From Takakia lepidozioides (Eukaryota > Plantae > Bryophyta), in contig CM060731.1 in NCBI GenBank assembly GCA_030704615.1, positions 60,760,001-60,824,000 of the forward strand: a stretch of DNA of 64,000 nucleotides, given 5' to 3'. Position numbers and translations under genes: made by a program. Positions 1 to 64,000 of the stretch are shown here, one piece after another (within the stretch, counting starts at the first letter, position 1; every line of letters starts with the position of its first letter). The notes under the pieces are model-generated. The model saw only the letters and a list, made by a program, of their open reading frames with translations, had not been told where the DNA came from and made no database searches.

Positions 1-463
1 CGAACCCTAAAAGCACCACTTCCTGGAGAATGTCTTCATCGATTTGCACACATATTTCCGCACACGTCAACCATTATACATGTTCAAATTGTTTCTCATA
101 AACCAGAGCAAGAATTATGACTTCCACACATAGGTAGACATGCAGGCTCTGGTAACATTTCTTTGCTCACCAGTGTTCTCTTCGAGCACAGCTGAAATCA
201 AGTTGATAGTAACTAGCCTGCTATGGATACGTGGACACTAGATGCAACATCTCAACTTCAGCTACTCTCAGAGAGAGTGTACCTGTTAGCTTGCTGTATG
301 GTATTAGGAGGAGGATAACGAGGCAAATGAGATTGAAACGAAAGATGCTGGCGAATCTCAGGAATAATAACCCGCTTCAATGGGTCCACCAATAGCATAC
401 GTGGAATCAGATCCCTTGCTCTCAGCGACAAATGGCTTGGTGGCGTGTAAATGCCACCCTGCA
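1..463 (-). pseudogene. SnRK1: SNF1-related kinase 1 (SnRK1 alpha/KIN10-like) fragment: two exons, end of kinase domain and start of UBA domain
   Basis: Exon ~283-463 translates GGIYTPPSHLSLRARDLIPRMLLVDPLKRVIIPEIRQH..FQSHLPRY, matching SnRK1a GGIYTLPSHLS..ARDLIPRML.VDP.KR. The next exon at ~1-42 reads IDEDILQEVVLLGF (UBA). Its acceptor appears mutated (tgcaa instead of tgcag) and no upstream kinase exons are visible. Confidence 0.8.
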
Positions 464-1257
464 CAAACAGGCACCCGCCATCTTCACCCCGCCATCTCCA
501 TATGCACGCTAGGGTTTCACTGTGATAGTATTGAGCTCAGCCAAGGGACTTAGCTGATTCTGGCTTATCTCTTCAGCGTGCAATCTCGTCCTTACATCCT
601 TGGGATCTGACGGTGAGTAGTTATGTAATCGTGCAGATCTGAGCATGTCCATAGGACGATGGAGATCATCCAGGTGCTACATGCATTGGGTGCTTGTGGC
701 AGAAAATTTAAAGTTTCCAGGCCAGGTTTTCAGGTTTGTGAAAGCGAATTAGCTAACATAATTTTATTCTACAAGAATTTAAAGGTTAATAACTTTGTAA
801 TATATATATATATATATTAAATTATTTATTTCAGTATACTAAAATAATTTTCACGGATTTATTTATAAAATCAATTTTATTTATAAAGGCTTGTCCCACC
901 AATATATATATATATATATATTGCGGTAACAGGGGCAGTGGCCCTGGTTGGATATTTAAAATATCTTATAATAAAGTTAACCAAGGCTGCTATCCCCCTG
1001 TTTATCAAAAAAAAAAAAAAATCCTTGATAAGCACAACAGAGGGGATTGGGACATTTTCCCCCTACTCATCTTTTCCTCTTACAGTTTCCCCCTTCAACT
1101 TTCCCTCCAGCTTTTCATAGCAAGGGATTATTAGTTGGAATGTTGTACTTTCCCTCCAAGTTTCCCTCTGATAAACGTGCCAAATGAGTTCTTTTAAGGG
1201 TTTTGTTATTTTCCATTTGTCAGGGGCCTCTACTAGAGGCTAAGGAGGGAAAAATTG

Positions 1258-2060
1258 GAACATACCAGTGTTGGACTGGTATACCTGGTTGAACCGAGGT
1301 ATGGAATACAGGTATGAATATATATTTTGAAGAACATACCAGTCGGGTATGAAAGAACCAGTGTACCCATGTGATATACGTATTGGGGGAGTATGTCTTT
1401 AGGATTCCCCCCCACACATACCATACCAGTCTGGGTATACGGAGGCATAGAATGGTCCCCATACCCGTACTGCGTTGAGTTCATGGCAAATGGAGGTAGG
1501 TATAAGTATATGTTAGTGCAGCTAGTTATAACCTGTACTACAATTTTGTTAATTCAAGGCTCCATGTTGCAATTCAGACTTCATTTGCTGTTTCGTGCTA
1601 CTTTGGGTTACCTTTGCCTAGTGTTTCACGGCTTAGATCACAATCAGCTATGTGCTACATGATTATTTCTATGTATGGTGAGCTGTAGAAATACCATACC
1701 AGTGCTCATATCCCCCCAGTATCCCTACAGAGAAAGGACAATACCAGTACCATACTTATATATAGCCCAAAGTATAACTACTCATACCAGATTCATACCC
1801 AAGTTGCTTATACCTATATAGATACCTATACCAGCCTGGTATGAAAAAAGGGGTCCCGTATCCCTACAGAGGAAGGACAATACCAGTACCATACTTATAT
1901 ACAGCCCAAAGTACAACTATTCATACCAGATTCATACCCAAGTTACTCATACCTGTATAGATACCTATACCAGCCTGGTATGAAAAAAGGGGTGGGACCC
2001 TTCATACCAGTACCAGTCTGGTATTAAAAAATGGACATACCAGTCCAACACTGGAACATA
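1258..2060. mobile_element. MITE-like/non-autonomous DNA transposon remnant rich in ATACCAG motifs
   Basis: Inverted repeat ccagtgttggactggtat at ~1265 with its reverse complement at ~2037-2055. Many ataccag/ctggtat motifs, and an internal ~139-bp tandem duplication (~1720-1855 / ~1860-1990). Boundaries are approximate. Confidence 0.5.
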
Positions 2061-2615
2061 ACCTCTTCCCCATAGAGGGGAAGTCCTAAAAGCTCCTTGT
2101 GAAGCCACAATCATACTACATAGTACCTTGTGAAGACTCATTTCGAGCTTGAGATAATATACGCCTTTCCTCTCAAATGAGCAAGTTAAGCAAAGGGGCA
2201 AAGCAAGAAAGAGCGTGCTAAACCGCAAGAGGAGAATCAACGCGTCAAAACTGACACAATCTGACATGCACAGAAGCTCTCAACACCTTGTACACGTAAA
2301 GGATTTTGCCTGCCTAGTATAGCGTATTTGCAGGAGGATTAAGAAGCAGAATTCTAGGCCTAATGCTACTAGCACATTATGCATAATGTGTTTGATTAGG
2401 ACCGCGAGGTTATATATATATATATATGACACCAACCGAAGCCAGCGTAAATAAGAGCCTCTTCCCCTTGCGGGTACTATCCCTTTCAATGGTAGGCTCT
2501 ATCCGCACCGTAACTTGTCATACATTGGCTAATTGGCCACTTACAATCTTACGTTTATTGAGGATTAGGGATGTGAGCAGGCCAATGAGAGGGCGGCAGA
2601 CGCAATCCTTTAAGT

Positions 2616-2725
2616 TATGGAATGGGCCGCAACATGCCATTTATGGCGGTTTCGGCGGCAGCAGCTCGCCCTTCGGCTCGCCACCACCTTACCCGCCACA
2701 ATGTCATGTTGCGGCCCATTCCATA
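2616..2725. repeat. ~110-bp foldback (miniature inverted-repeat element)
   Basis: tatggaatgggccgcaacatg at 2616 pairs with catgttgcggcccattccata ending at 2725. The arms continue imperfectly to tggcgg/ccgcca. Confidence 0.7.
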
Positions 2726-2739
2726 GTACATATTATTGT

Positions 2740-3900
2740 GCCAATGCTGCTGCAGCTTCCAGTTGACCATCTACCCATGCAGGCAGAATAATATTCATTC
2801 CACAGCTTTTTCACATCGTACCTGTAGTGAGAAAAAGCTACCTACACCTTGCAATTAATCTGGACCCACACTCTATCCCTGCTCTTCAGCTATCCATGCC
2901 TCTGCATAAATCAAGCATACATCCTTGCTTTGGTGCTAGCAGCTGACGATGACAGCCTAGATTTGTTCTAGGAAACACCCAACTCAACTTATTACACTAG
3001 TTCCTATGCTCGATTGCATCTGCTACTCTCTATAATCCAACAGGCATTCACCTTCTTGCCTCGATTGCCCCACCATTGACTGGGGTCAAAAAAGTATTCA
3101 CTCCACAGCTTGTCCTCGTCTTTGTTACCTGTTTTTGGATACTTTCATGTTGTCACATCGGTAGTATCATGTCAAAGTCACTCCAAACTAGATTCACTCA
3201 ACCAGCTAACTTGCAGAATTCAACATGGAAAGTTAGGGCCGATTCTGATAAGAGGGAAAAACAGGGTGAAATGTGCTGAAGAAGATGCCTTCATTAGCAG
3301 TGCCTAATTATATCAATTGTGCCGCTACTGCCAGTTGACCATCTACCCATGCAGGTTTCTGGTAGCTATTGATCCACATGGAATCTCAGGTAATGTGGAG
3401 CTTGAAATCTGCCCCTCTTAGATGAATCTGGACCCACACTCTATCCCTGCTCCTTCGGCTATCCATGTCGAAGAAGAAGGTACCCTCACCACATTGTCTT
3501 CGACCTAAGAACAAACTGACTCTCCCCAGAACGGCGAGCTCTCAGCTGACACCTTCTCACACACATATCCTAGCGTTTGTCGCTTGCCTCAGATGCGAAG
3601 GTTGCTCCAACTGCAGGCCTCCCATGTTTGCCCTCCCTCCCTCCCAGCTCTGCTCCGTGCTGCAAATTCAGGGCTGAGTCTGATGAGAGCGCAAAACAGG
3701 CTGAAATAGGTCGAAGAAGAAGGTGCCCTCGCCACATTGTCCTCGACCTAAGACCAAGCTGACTCTCCCCAAAACGGCGAGCTCTCAGCCAACACCTCCT
3801 CATACCCTAGCGTTTGTCGCTTGCTTCAGATGCAAAGGTTGCTCCAACTGCGGGCCTCCCATGTTTGCCCTCCCTCCCGCTCACTCTCTCTCCCTCCCCG
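2740..3900 (-). pseudogene. Decayed 5' region of an OSB-PDF/PPR family paralogue (two partial PDF motifs plus duplicated leader)
   Basis: The minus strand gives KYPKTGNKDEDKLWSEYFFDPSQWWGNRGKK|gtgaatg (~3050-3145) and IHLRGADFKLHIT*DSMWINSYQKPAWVDGQL (~3330-3428). The acceptor context (gagtgtgggtccag|att) matches the intact gene at 49642-49656. A ~240-bp leader segment is duplicated at ~3470 and ~3710. Confidence 0.7.
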
Positions 3901-5273
3901 CCGCTCGCTGCTCTAAGTCCCAGCCCTCTGTTCACGGCTACCGGGATGGACAACTTTTTTAATTTATTTTTAACTTTTTGCAAACCCTATAAACAACTTT
4001 TGCAATTTTTTAAAACCTTTTGCACTCTGCAACAAGTTTTAAAGGTACCATGTACTAGCTCTACCCCGTTTCATTTTACAATGTTGAATAATTCATGTTT
4101 ATGTCCCTGCACTGATATGGCCACACTTAATTTGACTCCCTTCAATCGTAATATGAGGACTGTTAAGCTTGCATTGCATTCTGTTTACATTGCAAAGTGC
4201 GACGACCACCTCTTCGTCTTTCCGAGGGCACATTTCCGAAGTTCATAATTTATTCCGTTTGCAGCGGAGTACTAACACTACTACGTTTGGGGGGGGGGGG
4301 GGTTTAGCGATGCCTCAGCGACCTCCAAATGCCACGCCTAGCGACGGAAATACACTACAGCGCCTGGGGCGCGCCGGGGACAAATTGCGACGTCGGGAAG
4401 TCGCCGCCACGTCGGTCCGACGGCGCTCCCGGAACGTCGTAGATTAGCGACCTAGGGGAATCGCTAATCCCCCGGGTCCCCCTGGCCACGACCAACAACG
4501 GCGGAATGACGTCGCCCCTCCGGGGCATTGCAATATGGCGACTCCCGGGAGTCGCAACAAAGGGCAAGGAGGGGGGTCCATCCCTCCCCCTGCGTCATGG
4601 GGCAGTCGCAAGGACGTCGCCCATCCCCAAAAATAGCCACGCGCCGGCATCGCCGGCACGTCGCAGCCTAGGACATTAAGGCCCCCGCTCTGCGATGCCT
4701 GGACATCGCAGATGGGGTCTATTTTGCCTAGGGGATTGGCGACGCCCGGGAATCGCCATGATATCGCTGCCATCTGGGGGCGTCGCTAGACCCCCATGGG
4801 TAAGGAGGTTCTCTAGCGACGCCCGGAAATCGCACGGACGTCGCAGCCCCCGGGGGCCGTCGCTAGCTCCATGGGAGGGCACGTTCTTATGCAACTCCTT
4901 GGAGTCGCAACAACGTCGCAGCACCTGGGTGGCGTCACTAGCTCCACGTTGGCGTGGTTCTGTTGCGACTGCTGGGAATCACAAGAGCGTCGCTGGTTGC
5001 CCCCGGCCGTCGCGCCGACGTCGCTGGGTGGGAGGGTAGCCAGCTGGTATTTGGGGTGGGGTTTTGGGGTTTCTTTTTTGTTTGGGCGGGGGGAGGTTTC
5101 TTGGGGTATGGGGTGTGCCTCGTGCTTGCATGAATTGCATGCATTCTAATCTATAGGTCGACACACCAAATCCACATGTCCATTAAGGTTTGAATGAGGA
5201 TCGAAATGGCAACTGAAAAATATATACATAAAGCGAGTACTACCTATACATGTCTCTAACTGGGAACCATCCC

Positions 5274-7060
5274 TCATTCCTCATCACCTGAGTCATAGGT
5301 GTACTCGTCCGAGGAATGCAAGCTACGCTGGGCCTCCAATTTGGAGGATGATGAGGCCGAGTCTGAGATTACATCATCCTTCAAACCACCCCCTACTACT
5401 GGCTCTCCCCCATCCGGCCAAGCCACTGAACTACCCATCCCCACCCCTACAGATGCACTATCCTCCGTCAATTGTGGCATCTTGGCCATTGAGGCTACAG
5501 GGGCCTTCCGCCCCGGAGTCTTGCAAAAGTTGTGCTCGATGGTGGAGGGAGGCCTCTGAAACTTCTTTTTCTGCACATGACATACAAATGCAATGACAGG
5601 TCAGAATTCATAATGGAAGGGAGAAGCTAAAAAAGAAAAATGGGTATGACAAGAGAAAGAACACTTACGAATCGGGTGACAAAACTCTTGTTTCCGCCGG
5701 GGCCCCACTTGTGTGTTGATTCTGCACACTTCTCGAGGCGGGCTGCAGTTGCCGCATGTCCCCTTGCGAAGATCTCCACCTTCAGCTCTTCCCTCCCCCC
5801 TGCGATGAGAGCCTCCCAAGATTCATGTCCAGCCCCAACAAAGACACTATAAATGTTAATGAACTCCATACCGCAATGAACATACATTCAAAGACGAAGT
5901 GCGTCTTACCTTGGTTATTCCATGTGGCATGGTCGTTGGTTCAACCCCCATCTTGAGTGCCTTGCGAATGGTTTGTTGCGCACGGTACCTCTTGTCCTTG
6001 AGGTTCTTTCCCACCAGCTCCAAGAGCTTCCCCTCATTCCACTCACCCGGAAATGTGCCCTCAAGTGCTTGCACGAATGCTTGCCTATGGCGATGTGATT
6101 GGCGTGGCCAATCAATATGCCAAGGGAACCACCTCGCCGCCAAGTCGAAGGCTGCTTTTTTCATGGCCTCCCAATACTCACCAATGGGGTCACCGACCTT
6201 ATTGGTCTCTAAGGGGGGCACCTTCATCTTTGGCAAATCAAGGTTGCGGGGACCCGAGGTCTTTACCTCGTCCATGCTCTTCTGAACTACCTCTCCCTTG
6301 TCTTTTGTTGCCCCACTAATGCCCTCCACCGGCTGCACGCTCATCTGAACTAGCTCCCCCTTGTCTTTTGTTCCCCCACTAGTGCCTTCCCCCGGCTGTA
6401 CCTCTCTCCTTCTACGCCTCTTTCTCTTATGCTCCCTCTCCTGGGCCTGTCCTTTCCCCTTCCCCTCCACTACTTCCTTACCCTCCTTGATGATTAGGGG
6501 AACCTCGGGGACATGACGTCTTTTCCTCTCCCTCTTACCATCCCCACGGGTAGGCACCACCACTGTCCCTGCTTTGTCGGTGGCAATCCCACTGCTTGCC
6601 ATAAGCTTAGCCACGAATGCACCAAGCTCCTGAATACAAAACCCACAAAATTAGAAACAAACCAGAAACAAAATGAAAGGCAAAGGAAAGAAAAAAAGGT
6701 GAAGGAAAGAGGCTCACCTTTGCGTCCATGACCTCAATGTTGCCCTCGGTCCCCGCTTGTGGTGTACCCCCTATAACGCCCTCACGGAATAAGGGTGGAA
6801 GCCTATCCCATGCACCCAATAGGCTCACAGGCGGCGCCCCAAAGTCCAGGGTTTTCTTCATTGACCATTCAGGCGACGGACTTCGCAAGGGGCCCTCCAA
6901 AGCCAGTGTCACCCTCTCCTCTTCCCCCTCCCTTTCCCGTGCCCTCTTATTTCCCTCTTCCCTCTTCTTGTCTTCCTCCCTCTTCCTCTCCTCCTCCTTC
7001 CACCTCATTCCGGCCTCCTTTGAAGCCTCCCTCTTCTCCCAAGGTGAGGAGGAACCCACC
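5274..7060 (-). pseudogene. CACTA TnpA-like (Ptta/En/Spm-type) protein, multi-exon
   Basis: ORF 5856..6614 has PIGEYWEAMKKAAFDLAARWFPWHIDWPRQSHRHRQAFVQALEGTFPGEW..LLELVGKNLKDKRYR. Downstream exons read ESWEALI...HKWGPGG and RPPSTIEHNFCKT. This resembles the TnpA/Transposase_24 pattern, preceded by a basic/acidic low-complexity N-terminus. Lies inside the CACTA termini. Confidence 0.6.
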
Positions 7061-10000
7061 CCCTTCTGAGCCCCCCCCCCTTATAAGCCCTCTTGGTTGT
7101 AGAAGAAGGGGAAAAGGCATTGGCGGTGGGGCTAAGATCAAGTTGCCCATACTTGGCGGCAGATCTGAGAATGCGCTTCCCCACGTAAAAGTCAGGGCCC
7201 TCCATCAGCCCGTGGGGTGGCGTCCCAGCCTGAACATTGGGTGCACCACCCTCAAGTGGAGGCTCATCCCCAGCCTCAACCTTTGAGGGCGTGGAGGCCT
7301 CGACGGCCTTACGGCTTGGTCCTCTCACATAGCCGCCTATAGGGCTGGTGAGTTTGGACCAAGTGGACCATGTCAAACGGCCGTCAATGATGGGAGCGTT
7401 GTCAGGCTTCCCTACCTTAGCGGCAGGCGATTTCTGCTCCTTCGGCGGCCCTTCTCCTTGTCCTTTGCCATACTACTAGCTTATCCCTGCGCCCACAACA
7501 CTACTACCGTGTGATTTCACATGCCAAAAACAAACAAGGCCTGACCCTCCCCCTTCCCCTCTCTCCCTCTCCCTCTATATTTATGTCCTTCTCTATCTCC
7601 CCCTTTCTCTCTGTGCTGATAAGCAAAAAGGAAAAGAGGGGGGGTGGGTTTAGTGGGGAAGTGACTGGAGCAGCTCGCCCCCCCCACATTTTTTTCCCCG
7701 CCCCCCCCTCAACAGTCCCTCTCTCTCCCTCTCTCTCCCTTTGGAAACTGGGCTTATGGAATTGTTGTCCCGACTTCCATCTTTGAGGAAATTGAAAAAA
7801 ATTGAAAAATTGGGTTGCAGGGAATTTTGGATGTTTTTCATCCAAAATACAATTTTTTTTTCCCTAGTGAAATATTTCTTCACTAAAATACTTGTGAGTT
7901 GAAAAACTCCCGTCAGTTTCTACTTTTTCAATCCAACCTGGATGAAAAAAAGACCTTGAGTGTTTATGGCTCCTGTGAGCGCCGCCTAGGCGGGCTCTTT
8001 AAGGCGATGTCGGTGGCTTAGAGACGAGGGAAGATTCACTGTCTCAGTTCTCTGATTTTTTGCTGCACAAAGGAACCGCGGCAGTGATGGCGGAGGTACC
8101 ACCTGCATGCTTATGACGTTTCCCTAGGAGCCCTCCTCTGGATCTTTGATGAATGGCGGCGTCTTGGTAGAACAAGGAAGTCTCTCTCCCTCCCTTTATA
8201 AACCCTACATTTTGAGACCAAGCTCTTTTTTCTTGTGCTTGGCAAGACTTTGCTTTGGTTAAGGTAGCAGTGCTATGGTGTTGGCGGAGTCCTCCCTGCA
8301 CGGTTAGGCTTGTGGAGAGATGACGACTCTCCCCCAGACAGTAAAAAAGGTTCTTTTTCTATTTGTTTTGCTTCCCTGCTTTCTTTGGCATTCTCTGCGC
8401 TTAGATTGAAGTGTATTTGACCTCGATAGCAAGTGTGGAAGCCTGTTACTCACCTCGTGCATCCTCACTAACTCACAATGCGTTGTGGTTGTTTTTGGGA
8501 CGGGCACAAGTGAGGGCTTCCACTTAATATTCTGATGTCTAGGTGCTGCTGGATGCCAAGTGGGATTTCAGAGCAGGGGAAGGAATCGTTTGCCAAAGAC
8601 TCATCTTAAAATGTTGAAAAACTAAACTACTTTATGGTTTTTCTTGATCCTACCTCTTTCCTTCCTTGGTTTTTGAAGAACAAGTGTAATGCTTTCTACG
8701 ATGGGCTAGTTCGGCCCAGCCAGTGGAAAACCTCTGTTATGTGGTGACAACCTGATTTATGATGGCTTGTGTGAGAGACACACATCTGTTTTCCAGGCCC
8801 TAGTTTGCTTTGCTTACCTTATGGTAGTTGGAAACAAAGTGAGAGGTTGCAAGGAAATGGTTGCTGCAACTACTCGGCTACCTCTGTTGGTAAAAGGCCC
8901 CTGTTATGTTCCAACCCAGATGGCTTTGTTAGCTAGATGCTTAGGCCAAGGTATGGTGAAGTTTATGCCTGTGGCTATTCGGCTGACACTGAAATATGGC
9001 AATAATATAAATGGTAACTGGTTTTTGAGGCAGCCAGGGTGGTCAAGTGGAAATACCCCCTGGACATGGTGTAATGACATGGTCAAATGTGGAATGATGT
9101 GAAGGTTGTACTGACAGTATCATATACTATCACAGGATGTGTATGCAGTCCTTTATATTTACCTTGCTGTGTCATGAACTTTGATTTTCAGCTGTAGCAA
9201 GAAATAAAGGTATAGGGGTATTCTGGAAAACTTACCAGACATATCCACATCCCCTGTGGGGGCAAGCTGTACTGCACACCAGTCTAAACAAATACTGGCA
9301 AGGCAAGGTATTTAAATCTGTGATATCCAAGTGTTCCTTTCTTTTTTAAGAAAACCCTCCATGACACCCATGGGGTTTAGTAAGTATGCTTGGATTACAG
9401 CTTGCAGACAGTAAATCTGTATGATTATGTGACATGCACCACATCAAGGCCAAAATATGGCCAAGTACCCGCCATCCCACCCAGACCTCTGTAAGTGTAT
9501 CATGATCTTGACTGGTGGTCAATCAATATCAGTGGCATACCCTTTGGGTTATGAATAGTACTGACATGAACACATTACTGTGCATGGATGTAATTCTGGA
9601 TTTTCTAAGCTTGATGATTGATGGATGGTGCCACTGTTAAGTGGCTGATATGTCTATTTATTCTTTCATGACAACGACCCTAGGGGTCCTGTCTTTGTCT
9701 TGATATGACAAAAAGTATCTTCCCTCGGAATTGGCAGGTTTTATCAGTGTTAATTTCCTATTTTTCCATCTATACCGGATGGATTATGACAGGGTGGACA
9801 CTACCAGGGTGGACACTAAATTACCTCTAATTTGAGTCTATGATTTTTTCATTCTTCTTTTATTGACTTTCACCCATACCGGATGTGTCACCAGAGAATG
9901 AGGAATTACCTATGTAGGGGTTGACAGTGGCATCCTATATATAAATTCTTCCATCCATACCGGATGAAAAATACCAGGATATTAATTCGTTTATTCCTCT

Positions 10001-11509
10001 TTTATGGTTTTTTTCCATACCGGATGAGACATTTTTTTGGGGATGTTGAATTACCTGTTAGGATGTGAAACCGTTGCCTTGGATGTTATGTACTGTTTTT
10101 CCATCCTATTGACGAACCTTCTCCAACTGGATGAACTTATTGACTTTTTCATCAGAACCGAATGAAATATGCAGCCTATGATGGCCCTGGACCTTTGTTT
10201 AATTACCCTTAATTATGGCTAATTAAGGAGTGAAACCCTAACCCCTACCCTATAACCTACTGTTTAAACCTAGCTAACGGATGACATCCGTCGGGTTTCG
10301 AAATAAGGGGTGTTGATTACTCATCCTGCATGGATGAAAAATCGGGCACGGCCCTAGGGTGTTTCTCCTGCCATCAGCAGCACTCCTCGTGCTTCTGAGC
10401 TCGTGGGCTGAGAGTTATGGCGTTTGAGCTCTGTTGCTACCTTGTCTGCTGCTTCGTGCCCATGCCGGACGAGCTCCTGGGGATGTGCAATGGCGACGTT
10501 GCCATGTTACAGATTCAAGATATGGACACACAAACATTTTGAGTGCCTGAGACCAAGCCCACTTGGCCAAAACTAAATCATACATTGCAGTGCCTGGTCT
10601 GATGGCAAAATAAGGCAAATAATCTCTGGCAAAGGTCCAGTAGAGCTTACCAACATTGTTTTCCAGGAGCTTTATGCCAGGTTTTGCAAATAAAACCTCA
10701 CTATGCTCCATTCCACATCAAATCTAGGCCTGAGAAAGGCCTGTCATTGCCTTATCAAGCTGCCATCTTTAAAAACAGGGCCTCATCTTCCTTAGAACCT
10801 AACAGCCATTGATGCCTTACCCATAAACCATAACTCATTTTTAAGGTCAAAACATTACCTAGCTTAATAATCCACAGGCAATGCTGTCAAAGATTCAAGA
10901 CAGGGTAAGGTCCAGATGTTGGGCTTCAAGAGACAAGCCTGTCAGGCCGAAGTGCTCTATCAAAGGCAGCAAAACATAAGTCAAAAGTAAGCATCAGCAT
11001 GCCAAACCAGGAGCAAGTGGGCCGAAATCGGGGCTGCAAGCAGCAGCCAAGTAAAGACGCCATACACACTAGGTTCTCTTTGCCCACATCCTTTTCTACA
11101 AAATCAAGAGAATTCAAAGCAAGTATGGATCCTCACCTGGTCCCATCACAAGCCCCCACAAAAACCAACAGGTTAGTGAGGATTGTGGAACCCAGGTGAA
11201 TCACAGACCCCTACACTTGTCATCGATGTCAGCTAAGAACCTCAAAAGCAAGAGAGAAAGACATAAAGCAAAAATGAACCCTAATCACCAAAAGCACTTT
11301 GAGCGATTGGGGAAGGTAACTGTGCGCCATCGCCACCAACAAGCCACCTCCAGCACAGCTAAGGAGAAGTGAAGCATACAAGCATCCTTGCTAGGTTTAA
11401 GAAGGGAGAGAGAGATACTTCCCCACACAAACGCCGCTGCGAAACATAAAAGCCAGAGGAGGGAAAGAGACGATGCAATCACAGCAGGGTCTCCCGCCTG
11501 TGAGAAAAG

Positions 11510-12060
11510 ACAAGCATGCCCAAGTGGGTCACTTGGTTGCATGTTTGGAATCTAATAAACTGCAGGCTGGTCCATCAAGATGCTTGTGTATACATGTCTT
11601 GAATCTGTAATATTGTAGGCTGTTCTTACCTACCCAAGAGGCCTTGCATGATGCATGTCTTGGGATACTTACAAATGGTAAAGAGTGAAGCTGCAATATG
11701 TTTTGTCATGCCTAAGAAGTTTACTTGGTTGCATGCTTAAAATCTGATTAATTGCAGGCTGGTCCTTCAAGGTACTTGTATGAACATATCCTGAATCTGT
11801 AGTAGGATAGGTTGTTCTTACCTACCCAAGGAGCCTTGCATGATGCATGTCTTGGGGTACTTACAAATGGCAAAGAGTGAAGCTACAATATGTTTTGTCA
11901 TGCCCAAGAAGATTACTTGGTTGCATGTTTGAAATCTGGTAAATTGCAGGCTGGTCCTTCAAGGTGCTTGTATGAACATACCTTGAATCTGTAGCAGGGC
12001 AGGCTGTTCTTACCTACCCAAGGAGCCTTGCATGATGCATGTCTTGGGTTACTTACAAGA
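11510..12060. repeat. Tandem repeat, ~191-bp unit x ~3, inside the CACTA element
   Basis: acttggttgcatg...tgcaggctggtc...ttcttacctacccaag...gccttgcatgatgcatgtcttggg recurs at ~11531, ~11723 and ~11914. Confidence 0.85.
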
Positions 12061-13669
12061 ATTTGAACATGCTGTAGCAATCTGATTTTTCAGTACACAA
12101 GATGCTTGCTTATATGCTTGTCTTGTTGTCATGACCTGTACATAAACAAACCCCGCCCTCCCACCCTGTTTTATCATGAATGATTGGGTGAAATCAATTG
12201 GGAAGTCATGACAAGAATGGAAGTGTTAGATGGTGCCCTGTTTATGGGCTGTTTATGTCTTTAATTGACAATGACCCTAGTGGGCCTTGTCCATGTCTTG
12301 ACATGACATGAGTAACTTCTCTCTCTTTCTATTTCCAGTGTACTTGGTGGTTCTTGTACACACCATCTACCACTTTCCTTTCTGGTTATTTCTTCATCAT
12401 GTTGATATACTAACATGGTTTTTTTTCTGGACTAGCAGAAGGTCCCTCCGTGACAAAGATATGGAGCAAAGACCTTCATAAGGTATGTCCTCCAGCAAAA
12501 ACTTGTTGGTGATTTAAAGCACGGAGGTCTTTAAGGTAAGCATAATGCTTTTGGATGTTGTCTTCATATTGATATATTGAGCTAGGCCCAGGTAAAACCA
12601 CCTGCAGGAGTATGTGTATACCTTCTACATGATCCAGTCAATGCACACTACTCGTGTTAGATGGTATCCTGTAGCTGATGCTTTGTATCAGTTTTAGACA
12701 CTCTTAGGCTTATATGCTTTCATACCTCTCTACAAGTGGCTTTGCTCTATGTAGCACCACTAAGCAAATATACATATGTAATATGCTATGTGCTTATCAT
12801 ACCTTTGGAAAAACTGGCCTTAAAACCAGGATGGTGTATAGATGGGCAGCAGGTTGCTACCATCCTGCGTTACACTTGTTTGGAGTGGGTTTGTACAGTG
12901 TTCTCTTATCCCTCTTTGCTGATCCATGACATCCATTTATTGATCCTTAAACATGGAAAGGCGAGGAAGTAGGCATTTCCAGCCCCTATGGCAAAACTAT
13001 CCAGGGGTTGGAATCTACTTTGAAGTGGGAGAAACCTTATGAAGGGGTCTGGTATGCACTCCCATACGGGGTGAGTGCATACCACACTCACTCCATAAGG
13101 GACTGCCATACCAGGGGCTGGTTGGTGGGATCCCTCTCTCTCCCTCTCTCTCCCTCCCTCATTGGAATGGGTTTTATCAGTGTTAATTTCCCGTTTTTCC
13201 ATCTATACCGGATGGACTCTAACAGTTTTTTCACCCGCCCTATAACAATTTTTTTATCCATACCAGATGAATTACCTGGGTGGACACTAAACTGAGTCTA
13301 TGATTTTTTCCCTCATCTCTCCCTCTGTCCCATAAAGATGTGGAGAGAGAGGGAGAGAGGGAGAAAGAGGGAGTGAGGAGGGAAAAAAAAAACTAAAAAA
13401 GAAGGTGGGGGGGGGAGTGACTGAGCAGCACGAGCATCTGAGCAGCAGCTGCTTAGTCACTCCCCCCACCCCCCACCTTCTTTTTTATTTATTTTCCCTC
13501 ATCTCTCCCTCTGTCCCATCATGATGTGGAGAGAGAGGGTGTGTTGAGGGAAAAAAAATTAAAAATGAAGGTGGGGAGGGGGGGTGACTGAGCAACTCCA
13601 TGAAATTGAAACTGAAGAACATTTCTTCTATTGTCCTATATACTATGAGATCCGTGGGGATTCCATTGT

Positions 13670-14380
13670 CTATTCCGTGGAACCCAAACTCTCACTGAAA
13701 TCTCTCACTATGAAGATCAGAAATGCATGGTCGGTATGAGGGACCTCGGATGGCAATGGTGATGAGGAAAGACCATTTACAATAGGAGGAACGGATGATG
13801 CAGATGATGGTGATGATGGGGGTGCCGATGTCGAGGATGACGAATGTGTGTGTGTAGGTGGCAAGCGCCTAGCCCGGTGCCCAAAAATAGAAAAACACGC
13901 ATTGTACCCCGCAACCTCACAAACTGCATCTACGTCATGTTGTGAGAAAGAAATGTTCACATCCGGAACGGGGTGGGGCTCGTAAAAAGGAAGAAACCCG
14001 CATCAGTATGCCTCTTCAACAAAAAAATTGCGAGCTTGGACATCAAGACGGGGCCATGCAAGATGCATGATATGAAATGCATCAATACTCAATTCACAAA
14101 CGCGAGGTTTCATTAGATATAGTACTTTTAATTGAGGAGTACATGAAAAGATATATGGACGACTTACCTTTGCTGCATCAGCAATCTCGTACTTGACGTA
14201 ATGTTTTTGCACAACATGGGGTCGCCGCATCATCGGTGTGGTCCTCCCAACCGGTAGTCGTGCCCAACACCAACTGCACCAACACTCAATCTTGGGGAGG
14301 CGGTCCCGGCGGGGTCTCCCTGGGGCTCCTGCCTCTGGACTCGGCGGCCTACGACCTCGGGGTGGTGGCCGTGGGGGCAA
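13670..14380 (-). pseudogene. Transposon ORF with a CxCxxC...H motif resembling the CACTA transposase-associated Zn-binding domain
   Basis: KIECWCSWCWARLPVGRTTPMMRRPHVVQKHYVKY is followed by a strong phase-0 donor (aag|gtaagt, ~14168). The frame continues past one TGA at 14003 into ORF 13670..13960. Confidence 0.45.
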
Positions 14381-15669
14381 GCTGTGCGGACATGGCGATG
14401 CCGCCTAACTCGTAGACGAGGCGAACGTGCTGTCTCGCCCTCAGCAGGTGGTTGTGGCATAGCCGGCAACGAATCCTCAAGCGTGACACGTCGATAAACA
14501 CACGGCATGACCTAGCGAGAGAGAGGTAGAGTACCGTATTGTAACCCACTGTAACCTCCGGAGGAGTTACACTCCCAACCCTTGGAAAAACTTGAAAAAA
14601 AAAACCCTACAAACGTAAAGCCATATGTCCCCACCCCACAAAAAAATGAAACCCTAAAAACAAAACTATATTGCAACTAATCCTAAACTAAACTATGAAA
14701 CTAAACCCTAAACTAAACTATGTAACCCTTAAAACCCTAAGAGCCAAAGACCCAAAAACCCAAATGATCCTTGCAAAACCCCATAACCCAAAAAACCAAA
14801 AAATAAAAATAAAAATGAGAGGCCTCTTCAACTCACCTCTGCGCCAGATCTGCGATTGTCGTGCGACGTCCCCCTGAGGCAGCGATGCCCGTGTGATTCC
14901 CCAACGTTGCGCGGATCCTCCTCCTGCCAAGGTGGCCGCCCTTCTCTCCCCTTCTCTCTCCCCTTCGCGAAGGTGCCTGATCGCCGCCGAGGTTTTCCGG
15001 TGGGGTCGCCACACTGGCGCGCCGCGGCTGCACCAACCGCCTCTCACTCCCCCTCTCAATCTCTCTATCTGATCTCTCTCTCCCTCACCCTCCTCCTCAC
15101 ACTCTTCCTCCCTCCCCTCCCTCCATCCCTACTTTGTTTTTTTTTGCTCTCGAGCTCTCCCGGGCGCAACTACCCCTGCGCGCCGGAGCGTTTTCCAGCG
15201 GCGGCGACGCAGCACTGACACGCCACGGCGTTCAAACCCGCGCGCACCTTCTCTTTCACTCTCCCTCTTGCCCTAATCCCTCTCCCTCACTCTCTCTCTC
15301 GCTCTCTCACTCCCTCTTCTATCTCTTTTTGTTTTTTTTTGTTGTTTGAGTGAACTGGGAGCGCGCCCCCGTGACCTGTTGGTGGAGCGCCAACCAAACG
15401 CTAGCGCCGCGGGAGGGACCGCCAGCGTGAAGGAGCTGCCGCGTGAGGGAGCTGCCCTCCCTCTCCTTCTCTCTCGCTCATTGTCCCTCTTAGCTCTCAC
15501 TCTCCTTCTCGCCCTTATCTCTCTCCCTCGCTCTCTCTCTCCCTCTTCTCCTTTTTTTTTTTTTTTTTGTTGTTTGAGCGAGGGAGTGCGCCCACGCGAC
15601 CTGGTGGCGGAGCGCCAGCATGAAGGAGCTATTGCGTGAGGCGCCCAACTGCAGGTAAGCAGCCTACGT

Positions 15670-16494
15670 GTCCCTTCCCCTCCATTGCTGAAACCACAGC
15701 CGCCACCGAGTCTGTATCCGGGTCCTCCGGCAAAACCCGGATGGATCCCACCACCTTTGGGGAATGTGTATGATTGGGATTGATGGATCACTAGCTTCCC
15801 ACTCCGGGAGAAAGGGCCCCCGAAGTGATGGATGGGCGCCGCCCCCTAGGAGAGGTGGACCGAAGTTGTTTCGCATGGTTGGTCTACGCCTTCGCCGGCC
15901 TGATGACGGTACCATATGTCATCGTGTGCTAGGGAGCTATTCACGATGGGAGTCCAACCCCATTTCTACCAATGTCTTGTGCCTTGTCCAGTTCCAATTC
16001 CCGAGGGTGAGCCATTTCTTTTTTGGGGTCGCATGTATTGCATGATGGAGGCAATGGACCCTAGTATGGGTCGCGGACTTTTTTTGATGGAGGATGTAGT
16101 TTTGGGGGGAGGATAGGATTCTGTGGATTTGTTCCCCTATTTTGGGCCAAGGTACACCCATCGGGAGTGGCAATTATTGCAGACACACGGCCTTGGGTCC
16201 TTGATCCATCCTTACATCCTTGTTGTGAACGACAATGATGTAAGGGTGAGAAATTTGGGCCGTAATGCCCATATTTATTGTGACGGAAACCCCGATGTGT
16301 ACGGCAACGTGGTTGGGCTCATCAACAGTTCAGTTACCTTACCGCCGGGCCACACCGCCAACGTGTTTTGGGATGAGCGCCATGACGGGGATAATAGATT
16401 GGACCCTAACATCAACACTTTTGTGATGACATGTGCAAGGAGGACCATTAGGGCTGGAGAGGAGTTGTTTGCAGAGTATGACTTTAGGCGTTAG
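15670..16494 (+). pseudogene. SET-domain (lysine methyltransferase-like) reading frame carried by the CACTA element, interrupted by TGA/TAG stops
   Basis: ORFs 15916..16116 and 16123..16494 share one frame, separated by a single TAG. They show the SET motifs MGRGLFL..DV, LFPYFG, DVYGNVVGLINSS and CARRTIRAGEELFAEYDF. The upstream Pro-rich segment is in the same frame, broken only by TGA/TAG stops. Confidence 0.8.
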
Positions 16495-16808
16495 CCGACT
16501 TTCATCATGTGTAGATGGACGTAGGAAGACATTTTGTACATTGAGGTGGCTTCTTCCACCGTGTATATATATACATAGGCATTGATGTGTATTTGGATGC
16601 AGTTTTTCATGCTATATTCAAGGGAGTTTGGGTGGACATTATATGTGAATTTGGGTATTTTGAATTATATAGTGTCTCCTTCGTGTGGTGAAGCAATGTA
16701 TGTATTCCCCTGGTGTGTATAATGTGTACTTTGGGTTTTATCCTGTATGATAATGAACAATGCCATGTATGGAAACTGATAATGACATGGTTGTTTTTGG
16801 CATCTTAG

Positions 16809-19800
16809 GATGCCGGCCACAACCCCACGACGTTAATTCATGAAGTTCATGATCTTGTCATGAACCGGGATTTTGTTCATTCGGAGGGGGGTGCGTATCA
16901 AATGGACCCGACCCCGTCTGATATGGCGGTCTCCGATGATGAGGACAACAATGACAATGGAATTATGCATGAGGATGTGGCAACAATGGAGGACCTCTGA
17001 ATGCATCAGATGGTAGATGAGGACACAAACTCTTTGAATGACATGGAAAAAAAAACCAAAACTCCCTTATATGAAGGGGCCAAAGTGAATAGACTTTCAA
17101 CCATCTTGTTGTTGCTGAATTTGCAAATCCGGTTTGGCATAAGCAATGTGGGTATGTCCGCCATAATGCGGACTATTGCGGATTACATCCTTGCCCCACA
17201 TTTGAAGCCGAGAATGCCACGATCAAGAAAAGAGGCAAGAGCAGCTTTGGGGATGGGCTATAAGATTTTTCATGCATGTCCATGTGATAAAACCCTGTAC
17301 TACGGAGAGGATGCGTAACTCACCAAGTGTCCAAAGTGCAACAAAGACCGATATCGGGATGATGTTTAAGGGAAGAAAGCCCCGCGCAAGGTATATCTGT
17401 GCCACAATACACTTGTATATTGCATTCTACCTTTTTGCAACCGCTACAAGACGTAAGTTTTTACTTAACGATATGAATGACACTGATTATGATATGGGGC
17501 CGACATGGGGATTGTGCCAGAAAATGCACTACTTTCCAATCATCCCGCGACTGCAGACACACTACCGAAGCCCCTCATTGGCGCAACTGATGAGATGGCA
17601 CGCCTCGCATCGGAGCCCCTCGGGAAAGGTGTGCGGGCCACAAGATTCACAAGCATGGAGGCATATTGAAGAGATGTGGCCTTTTCTCTTGGAGGACCCA
17701 TGACATGTCCGCCTCGGCTTCTCTTCGGATGGGGTCAATCCATACTCTGTCCAGTCATATAGTCATTCCACTTGGCCGGTGACCATGGTGAATTACAACA
17801 TCTCTCCGTATCTTTCAATAAAAAAAGGCCATTTCATGTTGGCTGCCATTGTATCGGGTGAGTGTTCCCATTTCATGCTTATTATTTTTTTGGATTTTAC
17901 ATTAATCTTCTTCTCTTTGGCGCAATTCCGATGGAAGATTGATGAGTGACATAATCATGTAATAAGATGTGTCATTCATTATGAAGTATAATTAGCATGG
18001 TGGAGCATTGAAACAATTAATGGTGTGAATGTCTCATAGGGAAAAAACAAGTGAAAGACATGGACACGTACTTGCGACCTCTAGTTGATGAACTGAAGGA
18101 GCTATGGAGGGGGGTCCCGGCATTGGATGCTTCACTTGACCCTATGGCCGGTCAATCTTTTCAGATGAGAGACATCTTGCTTTGGACATAGCATGATTAT
18201 CTAGGTATATTATGTTCCCCATGAGAAACCCGCGTACATTTACTTGTCACGGGATATTGATGAGGATTGGGATTGATTGAAGTAGCGGCGACAGTCTTCT
18301 GCATCGTAGTGGGGTAGATACACATGGAAACTTTTTGTCTTTCCTAATGTGGCGGAATGTCTACATGACTTACTGTTTGCTCGGGGTTGAGCACTAAATG
18401 GTACCACGCATGCCTACATTGTGGCGATGAACTTGATGCACAAAGCTCCAGCAATCTTCGCAAGATGGTGTATCCCAACTACCGCAAGTTTCTTCCTATG
18501 AGCCATCATTGGAGAAGAAGAGACAAACACTTGTTTGATGGCAAAGTGGAGTTACGTCCCCCACCTGTGACACCATCCGGGCACATTTGGGAAGACCGAT
18601 GGAAGGAGGCCCATCCGGAGGGGTTCGGTGAAGTGGAGGTGCCCGACATGAAGCGGCTTTCAATCTTCTATGAGTTGCCATATTGGGCGGTACATATTCC
18701 ACAAAAACACCATCAATATTGCTATGCATGCATATGATATTGCATGTTTTGTATGATTTCCATTGTCACTTTCACGACAAAATAGACGGGTAAGAATTTG
18801 TGGGTGAGGATATGTGTAGGACCTGAAAATTCGTCATCTTCTAGATCCCATGCATATTGAGAAGAATGTTTGCTCGTCCCTTTTTCGTGTTCTTCATGGC
18901 ACGCCGGCAAAGAAGGGAGTGGCTGCGAAAGGAGATTCTCTCGGTGTTAAATAGGAACTTGAAGAGAAGGGTCGCATGCCCCATCTATGGGCCGAAGAAA
19001 ATGGTGTGGACCCAAAGGGTGTTGTACGGTGGAAATATAGGCGCGCACCTTGGCAATGGACAAATGAGGAATACAAGAAAGTGATAGCTACCATAGGAGC
19101 TGTCCGAACACCAACTGGTTATGGGTCATCCCTCCGTATGAAGTTCAACGAAGACGGGGTCTATGGTTTGAAGTCTCATGACTACCACAATCTATTGCAA
19201 GACATCTTGCCCATTGCAGTACGTGGGACATTGACTCCCTAGGTTCGCGAGACAGTCTATAGATTGGGAGCATTGTTCCGGTGGATTTGCTACAAAGAGC
19301 TGGAGGAAACGGACTTTCCACGCATGAAGAAGGAGGCGGCGGTGGTCATGTGTATGCTGGAGATGCACCTTCCTCCCTCCTTCTTTGACATCCAAGTGCA
19401 CTTGGTAGTGCACTTAGTGGAAGAGGCTTCAATTGCCGGCCCCGTTCATTCTCGGTGGATGTACTACCTTGAGCGATACATGAAGACTTTGAAAGCACAT
19501 GTAAGACAAATGGCACACCTGGAGGGTAGCATGGTGGAGGGGTATACATTGCAAGAGACTATGTTCTACTACATGGAGTACTTGGCAAGGGTGGATAAGG
19601 AAGCCCCTCCGATGTGGAAGGAAGATGAGGATGTACAAACCAAAGACATCGTTTTGCCCAATAATTCAAAGAGGGTAAAATTACCCATCATGGTGATTAA
19701 CCAAGCGCATGAGTTCATACTGAAGAACACCCCATCCATACATAAGTGGGAGGCAAGATACAATAACCTTGTTCAGCAACGACATGAGGAGACGGTTGCG

Positions 19801-20781
19801 TGGAGGCGAAACCATGCAAGGGCGACTACACGCGCTCCGCGAGCAAGGGGCCGACGTAGGAATGTGCCTTCACAAGAATTGCCCATGGAATTGCAGCCTC
19901 TAAGTTCATTCCGCCATTGGCTTCAGACTGAAGTAGATGATAGCATTGCGAAAGGTGAGGTAGTTTCAGATTTGGTGCAAGACATTGCAAGGGGCCCCTC
20001 TCAATTTGCGACCTCATACACGACGGTTTGGGTTCATGGTCGTCATTTCCACATTCGTGCTCTTGACATGAAGCGCAAAACAACGTTTGATTCTGGCTTG
20101 TGTGCCTCATATTGGCAAGACTCCGTGTGGGGCAGGGGAGATACACGACCTACCATGAGCACACTCAACTACTTTGGAGAGCTTGAGAGCATACTCTAAC
20201 TTCAGTATACAAGGCACCAGCCTCTTATTTTCAAGGCAAGGTGGTTCCAGCCACATCTTGTGGGGCCATCCGCAACAATAGTGGAAGACGAGTGTGGTTT
20301 CATGCGCGTCAATACAGATAGACTTGAGTTTACTCATCGTCCCTCCGATGAGCCTTTTTCATGGCCTTCAGACATGGAGCAAGTTTTTTTCTCCGGATTA
20401 GGAAATTGGAAGGTGGTTGTGCATGCTCAGCCAAGAGGAAGACGTATTTATCATGGTCGGGGATCTACATGGGGCGAGGCAGATGCGGAGGAGGAAGAGA
20501 CTGGTCATGATGACGTTGATGTTGGCCGAGGTTGGATAGAGGGGGTACAAGAGAATGATGATGTCCCGGACAATGTATCCCGGACCCTATACAATGAGGC
20601 TCCATTAGATGCGGATGTTGGAGAAGAAGATGAAGACATGGTCATTGAAACCAAGGTGGAAGATGATTCAGATGTGCCTTTTGGTGACCAGGCCATTTAT
20701 GACAATGACTCTGATGAGCAAGAAGACTTGCAGCTTGATGAGGACGAAGAAGCTCCGGATGATGATGTTCAAGTTGATTAG
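16809..20781 (+). pseudogene. tnpD: CACTA transposase TnpD (Transposase_21 + DUF4218 + DUF4216), spliced and decayed
   Basis: Hallmark motifs: TPLYEG, IFHACPC, YFPIIPRLQ..MRWH, EDP*HVRLGFSSDGVNP, LKIRHLLDPMHIEKNV, GLKSHDYH, PPSFFDIQVHLVVHL..GPVHSRWMYYLERYMKTLK, DEPF..P..MEQVFF. Approximate exons: 16809-17390, 17521-17857, 18040-18204, ~18385-18689, 18820-20781. Several in-frame stops and frameshifts. Confidence 0.93.
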
Positions 20782-22779
20782 ACACATAATCAAAGCTACA
20801 TAATAATTCTCGCACAGAATTATACCCATCCCTTCGATTGATTGTACGTGTACATGCATGGAGCTTATTTCTATGATTGATTAATGAAAAATCCATGAAA
20901 AAAATCCTTTGTAGGTGTGGCGATCTAGGAATGATTCTAGTGAAGTTGTGACTCGAAAAAATGACTCTAGGATTGTTGAGTTTTTGTATGAGGGCAAGAA
21001 TGTTGGAAGAAATGGTTCTTGCTCTACAAGTGCTGACCAAGACTTACCCCTGGAAACCCTTCAATCGATTTGGTTACCATGATCTCGATGCAACAAAAAG
21101 AATCTTCGAAATTGGTGTGAAAGACAACAATGTTGCTAAAGCCATTGCCAAAGCAATCTACCCTCAAACCTCTAATCCCATGGCCCTTCCCTTTTCCTTT
21201 CCTAGTGTCCCCACCCCCTCTTCCTACCCTTTGTCTTTAACAATAAGGCCGCCCGGGTTGATTATGGTCTCCCACATGTAAGATAGACCTGTTACATTGT
21301 AGCACAGAAAGAGCACTAAAAAGATTTGCAACAATGGATCCATTCAGCTTGGCCTTTGCCATGACCTTTGCAAAGACACAGAAAAGGCGATATTGCGATT
21401 CCCCGCCGTCGCAGACTTGTTGGGGCATCACAATGCCGTCGCAAGGCGACCCCTGGAGGTCGCAACCCCCTGTATTTACAAGATCTATGATTGCGGATTT
21501 GTCCTACGTGATGATTTCTGTTTTAGCTCTATTTTGTTTTGTGAATGCAAACCCCAGACCATTACATCCACGGAAAAAATTGGACCAACCAAAAACAAAA
21601 AAAAACAAAACAAAGAGTTTCCTTCACTCACTATTGCGGAACTCTGTATGGAGAGTGCATGAAGTTGAAAAGAACTCAACTTGGGAGTGCAAATGAGGGA
21701 AGAAAATATGGTTTTCAGTCCAAATGATTTTTGTTCACTCCCAAAATTTGCACACGCATTGCAAACGCTGTCATTAAGCATATGGCTTGAGGACAGAATA
21801 AAACAAAATCATGTGCATGTGCAAAAAATCATCATCCCACCTGAGGGGATGAGGAGGAGGATGTGGCAGCGGCCGTCAACTTTGCTGGGATCGGCACCAA
21901 TGGTGGTAGAAAGAACTCTGGCCCTGTTATACAGCAAGAGAGAAGGAGCACTATAAAGATTGGAAGAAGGGGATCAATTGACCTGACCTCTGCCATGACC
22001 TTTGCAAAGAGACACTAAATAGGGCCTCTCTGCGACTCCCGGACGTCGCATGCCCGTCGCATTACCGCTGGCGGGCGACTTCTAGCAGTCGTAACCCCCG
22101 CGAGGTGGCGTGCCCTCGCCATGTGGTGGCCAAGGGGGAAATGACATCCTTGCGACTTCCCAACGTCACGGCCCTGCAGGAGCGTCGCCCCAGCAGGCAT
22201 GCGACTGCAGGGAATCGCAACCTCGCCATTGTGGCATTTTGGAGACGTCTGGACGTCGCAAACCCTAGCACGACCTGACTCGGCCCTCCCCACGCGCCTA
22301 AGTGTGAGGGGGTGTTATTCCAATTCTCGGCAGTCGCTGTAGTTGCAGGAGGGTCGTCGCGTCCGGCGGTCTCGGCGTCGCTAACCCCCCCTAAACGTAG
22401 TAGTGTAACTAAACTCATACACCACAATGTGGAAAGTATAAAATTCCAATGAAAGTATAGTCAAACTTTTTACTACTTACTTATCCATAAATAATAAATA
22501 TGTTGCAGATACACATGTCATGCTTTAAATGGTTGTGTCAGTAAGTTGATTTAGGTAGTCAAAGTCTCTCGCAATTATGGCACTGAAATAGTGAAATTAT
22601 TTCACCATCTTGTACTATGTCGAATATTTTAATATTGATTTTTTACTATGGAATGGTTGGAAGAGTAAAAAATGATAACAGTAAAAAAAATCGTCAAACT
22701 GACAGGTTGAAAATCCTAGGTGTGTTGTAATGTACAATGGTATGGACACTTGTCTATTTTTCAAATCTATCACAGGTGC

Positions 22780-23376
22780 ACAAACCACTTAAAGTTTTTC
22801 AAGTATCACCACAGAAGTGGTACCAATCACTATTGTGTAAGCAACCACTCATGCGCGACCACTAGAATTGTGGTTCCAATTACTGCAGTGTCTTTCACCA
22901 CCCACTCTCCACCACTGTCAAAGTGGTACAAATCAATGAGGTGTCTTTAACCACTCAAGATCAACGTGCACTGTCCCCGTCCACGTGGAATATTATATTT
23001 ATTAATTAAAATAGATTTTCAAATCATAAATCATAAATAAAATTTGAATTATTACACGTGGAGTAACAAGTGGTTTCGACCACTTCCAATCACTGAGGTG
23101 TCTATAACCACTCACAATCTACCACTGCACTCGTCCACGTGGAATATAATATTTATTAACTAAAATATATTACCAAATAAAAAATAAAAAATAAAAACAA
23201 ATTATTACACGTGGACTACTGAGTAGTTGAAACCACTTCCAACCACTCTTTGTGATGCCACCGTGGCATTTCATCGGGATTAACCACTGGTAAGTGGTTA
23301 CTAGTGATTTTATAGAGTGGGAAAAGACAAATAGTGGTTAAAGAGCCAGTGGTTATTCTGCGTTTTTCTTCTAGTG
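22780..23376. mobile_element. Remnant terminus of another, probably CACTA-type, element with ACCACT subterminal motifs
   Basis: Ends in ttttcttctagtg (reverse complement of CACTAG) at 23376. Many accact/agtggt motifs and a ~155-bp imperfect tandem duplication (~22940/~23095). No matching other end was found. Confidence 0.4.
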
Positions 23377-23714
23377 ACTGCCATCTTTTCCCAATTCTTC
23401 ATTGCAAACAGGGCTTGCCCCCACCAAGTATCCCTAAAGGAAGAATCAACAACATACCTTGCATGGAGTAGCCAGAGTGAAGCACTGCAGATATTTGCCC
23501 ACTATCCACATGTCAATCAGTAGCATACACGGTTTCATGTCCTCTCAATTCTCCCACATCCACTTTGTCCAATGGGACCTTTGGGCCCCATGTGGCTGTC
23601 AAACTTTCTTTCTATCTATTTTAGACGATCCCTTGAGCTTTAGTTACTTTCGGGCTGTTTCTTGTTTCTTTCTTCCTCTTGTCCCATAAACTCTCTTTGA
23701 GCTTCACGGATTGT

Positions 23715-25230
23715 TGGCCACTAGGGTAGGATTCAAAATGACACACCGTACAATTCCAGCTTTGCTGATGTCACCATGGACCTTTGTGCTCATTTATAGG
23801 GCTGCCACACTGACACACGCAGTTATCAGGCTCGACCCTGCACATTTTAGGCTATTCCAATTGGTTGTCCACCAGGGCAATGTTCAAAATGTCATCTAGT
23901 ACAAATCCAGCTTTTGACGATCTCACCATGGACCACTTTGCCCATTTCTAGGGCTGCCAAGCTCGTACACACGTTGCTGGCCCCTAAGACAATGTCTAGA
24001 ATGACAAATAGTACAATTTCAGCTTTGAACATGTCACTGTGGACCGCTTTGCCTATTTTCAGGGCTGCCAAGCCTGCACACGCATTGTTGGCCACTAGGG
24101 TATGGTTCAGAATGACATACCGTACAATTCCAGCTTTGACGATGTCACCATGGACCTTTGCGCTCGTTTCTAGGGCTGCCGCACTCCCACAAGCATTGGC
24201 CCTCTGCGCTCCTTTCCAGGGTTGCCACACTTGCCACACTCGCATACATATTGGTTGTCCATTAGGGAAGCGTTTAGACTGTCATCTGGTACAATTTCAG
24301 CTTTGACAATGTCACTATGGACCACTTTGCCCATTTCTAGGGCTGCCAGGCTCGCATACACATTGCTGGCCCCTAAGACAATAGTCAGAATGACAAATAG
24401 TACAATTTCAGTTTTGAACATGTCACCGTGGACCGCTTTGCCTATTTTCAGGGCTGCCAAGCCTGTGCACGCATTGTTGGCCACTAGGGTAGGGGTCAGA
24501 ATGACATACCTTACAATTCCAGCTTTGACGATGTCACCATGAACCTTTTGCGCTCGTTTCCAGGGCTGCCGCACTCCCACAAGCATTGGCTATCCACCAG
24601 GGCAGTGTTCAGAATGTCATTTGGTATAATTCCAACTTTGACGATGTCACCATGGACCTCTGCGCTCGTTTACAGGGTTGCCGCACTCTCACAAGCATTG
24701 GCTGTCCACCAAGGTAGTGTTCAAAAATCATCTAGTATAAATCCAGCTTTGATGATGTCACCATGGACCACTTTGCCCATTTCTAGGGCTGCCAGGCTCG
24801 CACACGCATTGCTAAGACAATGTTCAGAATGACAAATAGTACAATTTCAGCTTTGAACATGTTACTGTGGACCGCTTTGCCTATTTTCAGGGCTGCCAAG
24901 CCTGCACACGCATTGTTGGCCACTAGGGTAGGGTTCAAAATGACATACCTTACAATTCGAGCTTTGACGATGTCACCATGGACCGTTGTGCTCATTTCCA
25001 GGGCTACCACACTCCCACAAGCATTGGCTATCCACCAGGGCAACGTTCAAAATGTCATTTGGTATAATTCCAGCTTTGACGATGTCACAATGGACCTCTG
25101 CGCTCTTTTCCAGGGTTGCCACACTCGCATACGTATTGGTTGTCCACTAGGGCAGTGTTCAGACTATCATCTAGCACAATTCCAGCTTTGACAATGTCAC
25201 CATGCACCACTTTGCCCATTTCCAGGGCTG
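23715..25230 (-). repeat. Tandem array (~13 units, ~111 bp) derived from PLS-PPR L/S motifs; pseudogenic
   Basis: Units translate NACAGLAALKIGKAVHGDIVKAGIVxxVILNxTLVAN. Anchors (tacaatt/tataa) at ~23749, 23899, 24011, 24122, 24289, 24400, 24511, 24624, 24736, 24839, 24950, 25062 and 25176. Frameshifts occur between some units. Confidence 0.85.
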
Positions 25231-25289
25231 ATGACAATTTTTAACAAAGCTTTGCTTGTTAATATCATGTTACTGCTGCTCTCTATAAT

Positions 25290-25660
25290 CTAACATGCAT
25301 TCACTTTTTTTACTTCATTATCCCACCCATTGACTGGTGTCTGAAAAACATTCCTTCTAAAGTTTCTCCTCATCTTTATTATTTGTTTTTGGATACTTTC
25401 CTTTGCCATGTAGTAATTACATGTCTCCAAACCACCATAGATCGACAAAACCAGCTAATTTGCAGACTTCAACGTGGAAAACTAGGGACGACTCGATAAG
25501 AAGGAAAACATGAGTTGAAGAGGAAGGTGCCCTTATCACATTGTCCTTGGCCTTGTGACACAAAAACAACTAGCTTTTCTTTCACCCTTGGAGGATTTAA
25601 TTGACCATCAACCCGAAAGGACCCGTTATGTGTGATGCTCGTGTCTGTAGTGAGCTAAGG
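25290..25660 (-). pseudogene. Decayed OSB-PDF/PPR paralogue 5' exon
   Basis: The minus strand encodes KYPKTNNKDEEKL*KECFSDTSQW, then a frameshifted WDN and an aagtgaatgc donor context. Lies directly upstream of the PPR-derived array. Confidence 0.65.
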
Positions 25661-26389
25661 AAGAACCCACCATTTGCAGGATGGGGTGAATGCAACGTTT
25701 GACTGGACCAACATAGACGTTCCCAGCACAGTTTTAGATGACTGCAATTGATGGTGTCATCAATTGCATATATATATGTCATTGGATTCCTAGCTTCAAT
25801 ACGCACCCATAGCAACTCTCCAATCATGAATCCGATAAGAAATGACTCCGCTATGGACTTTTGAACACCGTCATTGTGGACTGTTACCACAATGAATGGA
25901 ATTACAATGGACTCAAGTTCTCCTATGTGCCATTGGTGAATTCCATTGAAATTTGGACATAAGGTGGCCATTTTGGTCCACATCATAGGTATGGATTTGA
26001 AGTGGCAAAATCATTTATCATTTGACTCATATGGACTAATATATGTAAAAAATAGGCGTTTTTTGAAAAGTCCGTAGCTCATATTGTTTTTTGGATTTTG
26101 GGTGTTTTTTTTTTTTTCTAGAAGTATAAAAACCTATAATCTTCAATGGCTAGGTGTCATATTGAATTTTTTTTTGTAAACACTAATTTTTAGTTTTTCA
26201 TAATTTCTCTAAATAATATACTAAAATATTTAATGAATTATATATATAATATTTGGGGTAGGACTCTTTACTAAATATGTTTAGTATACCATTATCTATC
26301 ACTAAGAAAATATTTTGGGATAGTATCCTCAATTTGTTTTTTTGGTCATGGACTTTCATGGAGCAGGATCTGCCGTTTTTGGTCTACTC

Positions 26390-26500
26390 AACCCTGCAAC
26401 TGCCCGATGGACAAACTTCTTCCCATGGACCTCTTTGCCTTTTTCCACGGTTGCCAGGCTGGCACATGCCTTGAGGACACAAATGAAAGTGACATGTTCG
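26390..26500 (-). pseudogene. PPR L-motif fragment
   Basis: VTFICVLKACASLATVEKGKEVHG on the minus strand. Confidence 0.65.
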
Positions 26501-26649
26501 GGCTTCACCCCCTCTTGTATCATTTGCACCTAGGTCTCCAAAGCCTCCAACCCACGCCCATGCTGGACATATACTCCAATCGCTATTGCACTCCAGGAGA
26601 CTAGTACATCACGTTCAGCTGTCAAACACTCTCTTATTTCACTCCTTTA

Positions 26650-27620
26650 TCATAGCAAATTCAGGGTCGAGTGTAATGAGAGGGCAAAACAGGCTGAAAT
26701 ATGTTGAACAAGAAGGTGCCCTCACCACATTGTCCTCGACCTTGTGTCATGACCCATGGAGGATTTGACCGACCATCAACCCAAAGAACCTCTTGTGTGT
26801 GTTGTTTGTGTCTCCCGAGAGCCCACATTTACAGGATAGACAAACTTCTTGACATCGTACATTAAGCCAAATGCCACACCTTGCGATTGCGGTTGTCCCA
26901 CATCGTAAAGGATCTTTAAAAAACTCATACCAGCTCCGCACCGTGTTGCAACTTCAGGGCTGAGTCTGATGAGAGCACAAGACAGGCTGAAATAGGTCGA
27001 AGAAGAAGGTGCCCTCACCACATTGTCCTCGACCTTATGTCCTGACCCATGGAGGATTCGACTGACCATGAACCCAAGATGACCTCTTGTGTGTGCTGCT
27101 TGTGTCTGTAGTCAGGTAATGTCGGATTGGTCCGTGAGAACCACCACAGTGCAACTGAGTGGGTAGAGATTGAAACGCGACCTGCTAAGACAAAGTTGAC
27201 TCTCCCAAGAACCTTGTAAACATCAGGAAGAATACCAAATCATGGTACTAACAGGAGCCGAGAGCCCACATTTGTAGGATGGACAAACTTCACATCGTAC
27301 ATTAAGAAAAAACCACACCTTCCGATTGCGGTTGTCCCACCATCGTGAAAGTCAAAAACTCATGCCTGCTCTGCTTTGTGCTGCAAATGTAGGGCCAAGT
27401 CTGATGAGAGGGCAAAACAAGCTGAAATATGTCGAAGAAGAAGGTGCCCTCACCACATTGTCCTCGACCTTGTGTCTTGACCAATGAAGGATTCGACTGA
27501 CCATGAACCCAAGATGACCTCTTGTGTTTGCTGTTTGTATCTATAGTCAGGTAATGTCGGATAGGTCTGTGAGAGCGGCCACGGTGCATTCGAGCAGGTA
27601 GAGATTGAAATACGGCCTTA
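26650..27620 (-). repeat. Three tandem copies of the leader (putative transit-peptide) region of the OSB-PDF/PPR family
   Basis: gaagaaggtgccctcaccacattgtcctcgacc...gacccatggaggatt recurs at ~26710, ~27000 and ~27440. The same sequence precedes the WWDN exons at ~43010 and ~47760. Confidence 0.75.
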
Positions 27621-28289
27621 TCGCGATGCTTTGACACTAGGAATACACAGATCCCAAAAAACACTAAGTCCCAACCCTGCACTCTGCGACCTAGCAACCC
27701 TAAATTCGAGCCAACCTTTTGAATTTTTTGAACGTTTTGCACCCTAACAATATATAAAATGATTATATATTCCATGTTATTATGTGAAGGTATTTTTAGC
27801 TTTATATATTTGTGTATATATATATATATATATATATTCACCTCGAAGTCATATTGTTGCAGCCGTTAGATGCACTTGCATCCAACACACCACAATATTT
27901 CAACCATGCAAGCAATAATATGTAGACACGTCGTCATTTGCAATCACATCCTCGTTCTATTGCATCCATTTATCTTTGTATTTTCCACATAGACACTTCT
28001 TAGGCAACCAGCAATCGCCACGTGCAGTCGTGAATACTGGCAGTCATACATTCCCACGCCCACGTCATCCTGTTGCAGTTTTGGCCATGACTCCTAGTCG
28101 TATTTACCATCTTTCCCTATCTGGTCAAATGTGTTTGACCGCAAATCCTGACGTGGCGGAGGTACAAGGTGGCATATACAACTTCTGGTGGTCACAATTG
28201 GCAACCAGGATTGCCCCCTTGCATTTTGTAGACATATGTGCTACGACTGGGCAAATGTGGCAGACGTTAAAGCCGGGATCTGTTGTAGT

Positions 28290-28477
28290 GACCGCAGGTA
28301 CCATGTTCCCCCTCGGATCAACAATTTGTTTCTGTGCAACATGCTCTTTGTGCTTACCTGCAATGAGAGCAAGAACCTCATCACCTCATCATGATGCCAA
28401 TTTGTCTGTCTCTGTCGTGAAGGACCTCTCCCCCTCTTCCTCCCCCTCCTCCCCCTTCCACGCCCTCTTCCTCGCAA
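28290..28477 (-). pseudogene. Possible Myb/SANT(trihelix)-like fragment of transposon origin
   Basis: RG-rich N-terminus, then RQTNWHHDEV and (frameshifted) KHKEHVAQKQIVDPRGNM. Resembles Harbinger-type Myb-like ORFs, but the match is weak. Confidence 0.3.
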
Positions 28478-29732
28478 TGTGATGAGACCTCTGGCACCGC
28501 TATTGCTCCCTATAGAAAACCCAATGGTTAGTGCCCCTTGTGGTTTCCTTGTGTGTGGGGGGGGTCAATCCTGTTGTGACCTATACAGCTGTGGATGTGA
28601 ACAATCCATTGTAGAATTGAGGTTCTTAAGATACCTGGTCTCACCGTGTGTTGCTGTTGCATGGATGCAAACAATTTGATAATGGCTGATTATGACACAG
28701 GCTTAAAATGATGTTTTGGTAGTTTGTGCTGTCAGGTGGAAAGAAAGAGCAAAATTGATTAGAAAGGGTAATATGAATGATTGGTAGAGTGCAGGTGTAG
28801 GAGGAGAAGTACTTGCTGGACCTGCAAAGAGTGGATAGGCTCTGGCTATAACTTGTGCAGGATTTCACTTCGTAGCCAGATGTAGCTGATGACTGCTTTT
28901 TGATGGCTTCACGGTGCAACCGTTACTGCCCCAACTTGCTTGTGCCCACAACAATGTTACCTTCACTCTTTGATTGTGCAATGACTGGCATCACTATCCA
29001 ACACAGGTCTTTTGCCCTGCCATATTGTACCAAATAGGATCCCTGTTTCACTTGTAGCATTTCTCCTATAGTGACCTTTACAACCTTTTTAAAACTTTTT
29101 GCCAGTGGAGGACGAAGATGTAGTCCACGTTCCTGCTCCAGCGGTTGTGAGGATATTTGAGTTTCGCAACTTTGTTGCTCTTCCGTAGTTCACTCTCTCC
29201 CAATTATGTGAATATTGCTTGCTACCTGCAATTTGATTGTGATCTTGTAATTGATGGAGTGACGCCGCTGTATGCAATGACAACTCTTTGCTAATTCTCA
29301 GGGGAAAACACCAACCGACCAAGAGGAGTGGATTAAAGCGCACGGGGAACACCTCAAAGGGGAAAAAATCACACATTGGGAGAAAAAAACCCACCAAAGA
29401 AAAACCACATAAGGGAATAAAACACAGGAAGAAAACCCCAAGGAATATCCACGGGTTTTTTTTTTCCAAAAGGTTGGAAGGGAAAGCCCACCAAATTCCC
29501 TCCGTTGCACAGCTCCCTGTGACTTGTTCTTTTCAAGCACTCTAAAAGGGCAAAAACATTATATTTCCTTTAGGGAATGTGCCAGAAGCTCCTTGTCTAG
29601 CTTGAAGGATTCAACGCTGCAAACTGTTTTGGTCTATACAAAACTAGAGCTTTAGTAACCCATCTACACCTTTACTGGCTTTACTGGGTTCGCTAGAGGC
29701 AGTGAGTTCACATCGTCTTTATGCTGAGAAGA

Positions 29733-32700
29733 TCAGTTCGGGTTGGAGGGGTGGGTGGTGGTGGTGGTGGTGGTTTCTGAGCAGACACTACTGTTAACCA
29801 CATCATCTCCCACTTTAGAGGTGGTCTCATGGACCTGAGTAACAATTTTCTTCACCCCATCTGCAATCGACTTGGAAGCCGTAGCAGCTGCGTCAACCAC
29901 CCCTTGTTGGATGTGGGTGGCAGCATTCTTGGTCGCTGCTTCGCCGTCGCTAAGAGACTGGGATGCCGCATCTGCAATCGACTTGGAAGCCGTAGCAGCT
30001 GCGTCAACTACCCCTTGTTGGATGTGGGTGGCAGCATTCTTGGTCGCTGCTTCGCCGTCGCTAAGAGACTGGGATGCCTGTTGCATCAAGGAGCTCGCCT
30101 GTTGGGCAAGTCCCTCTACGGCCAACGGTTGGCGCCTTAGCGCATCCATCACTGCCTGTTGGATTTGAGAAACCATCGCTTGGTTGATCGTAGGGCTTCC
30201 GTTGGCTTGAGGGATGTGTATAACGAATGCTTGGCCTCCCTGAGTCCCTTGGTTGAAGAGGGAGGTCGCCTCTTGGACAATTCCCGATAGTTGTCCTGGA
30301 GACAGTGAAGAGTTTTGGGAAGCCACATTTGACAGACCCTGTTGGATCAGAGTGCTGGCGTCCCGGGTGATAGCTGGTAAGTATGCTGCTGCAGATGCTT
30401 GGCCCATGGAAATAGTATCCCTCGTTGTTTGCTGGAGTAGGGAGGCGGCCTCTTGAGCCCTTTCAGGCCACTGCCCGATGGTCGACGAAATGCTTTGAGG
30501 GCCATTGATCAGCCCCTGTTGGATGTCGATGATTGCGTCCTTGGCGGCAGGCAAGTAAGCAGCAGCCGTCGCTTGGCCTGCACTCACAGCGGTAGCCCCC
30601 TCTTGGAGGAGAGAGGCAGTCTGTCGGGCAAGTTCTGGTAGGTTGCTTTGGGTGGCGACATTGCTCACGGCTTGTTGTATCTGGGCAGAAGCATTTGTCA
30701 CCCCCTGTTGAATTTCATTGACGGCGTTCATCGTACCCTTTTGGATTGAGGCCACCTCGTTGGAGATGCCCGGCATATACACAGCACGCGCATCCTTGGC
30801 ATAGGAACTGGCTGACTCATCGATTTTGTTAATCCCATCCTTCACCGCTTTCTCAACTTTTGTATTAGATTCTAGATCCTGCACCCCTTGCTTGGCTGCC
30901 TCCTTGGCAAAATTCTGCAGACCACCAGGTCCCCCTTTGCCAGTAACCGCAGCCTCAATTCCAGAAAACAGAGATAAGGCCTCCTGGCCCAGAGAGGGTT
31001 TTGCACCTCCACCTGCACCTCCGTCCTGGCCAAGTCCCACAATTTCGGTTACCTTGACTTTGGAGTCAGTAGTCGTTTCGGCAGGCTTCAGGGGGGGCAG
31101 GGGGTGAGTAAGTCCGTTTCTTGCGGCTGGTGAGAATGCGAAAACAGAGGTGATCACAGACCCCACCAGCAATGGCAACGTCTTAACTATTGTTCCAGGC
31201 ACATGTTTGTAATAGCAGGTTGACACTGGGCTTGTCAGCAGCGTCAGAATTGCAAACGCGGCTCCTGACAAAAAAGCATGAATGAAGTCTAGAGGCTTCA
31301 ACTTGTACTGTCCATCGGCATCCATATATGTACGTTTTCCCTTTTGCAACAGGCTGCCCTCGAATGCAGGGTTCCAGAGCCCATAGGGTGTCACAACTCC
31401 ATGATAGACTTTCCCATTGTCAGCCTGCGTTCAGTGTATTATCCCGGAGCCACGAGCTCAGTCAATTTCCAGACACTTGAACCAATACCTAACAGCGTTT
31501 ATGTGAAGTTATATGCTAATTTGTAACGTGAGCCATGAAGGTCGGGGTCCTGTGAGGAACTCTTACATTTACACTATGATTAAGGGTATTGTGGTATGTC
31601 AGAAGATTACGCATAGACTCACTTGAGAATGTCCATACTCAGACATGCACTTGCTGAGAGGCTCGTTCACAATAGCTACAAACCATCTGAACGCCAGTTC
31701 ACCTGGCTCAGATCAACTCAAAGTGTGCATATGTGATACTTACCTCAACCGCACTGCCAGCAGATCAGAGAACAAGAACACTTTCTGTTCAGTACTTAAA
31801 TCTTCAATGTGGGCACAAACTTCGTTATCTATTGACATAAATATCTGTTGCGGTTGCACTTCGTATGTAACTGCAAAGGTGTCGTTCAATCAGCCTGAAG
31901 ACTATCTAGACTAAACAATCCTCTTGGCAATGTCTTTAGTGGACCATGCACATATCCATTATAGCATCCCCTACCTGGAAGGCACTGGGCGATTATGTTT
32001 GTTAATACAAAGTCCCAGATGAGATCTCCATACATTGTGCAGTGATCATGCCTCCAAACTTATCTCCGCTAGGAGGGTCAACAGCTACATTGGAACTCGG
32101 GATCTAGAGACAGTCTTGTGTGAAGGAGAAACTGTTCCGTTCGAGTTATAATTATATGCGTGGACCAACAGAAGTACGCGACGACCTTCTCCTACAAACT
32201 TGGGATCACGCAACGCACCCTTTGAGAGCGTACACCTCGCGGGATCCCAACACCTCCGGAACCCCTTGTGAGTTTTGGCCGGTCCCATAAAGTTTCGTTC
32301 AATGGAGAAGAGAGACGAGTATTATAGTAGTCCAGAGAGAGGTCTTGATCCTCATAGCAAGGGAAGGGAGGCTTATGACACATGTTAGTTATAAAAGGGC
32401 TAGAGACTGGTCATCAACGAGGAAAAGCTGGGAATTGGGAACTACCAGTTTGCAAGCAGGATATACAGATAACCATAATGACTGCTGACCAGTGTGATAA
32501 TATCATGTACAGCGTGAGTGCTAAAGCAAGGCACATACAACAACAGGCTATATTGATCCGGAAGGTATTGACACTTTGTCTTCTGGACAACAGTGGGTAC
32601 TTGGCGATTCCTTGGAAGCTCTCCACAGTGTCTTCAGAATTTCTGGCGGTCGATGCAACATATCAACGATCTCGAGGCTGACTAAACGGACCCCTCCTCT

Positions 32701-34443
32701 TGTTAGTGTTGGACATCCATTTCAGTACTACTTGGTTTATGAACATTAAAGACTGACAAATTCTGCCCGGGCCACTTAGCAAAGGCTTCCCGTACTCCCT
32801 CATCGGCGCCAGTATAAGATCCGATTCACTACAAACCCGTTCGTTTAGAATGGGTACACTGCAAGCTCATCTGCCTACGGATCACTATGTCTTTCCTGTG
32901 GAATATAAAGGTCACCGGTTCTGCCTCCAAAATAAAATAAGAAAGAGGCTCAAGTTCGCGATCAACTTTTATTTAGCATGATGTCAATGCAGCCATGATC
33001 TAACAACTTAGTTTTCTCGAAACTCAGACTGATGCCAATGCGAACTGTTAAAACAGCTGAATGGATTGAACCTGAATCCTGGGATTGTGACCACGTAGCT
33101 CGGGTACCTGCACCCGAACATTCTGTGTGGCAACAGAGCGCGCATATTAAGTCAGAGAATTCCTGCCTAAACTTCCTAAAGGTGTCGCGCCAACCTATGC
33201 TGATCCTCGGGATGAGAATCCTACTGCTTCCAGACTATGAAGACCAAATGCACAAAATTTTGCACTCCGGAATATGGCCATAATCAGTAAGAACTAATAT
33301 AGTAGTACATGATAAACGGATTCATGTATTTCATGGTTAATAGCGCGTCACTGTCAAATCAGCGCAATCTGTATGCTTACAAATCTAGATTTTCGGTGAT
33401 CAAAACAATACATGAACTCACCAAATCTTCTATGCTGCATTGCAAGAGAAGATCATGCGGCTGAAACGAGAGTAGCTGCGCTGGATAAATGCAGGCACAG
33501 TTAATCCTGATCTGATATAGAAAATGCTATAATTAGGGCCTTCAGTATGTGAACAACTTTCACATACGTTGGACGAGCTGTTTAGTGGGTTGGTCCCCCC
33601 TGGGCATCCATTGCCCAACTGTTAACACTGGCGCAGCTCAGGGTGGCGTCCAGCTATAAAAGCTCTAGAACTAGTGAACCTGAATATATATCGAGGATCT
33701 CCTTGCCACTCTGTACATCTTTCTGGTGGTCGATGATCATACTGTGATTCAAGTACCATTGGTTTCTTGAACTATGTGACTTGCGGTGACAACGGGCAGG
33801 ACATGAGTATAAAATGGCGAGCCTACAGGTACCATCTATGGTTGTCTGTAACACGAGGCGCTGTGTTGAAGTTTCCCGCATTACATTTTGCGACTCAATA
33901 AATACCTACGACAAGCAAAGAAGGAAGAGGCTAGGACAGGAAAGGAAGCCCATATGACTTGATCATATAGGGCACAGTACCAATTCAGCAGTCTTTTAAA
34001 GCTTGTGCAATTATCAGAAGGAACAAGGGAGTATGGTGATGCCATGTACAAGCCAGGAACTTCTATCGATCATGACGGAGGATATTGAAGTTCACGTGGA
34101 GATCTATATTCCAGATACACCATGTGATAATTCTGTGATTAAACATGGGAGAGTAACTAGAGCTACAAACCTGGTAGGTATCGGTGAAGCAGACGACAAT
34201 ACACGTGGAAGCAAGAATGCACAGCATTACAGCGGTCACTGCCTTCTCAACAGTCCCGCACACACCGTCGTTTGTAGCCAATGGCGCCAGAGTCTGAAAC
34301 AGCAGAAATGTGTTGGCAGGTAGTAGCTTGGTGATGTTTCCCACCATATTTTGGTCCGATGGGAGGGTCCTGGGATAGCTTTTGGCGTAGGTGTAGCTTT
34401 CCGTTGTGGTAGTCTCTTTCGTCGCGGGCGGGGCGCTGGCCAT
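29733..34443 (-). CDS. DMP: DMP/DUF679-family membrane protein with long Gln/Ala-rich C-terminal extension (~654 aa; exons 34443-34171 and 31424-29733)
   Basis: Exon 1: MASAPP...GNITKLLPANTFLLFQTLAPLATNDGVC...CFTDTYQ|gt. Exon 2: ag|ADNGKVYHGVVTPYGLW...YKLKPLDFIHAFLS...CYY...P..RNGL. These are DUF679 signature motifs. The phase-0 intron joins the exons in frame with no stops. Confidence 0.9.
29858..30078 (-). repeat. Near-perfect 111-bp (37-codon) tandem duplication inside the DMP tail
   Basis: SQSLSDGEAATKNAATHIQQGVVDAAATASKSIAD occurs twice. The anchor ctgcaatcga is at 29861 and 29972. Confidence 0.9.
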
Positions 34444-35944
34444 TGTGAGAGGTGTATAAGCGACTGGGCTGCAGAACAAGAAAGAGAAGTAAGCAGTCAA
34501 GCAAGAAAAGTAGTTCAAAATAAAAACCAGCAGACGGCACTACCTAGGATGCAACCGAATGTTCCACATAAGAGAATAAAGAGACGGAAAGTAGTAGTAG
34601 GAATAGGCCACAAAAGAAAGGAAGGAAGGAAGGAACTGACAAGAGAGAAACTGGGAGTTAGAACAAGTCTCACATGAGAGTCTGGGGAAAGTTATGGCTG
34701 CAGGAGAGAGGGATCAAAGATGGGCAGAGAGACGGAGAGAGCTGGGAAAAACAGCTGCTCCACTGCGATAGAAACGAAAAAGATTAGTGATACAAACAGA
34801 ACCAATCGAGAGAATGTGGATCGGTCTGATTTCGTGTACATAGACTGATGAGACTCCGAGCCCAGAGAAACTATTTTTAGGCGAGGTAGATGACGAGGTG
34901 GGGCCATGACCCTATACCCCACCACAAGAGGAACAATTAATGGCGATGGAAGCATTCAAAGGAGGGCACGAGGCAGCAGGATGTAAACCAATGCATTGAT
35001 GCCATATATGCTGCAAGTCATAAGACCTGGGGTCTCTATGTCTGCCTCAGACAACCAAATGCTCGGACAGCTCCGACGTGGTGGGGCTCACGGATATTCC
35101 GTCAGCTCTTATATTGACCGCAGCACTCCCAACCCCCCACAAAATCAACTTTTCTCAAGACTGTTTTGGGCACCTTGTTACTAAACACTGGAACCACGCA
35201 AGGATATACCGTACTCGCGCAGATCTCTTGCCAGTTCTTTGAGGCTATGGTTTTTCACTGATCATGCGCTTACTGCAATCTTCCTTGGAGCCTCTTTGCT
35301 TCCCCCATCAACCTCTTCGACACTGAAATCTACAACTTTCTACACTATAAGAGACGACCACATTTTGGAGTATATTCCAGCCTGTTGAAGATATGGCCCA
35401 ACTGGATTTTGATCATGTGATTCTTGTGGAATGAAGGTGTCATACGCTACTGGCCCACCAGCTCACCTCTCCATGTATTGTGGTACTAGACCCGCCGTCC
35501 CATGGTAGGCACTAGGCCCACTAGGCACGCACTTGTGTTTTCGTCTCACTCTTTCCACACTCTCGGGGGCTATCCTTCTCGGCTTTACCCCTTACAAGTA
35601 CAGTACCTAGTTGACCAAGGCCGTACCCAAGCCATCCGCAACCGAGACAGGCTGCAGAATCTAGCGTGCATGTGCAATGCTTGCATGAGGGCTGCGCGGC
35701 ATGTGAAGAGCGTGGACCAACATATCAGGTGACGGTGGTCCCCCATGGGCCCCACTTCATCATTTTCCCCACTCCAATTTGTTTTCATCTTTACCTTTTC
35801 CCAGGATGCTTTGCTAATTTTTGTCTGGCAAGTAATTTAGATAAACCTGATTTCCCCCCTCCCTAATTACTCAGGATAATTACCTGGCATACTTAGCTTC
35901 TTCCGGCTGATGCCGGTTCTGCATTCAGAACTGGCTATGGCCCG

Positions 35945-36595
35945 GAGGGATAGCAAACTTGGAACTCTTGGGAATGTCAAACAACTCCATGAATCCTCAA
36001 CCCTCCTCAACCCTTACAACGCGTTCCGGACCGTATGTGCCCCTCTTTTCCAGGGTGGCCGATATAGACATTGCCTTTCCGGCTTGTCCTACGAATAACT
36101 TTTACGCACCGAAAGTTGAAAGTCTGCCCGTTCACTAGAATGAAAAATATTGCCAAGAGAGCCAAATAAACCGGAGTTACACAAACTTGAAACTTGTGGG
36201 AATGTGAAACAACTACTGGAATCCTCAACCCTTAACATCGTGGATTTTGGACCGTCTGCGCCCGTCCTTTCCAGGGTGGGCGATATTGACTTCGCCATTT
36301 GGGCTTTATCCAAAAAAACCCCCAAAAGTCGGCCCATTTTGTAGTATGAACCATATCACCAAGAGAACTGGTCGAACAAACTGGAGGAAGCTTGGAACTC
36401 TTGGGAATGTGAAACAACTCCCGGAATCCTCAACCCTTAACATAGTAGATTCTCGACCGTCTGCGGCCGTCTTTTCCAGGGTGGGCGATCATTTGCGCTT
36501 GTCCAAAAAAGCTCTACCAGCACCTTTTACCCCCCAAAAAGTTTCTCTAGTATGAACAATATCACCAAGAGAATTGGCCGTACAAACTGGAGGTA
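35945..36595. repeat. Imperfect tandem repeat, ~205-230-bp unit x3, probably TE-internal
   Basis: cttggaactcttgggaatgt.aaacaact...gaatcctcaaccct and ttccagggtgg recur at ~35958, ~36187 and ~36391. Confidence 0.75.
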
Positions 36596-37849
36596 CGTAG
36601 TACGTACGCGGGAGGCAGACCATTGAGCATATTTGAGGGGGGCGCTCTGGACTATGTGCTCCCACTATGATGAAAGGGCCCTAGAAGTCTTAATATCCAT
36701 TTACCTGCGTCTATTTGGTTACACGGATCGAGGATCCCCCAAGGCCACCCTGCTTGCAGATCTGAGTCCAGGAGATTGCAGGCCTGACGAATTGAGAGGC
36801 AATTGTAATGAAACTACTCAAAAAATAAAAATAAAAATATAGATGCTTCCCCAAGGGAGCGTAAATTATGGTGTCTCTTCACCAGAAGGGCTAGGTAGTG
36901 CCTTCCAACTGAAAGGTGGACACCTTCATGCCACATCCAACGTGGTATGTGCCCTTTACCACTGGGCTACATGCTGGTTGTCCAGACTACTCATACGATT
37001 CCTCTGAGAACAATGATTCTTTTGATTGGAAACATATACTATGCCAAAACATTAGGAACAATGTATAATAGCATAGGCATATGATCTTATGGTACTTTGT
37101 CCAGATTTAGGCGATCTCTTGTCCTCGATCGCTTGTTCTTTTTGGACCTCTTCACCTTCTCTTTGTAAAGTTTTATGGGCGTCTGCTCTGCTCCCCTTTT
37201 TCAAAAAAAAATTAAAATACAATGGCTGCCACCATCTGCACGTAACCTTGGCTTCTCACTCTTTACATGAGGTAAATGGCACTAGCTGATTATGAAATGC
37301 TAAATGTGAATTAATAGTCATCCAATTTGGTAGAAGTTACCTAGGCTTGACTCTCACCTCCATGTCATCTATGTGAAAGGGTTTCCAAGTCTGACATTTA
37401 ACACGCCCATGTCTTACAGTACTCAGGGTGTGGTGAAATCCTTCATCACTTTGTATTTCATGCAGGACAGGGGGCTTAGCAAAGATGATTTTTTCAAGCT
37501 AACTGAGTTTGGTGGTTTATATCATTAATTGGGGCTGATATGTCCTAATTATCTTTGAACAGGCTTCCAGTAGCCAATTTCTGATTAAATTATAGTAGTT
37601 GATCCTAACTTTTTAACTGCTCTGTAGTGAGTAATTGGCCGTTTATGGAAGTTCCAAACTAATGGAAACTTGGTGGTGATCAATGCAAAAGAGCGACCTT
37701 CTGGATAATACCCTATCTTCCTGGAGCCGTATGCTGTCAGGGATCCCGGGTAAGATAATGTGTTAAGGGGAAGGCTGATACAAGTGCATTGCAGGAACTT
37801 GGTCTTCAAGAGTGCTGGCCCATGAACTATGTTGATTGGCAGTAGCATC

Positions 37850-38012
37850 TGCCATACCCAAGAGTGCCCATCACACGCATCGATACATAATGGCTTTGCC
37901 CTTCAGGTGCCAACTTAGCAAGTCCAAAATTTGCTACCTTGGCATTGAAGTTATACTTCAGCAATATATTAGAGGCCTTCAAATCTCTATGGATCACACA
38001 AGGCTGAGAGTG
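37850..38012 (-). pseudogene. Receptor-like kinase fragment (subdomains VIb-VIII)
   Basis: [52 protein letters not shown] is degraded to NFG and the piece is isolated. Confidence 0.85.
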
Positions 38013-38019
38013 CAAGTAA

Positions 38020-38830
38020 GCCAGCCCCCTTGCTGCCCGTATGAAACCACATCTAGTTGGGCCATACTGTCAAACCCTTGATGCGCATCCCTTATGCTCC
38101 CAGATGTCAACAAGGGTGTTATCCAAAATGATGTGTTATCCAAAATGATATCCCACACAATTCCACTTTTGCTGATGTCAGCGGAACCTGCTTGCCCTTC
38201 TCCAGGGCTCCTAGGCTGGCACGCGCATTGAGAATACAAGATAAGGCGACCCTGTTAGGAGTCATCCTGTCTTGCTGCATTCTCTCATATATCTTGAAAG
38301 CCTCCCTGCCACATCCATGTTGAGCATACCCTGCAATCATGGTGTTTCATGATACTATATCTCGTTTAGCCATATTGTCAAAAGCTTGACGCGCATCCTT
38401 TATGCTCCCACATTTTGCATACATGTCCACAAGCGCAGTCTCCAAATTTATGTAGCATGCAATTCCAGATTTAATCAGGTCAGCATGGACTTCTTTGCCC
38501 TTCTCCAAGGCTCCTAGGCTGGCACATGCATTGAGAACACAAGTGACTGTGACCTTGAGAGAGGGAGAGAGAGGGAGAGAGAGCACTGCCTTATCATTTC
38601 AATCATGCGATTTGTTCAATCAGGCACCATAGGCTCGACCAACGAACATGTGCGCCCCCCTTGCCAACCTCAATACAGGATCGACCTGGCTCCTTTCTGA
38701 CACCCCTGACCTTCATCATGTTTCTCACCTTTGCAGTATCATTCACCCGCCAGCTGCAGCATAGATGTTTGATAGCAACACATAAGTCGCAGCATCCTGT
38801 TCATCCCACGTGAGGATGGATGTTGCCGCA
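38020..38830 (-). pseudogene. Scrambled PLS-PPR and E-domain fragments
   Basis: VLNACASLGALEKGKEVHADLIKSG..ETALVDMYAKCGSIKDARQAFDNMAKRDIVS and MIAGYAQHGCGREAF. An E-domain piece, DAATYVLLSNIYAAAG..KVRNMMKVRGVRKEPGRSCIEV (~38650-38810), lies upstream of the PLS motifs, i.e. out of normal order. Confidence 0.85.
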
Positions 38831-39189
38831 CGTTCAAGCGAATTCTCTCTCTGTAGGCATGGACATTGTCTTATGTACAAAGTCTAATGGACTGCCAACT
38901 AGTGCTGCAGCGGCCCCATTGTCACTTGCTGTACGAGTCAGCAGCTAACGGGCCAATGGGTTTCACTTACGTTGCACCATAGGTGGGGCTATTGGCCCTT
39001 GTTGAAGAACTATCTCTTGAGATGTATGTGTACTACCATTCCACCTTCGTCATGGTCACTTTTTGGCAGCTGTATATTCCACCTATTATTACTTCTCTTC
39101 CTGAGTTGTCCTGGAGGAGATTATTGGATAGATGATCAACAATTCACTGTTTCATGAAGTTCTTCCAGCAAACACCCCAACCCTACTAT

Positions 39190-39460
39190 AGTAACATGTC
39201 AAAATCACTCCAAAACCACCATAGATCCACCAGCGAGCTTCTCCTCATCTATGTTATCTGTTTTTTGATACTTTCATGCTGCCACATCGGTAGTAACTTG
39301 TCAAAGTCACTCCTAACCATCACAGATCCACCCAACGAGCTAACTTACAGAAATCAATATGCATCTCAAGGCCGAGTCTGATGAGAGGGTAAAACGGGCA
39401 GAAATAGGTTGAAGAAGAAGGTGCCCTCACCACATTGTCCTTGACCTTGTGTCATGACCC
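39190..39460 (-). pseudogene. Truncated OSB-PDF/PPR paralogue 5' exon
   Basis: Contains the family leader and the KYQKTDNIDEEKL segment, truncated before the WWDN core. Confidence 0.6.
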
Positions 39461-40132
39461 TCCAGTGCTTCGTATTTGCCCTCTGGATCTGAGCTGGCCA
39501 TCCCACACCACCCAAAAAACTATATTGTATAAGCTATGGCCAAGCATGCTTCTCTCACTCTCTCTTTCTGGCCCTGGCTATGGCAAACATGAGTACATTC
39601 TCTCTGTGGCCTTGTTGGCGTCTCATTGCTGGGCAGCTCACATGTGGCAGATTGATACTTGTGTGCAAGGCTTTGTAGAGGATATCTGAAAAGCCCATAC
39701 TGATTGCTTATACCAATGTCACAGAGTGACTCACAAAGATAGTGTCTGTTCCCTTTGTTCTGCCAAACTGGGCGCAGGGTCTATGGCCACAGGGCCACGG
39801 CAAGCAACATCTCATGAGTACATCGTCTCTCTAGATAAGAATGGTGCTGTCATACCAAGACTACTACAACAGATCCCATCAGTACTCTTTACTTCATTTG
39901 CCTTTGGGCTGGAAAACCACTGGGCTGGGTGACCTACCCAGAAGTCCCCATGCTGCACTCACTGTTTGAAGTTCCACTTAAACTAGGTGCAGGTCTACGG
40001 CCACAAGGCTACGGCAATCAACCTCTCATGAGTACATTCTCTCATATAAGAGTTCTTGCTAGGCTATACAGGAGTGAATAGAACGCACATAGAACACAAT
40101 TTGGTATTAATAGCATAAGGGACATAGAATAC

Positions 40133-40375
40133 CCTGGTCAGTGACCTTCTGGGAGCCTCAAATAGCTTCAATGGCAGCATTCCAACTTTTGGCTGACAAC
40201 TGGAACTCCTTGAAAACTTGCTGTCCGAAACATTTGTCTTGGACAAATCCAAACACCAAATGTTCCACAGAAACAACTGAATCACCATATTCCTTCTTGT
40301 GGCCACGGGCCCTGTTTATTATTAAGGCCTCCAAATCACGACCCAAAATTGATCCACTTGTATCCCCTCTAACCT
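40133..40375 (-). pseudogene. CLPB: Organellar ClpB (ClpB3/B4-like) N-domain exon fragment
   Basis: GDTSGSILGRDLEALI.NRAR.HKKEYGDSVVSVEHLVFGFVQDKCFGQQVFKEFQLS...AIEAI*GSQKVTDQ. One in-frame stop; single exon. Confidence 0.85.
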
Positions 40376-41219
40376 GGGAACATCAGGCACTTCATGTCAT
40401 AAAATAACTGCTAGTTTCCAAATTGTTCCAAATGGAAGCACAAGACCAACTTACCAAGACACACCTCTCAGCAAGTCTACCAAGCTTCACTTCACTGTTC
40501 CTGTCTTCGTCCATATTTTTTGCCAACTGAGATGATACCCAGATTAACCAGGAAGTCAAATACCTAGATAATTGACTGCTGACCATAGAGTAGCCAAACC
40601 GGACCATAAAAGACAAGACAAACTGAGCAAAGCAAAATAGGAAACCAAAAACCAGACAAAGGAAGAGTAACACAGTCTTTGTCAGAGCCACTTGGGACAA
40701 CAGGAAACACATCACATAGCACTAGCGAGATACTGGCTTCATCTCTGCCTTTATGAGCACCCAACAGAGATAACTGGCACCAGATTTCTGGCTGTTCCCA
40801 GGAAATGGGCAGACCTGGCTGTTGATTCTCTTCTACAGAGAACATATGTAACCTAGACAAAGGAAATTCAACTAGAAAACTACATACTAGTAGAACTACA
40901 TACAAGTAGAACAACATATATCTAATCTGAGAGCCTAATAAAATGTAAACTACATACAAGTAAACAAAAGAACAGAAAAAGGAATGACAGCAAAATAATT
41001 GGCACATCTACCAATAATTTCCAACTTTACTTCTCATGCAACTCCATCTCAATGCAATCACCATTTGGTGTACAATCAAATCCCTACACTTGTCAATTTT
41101 TGCAAACCTGGGGCTCTGACCTCCAAATTTCAACCTAGCACTAAGAATGTGACACATTCCAATGTGTCACATATGGCTTCATCAAATACTCTCTCTTTCT
41201 AGCTTTCCAAAGTTAGAAA

Positions 41220-41432
41220 GCTTTGGACAAAGCTTCACTGATCTGGTCTGCAGGATATTCAAAACCCACAATTCCACCTGGAAGAAATTGCCAAAGACAG
41301 CGAGATCAAACTGGCCATGCCCATAGAGTGCTGTCACCATCACCTTGGCCAGCCCTGTTTCCCTACATTTCAGTGCTTCCCAGTGGCTGCTATGGCATGT
41401 GTGGGTTCGAGTGCTGGGATGATACCTCTTGT
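41220..41432 (-). pseudogene. Tryptophan synthase beta type 2 (TrpB2) C-terminal fragment
   Basis: GIIPALEPTHAIAAT / EALKCRETGLAKVMVTALYGHGQFDL / EYPADQISEALSK, with frameshifts. Matches TrpB2 EGIIPAPEPTHAIAA..EAL.C.ETG..KVI...GHG.FDL. Confidence 0.75.
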
Positions 41433-42784
41433 GACCTTTCCTTTGAGGTCAAAAGCTGAAGCTCTTCCAGGCACTGATAAAGTAACTCAATGTCTTACTG
41501 AAGTCTTCCACTATGAGGATCAGAAATGTTTGGCAGCTTACCTGCGCACTGCCTTGACCCTTAGACAATCCCTTGAGCAGTAGTTGCTTTTGGGGTGTTT
41601 TTTTTTGGCTCTGATTTTGCTTTTCTTTGCGTGACTTTTTGAATTGAGACAATACACAAATCTCTTAGTGTTAAGAATACACCTTTTGATCTCAGTCCAG
41701 ACAAGAAAGTGGTCAGAAGTACCAACACTTTGGCAACTGGGGAAACAACTCCTTATCCACTATGATATATTCCACAATGGACTGTTCCCCAGTTTGGACT
41801 TTTTTACAAGTCCCCTGCAAAGGGACCTCTTTTGACCTTTCCTTTGAGGTCAAAAGCTGAAGCTCTTCCAGGCACTGATAAAGTCTCCAAGGAAGTTAAG
41901 CTCGATTGTGCTAAGTTCCTTGCCAAAGGCCTGTGGTCTTGTTAGGAGCCTTTAAAGCCGGGTGAGCAAGGCCAACAACAGGACACCGTCATTGGGCCTT
42001 CTGGCGAGGATGAGCAGCAAACAACACTAAGGGTTCCCTCTGAGGCATGTTGACACATCCCACAAAGAGTTCCTTAGCCCTCATGCCGCCCTTCAGTTTC
42101 AGTCTCAGCCAAATACCGTGAAGTTCCTTGTTGATGATTTCAGAATTATGACACAGGAAATCAAGGCCAAAGACTATGCTTTGCAGAAGCTGTCTTGCCC
42201 AGCATAAATGTGGGTGCCAATTAGCTTGAAGAACTTGTCCCACTTCACATTGTTTCCTCTTAAGATGCCCAGCCGCAAGCCAGATGGAAGGACACAGTTG
42301 GAAAAACTGTTCCTATGATTCAAGACAGCCTCCATAAAGTTAAGCACTTACTTGGCAGTAAAATAACGAGCCTCAAAGCTAGACATACGACAGAGGGTGG
42401 CTGGCAGGCAAAAAACAACACCAAAAAGCAAGAGTTAACGCAAAGAGTTAAGTATGGATTTACAGGTTGTTGCAAGGCAGATCATCCAGGTGTCAAATAG
42501 TGTACAATTAGTAACTGACCACCTTTAAGTTACTTCTTCCCGAAAATGAAAATTGGAAGAGGTCCTTTGTGTCTTGCAAGCTCCGCGAGCAACTGGACTT
42601 ATCTCCGAATCGCCCCCCAGAAGTCCAAACCAACATACCCCTCCTGAATTCAGTTCTAGCAATGTTTCATATCCCACCATTGATTGAATGAAGGCAGGAA
42701 AGTTTCCTGACCTGGACATTCGCATTGAGAAGATGACAATGTTCTGAAAATGAACTCCACGCTTCTTCCGCAGTTCGATGACGA

Positions 42785-43500
42785 CAAGCATTGACCATTT
42801 CGTCTCCATTGTCCCACCATTGACTGGGGTCGGGAAAGTGTTCATTCCACCAGTGTTCAGTCTCTGTTATCTGTTTTTGGATACTTTCCTGCTGCCACAT
42901 CGGCAGTAACTTGTCAAAGTCACTCCAAACCACCACAGATCCACCCAACAAGCTATGCATCTCAAGGCCGAGTCTGATGAGAGGGCAAAACAGGCAAAAA
43001 TAGGTGGAAGAAGAAGGTGCCCTCACCACAGTGTCTTTGACCTTGTGTCATGACCCATGGAGGATTTGACCGACCATCAACCCAAAAAGGCCTCTTGTGT
43101 GTGCTGCTTGAGTTTGTAGTCAGGTAATGTCGGATTGGTCTGTGAGAACCACCACGGCCCAGCTGAGCAAGCAGAGATTGAAACACCAAGACCAAGCCGA
43201 CTCTCCCAAGAACCTTGTAAACATCAGGAAGAAAGAAGGTTCCAGCTGAGCAGGCAGCATCCAAAAGGATCGACCGGTGTATGAAACCCCTCGGCGTTCA
43301 GGGACGCAGGGACATCGTCGTCCCTGCAGTTACTTTTGGGCAGTCGGGGCAGATATAAAACTTTGACGACGACAATGACATGGCTACGATGACGTGTCTA
43401 CGAAACGTGGCGACGATGACGTGTTGACGATGACATGGCGATGATGACGAGGCACTAAGGCATCCAATTCCTGTTCTGTACGCTAAACTACCTTCCAACC
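42785..43500 (-). pseudogene. Decayed OSB-PDF/PPR paralogue 5' region and upstream motif block
   Basis: Family leader (RGGSHRPIRHYLTT..VMTQGQ..CGEGTFFF), then WNEHFPDPSQWWDNG. The upstream gacgatgacgtg repeat block is shared with 48190-48450. Confidence 0.7.
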
Positions 43501-44720
43501 TTCTTGTCTTCGCGATGCTCCGCACTACTCGCGACGAATTCGGAGAACTACTTTCAATTTTAGAAAGGGTACGTCGTCCCCATGGTGTTACATATACATC
43601 CCATATTACATTGTTTTTCGGAAGAAGAATGGCGGAGTTGCCGAAGCCATCATGTCCTGTCTCCATTTTTCATTGTATCTATCTATCTACGCCCAAGATG
43701 TGAGGGGGAATTGAACCCCATTTTCTGCCCAATATGCAGCCACTTCCACACCTGATGAGCCGCCCTCAAATCCATTCACACTTGACAGCAGCAAGGTAAC
43801 AGAATCAGAGCTTCTTCTGGAGGACTATGCATCAACAAATGCTTCAGAACCTGCAGGAACAAAAACTAAAGTTACAAGCTGGACCAGAGAGAGAGAGAAA
43901 GAGAAAAACCAGTAAATGGCAAGTATATCTTCCTCTCATTATTCATAAGTTATCCCTTAGTTGGGTGTAATTCCATTGATATTAATTGAACCAACATGAT
44001 GGATCAAAAGCTTCGTTTTTGGGATGTTGGACCATTACTGGAGGCAAGAGAAAAAGACCTCACATTCTTGAAGGGGATTTCAGGACAGTTTTTCGGCTTG
44101 TTTGAGATTGGCAGCTCAAGTAGTTACCCCCAACCTTGAACTCCAACATGCACAAACTGATGTTATAGTGTGAGGGAGTCAAGCCGCATCAATCTATAAC
44201 AATACCAAATACCCTTACCATCACTATATGAACTTTCAAGCAGCCACCATGGGATTGGATCTTGGTGGGTTAAGGCTAGCTTTTGACAATATTCATGCAA
44301 GTTCGTCAAGGGCTCCATCTAAAGCCACATCACGAGAAACAAACAAACATGTCCAAAGATGCTGAACAAACTTGTGCACAGGGCTGCCCCTCTCATCAAG
44401 CTCATTAAAATTCGTATTCACTTCCATCTTCAAGCCTTGGAGAAGCTCCACCACCCAAACCCAGAATTAGGACAGCACTCTGATTTCCATCCACTGTCAC
44501 CAGAATCAGTCAAAAATCCCCCTTCAACCAAGTGCAATTATGGGCTGACTTCCCACCTATGCCGGGTAGACCCCACTATCATTTCCTGTGGATATGCCAC
44601 AGGAAATGTACTCAACAGTACATGATGCTCAATACTCTCAGGAAATGGTGGATGGTCTGAGTAGCTACACAGACCAATGAATGAAGCAAGACACTCGCAT
44701 CTTTCCAAGAAAACATCCTT

Positions 44721-45100
44721 TCACCAGTAATCACCACAAGAACGAATCCCATCTTCAAAGTGGTGAGCAGTTAGCGTCCCGTACAACAATTGCTCGGCCA
44801 ACAATCTTTGAGATAAATTTAGTGGAGATGTGGCAGTCACCACACACTGAAAGATTCTTGATGAGACGGAGACTCGGCGTCCTAGGAGTCGTGCTGATCA
44901 GCCCAAAGCCAATGCCAGCTTCTCACTATGGTGGCAAAGAGAAAATTCCTTTTCCTCCTCCCCCACATCACGCAATACAAAGCACGTGTCAGGCACATAC
45001 CCCGCCTCCTTCATCTGCCCAGACAATCTTCTCAGCTCAGCATGGATTTCGTTAATTCTGGGATGCAACTTGTCATATACAACGAAGGTGTGCACCCTCA
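44721..45100 (-). pseudogene. DYW deaminase domain remnant
   Basis: VHTFVVYDKLHP..EIHAELRRLSGQMKEAGYVPD...[23 protein letters not shown] and HHFEDG..SCGDYW*, with frameshifts. Closely similar to the intact gene at 52200-52589. Confidence 0.92.
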
Positions 45101-45439
45101 GAAATTCTGAACAGGCTTGATGATGGGGATATTTCAAATTGCACCAACAATTGATTCACAGGCATATGGCCTCAATCTTGGCAGATGTTGCTTCGAACTC
45201 TAGACGACAAACTACCTTGAATGTCCACCAAGCTTAACCGTAGACATTCTATTATCGAAACTTAAACAGTCCAGTATTAGGCATCTCTACCTTATAGACT
45301 CCTTCAACATTTGCATGTAGTGGCTTCATAGCTTGTGAATAGTAACTTGTGTTCCCCCAAAAACTTCACTTTATCCTTTGATTAGAAAGCCCATCTTCTC
45401 TTCCTTGGGATATATTATCTACGGGGAAAGGGAGCTCGC

Positions 45440-46507
45440 CTGCTCGAACTCTTGATGGCTTGAGCTTCATCTAGTACCATATACTGCCCACTTCACACGC
45501 CAGAAATACTTCTCATCAACACCAACAGCTGATAGCTGGTGATTAACACATGGAATCCTGCCTCCCTGCAACCACAAAATCTCCTTCATCACCTACCCGC
45601 GCCATACTCCATCTGTCCGGCAACATGATGAACTAGTAATAGCTCATGCAGATTGAAAAACAGGTGAAACCAACTACTGAACCCAGCCTTCCACAGTGGT
45701 ACTGGCCCCATTCCGCTCTCGATTTTTCCGCCCCGTCCCTATAGTTCATCCAAATTGGTCTCATGGTCTATGGCTGCAAGCTTACGCAAGCACAGCCTGA
45801 TGAGCACATTGTACCCGGTGACTACTTAAGATCAAAACCAAATCAAAAGGGTGCATGGATAATTTTTTAATAACTAAGAGTGTGGTGACCTGAATGAATT
45901 TGATACAACCTGACGCTCCCGACTGACAACAATTAACACTGCAGAATGTGGGTACCCAGGTAGAGGGATGTTGACCATGCCTTCGATAGGGACGCTTCGG
46001 ATTGATGTTTTTCCAAAGTACTGTTCCTTCATTGAGTCCCCCCAATAAGGTAGGATTTTCAGGTCAGGGCAGAACCGCCGAACTTCTCTGCCCCATTGTT
46101 CAAGACAGAAGCTGGTGCCACTACAAGGAATATCTGTTTCTCCTGTACTCCATCAGCAGACAACTTTTGTTCAGTGTTCATCATGGTTGGCATGTATATG
46201 CAAAGACTCAATTCAATCCACCTAAACTTCAAAGGAAACCATGCAAAAGCACACTTTCAGCCATTAAAGTCCTCCCTTGTCCAAGAATCATTTTCACAGG
46301 ATGCATACACCATAGAACTATACTACCACAAGGAAAATAAATTCAAGCTCTAGAGTTAACAAAGTTTATGGGAAAAACAGTAAGGCATATTAATTTTAAA
46401 AAAACACTGTTAGTGTCGATTTACCTCAGCCAGATGAGCAAGGAAGGCCATGGCCTGAATGGTCTTTCCAAGACCCATCTCATCCACCAGTATACCATTC
46501 AATCCCT
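45440..46507 (-). pseudogene. INO80: INO80 chromatin-remodelling ATPase fragment, three exons with introns retained
   Basis: [27 protein letters not shown]|gt (~46425-46507); FLVVAPASVLNN..FCPDLKILPYWGGLNEGTVLWKNINPKRPYR (~45980-46145); REAGFHVLITSYQLLV..EKYF.RVK.QYMVLDEAQAIKSSS (~45440-45568). Frameshifted. Confidence 0.88.
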
Positions 46508-47095
46508 ACTCCCCAAATTCCCAGGAAAAACAAGTCAGACTGTCATTCACAGACTGCTGTACAAATCCTACCATTTAACTGTAGCATGGTAGGATCAACA
46601 TGGTGAATTAATGGCGTAGTCATTGCACCAAAGCTGTGATAATCACCCACCGACCTAGTCCTTACAAGTCCAAACCAACTTACAAAGCCATGGATATAGC
46701 TGTTGATTTATTCTAATTAACAGTTGATTTTGCTGCAGACAGACCCTCTCGCCTGGGTTGAGTATCCTTGTAGAGTGTAGAACAAATTGTAATATTTTGA
46801 AGCAACACTGTTCAATAAGTGCTCAAAAGCTGAAGCCCAACAGGCAAGTCTACTTGAGAAGATGTCATACTCTAAAATGTAGCCAACTTATGAAGGGTTG
46901 CCCCCTACTGTCCAGGCGAGCAGTCAACCAAACATTAACCTGGTCAACATCTGGCAATAAGGGTTGGCCGTGCTACCAACAAAACCCTAGGAACTCCAAG
47001 ATGCAATTCCCCTCACCCATACCTGCTCTTTATCCCACTTCTTCCAGAAAATAACCATATGCCGGGCCAGCCTTGGGGTGCGCATTGGTGCACCC

Positions 47096-48100
47096 TTAAT
47101 TATTTTCAGGGACCGCATTTTCCGATTTTAACCTGCAGGGATGAGCTGCCATATTGTTGAACACTCCGTCCACATCCGCAATGCTCCCACATTTGGCATA
47201 CATGTCCACGAGGGTATTGTTCAGAATCACGTCTGGTACAATTCCAGCTTTGGCAATGCAACCATGCACCTCTTTGCCCTTTTCCAGGGCTGCCAGGCTT
47301 GCACACGCACTGCAAACGCACAGAAAGTGGTCGGGCTTCACCCCTTGGTCTCCAAAGCCTCCATCCCGCTGTGCATACCCTGCAAGCATCGCGTTCCACG
47401 ACACCACATCTCGTTCAGCCATAGTGTTGAGAACTCCCTTCGCATCCTGAATGTACCCACATTTGGCAGTAGTTCCAATTCTGAATTGCATCTGCTTCTC
47501 TCTGTAGTCCAACAGGCATTCACCTTTTTGTCTCCATTGTCCCACCATTGACTGGGGTTGGAAAAGTGTTCATTCCAAAGCTTCTCCTCATCTCTGCTAT
47601 CTGTTTTTGGATACTTTCCTGCTGCCACATCGGCAGTAACTTGTCAAAGTCACTCCAAACCACCACAGATCCACCCAACGAGCTAACTTACATAATTCAA
47701 TATGCAACTTCAGGGCCGAGTCTGATGAGAGGGAAAAACAGGCTGAAATAGGTCGAAGAAGAAGGTGCTCTCACCACATTGTCCTCGACCTTGTGTCATG
47801 ACGTAGGGAGGATTTGACCGACCATGAACTCAAAAGGACCTATTGTGTGTGCTGCTTGTGTCTGTATTCAGGTAATGTCGGATTGGTCTGCAAGAACCAC
47901 CACGGTGCAGCTGAGCAGGCAGAGATTGAAACACGGCATTCTAAGACCAAGCTGACTCTCCCAAGAACCTTGTACACATCAGGAAGAATACCAAATCATG
48001 GTACTAACAGGAGCCGAGAGCCCACATTTGCGGGATGGACAAACTTCTTCACATCACATCGTACATTAAGCAAAAGCCACACCTTGCGAGCTCCTGCAAC
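47096..48100 (-). pseudogene. Decayed OSB-PDF/PPR paralogue (leader + WWDN exon + PLS motifs), head-to-head with the intact gene
   Basis: KYPKTDSRDEEKLWNEHFSNPSQWWDNGDKK|gtgaatg is followed by AKCGYIQDAKGVLNTMAERDVVSWNAMLAGYAQ..ACASLAALEKGKEVH..NTLVDMYAKCGS. Contains stops and deletions. Confidence 0.85.
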
Positions 48101-48723
48101 GCCTCCGCGCTCAAGCACGCGGGGACATCGTCGTCCCTTCCCCGCGCTGCAAGACACCGATTAGTTTCGGGCATCTCAGGCAGATTTCAAGAACTTTGAC
48201 GACGATGACGTGGTGATGATGTGGCGACAATGACGAGGCACTATGGCACCCTATACCTGCTCTACGCTAAACTAGCTTCCGCTGCAAGACACCGGTTAGT
48301 TTCGGGCATCTAGGGCAGACTCCAAATTTTTTACCACGATGACGTGGCGACAATGACGTGGTGACGATGACATTGCGATGATGACGTGGATACGATGACG
48401 AGGCACTATGGCACCCTATACCTGCTTTACGTTAAACTAGGTTCCGACCTCCGGTCGTCGCTAGAAGAAAAGAAGGTTAACAGATATGATATTGAGGGAA
48501 TAGTTATGGACGGTAGACGGTACCCTTGCCCACAGCCCAGCTACAAGCGAGAGATGGGGGCTCTGTGTCTCTCACTTGTTCAGGATCTGTCATCGATGCG
48601 AGTCTGTGTCTGGTGATGGGCTTTCGATTTGATGCCATGCGGTACGAGCAGTGCGAAATGGGTTGTTGGAGAATGTCGCTGTGAAGAGTGGTGGCAGAAG
48701 GGAGAGTTGGAGAGGGAGCAGCC

Positions 48724-51700
48724 ATGGCAGCACAGAAGGTACGCATGGGACCAGTGGGGAACATTCCTGTCTTCTCCACATATTGTCGATGCATCTTGGG
48801 GTGCTGTCGCAATCGTCCCCGAGATCACGCTGCCTGCAAGCCTGGCCCTCAGTTCAAAGCTTCAAAAAGGTGTGGACAGTCCACTCTGTGCGCTCCTCTG
48901 TATTTTCCCAACTGCAGTGCAGTGAATTCTATTTCAAACAGTTGCAAGCCAAGTGCGGGGCATTGGAGACCAGGAGAGGAGGACGAGGTTTATGGAGAGT
49001 GGGGCGACAGAGGAGGCGGCCACCTGGTTGTGGCGAAAACTAAATGGCGACGGTCAGCCACGGTCACATTCAGCAAGGACGTTGCAGACACAGGCAGATA
49101 TTCAGAATGCCATGAGGACAAGCTTTGGAACGAATGTTTTTTAAACCCCAGCCAGTGGTGGGACAATCGAGACAACAAGGTGAATGCGGGTTACGGTTCC
49201 TCACAAATTAATGATAGTGTCCCCCTCTGTTTTTAGCGGGCCCTTTTCTCCTCGATCCTGCGATTGGCAGGGGAACCGCGTCAGAGTCGTCACATCGCTC
49301 GAAGTCTAGTACTGGATCGACCTCATGCTTTCTAGTATGAGGGCAATGCCCCTACAGCAATCTAATCTTGGGCGACTGAAATTTACATTTGTCACATCTC
49401 TTGCAAGTGAGAGGGCTAGAGCAGCATTGGCGGAACAAACCTCATGTCTTCTGGTATGAGGTCGATTGCATCGCATCACTCAACGCTCAATTGCTTGGTG
49501 TGCATGAAGTGAGCAGAAACTTGGGTTGGCAGGGTACATAGGAAATTATACAAAGGGGAGTTTTGCGTGTAGTACCTTTCTGTGCAAGGGGCAGGATTTA
49601 CTCCTTTCATTGAGGAGGCAGGGATAGCTGAAGGAGGGAAGGAGTGTGGGTGCAGATTGATCCCACCGGACCAGATTTCAGGTGCAAGAGTACCAAGAAG
49701 GCATTATGGAATGCTCACTGGCTAGATCGTCAATTTCAAAAGCTGGAAGCAGCTAGGCAAAAGTCTATGGTGAGCTGTGGTGAAGGGGGATTGATGGTCG
49801 CATCCAGTATGGCAGTCCCTCCACTTTTGCTGATGTAGACCTCACAGACTCATGATCTTCCTGTGTAAGTTGCATAGTGTGTTCTTCGAGGTACCCTTAT
49901 TGGTATTTTCATGAGGGAAACATTTGTGCCATTGACTGCCTAACCCAAAGGAGCATGTTTTTGATTGAGAGAGAGAGTTGCTTCTCTCCTTGAGAGGTGC
50001 TGAACACAGTTGTCAGAAGGGTTACTTGATATAAGATGATAGTCATGGTATTGCAGCTGGTACAGCATATTTGTTCTTGCAAGCATGAACCTCCATAGTG
50101 TGATATGGATACGTATTTAACCAAAACCCAAGAAACCCTGTTGTGTGTAGCAAAGAGCCTGTTTTATTGAAGATCTCTTTTTTGGAAGTATGTAGGAGCT
50201 TTGCTATATATTTATGTGGCTTGTCAGTGTAACTGAGGGTATTGAGTCGTGCAGGATGGCAGGGTTGAATGAGGTACAGTGGTCGGAATCAGGATCAGCT
50301 CCCACCATGACCACTGCTTTTGAGAGAGGACCAAAAGGAGGAGGAAATAAGAACTCCTTGGGCACTTGTAGGGAACTGAGGACACTCTCATGTAAACCAG
50401 GACAGCTCAAAGAGGTATGGGAAATTTTGAACCAAGGAGGCATTTCGGCAGACTTAAATACTTATGTTTCTCTCTTGCAGGAGTGCATTAAAATTAAGGA
50501 TCTAGAACTGGGAAAGCAGGTTCATTCCCACATTATCCAAAGTGGATTCAAGCCAAACGTCTTTCTACTCAACACCCTTGTCAACATGTATACCAAGTGT
50601 GGAAGCATGGCAGATGCACGCCAAGTGTTTGACAAAATGCCTGAACGGAATTTGTTTACGTGGAATATAATGATGGCAGGATATACCAAGCATGGGTATG
50701 GTAGGAAGGCCATCAAAGTCTACGATCAAATGATACAGGAAGGGGTGACACCCAACAGGGTCACATTCATTTCTATTCTCAAGGCATGTGCTAGCATAGG
50801 GGCCCTAGAAAAGGGCAAGGAGGTCCAAGCTGACATCATCAAAGCTGGAGTTGCACCAGATATTGTCCTGGAGACGGCCCTTACTGCCATGTATGCCAAA
50901 TGCGGGAACATGAAGGATGCGCGTCATTTGTTTGACAATATGGCGCAACGAAATGTGGTTTCATGGAGTGCGATGATTGCAGGATATGCTCAGCATGGGT
51001 GTGGTAGGGAGGCTTTTGAGATCTATGAGCAAATGATACGTGAAGGGGTGATGCCCGACAGAGTTGCATTCATTTGTGCCCTCAATGCGTGTGCCAACCT
51101 GGGAGCCCTGGAAAAGGGCATAGAGGTCCATAGTGACATAATCAAAACTGGAATTGCACCAGAAGTCGTTCTAGAGACTGCCCTTGTCGCCATGTATGCT
51201 AAATGTGGGGACATAGAGGATGCACGACAAGTGTTCGACTGTATGGCTGAACGAAATGTGGTGTCATGGAATGCAATGATAGCAGGGTATGCCCAGCATG
51301 GGTGTGATAGGGAGGCCCTGCAATTATTCCGGAAAATGCGACAAGAAGGCTTGACGCCGGACGTGGTGTCATGGAATGCCATGATTGCAGGGCATGCTCA
51401 GCATGGTTGTGGTGGGGAGGCTTTGGTGATGTATGAGCAAATGCTACGTGAAGGGGTGATGCCTGACAAGGTGACATTTATTTGCGTTCTCAAGGCATGT
51501 GCTAGCTTGGCAGCCCTGGAAAAGGGCAAAGAAGTCCATTCTGCCATAATCAATTCTGGAATTGCATCATATATAAATTTGGAGAATACCCTCATCAACA
51601 TGTATGCCAAATGTGGGAACATTACAGATGCACGCCAAGTGTTCGACAGTATGGCAGAACGAACTGTAGTCTCATGGAGTGTGATGATTGCAGGATATGC

Positions 51701-52589
51701 TCAGCATGGGTGTGGTATGGAGGCCCTGCAACTATTTGAACAGATGCAACAGGAAGGTTTGAAGCCAAGTGCCATCACCTTCATATGTGTTCTCTCTGCA
51801 TGTCGCCATGTGGGCCTTGTGAATGAGGGTCGCCGCTACTTTGATTCCATGAGTCGAGATCATAACGTCACTCCTACAGTGGAGCATTTTGGCTGCATGG
51901 TGGACATTCTTGGCCGTGCAGGGCGATTGGATGAGGCAGAGGACTTCGTCAACAAGATGCCAATTGAACCAGGTCCTACGGTGTGGGGAGCCTTGCTTGG
52001 TGCCTGCAGAATTCATGGCAATGTCGAGGTGGCAGAACGTGTCACAAAATGCCTTCTCAAGTGGGATCCACAGCATGCAGCAACTTATGTGGTCCTATCA
52101 AACGTCTACGCCGCTGCTGGCAGGTGGAACGAAGCAGCGAAGGTGAGAAAAATGATGCAGGACAGAGGTGTCAAAAAGGAGCCAGGATGCTGCCTCATTG
52201 AGGTGGAGAACCAGGTGCATACATTCCTTGTAGAAGACAAATTGCATCCAGAAATTGACGAAATCCATGCTGAGCTGAAGAGACTGTTTGGGCAGATGAA
52301 GGAGACAGGGTACGTTCCTGACACTCGTTTTGTATTGCATGATGTTGGGGAGGAGGAAAAAGAATTTTCTCTTTGCCTCCACAGTGAGAAACTGGCAATT
52401 GCATTTGGGTTGATCAGCACACCCCCAGGCCTGCTCATCCGCATCATCAAGAACCTTCGCGTGTGTGGTGACTGCCACACCGCCACCAAGTTCATCTCAA
52501 AGATTGTTGGCCGAGTAGTTGTTGTACGGGATGCCAGCCGCTTTCACCACTTCCAAGACGGGGTTTGTTCTTGTGGGGATTACTGGTGA
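48724..52589 (+). CDS. PLS-class PPR-E-DYW RNA-editing factor with predicted N-terminal transit peptide and OSB-type PDF motif (~976 aa; exons 48724-49179, 49656-49769, 49839-49864, 50255-52589)
   Basis: The intact ORF 50214..52589 has ~15 PLS motifs, an E domain, PG box, HSEKLA, CGDCH and a CSCGDYW end. Three upstream GT-AG exons join in frame (phases 0, 0, 2) to give LWNECFLNPSQWWDNRDNK/IDPTGPDFRCKSTKKALW. The PPR-DYW part is near certain; the 5' splicing and start codon are inferred. Confidence 0.85.
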
Positions 52590-55500
52590 AACCAGCATCA
52601 TGCGTGAAAGCGAGTGACTTCAAACGAGGAGAAAAACTGTCATGATATTTGGAAAAAAAAGAGTAAGTCTCAGAAACAATGTCATTGAATGAGACAGTCA
52701 GTACAGAGCTCTCTTGAGATCTGCCATGATTACATTTCAGGTTTTTTCACACAACAGCAGAAAGGCACAGATTTTCCTACTTCAGAGGAGTATCATACTC
52801 ATTAGGAAAAGTGGGCATGAAGAAAGCTTTGATGTTTATGGAAGTGTTAAATAATGTTCCCAAAAATGGTTGAACGAGGGGACCCCAAAAGATCAGGCAG
52901 ACTGGATAGCTGATGATGGGTGGGGAATCTCCAGTATTTTGATACATTTTGATACTTAATCCTTCTGACAGCATCAGTTGTTGCTCTCTGCCCAGGAGTT
53001 GCTTCACTCTGCCTCCTCCTTGGCCAATTCCCTCAAAGTACTGTTTTCAGTCCCACATCTCTTTTTTCTCTCATCACAAGTTAGCAGAGCATGATGTATT
53101 ACAAATCATGCAGGGATAGAGCCGCAAAATTGCAAATGGTGTTGCTCGTGCCTTTAGAAGAGCTAGTGCATTGAGCATATTCCACGAAAATGCTGATGTA
53201 TCTACTCTTGGATACTTGGGCCATGGAAACCATATGTTGGTCTGGAATCAAGAAATATAAGGTGGTGTGAGGGGGAGCATATGTTGGTCACAGTGAATCA
53301 CCATAGTGATCACAAGGTTCAAGAAACTTTCTTGCTGATTTCATGCCTAGTGTGTGCGCAGCTATTGAATTCATGCTAGCTGGCTCTAGCATGGGTGGAG
53401 ATGACCTCTGATGGGCATGGTGTGGTTATTGACAGGGATATGGGAAGATGTGGGAGCTGCTCATGGCTCACCTCCAACACATTTTTTTCCAGAGGTTGGC
53501 TCACTAGACCTGTTTGTGATCGTGCTGAGGGGAGATTGTGAATGCTGCAGTTTTGTGCACAGACCACAACCAGTTTCTAACAAATGGAAGAGTTTGCAGG
53601 GAGAAGTCAAGGAGTACATACGACATAGCGAGTGTGATTACATAAGCACATAAGCGGGCAGGTTGAGGAGTACATGATACTCTATGGCTACATAAGCTCA
53701 TTAAACACTCAGGACTTGGACACAATCTTTCACAAGGTACGATATCACTTTGTATGTGGATATAGTACTTTATTGCAGTGTGGTGAATTTACCTTGAAAA
53801 TCATTCTTAATTCGGCTTTCGACTGTAAGATACGGGAGAAGATGTGGGAGGGTAAATTCCTGTCATGTAAAGGGGCATTGGTACATGGACAGGAAGGAGA
53901 GGGGGAGGTAACCGACATACTCATTGAATTGCCTGGCAAGTTTTCTTGTATTCATCAAACTCTTGGGCTCTCCTGTCCCCCAACTACATGCAGATGGCAT
54001 TGATGCTCACCCCTCTGTAAATGGCATGGTCTGATAGCAGGAAGATATTGTGCTCTTCTTCCCACAATTGTTGAGGCATAGATGATCTTGAATTTTAGAA
54101 AAAAGTGAAATCAAGTTGTCCAGAAGTTGCAACCTCTGTGTATGTGTGTGAGATGTCTTTTGCCTTGGGCCCTATTCATTGCCAGTTGCAAAATAGATGT
54201 CCCTGGAAATCTTTTCCACGTCTGATGGTGGGAATTGTTCTGCTGCAGCCATTGACATTTTTAGATGTGAGAGCAAAGTTTGACTCGGAGTCGAGGGAGA
54301 TCACAGATGACATCCAAAGGAAGAAAGACAGTACCAATTTCCTTGACAACGGCTTGTTGGGTTTGTGTCTGGAAGGGGGCTACAAGTTCAAACCCAAGAA
54401 AGATGGTGGATTTCCCTTTCACTCACTCAGCCTGGTAACTCATTTTACCCACTTTTGCAAGTTATGCAGGTGTCCATGAGAACCCAGTATGGCATGTGGG
54501 ATTCTTACCCTCCCAAAGCTGGTTGCATGGTGCAGGTTGAGTGGGAGAGAAAGAAAGGTAGACACAAGGGAGTGTGAAAGGGAGGTGGCTTTAAAGCAAG
54601 ATTGTGTATGGTTGTAATTCATGTTGTTGTTGTATGTAATTATGCTGCTCTTTTCTCTTTTACACCTTCACTTTGATCTACCTTCTTTCTGCAAGCACCT
54701 CAAAAGTTGCCCTTGAGACTTCCTTCGCTCCAACGCCCTTGGCATTTGGTGTGCAAGGTGTAGAGCTGTTTTTGGTTCTATATTATTTCGAATACATGAG
54801 GTCCGTACTTCTTTGATGGATGCTTTCACCTCTGGTCCTGCGATTTGGGAACGGATCCATAAGGAGGTTGAGAAGTGTAGCCTTGATGGACAGGATGATC
54901 AGTGGATGACTTGCCAGCTTCTCTGGCAAATGTCTCCCCTGTGGTTTGGCCTCCAGGTGGTTCTTGGGCCCCCCTTTGTTTGATCTCTTTTGTCTCAGTA
55001 AAGGCATTCCTCTTCAAAAAAGGAAAAAAATGCCCCTTGGTCCCCCTTGACATGAGAGGTGGATTAGCCTGAATTAGGCAAGCAGGGAAGCCAACGGAGG
55101 TAGTGGAGATGTTCAACTAAAAGTTGACTGCAATGTCATGCAGGGAGCTGGGCAGGGGTCCTCAGGGAGTTCTGTACACTCCCAGCAGCCAGATTTTGTG
55201 AGCTGAGGGGTGGGACAGATCTCCAGATTTGCAGCTTTCAGAACCAGTTTTCCTCTCCCCTTTATTATTATTTATAACCTGTCAGAAGTTTTTTTTTTGG
55301 TTTTGTTTGTTTTTTAAGTATTTCAAAATCGTAAAAGCTTGTGATTTCGTAAGAGCTTCGATATATATGTACTATAATAACAGGTTTTTTTTATGGTTGC
55401 ATTGATGGGTAATCTACTGGGTGCTGCTTGTTGGGACCCTTTATAAATTTGGTTGACATACTGATGTAAAAAATTATAAAGTATATATAAATTATAAAAT

Positions 55501-56084
55501 TGTTTAAAGAAATTTATTTAATCTCAATTATCTGTTCAAAAACAAAATCGTAATTAATTGTGTGATTCATCTCAATAAAGTGCAAAGGCTAAATGGAAAT
55601 TATCATCATCATTTGGAATTTAGTGACACCTAAATGATTAATCAATTAAAATTTTCATCAGACATTGTGGTAGGCTAGACTTATTTTATCTGGGGTATCC
55701 CTTTTAGTACTTACTACTAATCCGTCACCCATTCCCTTTGGGTATCCACTGGTCCCTTGGGTTTCTGGACAAGAAAGCTTTATTTTTTATATATATCTTT
55801 AAGGGAAACAACTTGGAGCCACAGCTCACAAATCAGGCCCTTTAAGAGGAAAAAATAACCTCTTTCAGAATAACCTTGCCGCGAAGGTTTTTGCAGTTTT
55901 TGAATGGGACACCACCCAAGGGAAGGGGGAGAAGAACATACCACAGCCATCAAGGTAGCTGGATTTGACCCCAGAATCATCTGGGTGGCACTAATTGCAC
56001 TATCCACGGACTGTTGGTGAAGCTTTATATTGGCACACATAGAGGGAAGTAGGGGGTTTCCATGGGTCGTCTTGGTACAACCCA

Positions 56085-56340
56085 AAATGACCTATTGTGT
56101 ATGTTGCTTGTCTGTAGTTAGATAATGTCGGATCGTTCTATGAGAATCACCGCGGTGAAGGCAGAGAATGAAACACACATGAAACACACAGCTGACTCTC
56201 CCAAGAACTTTGAACCTTGCGTGGTTATTTTGGGCATTCGGGCAGACATAAAAATTGATGACGTACGAAACGTGGCAATGATGACGTGGCATTATGGCAC
56301 CCTATACACGCTCCATGTTAAACTAGCTCTCCACCTTAGG
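56085..56340 (-). pseudogene. Short remnant of the OSB-PDF/PPR family leader and upstream motif block
   Basis: HRGDSHRTIRHYLTTD on the minus strand, and atgacgtggcattatggcaccctatac..taaactagc as at ~48240 and ~48410. Confidence 0.55.
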
Positions 56341-58866
56341 TGGTCACTAGAATTTTTGGTCCAAGCCCGGGAATATCTTTTCCAAGAGAGAAACAAGGTA
56401 GGGGATGGGAGCCCTTTTACTCCCATTAACAGGTTAAAAGTTAAAATAAAAGGTTTAGCTAAAATTACAGCTAACATTCATGCACTCTCACATAAATTAG
56501 TTGTGCTAATCATAAGCAGTAGTTAAGGTCCTAAGACCAAGTTGGAGGCAGTAATCAAAACATGTCTTTAATATGACAAAAGAAACAATGCTGCTCTTCA
56601 AGTGAGTGTCAGCCCACTAAATGCTTCCAATGCAAAACAAGGAAGGTTACTAAATGCTGCATGTTCTTCTTAACATAACTTAGAGGCCCCTCTGGGATAC
56701 AGGCCTCCTGGTTGTATGCTTAACAATTTAGCAGTCAGTTGTAATTTTGCAAAGCATTTGCAGAGAGCATGCAATGGAAGAACTTGTGGCCCATACACTC
56801 CGATCTCATACAAAAGGCATATCGCGACGTAATGAAATACATAATAGTGCATTGGAGATGTAATTTCGAGCAGAAAATTCAGCCTTGAACATGGATACCG
56901 TGACATAATAAAAATACAGCGTGGGCAGAAAACTCGTCGTTCATTATACCACCGTTATACCACCCATATGATATTGCTAATAAGGTTATCATGAAGACCC
57001 ATCCACCTCTGCACTTCCACTTCAAGAGAGAGAGAGAGAGAAATAGATAGTGTACAGGCGGGCCTGAAACATAGGGGGATCCCATGCCGATGGCCCCTTG
57101 CCGTTCCCATTGGTGCACCTTGTCCTTCCATCTCCCTCTCCTCTTGCACTCCCTCGATCCTGCCATCTCTTACGCTGGACCCTCCCTCTCTTCCCAAGCT
57201 CCCTCTTTGGCTATTATAGCTTGCCAAAATGACCTCACCGTACCTGTAGGACCTCCTCCAATCTAGAACCTTCCTTAGCGAACTTTGGCATGCATTCCTT
57301 ATTATGGGCCACATGCCACTTTCACATAGCATATAGTAACAATGTGGGGCCCGCAAGCTATAGCCACTTTGGACAGCTTAATAGACGTCCAATATTCTTT
57401 GCTTAATCTATTTTTGAAACGATTCGGGTACATATTCAAACTTGCCAACAGTGACCCATCACCTGTAGGTAAGTCTTACACAAACTTATCTACTTGCTAA
57501 TTCAGAGATTCAGATCAGAGATAAGTTTGAATAAAGTGCCAAGTAGCACTTTTCCTTAGCAGATCCACATGCCAGGATGTTATTGCTCAGATCTATTGAC
57601 GAGTTAAAAAGCACAAAAACACAGCCTGGTTCAATATGAGTCATCAAGTTTCAAGGCAGGGCTGAGGACACTTTCCAGGTCTCTCAAAAGCAATGGCTCA
57701 TCGCAGAGAGTTTGTGCAGGTCCACCGAGGCAAATGCTCATTACATCTCCTCCCAAGAATGAGGACATTGTGCAGGGCAGCAGAGCCAACCCAGTATAAG
57801 GTGATTACAATAACAAGTAAAAATAAGTAAACATTTCTTCTTCTGCAACTTCAATCCATGGTGAAGGGTTAAGATATCCAAAGGGGGAAGGTAGAGATTA
57901 AAACACAGGATATATATACCATTGCAGAAATGTGAACAGCTGCAAGTGTGAATGATGGGGGCAGATGTCAGTAGGACAAAACAAACATTGTGGTTGTGCA
58001 GTGATGATGAGTGTTGTCTTGTTGTATTGTGACAGTGAGCACTGAGCAGAGCCATGCAAGACACAGACACTGTAGCTTAGGTGGGTAGTAGGTAGCTCAC
58101 AGTTTGGGTCCCCACAAACAAGAAAGAAAGAGGGTGTACCTCCTAGTTGTGGAAGAGAGGAGAGAGAGAGAGAGGGAGAGGGGGATGCCAGGAATCCAGG
58201 GAGCATCATCCGAGTGCCATCCCAGTAGGCATCGCACAAGTACGAGTCCCTGGCGACAGAGAAAAGCGGGGGAAAACAGAAAGGGGAGGATTGTTGTACT
58301 GCAAAGTCTGAGAGCTTTGAATGCGCAATCAAAACCATCAGTGGGGCGGAGGGAGTCCTTGATATCCGTCCTGGATGCATGCCGCAACGATGTGAATGGC
58401 AACAATGCAAGGAGCAGAGAACCCAACAGGGCACGACCGGTCTGGCCAATGCCTCCATGGCGTCGTGCACCCCAAGAGAAATTCATCAGCACACCTGCGA
58501 CTTGATTACGCATTAATCTTGAGATTAATGCTGGCGCGTGTGTGCCACGAGCCTAGCTGTTTCCTTGGGCTTGTGGGGGCCGTCAGATTTCTGAGTTTGA
58601 CGGTAGAGCGCTTATATGCTTTACAATCCTCGTCCCCCGTGCCAGGCACACTCCTCAGAGAGACCTCTACTCACCCTGCTGGAACAGCACACTCCTCGAG
58701 CTCATTCCGCTGGAGCAGCACACTCCTATGTCTTTGTGCTCCTCCTGCTATCTGGGAAGTTGTGGGTGAAGAGGAGGTACCGCTCATGTGAACTGCTGAT
58801 CGGAGCCTGGACCCTCTCACAGTTCTTTCTCTCCTTCTATCATTGAAATACAAAGGAGCTCCCAAA

Positions 58867-60223
58867 ATGGGTGTACCCATTGCAGACCAAAACACTAAGC
58901 TGACCACATCTAGCCGCTTAGTTGCCGTCTACTCGGAGGAGCAGCAGCTTCAGCTAGCGAGTGGTGGGAAGTTCGGATGGGACGTTGCAGAACAAGCCAG
59001 ATCCACATGGGACGTCGAAGCTCGACCCATTGCTGATTTGTCGCCTAAGTTCGACGATGTCGATGAAGAAACTCACTACTCCCATAGATCACCGTGGCTT
59101 CGAGCTCTAGTCCTGGGTGCCAATGACGGCTTGGTGTCGATTGCGTCGCTGATGTTGGGTGTTGGAGCTCTGAAGTATGAAAGGAAGGCTATGATGATGA
59201 GTGGGGTTGCGGGCCTTGTTGCTGGAGCCTGCAGCATGGCAATCGGGGAATTTGTGTCGGTGTTCTCGCAGCGCGACACAGAGCTTGCTGACATTGAGAA
59301 AGAGCGAAAGGTACTCACGCACACTTCACTCAGTCAGGGTGTCCTTGTCTCACATGTATTCCTGTTGCACGCTCGAGAGTTGGACGACTATGGCTCCCAG
59401 ATATCAAACTTAATTTCTGCGTCACTGGTAGAGACTCAAGAGTCTTCATTTCTTCTGCATGTACGATCATGCAGCACGTGATAAATCCCCCAGGTGCTCT
59501 GTGTAGCCGAGCTGAATGTCTAGACTCAATGTTCCCCTGCAAGCCTTTGCTGAAATGTATCATGCTTTGCACACCAGGAACACATGAATGGGCCAGATGC
59601 TGAGGCTCGAGAACTTGAGGAGCTGACTCAGATCTATGTTGGGCGAGGGTTGAGTTACTTCCTAGCTAAGCAGGTACAACATCGCGCAGTTTTTCTTCAC
59701 TGATCTGTTCGGATTTGGCTGCCAATTTGTTTCTCTCGGTGCTTCAAGTATTATCGTCTGCCCCATTCCCACCGTATCTGACCTTTAGTGAGAGTAGAGG
59801 TCCCCGAGTCGTCTTGTAATGTTGCTTGAGATTGCATTTCAAACCACTGTCTCAATGCTTTTCTCCCAGGTGGCAGTAGAGCTGTCGAAAGTAGACGCCC
59901 TGAAGGCCCATGCACGTGATGAGCTTGGGATAGACTTGGATGAGCTCTCCAATCCAATGCAGGCAGCATTGGCGTCAGCAATCGCATTTGCATCGGGTGG
60001 GGGGGTACCCCTTCTAGCAGGATCCTTCATATCCAGCTACAGATACAGGCTTGCTTCCGTTGCAGCTGCATCTTTAGTAGCCCTTGCGGCTTTTGGAGCC
60101 ATTGGAGCACGCCTTGGAGGTGCTAACATGTTCAAAGCAGCTTTGCGAGTCCTGGTAGGGGGAGTGCTAGCCATGCTGATTACTTTCGGGGTCCTTCACC
60201 TTTTTGGGATTGCGGGCCTTTAA
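58867..60223 (+). CDS. VIT1/CCC1-family vacuolar iron/manganese transporter (exons 58867-59310, 59578-59673, 59870-60223)
   Basis: RSPWLRALVLGANDGLVS..GLVAGACSMAIGEFVSVFSQRDTE; ELEELTQIYVGRGL; HARDELGID..NPMQAALASAIAF..G..VPLL. Phase-0 GT-AG introns, no stops. Confidence 0.92.
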
Positions 60224-61929
60224 GGTCTTGCACTTCTTCTGCGAACAACGTGGAACATGCTAGCAGGAAGGAAAGCATAGTGTGTACCTCACAGATTGAC
60301 TAGTTGTTTCTATCAATTTGATTCCTCTTACGCGACTCCCCTTGAAGCTCACTTCAACTGCTACTACCAAAGCCTGAGTGGTTACTGGTATGCAGAAAGT
60401 GCTGCGAAATGGCAATGTGGCTCTGAGTGTGGTCCTTGCAAATGCAAGATCGCAACAGCTGATTTTGTCTTGTATATAATTCCGTCGAATTTCAACCACT
60501 GTTGATACAGCTTACTCCATCTGCCTGTGCCTTCTCTCTTCTGCAAATCTGTTGAAGCTCTCACACGATGAGCATGCATCTGTAAAGCATCTCAGATCTC
60601 AGCAAGGGGTTCATGGATGGCCGAACTATTATCACTCACGGGGATGGGCTGCTTTCAACGTTCAGCGAATCTACAGACTGAGTAAAATATCCTCTTCTGA
60701 CGAGCAGAGGGCTGAACCCCTAAAAGCGCGACAGCTTTTCACCCTCCCCTGCAAAATCTGCACTCCGGCTACCTTTTCAATCTTCACAAATAATTCGGAA
60801 AGTAGTGAACTCAGCTCACATGTCTGGAAAGTGAAGATTTTGTCACTACAATTATTACCTGCCACACTACTGTGAAAGTCTTTCTAACAAATTGGTGTAG
60901 CTGCATGGACCAAGGTTCCAACCCCAGGAGCAAATGGAACTTAAACTTCTGTTACTGGACCAGATCTTAATCCTTCTGTGTGTCGAAGCTCATCTTGGCA
61001 CAGAATGGATTCACTGCCTTCTCTAGGTTAGCTGAATATTTGTGAAGTACAGCTTACTATACTTCACTTCCAATGAGCTTCGAAACCGCAATGCATAATG
61101 CTAGGCTGAGCACACACAGCAGCTTGCCGTTGAGTATACTGTTGGAGGGACCTTGAAGGAAAGGAGGAGAGAAAGAAAGCTGGACCACATTAGCAAGAAC
61201 CAACAACAAAATGTGGATGACTGCAGTAAAAAATCACCAAAGAACAAGCATCATGATTATCAACATTCAAGTGTGCCTTCATGATTAGTGAAACAAAAGG
61301 GTATGCATCTGTACTCCTGTAACAATCCACACAGGATAAAAATCTGAAAAGTATTTCTCAGGGGAAAACCGAGGCTTGTCTCTGTTCCTTGTGAGGAAAG
61401 AAAGTGGGTGTGGCACTTTGAAATAGGTTTATAGGTCTGGGCAGCCATCAGGATTCCAGATAATCTTGCTGCTGCCCTCTGGCGGGAAGACATTCAAAGC
61501 CTAGGATTATTGGAATCCTGCCAAAGATCATTCCCATCCCCTCCCCCTTCACCTAAGAATAGCCTCGAGGGTGTGGGGCTTTCTGCTGATCGCACCCCAA
61601 CCTTCTGACCATGTTTGACTGCCTGCTTAGATTGTGTGTTCTGACAGGGTGATCACCAAGTACCTTTTCACAATTGTTCAAAATCCATCTCTGGATCCAT
61701 TGATCAAATGTGTCTTGCCCACGTTGTCCTGTACTGTAGGGGGCTTCTCATCATTCCACCCTGCAAATACACCGATTGTCTCTAGAACAGAATTTTTGAA
61801 TGCTCTGTTACCCTCCTTCACATGATAGGGTCAAGAAGCTGAGCTAAAGCTAGCTTCGGCAACAACTGCAAGCCTCAAGCAGAAAAGTGCCTCGTCCAAA
61901 GATTGTTAAGCAGCATGTCCATGTCAAAC

Positions 61930-63653
61930 CTATCCCTCCAGGTAAGCGAGTCTGCTTCTCTTGGATTCAGCAAGCTCCAACTGCTCTTTCAGGAGTGGAA
62001 TGTCATTATTCAACTTCAGCCGCCGTAACTTTTCTGTATCACACTGCATAGATGCCCTCCGGCACGCTCCTATGCTGCCTGTAACATTGAGGTACCAGCT
62101 CAGTATTCCAAATAAGACCGGATGATCTGAAAAGTACAACCCTACCCATCTCAAGACCAAGGCATAACCCCAACCAAGTAGGGCTTGCACCTATTGCCGT
62201 AGTCGAGCCACAGAACCTTACGCAATGCTTAGGATTGCCGAAACCAACAAGGATTATGTCAGGACTCCGGAGCTCTTGTACCTGTTAGTGCCTCTTCAAC
62301 CCTTTTCTCAGATGCATTTGGAAACGTTTCAACAACCAATGATACCGTGAGTTAAGTATCTGCGCAGGGAGGGTGCCCTCTAAGGACAACAGTGTCTGGT
62401 AGTAAATATCTACTCCCAGGGGAGTAAACATTCAGTCTCTCCACTCAACACTGAGATCCAGGAGGTTGAATAATACTGGCACGTTGCGGATGTGGGTGAT
62501 GAAGGTGATCGCTGCCCAAACCATATGGTATTGCTGCCTGCTGCACCGCACTTTACACACACCTGTCCCAGCATTCACATACTTCACTGCCATTTCACCC
62601 CTCTCGGGGTTGGACAAGATCCACCAGAGGTCAAAACAAAAATAATTTCTCAAAAGTGTAAATAGGGAGAAAATCCAACTCCTACTAAGAAGAAGAATGA
62701 CCAGGGGGCAGAAGGGGCTATGCGGTTAAGTCCATGCACAAAGGGGAAGAGGCTTGGATAGGGAACAAGGCATGATAGGAGAAATAGATCAGGAGGAGGT
62801 AAATACGGCACATGTCTCATGCCTCAATCAAGTGCTTTGAGGCACCCCGGTGATAGTATCCTCACCTTCTTCACCAAGGCTCTCTATGACTCATGCCTCA
62901 AAGCACTATCCAAAGCCAAAGCCCCTGGCCCTGAACTCATCCCAAATGCTTTACTTCAAGCACTTGATGCTCATTTTCACTCTCTTCTATTCAAAAATTT
63001 TCAACTTTGTTACCGCCTCCTGCGCGTCCCCCCATCATGGAAGCATAGCTGTACTATCCTCCTATATAAAAAAGGAGACCCCACCAATATCGGTAATCAC
63101 CGCCCTATAGCCTTGGCTAACACCATATATAAACTCTTCACTGGCACGCTAACTACGATGCTCTCCAGTCATTTGCCAACACCACTGCTTTCTTGCTTCC
63201 TACTGTTTACATGGTCAACTCCCTTGCTAGAAAGGAAAAAACACAGGGGTTGGTAGTAAAGCAACAGGTAGGATGGACAAAACAGACACATACGTAGATC
63301 AAATCGTTAGCCGTCTCCCCTCCAACAGAGAAGTGTGAAGGCCATCCTCTTTCTATGCCACAGATGCTTTGACCTTGCGGTAAAAAGCCAATTGAATATT
63401 ACCCGCCAGATTTGTGACAATCTCAGTCTGAAACTGCCATACATCCCCATATCCGATGATCTCGAGGGAGAGGGGGAGTGAGAGAACCTTGGACAGAAGC
63501 CACGCAAGAAGCCAGGCCGTGCTCGCCAAAATTCAAGAGGAGACTCTCATGTATAGCGCTGGTCACAACGGCAGGACTGAGAGTAGCATTCACCCATTTT
63601 TGCCCACGCCACACCATCTCCAACACGAGGTATCTGTTCTTGAACAACACCAT
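61930..63653 (-). CDS. POP5: RNase P/MRP protein subunit POP5 (exons 63653-63488, 62586-~62452, 62078-61930)
   Basis: MVLFKNRYLVLE..SAIHESLLLNFGEHGLASCVASVQ / VKYVNAGTGVCKVRCSR..HMVWAAITFITHI..VLFNLLDLS / SIGACRRA. This is the Rpp14/Pop5 family pattern, with phase-1 introns. Confidence 0.88.
62850..63170 (+). mobile_element. Non-LTR retrotransposon (LINE) reverse transcriptase fragment in POP5 intron 1
   Basis: KAPGPELIPNALL...VPPSWKHSCTILLYKKGDPTNIGNHRPIALANTIYKLFT, the N-terminal LINE RT motifs. Truncated on both sides. Confidence 0.88.
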
Positions 63654-64000
63654 AGCTCCTCACCCACACTCTCCCCATGCTAACTTCGTGGAGACAGTTC
63701 TCTCAGAAACGCTTTGGACGGGTGTTTCCAGGCTAAAAATAGTAAATGCAAAGTAAGAAAAATACATGAATTGCCAAGTGAAGAGCCGCCACCAATTTGC
63801 CACCATGCTGCAGTTCTCTTCGTCTCTCTCGTTCTCTCGAGTTTTGCTGTGGTCTTCGCGCATAGTGACGATGGAGCGCAATACGCAAGCCAAACTTGGA
63901 GAAGCCCTAGCTTTCCTTAGAGAGTAAAGCGGACATCGGGGTGTGAGGGGTTCACAGAGATGGTGCAGAAGTTGGTGCTTCTTCAATTCGGAGAAGCAGG

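Follow-up and report, generated by a model that had tools for sequence, protein, structure and literature searches.

A locus on the forward strand of a Takakia lepidozioides contig was found to join, on one RNA, exons for an OSB-type PDF motif and an exon for a predicted PPR-E-DYW editing factor. We consider it rather probable that the locus belongs, as a transcribed member, to a PDF-PPR-E-DYW family of seedless land plants, in which the fused protein is made when a 69-nt intron is removed. Only with that removal is the fused ORF continuous here, and the fused protein is a candidate only. All coordinates refer to the window, i.e., the whole 64,000-nt stretch of DNA that was analysed.

Gene model and transcript evidence

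The gene model starts at ATG 48724, with an upstream in-frame stop at 48682, and consists of the following features:

48724..49179, forward strand: exon 1, 456 nt, ending in phase 0 at donor aag/GTGAAT (from translation)
49180..49655, forward strand: intron 1, 476 nt, phase 0, GT..AG (joint in the X1 contig)
49656..49769, forward strand: exon 2, after acceptor gtgcag, with the second half of the PDF motif and a short linker (in the contig)
49770..49838, forward strand: candidate intron 2, 69 nt (retained in the sole transcript contig)
49839..49864, forward strand: 26-nt piece, ending in phase 2 (from sequence, in the contig)
49865..50254, forward strand: intron 3, 390 nt, GTAAGT..TGCAG (joint 49864/50255 in the X1 contig)
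50255..52589, forward strand: last exon, with a PLS-class PPR array, E, E+ and DYW, all intact (from Pfam and motif coordinates)

The exons, their GT-AG borders and their phases were read from the sequence just as the original prediction had described them. The final two codon bases of the 26-nt piece are completed by the G at 50255, and the frame runs from this piece through ATG 50256 into a 777-codon PPR-E-DYW ORF ending at 52589. As had been stated, this is an ordinary-looking PPR-DYW ORF, fully open up to its DYW terminus. With intron 2 spliced out, the 26-nt piece would be a micro-exon; with intron 2 kept, it forms the 3' terminus of an exon 2 of 209 nt. Joining donor 49769 straight to acceptor 50254 was rejected, as a stop follows after 5 codons.

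Transcript evidence was provided by a 769-nt contig of public run X1, the type of which is a guess ('RNA?'). The contig aligned, with 5 mismatches, to 48819-49177, 49654-49864 and 50255-50453. Introns 1 and 3, both GT..AG, were fixed to the base by this contig, the joint of intron 1 being placed there at 49177/49654 and shiftable by 2 nt. Since the contig shows introns 1 and 3, a single RNA carries both the PDF exons and the PPR-DYW exon, and the transcripts of this gene do not always omit the WWDNR/PDF exons. Among the predicted junctions, 49179/49656 and 49864/50255 were recovered, whereas 49769/49839 was not seen in the X1 contig, where contig-level data could miss a minor isoform. Thus, the predicted splicing of upstream exons onto the PPR-DYW exon was confirmed for introns 1 and 3 and left unconfirmed for intron 2 and its 26-nt micro-exon.

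In the case of candidate intron 2, the contig was unbroken over 49654-49864 and so retained the 69 nt, the last three bases of which spell TAG in frame (49836-49838). A length of 69 nt is divisible by 3; hence, exon 49656-49864 stays in the frame of the PPR ORF save for this one TAG. The observed RNA encodes 213 residues, comprising a presequence-like N-terminus and the PDF motif, and ATG 50256 of the intact PPR-DYW ORF lies in the same frame, 27 nt past the TAG. As the sole contig retains the 69 nt and with them a premature stop, the continuous fused ORF is unsupported in the form originally proposed. The depth of the retained-form contig was 10.7, similar to the 7-8 of unique contigs on the gene body; therefore, the form that keeps the 69 nt counts at least among the major ones in the X1 sample.

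The split PDF motif and its relation to OSB proteins

It had been proposed that the first intron splits an OSB-type PDF motif, and the two halves were indeed located at 49114-49179, at the end of exon 1 (ending ...WWDNRDNK), and at 49656-49736, at the start of exon 2 (..PDFRCKST..ALW..W..). From 82 PDF motifs of OSB/SSB-domain proteins, including named OSBs, an HMM was built and run on 3041 six-frame segments of the window. Among these segments, the end of exon 1 came first, scoring 32.6 bits over model positions 4-28, and the start of exon 2 came eighth, scoring 16.3 bits over model positions 26-46. The hhalign probabilities were 98.3% and 91.3% for the exon 1 and exon 2 halves, respectively, with abutting columns across intron 1. 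Exons 1 and 2 were searched separately, and whole-motif work used homologous database proteins. Pfam, which is without a PDF model, gave no meaningful match on exons 1 and 2. The motif is diverged: of the 14 PDF positions that are invariant in alignment A1, 13 were kept, the second Pro being lost, and there is a 5-residue deletion before the last Trp and a Cys for the usual His after PDF. Judged by its profile matches, which lie far beyond chance, the motif split by intron 1 is genuinely of the OSB PDF type, as originally predicted.

The PDF motif alone was modelled by AF2 with a pLDDT of 92.5. A two-PDF plus PPR model had confident modules, linkers below 50 and a pTM of 0.51. No solved fold relative was found by a PDB sequence search with the PDF profile (0 matches), by Foldseek against the PDB (nothing under E=5) or by a wide VIA search (Z of 2.3 or less).

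The relation to OSB proteins is also seen in gene structure. At a Marchantia OSB locus, an exon ends at 3230 and the next starts at 3377, and this phase-0 intron follows ...WWDNRxxK, at the same position and in the same phase as intron 1 here. The split motif is homologous to that of OSB, and the agreement extends to the common phase-0 intron position. The closest non-PPR relative of the query motif was a liverwort OSB with an SSB domain (6e-20), which is homologous to the named OSB1/2/4 with E values of ~1e-49 to 1e-40. OSB proteins and this gene have in common the ~50-residue PDF motif and an organelle-type N-terminus. However, PDF is C-terminal to the OB fold in OSB and N-terminal to the PPR-DYW array in this gene, the loop before the last Trp is shortened here compared with OSB, and Pfam gave no PF00436 SSB-like OB-fold match in exons 1 and 2. 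By predicted domain content, the gene has a PDF module in common with OSB and is not itself an OSB.

To our knowledge, descriptions of the PDF motif are limited to OSB recombination-surveillance proteins, where it is the part that binds ssDNA. Reviews report this role for the motif of OSB1 (PMC6963530, PMC4166229). Since OSB1 and OSB2 were reported to favour ssDNA over RNA (PMC4166229), an RNA-binding role for PDF is not established.

The PPR-DYW body and related fusions

Pfam matches on the last exon were PPR (4.3e-90, 11 stretches) and PPR_2 (1.9e-93), corresponding to tandem PLS-type repeats, followed by E_motif (3.8e-20), Eplus_motif (3.2e-05, exactly at the 24-bit cut-off) and DYW_deaminase (1.3e-43, with the full model covered). 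The deaminase signatures noted in the original prediction were kept, with the following motif coordinates:

52182-52190, forward strand: PG box
52308-52586, forward strand: DYW domain
52380-52388, forward strand: HSE
52464-52478, forward strand: CxDCH (CGDCH)
from 52578, forward strand: terminal DYW, then the stop

The product of this exon is a predicted organellar C-to-U RNA-editing factor of the PLS-class PPR-E-DYW type. The same PLS, E, E+ and DYW with PG box, HSE, CxDCH and a terminal DYW are found in PPR-E-DYW factors such as Physcomitrium PPR56/PPR65 and the Arabidopsis DYW-type factors. Unlike PPR56/PPR65-type factors, this gene has extra upstream exons with a PDF module. PPR-DYW factors are considered self-contained, consisting of a targeting peptide, RNA-reading repeats and a deaminase, and we know of no characterised PPR-E-DYW factor with more than a targeting peptide ahead of the repeats. 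Moreover, most PPR genes are intronless, unlike this one with at least two confirmed introns.

The first 80 residues of exon 1 contain 11 R/K and 1 D/E, a presequence-like composition that suggests organelle targeting by the exon 1 N-terminus. Among the first 50 residues of the peptide from ATG 50256, 4 are acidic, starting from position 6. Therefore, targeting seems to need the upstream exons.

Similar fusions are annotated elsewhere. PPR proteins with 1-3 N-terminal PDF motifs were found in Diphasiastrum, Sphagnum and Adiantum, and the Diphasiastrum complanatum 'hypothetical proteins' (O6H91_*), the Sphagnum proteins and Adiantum capillus-veneris KAI5061374.1 have the same PDF-PPR(-E/DYW) architecture as the Takakia locus. 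One continuous PDF-PPR-E-DYW protein (P0063) carries the PDF motif at 1-54 and a DYW match of 6.4e-40. The PDF motif occurred in 18 of the best 120 PPR matches, all from Diphasiastrum. The best 150 of 1311 PDF-profile matches were mostly multi-motif OSBs, 66 of them with an OB fold and 6 with PPR. The best PPR matches were 52-57% identical and came from a lycophyte, and identity to lycophyte, gymnosperm and moss PPR-DYW proteins was 50-57%. Because identity is only ~52-57%, the database PDF-PPR proteins are regarded as paralogues or distant orthologues. In Diphasiastrum, the isoform breakpoints of one PDF-PPR gene lie at the same intron position and phase as here, the position being taken from the breakpoints and not from gene structure. 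The annotated frames of the database proteins are continuous, whereas continuity at the Takakia locus rests on the candidate 69-nt intron. As annotated, the PDF-PPR(-DYW) architecture is thus real: a lycophyte, a moss and a fern have it in continuous predicted proteins. A literature search found no paper describing PDF-PPR proteins, in agreement with the earlier statement that no characterised protein with this architecture is known; uncharacterised database proteins with the architecture do exist.

A candidate fused editor and competing explanations

In the explanation that we favour, the upstream exons would equip a PPR-E-DYW editor with at least one OSB-type PDF module and an N-terminus resembling an organelle presequence. 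Removal of 49770-49838 would yield the fused protein, of about 976 residues. Retention of this segment, the form seen, would stop translation at TAG 49836 and give a 213-residue presequence and PDF protein, and intron retention would set the amount of full-length editor. PDF would fold independently as a small unit and sit, on a flexible linker, at the N-terminal end of the PPR tract, the end expected to bind the RNA target on its 5' side. In this position, it would most likely supply sequence-independent single-strand binding, either to RNA upstream of the PPR footprint or to nucleoid ssDNA. The site would be set by the PPR tract, and the C would be deaminated by the C-terminal DYW domain.

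The strongest competitor, possible although on balance unlikely, is that the locus is a recently disabled copy. Exon 2 would then always have been 209 nt (49656-49864), and a nonsense mutation would have made TAG 49836, leaving a transcribed pseudogene or a truncated presequence and PDF peptide only, with the PPR-DYW ORF untranslated. The contig fits this explanation in that it retains the segment and carries the TAG, and, apart from the TAG, the 209-nt exon keeps the frame of the PPR ORF. Furthermore, the gene is surrounded by broken PDF-PPR copies; because these other copies in the window are plainly broken, decay is common in the PDF-PPR family. Four of the five differences between contig and window were non-synonymous, in what is a tiny sample. 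However, the 777-codon ORF is fully open with all catalytic signatures, and the TAG stands exactly at an acceptor-like TGTAG (tgatgtag), behind a 68% pyrimidine tract and with a frame-keeping G/GTGAGC donor (atg/GTGAGC) 69 nt upstream. In a chance test on the TAGs within the window, such a context was found at only 5 of 1438 (0.35%), which argues for an intron and against a nonsense mutation.

It is improbable that the locus makes two separate products. In that case, re-initiation or an internal promoter would allow the PPR-DYW protein to start at ATG 50256, and the PDF exons would serve only as a 5' leader or long upstream ORF, or would encode a small PDF protein of their own. Such an arrangement would agree with the short distance from the TAG to ATG 50256 in the observed RNA and with the isoforms of the Diphasiastrum gene, which include forms without the PDF region. 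However, the peptide from ATG 50256 is without presequence-like composition, contig depth within intron 3 is very low, and the homologues are continuous fusions. In addition, ribosomes re-initiate inefficiently once an ORF of 213 codons has been translated. A motif match due to chance or composition, or 5' exons captured by a transposon and merely co-transcribed, might be suspected from the PDF half-motif fragments scattered as minus-strand repeats in the window, but this is very improbable given that the two halves match in the correct order on either side of a confirmed intron, that the intron position is common to an OSB gene, and that the exons of this locus lie outside the repeat families found.

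Beyond the family membership favoured above, a bolder proposal is doubtful at present: that PDF-PPR-DYW proteins are a distinct, undescribed editor class of seedless land plants, in which PDF either anchors the editor on nascent RNA or nucleoid ssDNA, so that editing is co-transcriptional, or replaces the trans helpers of seed plants, and that at this locus retention of the 69 nt switches between free PDF and full editor. Action of the fused protein on ssDNA or R-loops, or its participation in co-transcriptional editing, is speculation. An equally speculative analogy can be drawn with the MORF/RIP proteins of seed plants, which aid PLS-PPR editing factors as accessories; MORF/RIP act in trans, while PDF would act in cis, and the two are likened by role, not by sequence or fold.

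The more modest value of this locus lies in transcript-level proof that PDF and PPR-DYW exons are linked and in an intron position linking the PDF module to OSB genes, together with the caution that the fused frame here is still a candidate. PDF, being compact, also lends itself to trials on designer PPR editors. The combination of PDF with PPR-DYW, widespread and intron-conserved in lycophytes, mosses, ferns and Takakia, implies a putative accessory function of editing factors in nucleic-acid binding. Such a function would bear on how heavily editing lineages without the seed-plant helpers may gain affinity, or couple editing to transcription or nucleoids.

Gene structure and spliced RNA

The upstream exons of the original prediction were re-read from the sequence, and their coordinates were found to be exact. 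An in-frame stop at 48682 precedes the ATG at 48724, and the upstream elements were located as follows.

Upstream elements of the PDF-PPR-DYW gene
48724-49179, + strand: exon 1, 152 codons, ending ...SQWWDNRDNK and followed by gtgaat
49656, + strand: start of exon 2, preceded by gtgcag and beginning IDPTGPDFRCKST..ALW
directly after 49769, + strand: candidate donor GTGAGC, read from sequence
ending at 49838, + strand: candidate acceptor TGTAG, read from sequence
49839-49864, + strand: 26-nt piece ending in phase 2, its codon completed by G 50255

An ORF scan gave an intact ORF of 777 codons that opens with ATG 50256 and closes with the stop codon 52587-52589. It matched the Pfam models PPR (11 stretches, 4.3e-90), E_motif (3.8e-20), Eplus_motif (3.2e-05) and, over the full domain length, DYW_deaminase (1.3e-43). 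The deaminase signatures expected of it were found: it keeps the PG box, HSE, CGDCH and a DYW at its C-terminus. The PPR array at 50571-51803 contains recently duplicated PLS triplets, direct repeats spaced 303 nt and 408 nt with 67-81% nucleotide identity, which draw very many cross-mapping paralogue contigs at depths in the thousands.

Public data for parts of the window come from only two runs; each is stored in contig form, and the kind of each is a guess. When run X1 was aligned to 48600-52700, a 769-nt contig (depth 10.7, 5 mismatches) was placed at 48819-49177, 49654-49864 and 50255-50453. Both skips are GT..AG and match intron 1 (49180-49655, after a 2-nt shift) and intron 3 (49865-50254). 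With 476 and 390 bases missing between canonical splice borders, the record represents spliced RNA, and thus the PPR-DYW exon shares one transcript with the PDF exons. The predicted junctions 49179/49656 (with the 2-nt shift) and 49864/50255 were supported accordingly, and transcription starting only downstream of ~49900, named in the original prediction as the contrary outcome, is contradicted by a contig that begins at 48819.

The predicted junction 49769/49839 did not hold in this RNA. The contig is unbroken from 49654 to 49864, so that the 69-nt candidate intron 2 (49770-49838) is retained and the micro-exon is not seen as a separate unit. Because 69 is divisible by three, the resulting exon of 209 nt shares the reading frame of the PPR ORF and is interrupted only by a TAG at 49836-49838, the triplet with which the candidate intron ends. 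The RNA seen in X1 encodes 152 + 61 = 213 residues, and its stop lies 27 nt upstream of ATG 50256. Since the depth of this contig is about equal to that of unique contigs over the gene body (7.4-8.3), the intron-retaining RNA was at least one major form in the X1 sample; a minor spliced form is compatible with the contigs.

Identity and distribution of the PDF motif

Pfam holds no model of the PDF motif, and the OSB proteins were reached stepwise. A search with the motif-bearing N-terminal part of a PPR protein from Diphasiastrum matched a Calypogeia protein, P0121 (2.5e-21), in which an SSB domain is present. P0121 as query returned OSB1, OSB2 and OSB4 of many angiosperms (~1e-49 to 1e-40), each of them with PF00436. 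An HMM of 82 PDF motifs from these OSB proteins was then used to score the six-frame translation of the whole window, divided into 3041 stop-to-stop segments. The end of exon 1 ranked first (32.6 bits, model positions 4-28) and the start of exon 2 eighth (16.3 bits, positions 26-46). Compared singly, profile to profile, with A1, an alignment of 32 PDF-motif sequences, the exon 1 piece matched at 98.3% (columns 4-25) and the exon 2 piece at 91.3% (columns 27-58). The assignment of the split motif to the OSB-type PDF was borne out by both halves, which adjoin exactly over the confirmed intron 1. The motif retains 13 of the 14 invariant columns and is a diverged copy, since it lacks the second conserved Pro and has a loop shortened by five residues ahead of the last Trp.

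The Marchantia polymorpha OSB gene L001 has a phase-0 GT..AG intron (exon end 3230, next exon start 3377) that cuts the motif after ...WWDNRFNK, the same place at which the present gene is cut after ...WWDNRDNK. In one Diphasiastrum PDF-PPR gene, isoforms diverge or start at this intron point in both motifs. The common phase-0 site indicates, as judged from gene structure, that the PDF module of PPR genes is homologous to the OSB module, and it fits a gain of the two exons together rather than convergent evolution. The Diphasiastrum gene O6H91_01G119900 / 12G041000 (P0303, P0360-P0369) has 11 annotated isoforms, which differ mostly in the 5' region; one difference is a 7-residue alternative extension at precisely the site where an intron splits the first PDF motif, and some isoforms begin after the PDF motifs or omit early PPR repeats. 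It seems that alternative processing of the 5' region is usual for the PDF-PPR family.

Among the best 120 PPR-DYW relatives, an N-terminal PDF motif was found in 18, some with two copies. All 18 are annotated Diphasiastrum complanatum proteins, and the motif was absent from all Ginkgo and Cryptomeria matches in this set. In the database protein P0063, PDF residues 1-54 are followed by PPR, E, E+ and DYW (6.4e-40). The motif also continues into PPR repeats in Sphagnum gene models, and it occurs twice with PPR in an Adiantum protein and three times with PPR-E in a Logan protein of 1371 residues. A PDF profile search of 1.84 billion proteins gave 1311 cluster representatives at E<=0.001. Most of the best 150 were OSBs with several motifs; an OB fold was present in 66 of the 150 and PPR in 6. 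Reviews describe the motif as confined to green plants. The P0222 cluster of the dinoflagellate Effrenium voratum (460-847 residues, ~nine PDF matches, E 1.8e-100) has neither OB fold nor PPR. The angiosperm gene models P0221 (1160 aa, from Kingdonia uniflora), P0254 (Coptis, annotated as kinesin) and P0250 (Striga, annotated as ICR2) either contain as many as 13 PDF matches or link the motif to unrelated domains, which may reflect true expansion or the merging of separate gene models.

The retained 69-nt segment and the product

The candidate intron 2 has a donor G/GTGAGC, 68% pyrimidine in the 25 nt before the AG, and an acceptor TGTAG. When all TAGs of the window were examined for such a pyrimidine tract with a frame-keeping G/GTRAG donor 60-210 nt upstream, 5 of 1438 (0.35%) had this context. 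A random nonsense mutation in such a splice-like setting is unlikely, and owing to this rarity a real but inefficiently spliced intron is favoured. We lean, if only slightly, towards a fused PDF-PPR-DYW product being made at the locus. The composition of exon 1, presequence-like at its N-terminus (11 R/K vs 1 D/E in the first 80 residues), and that of the peptide from ATG 50256, in which residue 6 is acidic and the first 50 residues include four acidic ones, were counted in favour of the fusion.

That the locus is a recently disabled copy is possible but doubtful: broken relatives are common around the gene, yet the TAG stands in the rare splice-like context. Separate PDF and PPR-DYW products are improbable, because a protein started at ATG 50256 would probably, from its composition, be without organelle targeting.

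A broken PDF-PPR-DYW paralogue (44721-47643, - strand) lies head-to-head with the gene. Dispersed repeats at ~3.0-3.4, 26.7-27.7, 42.7-43.3 and 47.7-48.0 kb contain PDF-motif halves and adjacent PPR pieces and may be transposon-borne or decayed tandem copies; the exons of the present gene lie outside these families.

Broken paralogue and dispersed repeats
47643-47524, - strand: paralogue PDF first-half exon
47479-47147, - strand: paralogue PPR pieces, within ~45 nt of that exon
45137-44721, - strand: paralogue DYW after a 2-kb gap, frameshifted and split between frames
2995-3385, 26664-27681, 42670-43297, 47703-48002, - strand: dispersed PDF-exon repeats, 71-89% identity

The window also holds a tandem array at 11515-12090 (three 192-nt units, 80-85% identity) and a block at 23913-25273 with repeats spaced 111-335 nt, overlapping weak PPR-like matches at 23904-25137.

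Putative role of the PDF module

The AF2 model of the PDF motif alone (pLDDT 92.5) has three short strands with a helix at either end, and PDB sequence and structure searches found no solved structure resembling it. In a model of two PDF motifs and five PPR repeats from Diphasiastrum, the modules were confident and the linkers had pLDDT <50 (pTM 0.51), which suggests beads on a flexible string. On RNA, a PPR tract is oriented with its N-terminal repeats towards the 5' end and places the DYW domain at the C to be edited. Given this orientation, a PDF module at the N-terminus would have access to nucleic acid on the 5' flank of the PPR footprint. The PDF has been reported as the ssDNA-binding part of OSB1, and OSB1 and OSB2 to favour ssDNA over RNA (PMC6963530, PMC4166229). 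For the PDF module, the most likely putative role is that of an accessory that grips single-stranded nucleic acid irrespective of sequence; its target may be RNA, nucleoid ssDNA or R-loops.

A full-text literature search of incomplete coverage found no description of PDF-PPR proteins, in keeping with the original view that no functionally characterised protein of PDF-PPR-DYW architecture is known. A 2026 OSB family survey, for which an OB fold and a PDF motif were both required, makes no mention of PPR, and a 2026 kingdom-wide editing-factor survey refers neither to PDF nor to OSB. The new findings at this locus are two introns confirmed to the base, a stop-containing 69-nt segment retained in RNA, and an intron position common to an OSB gene.
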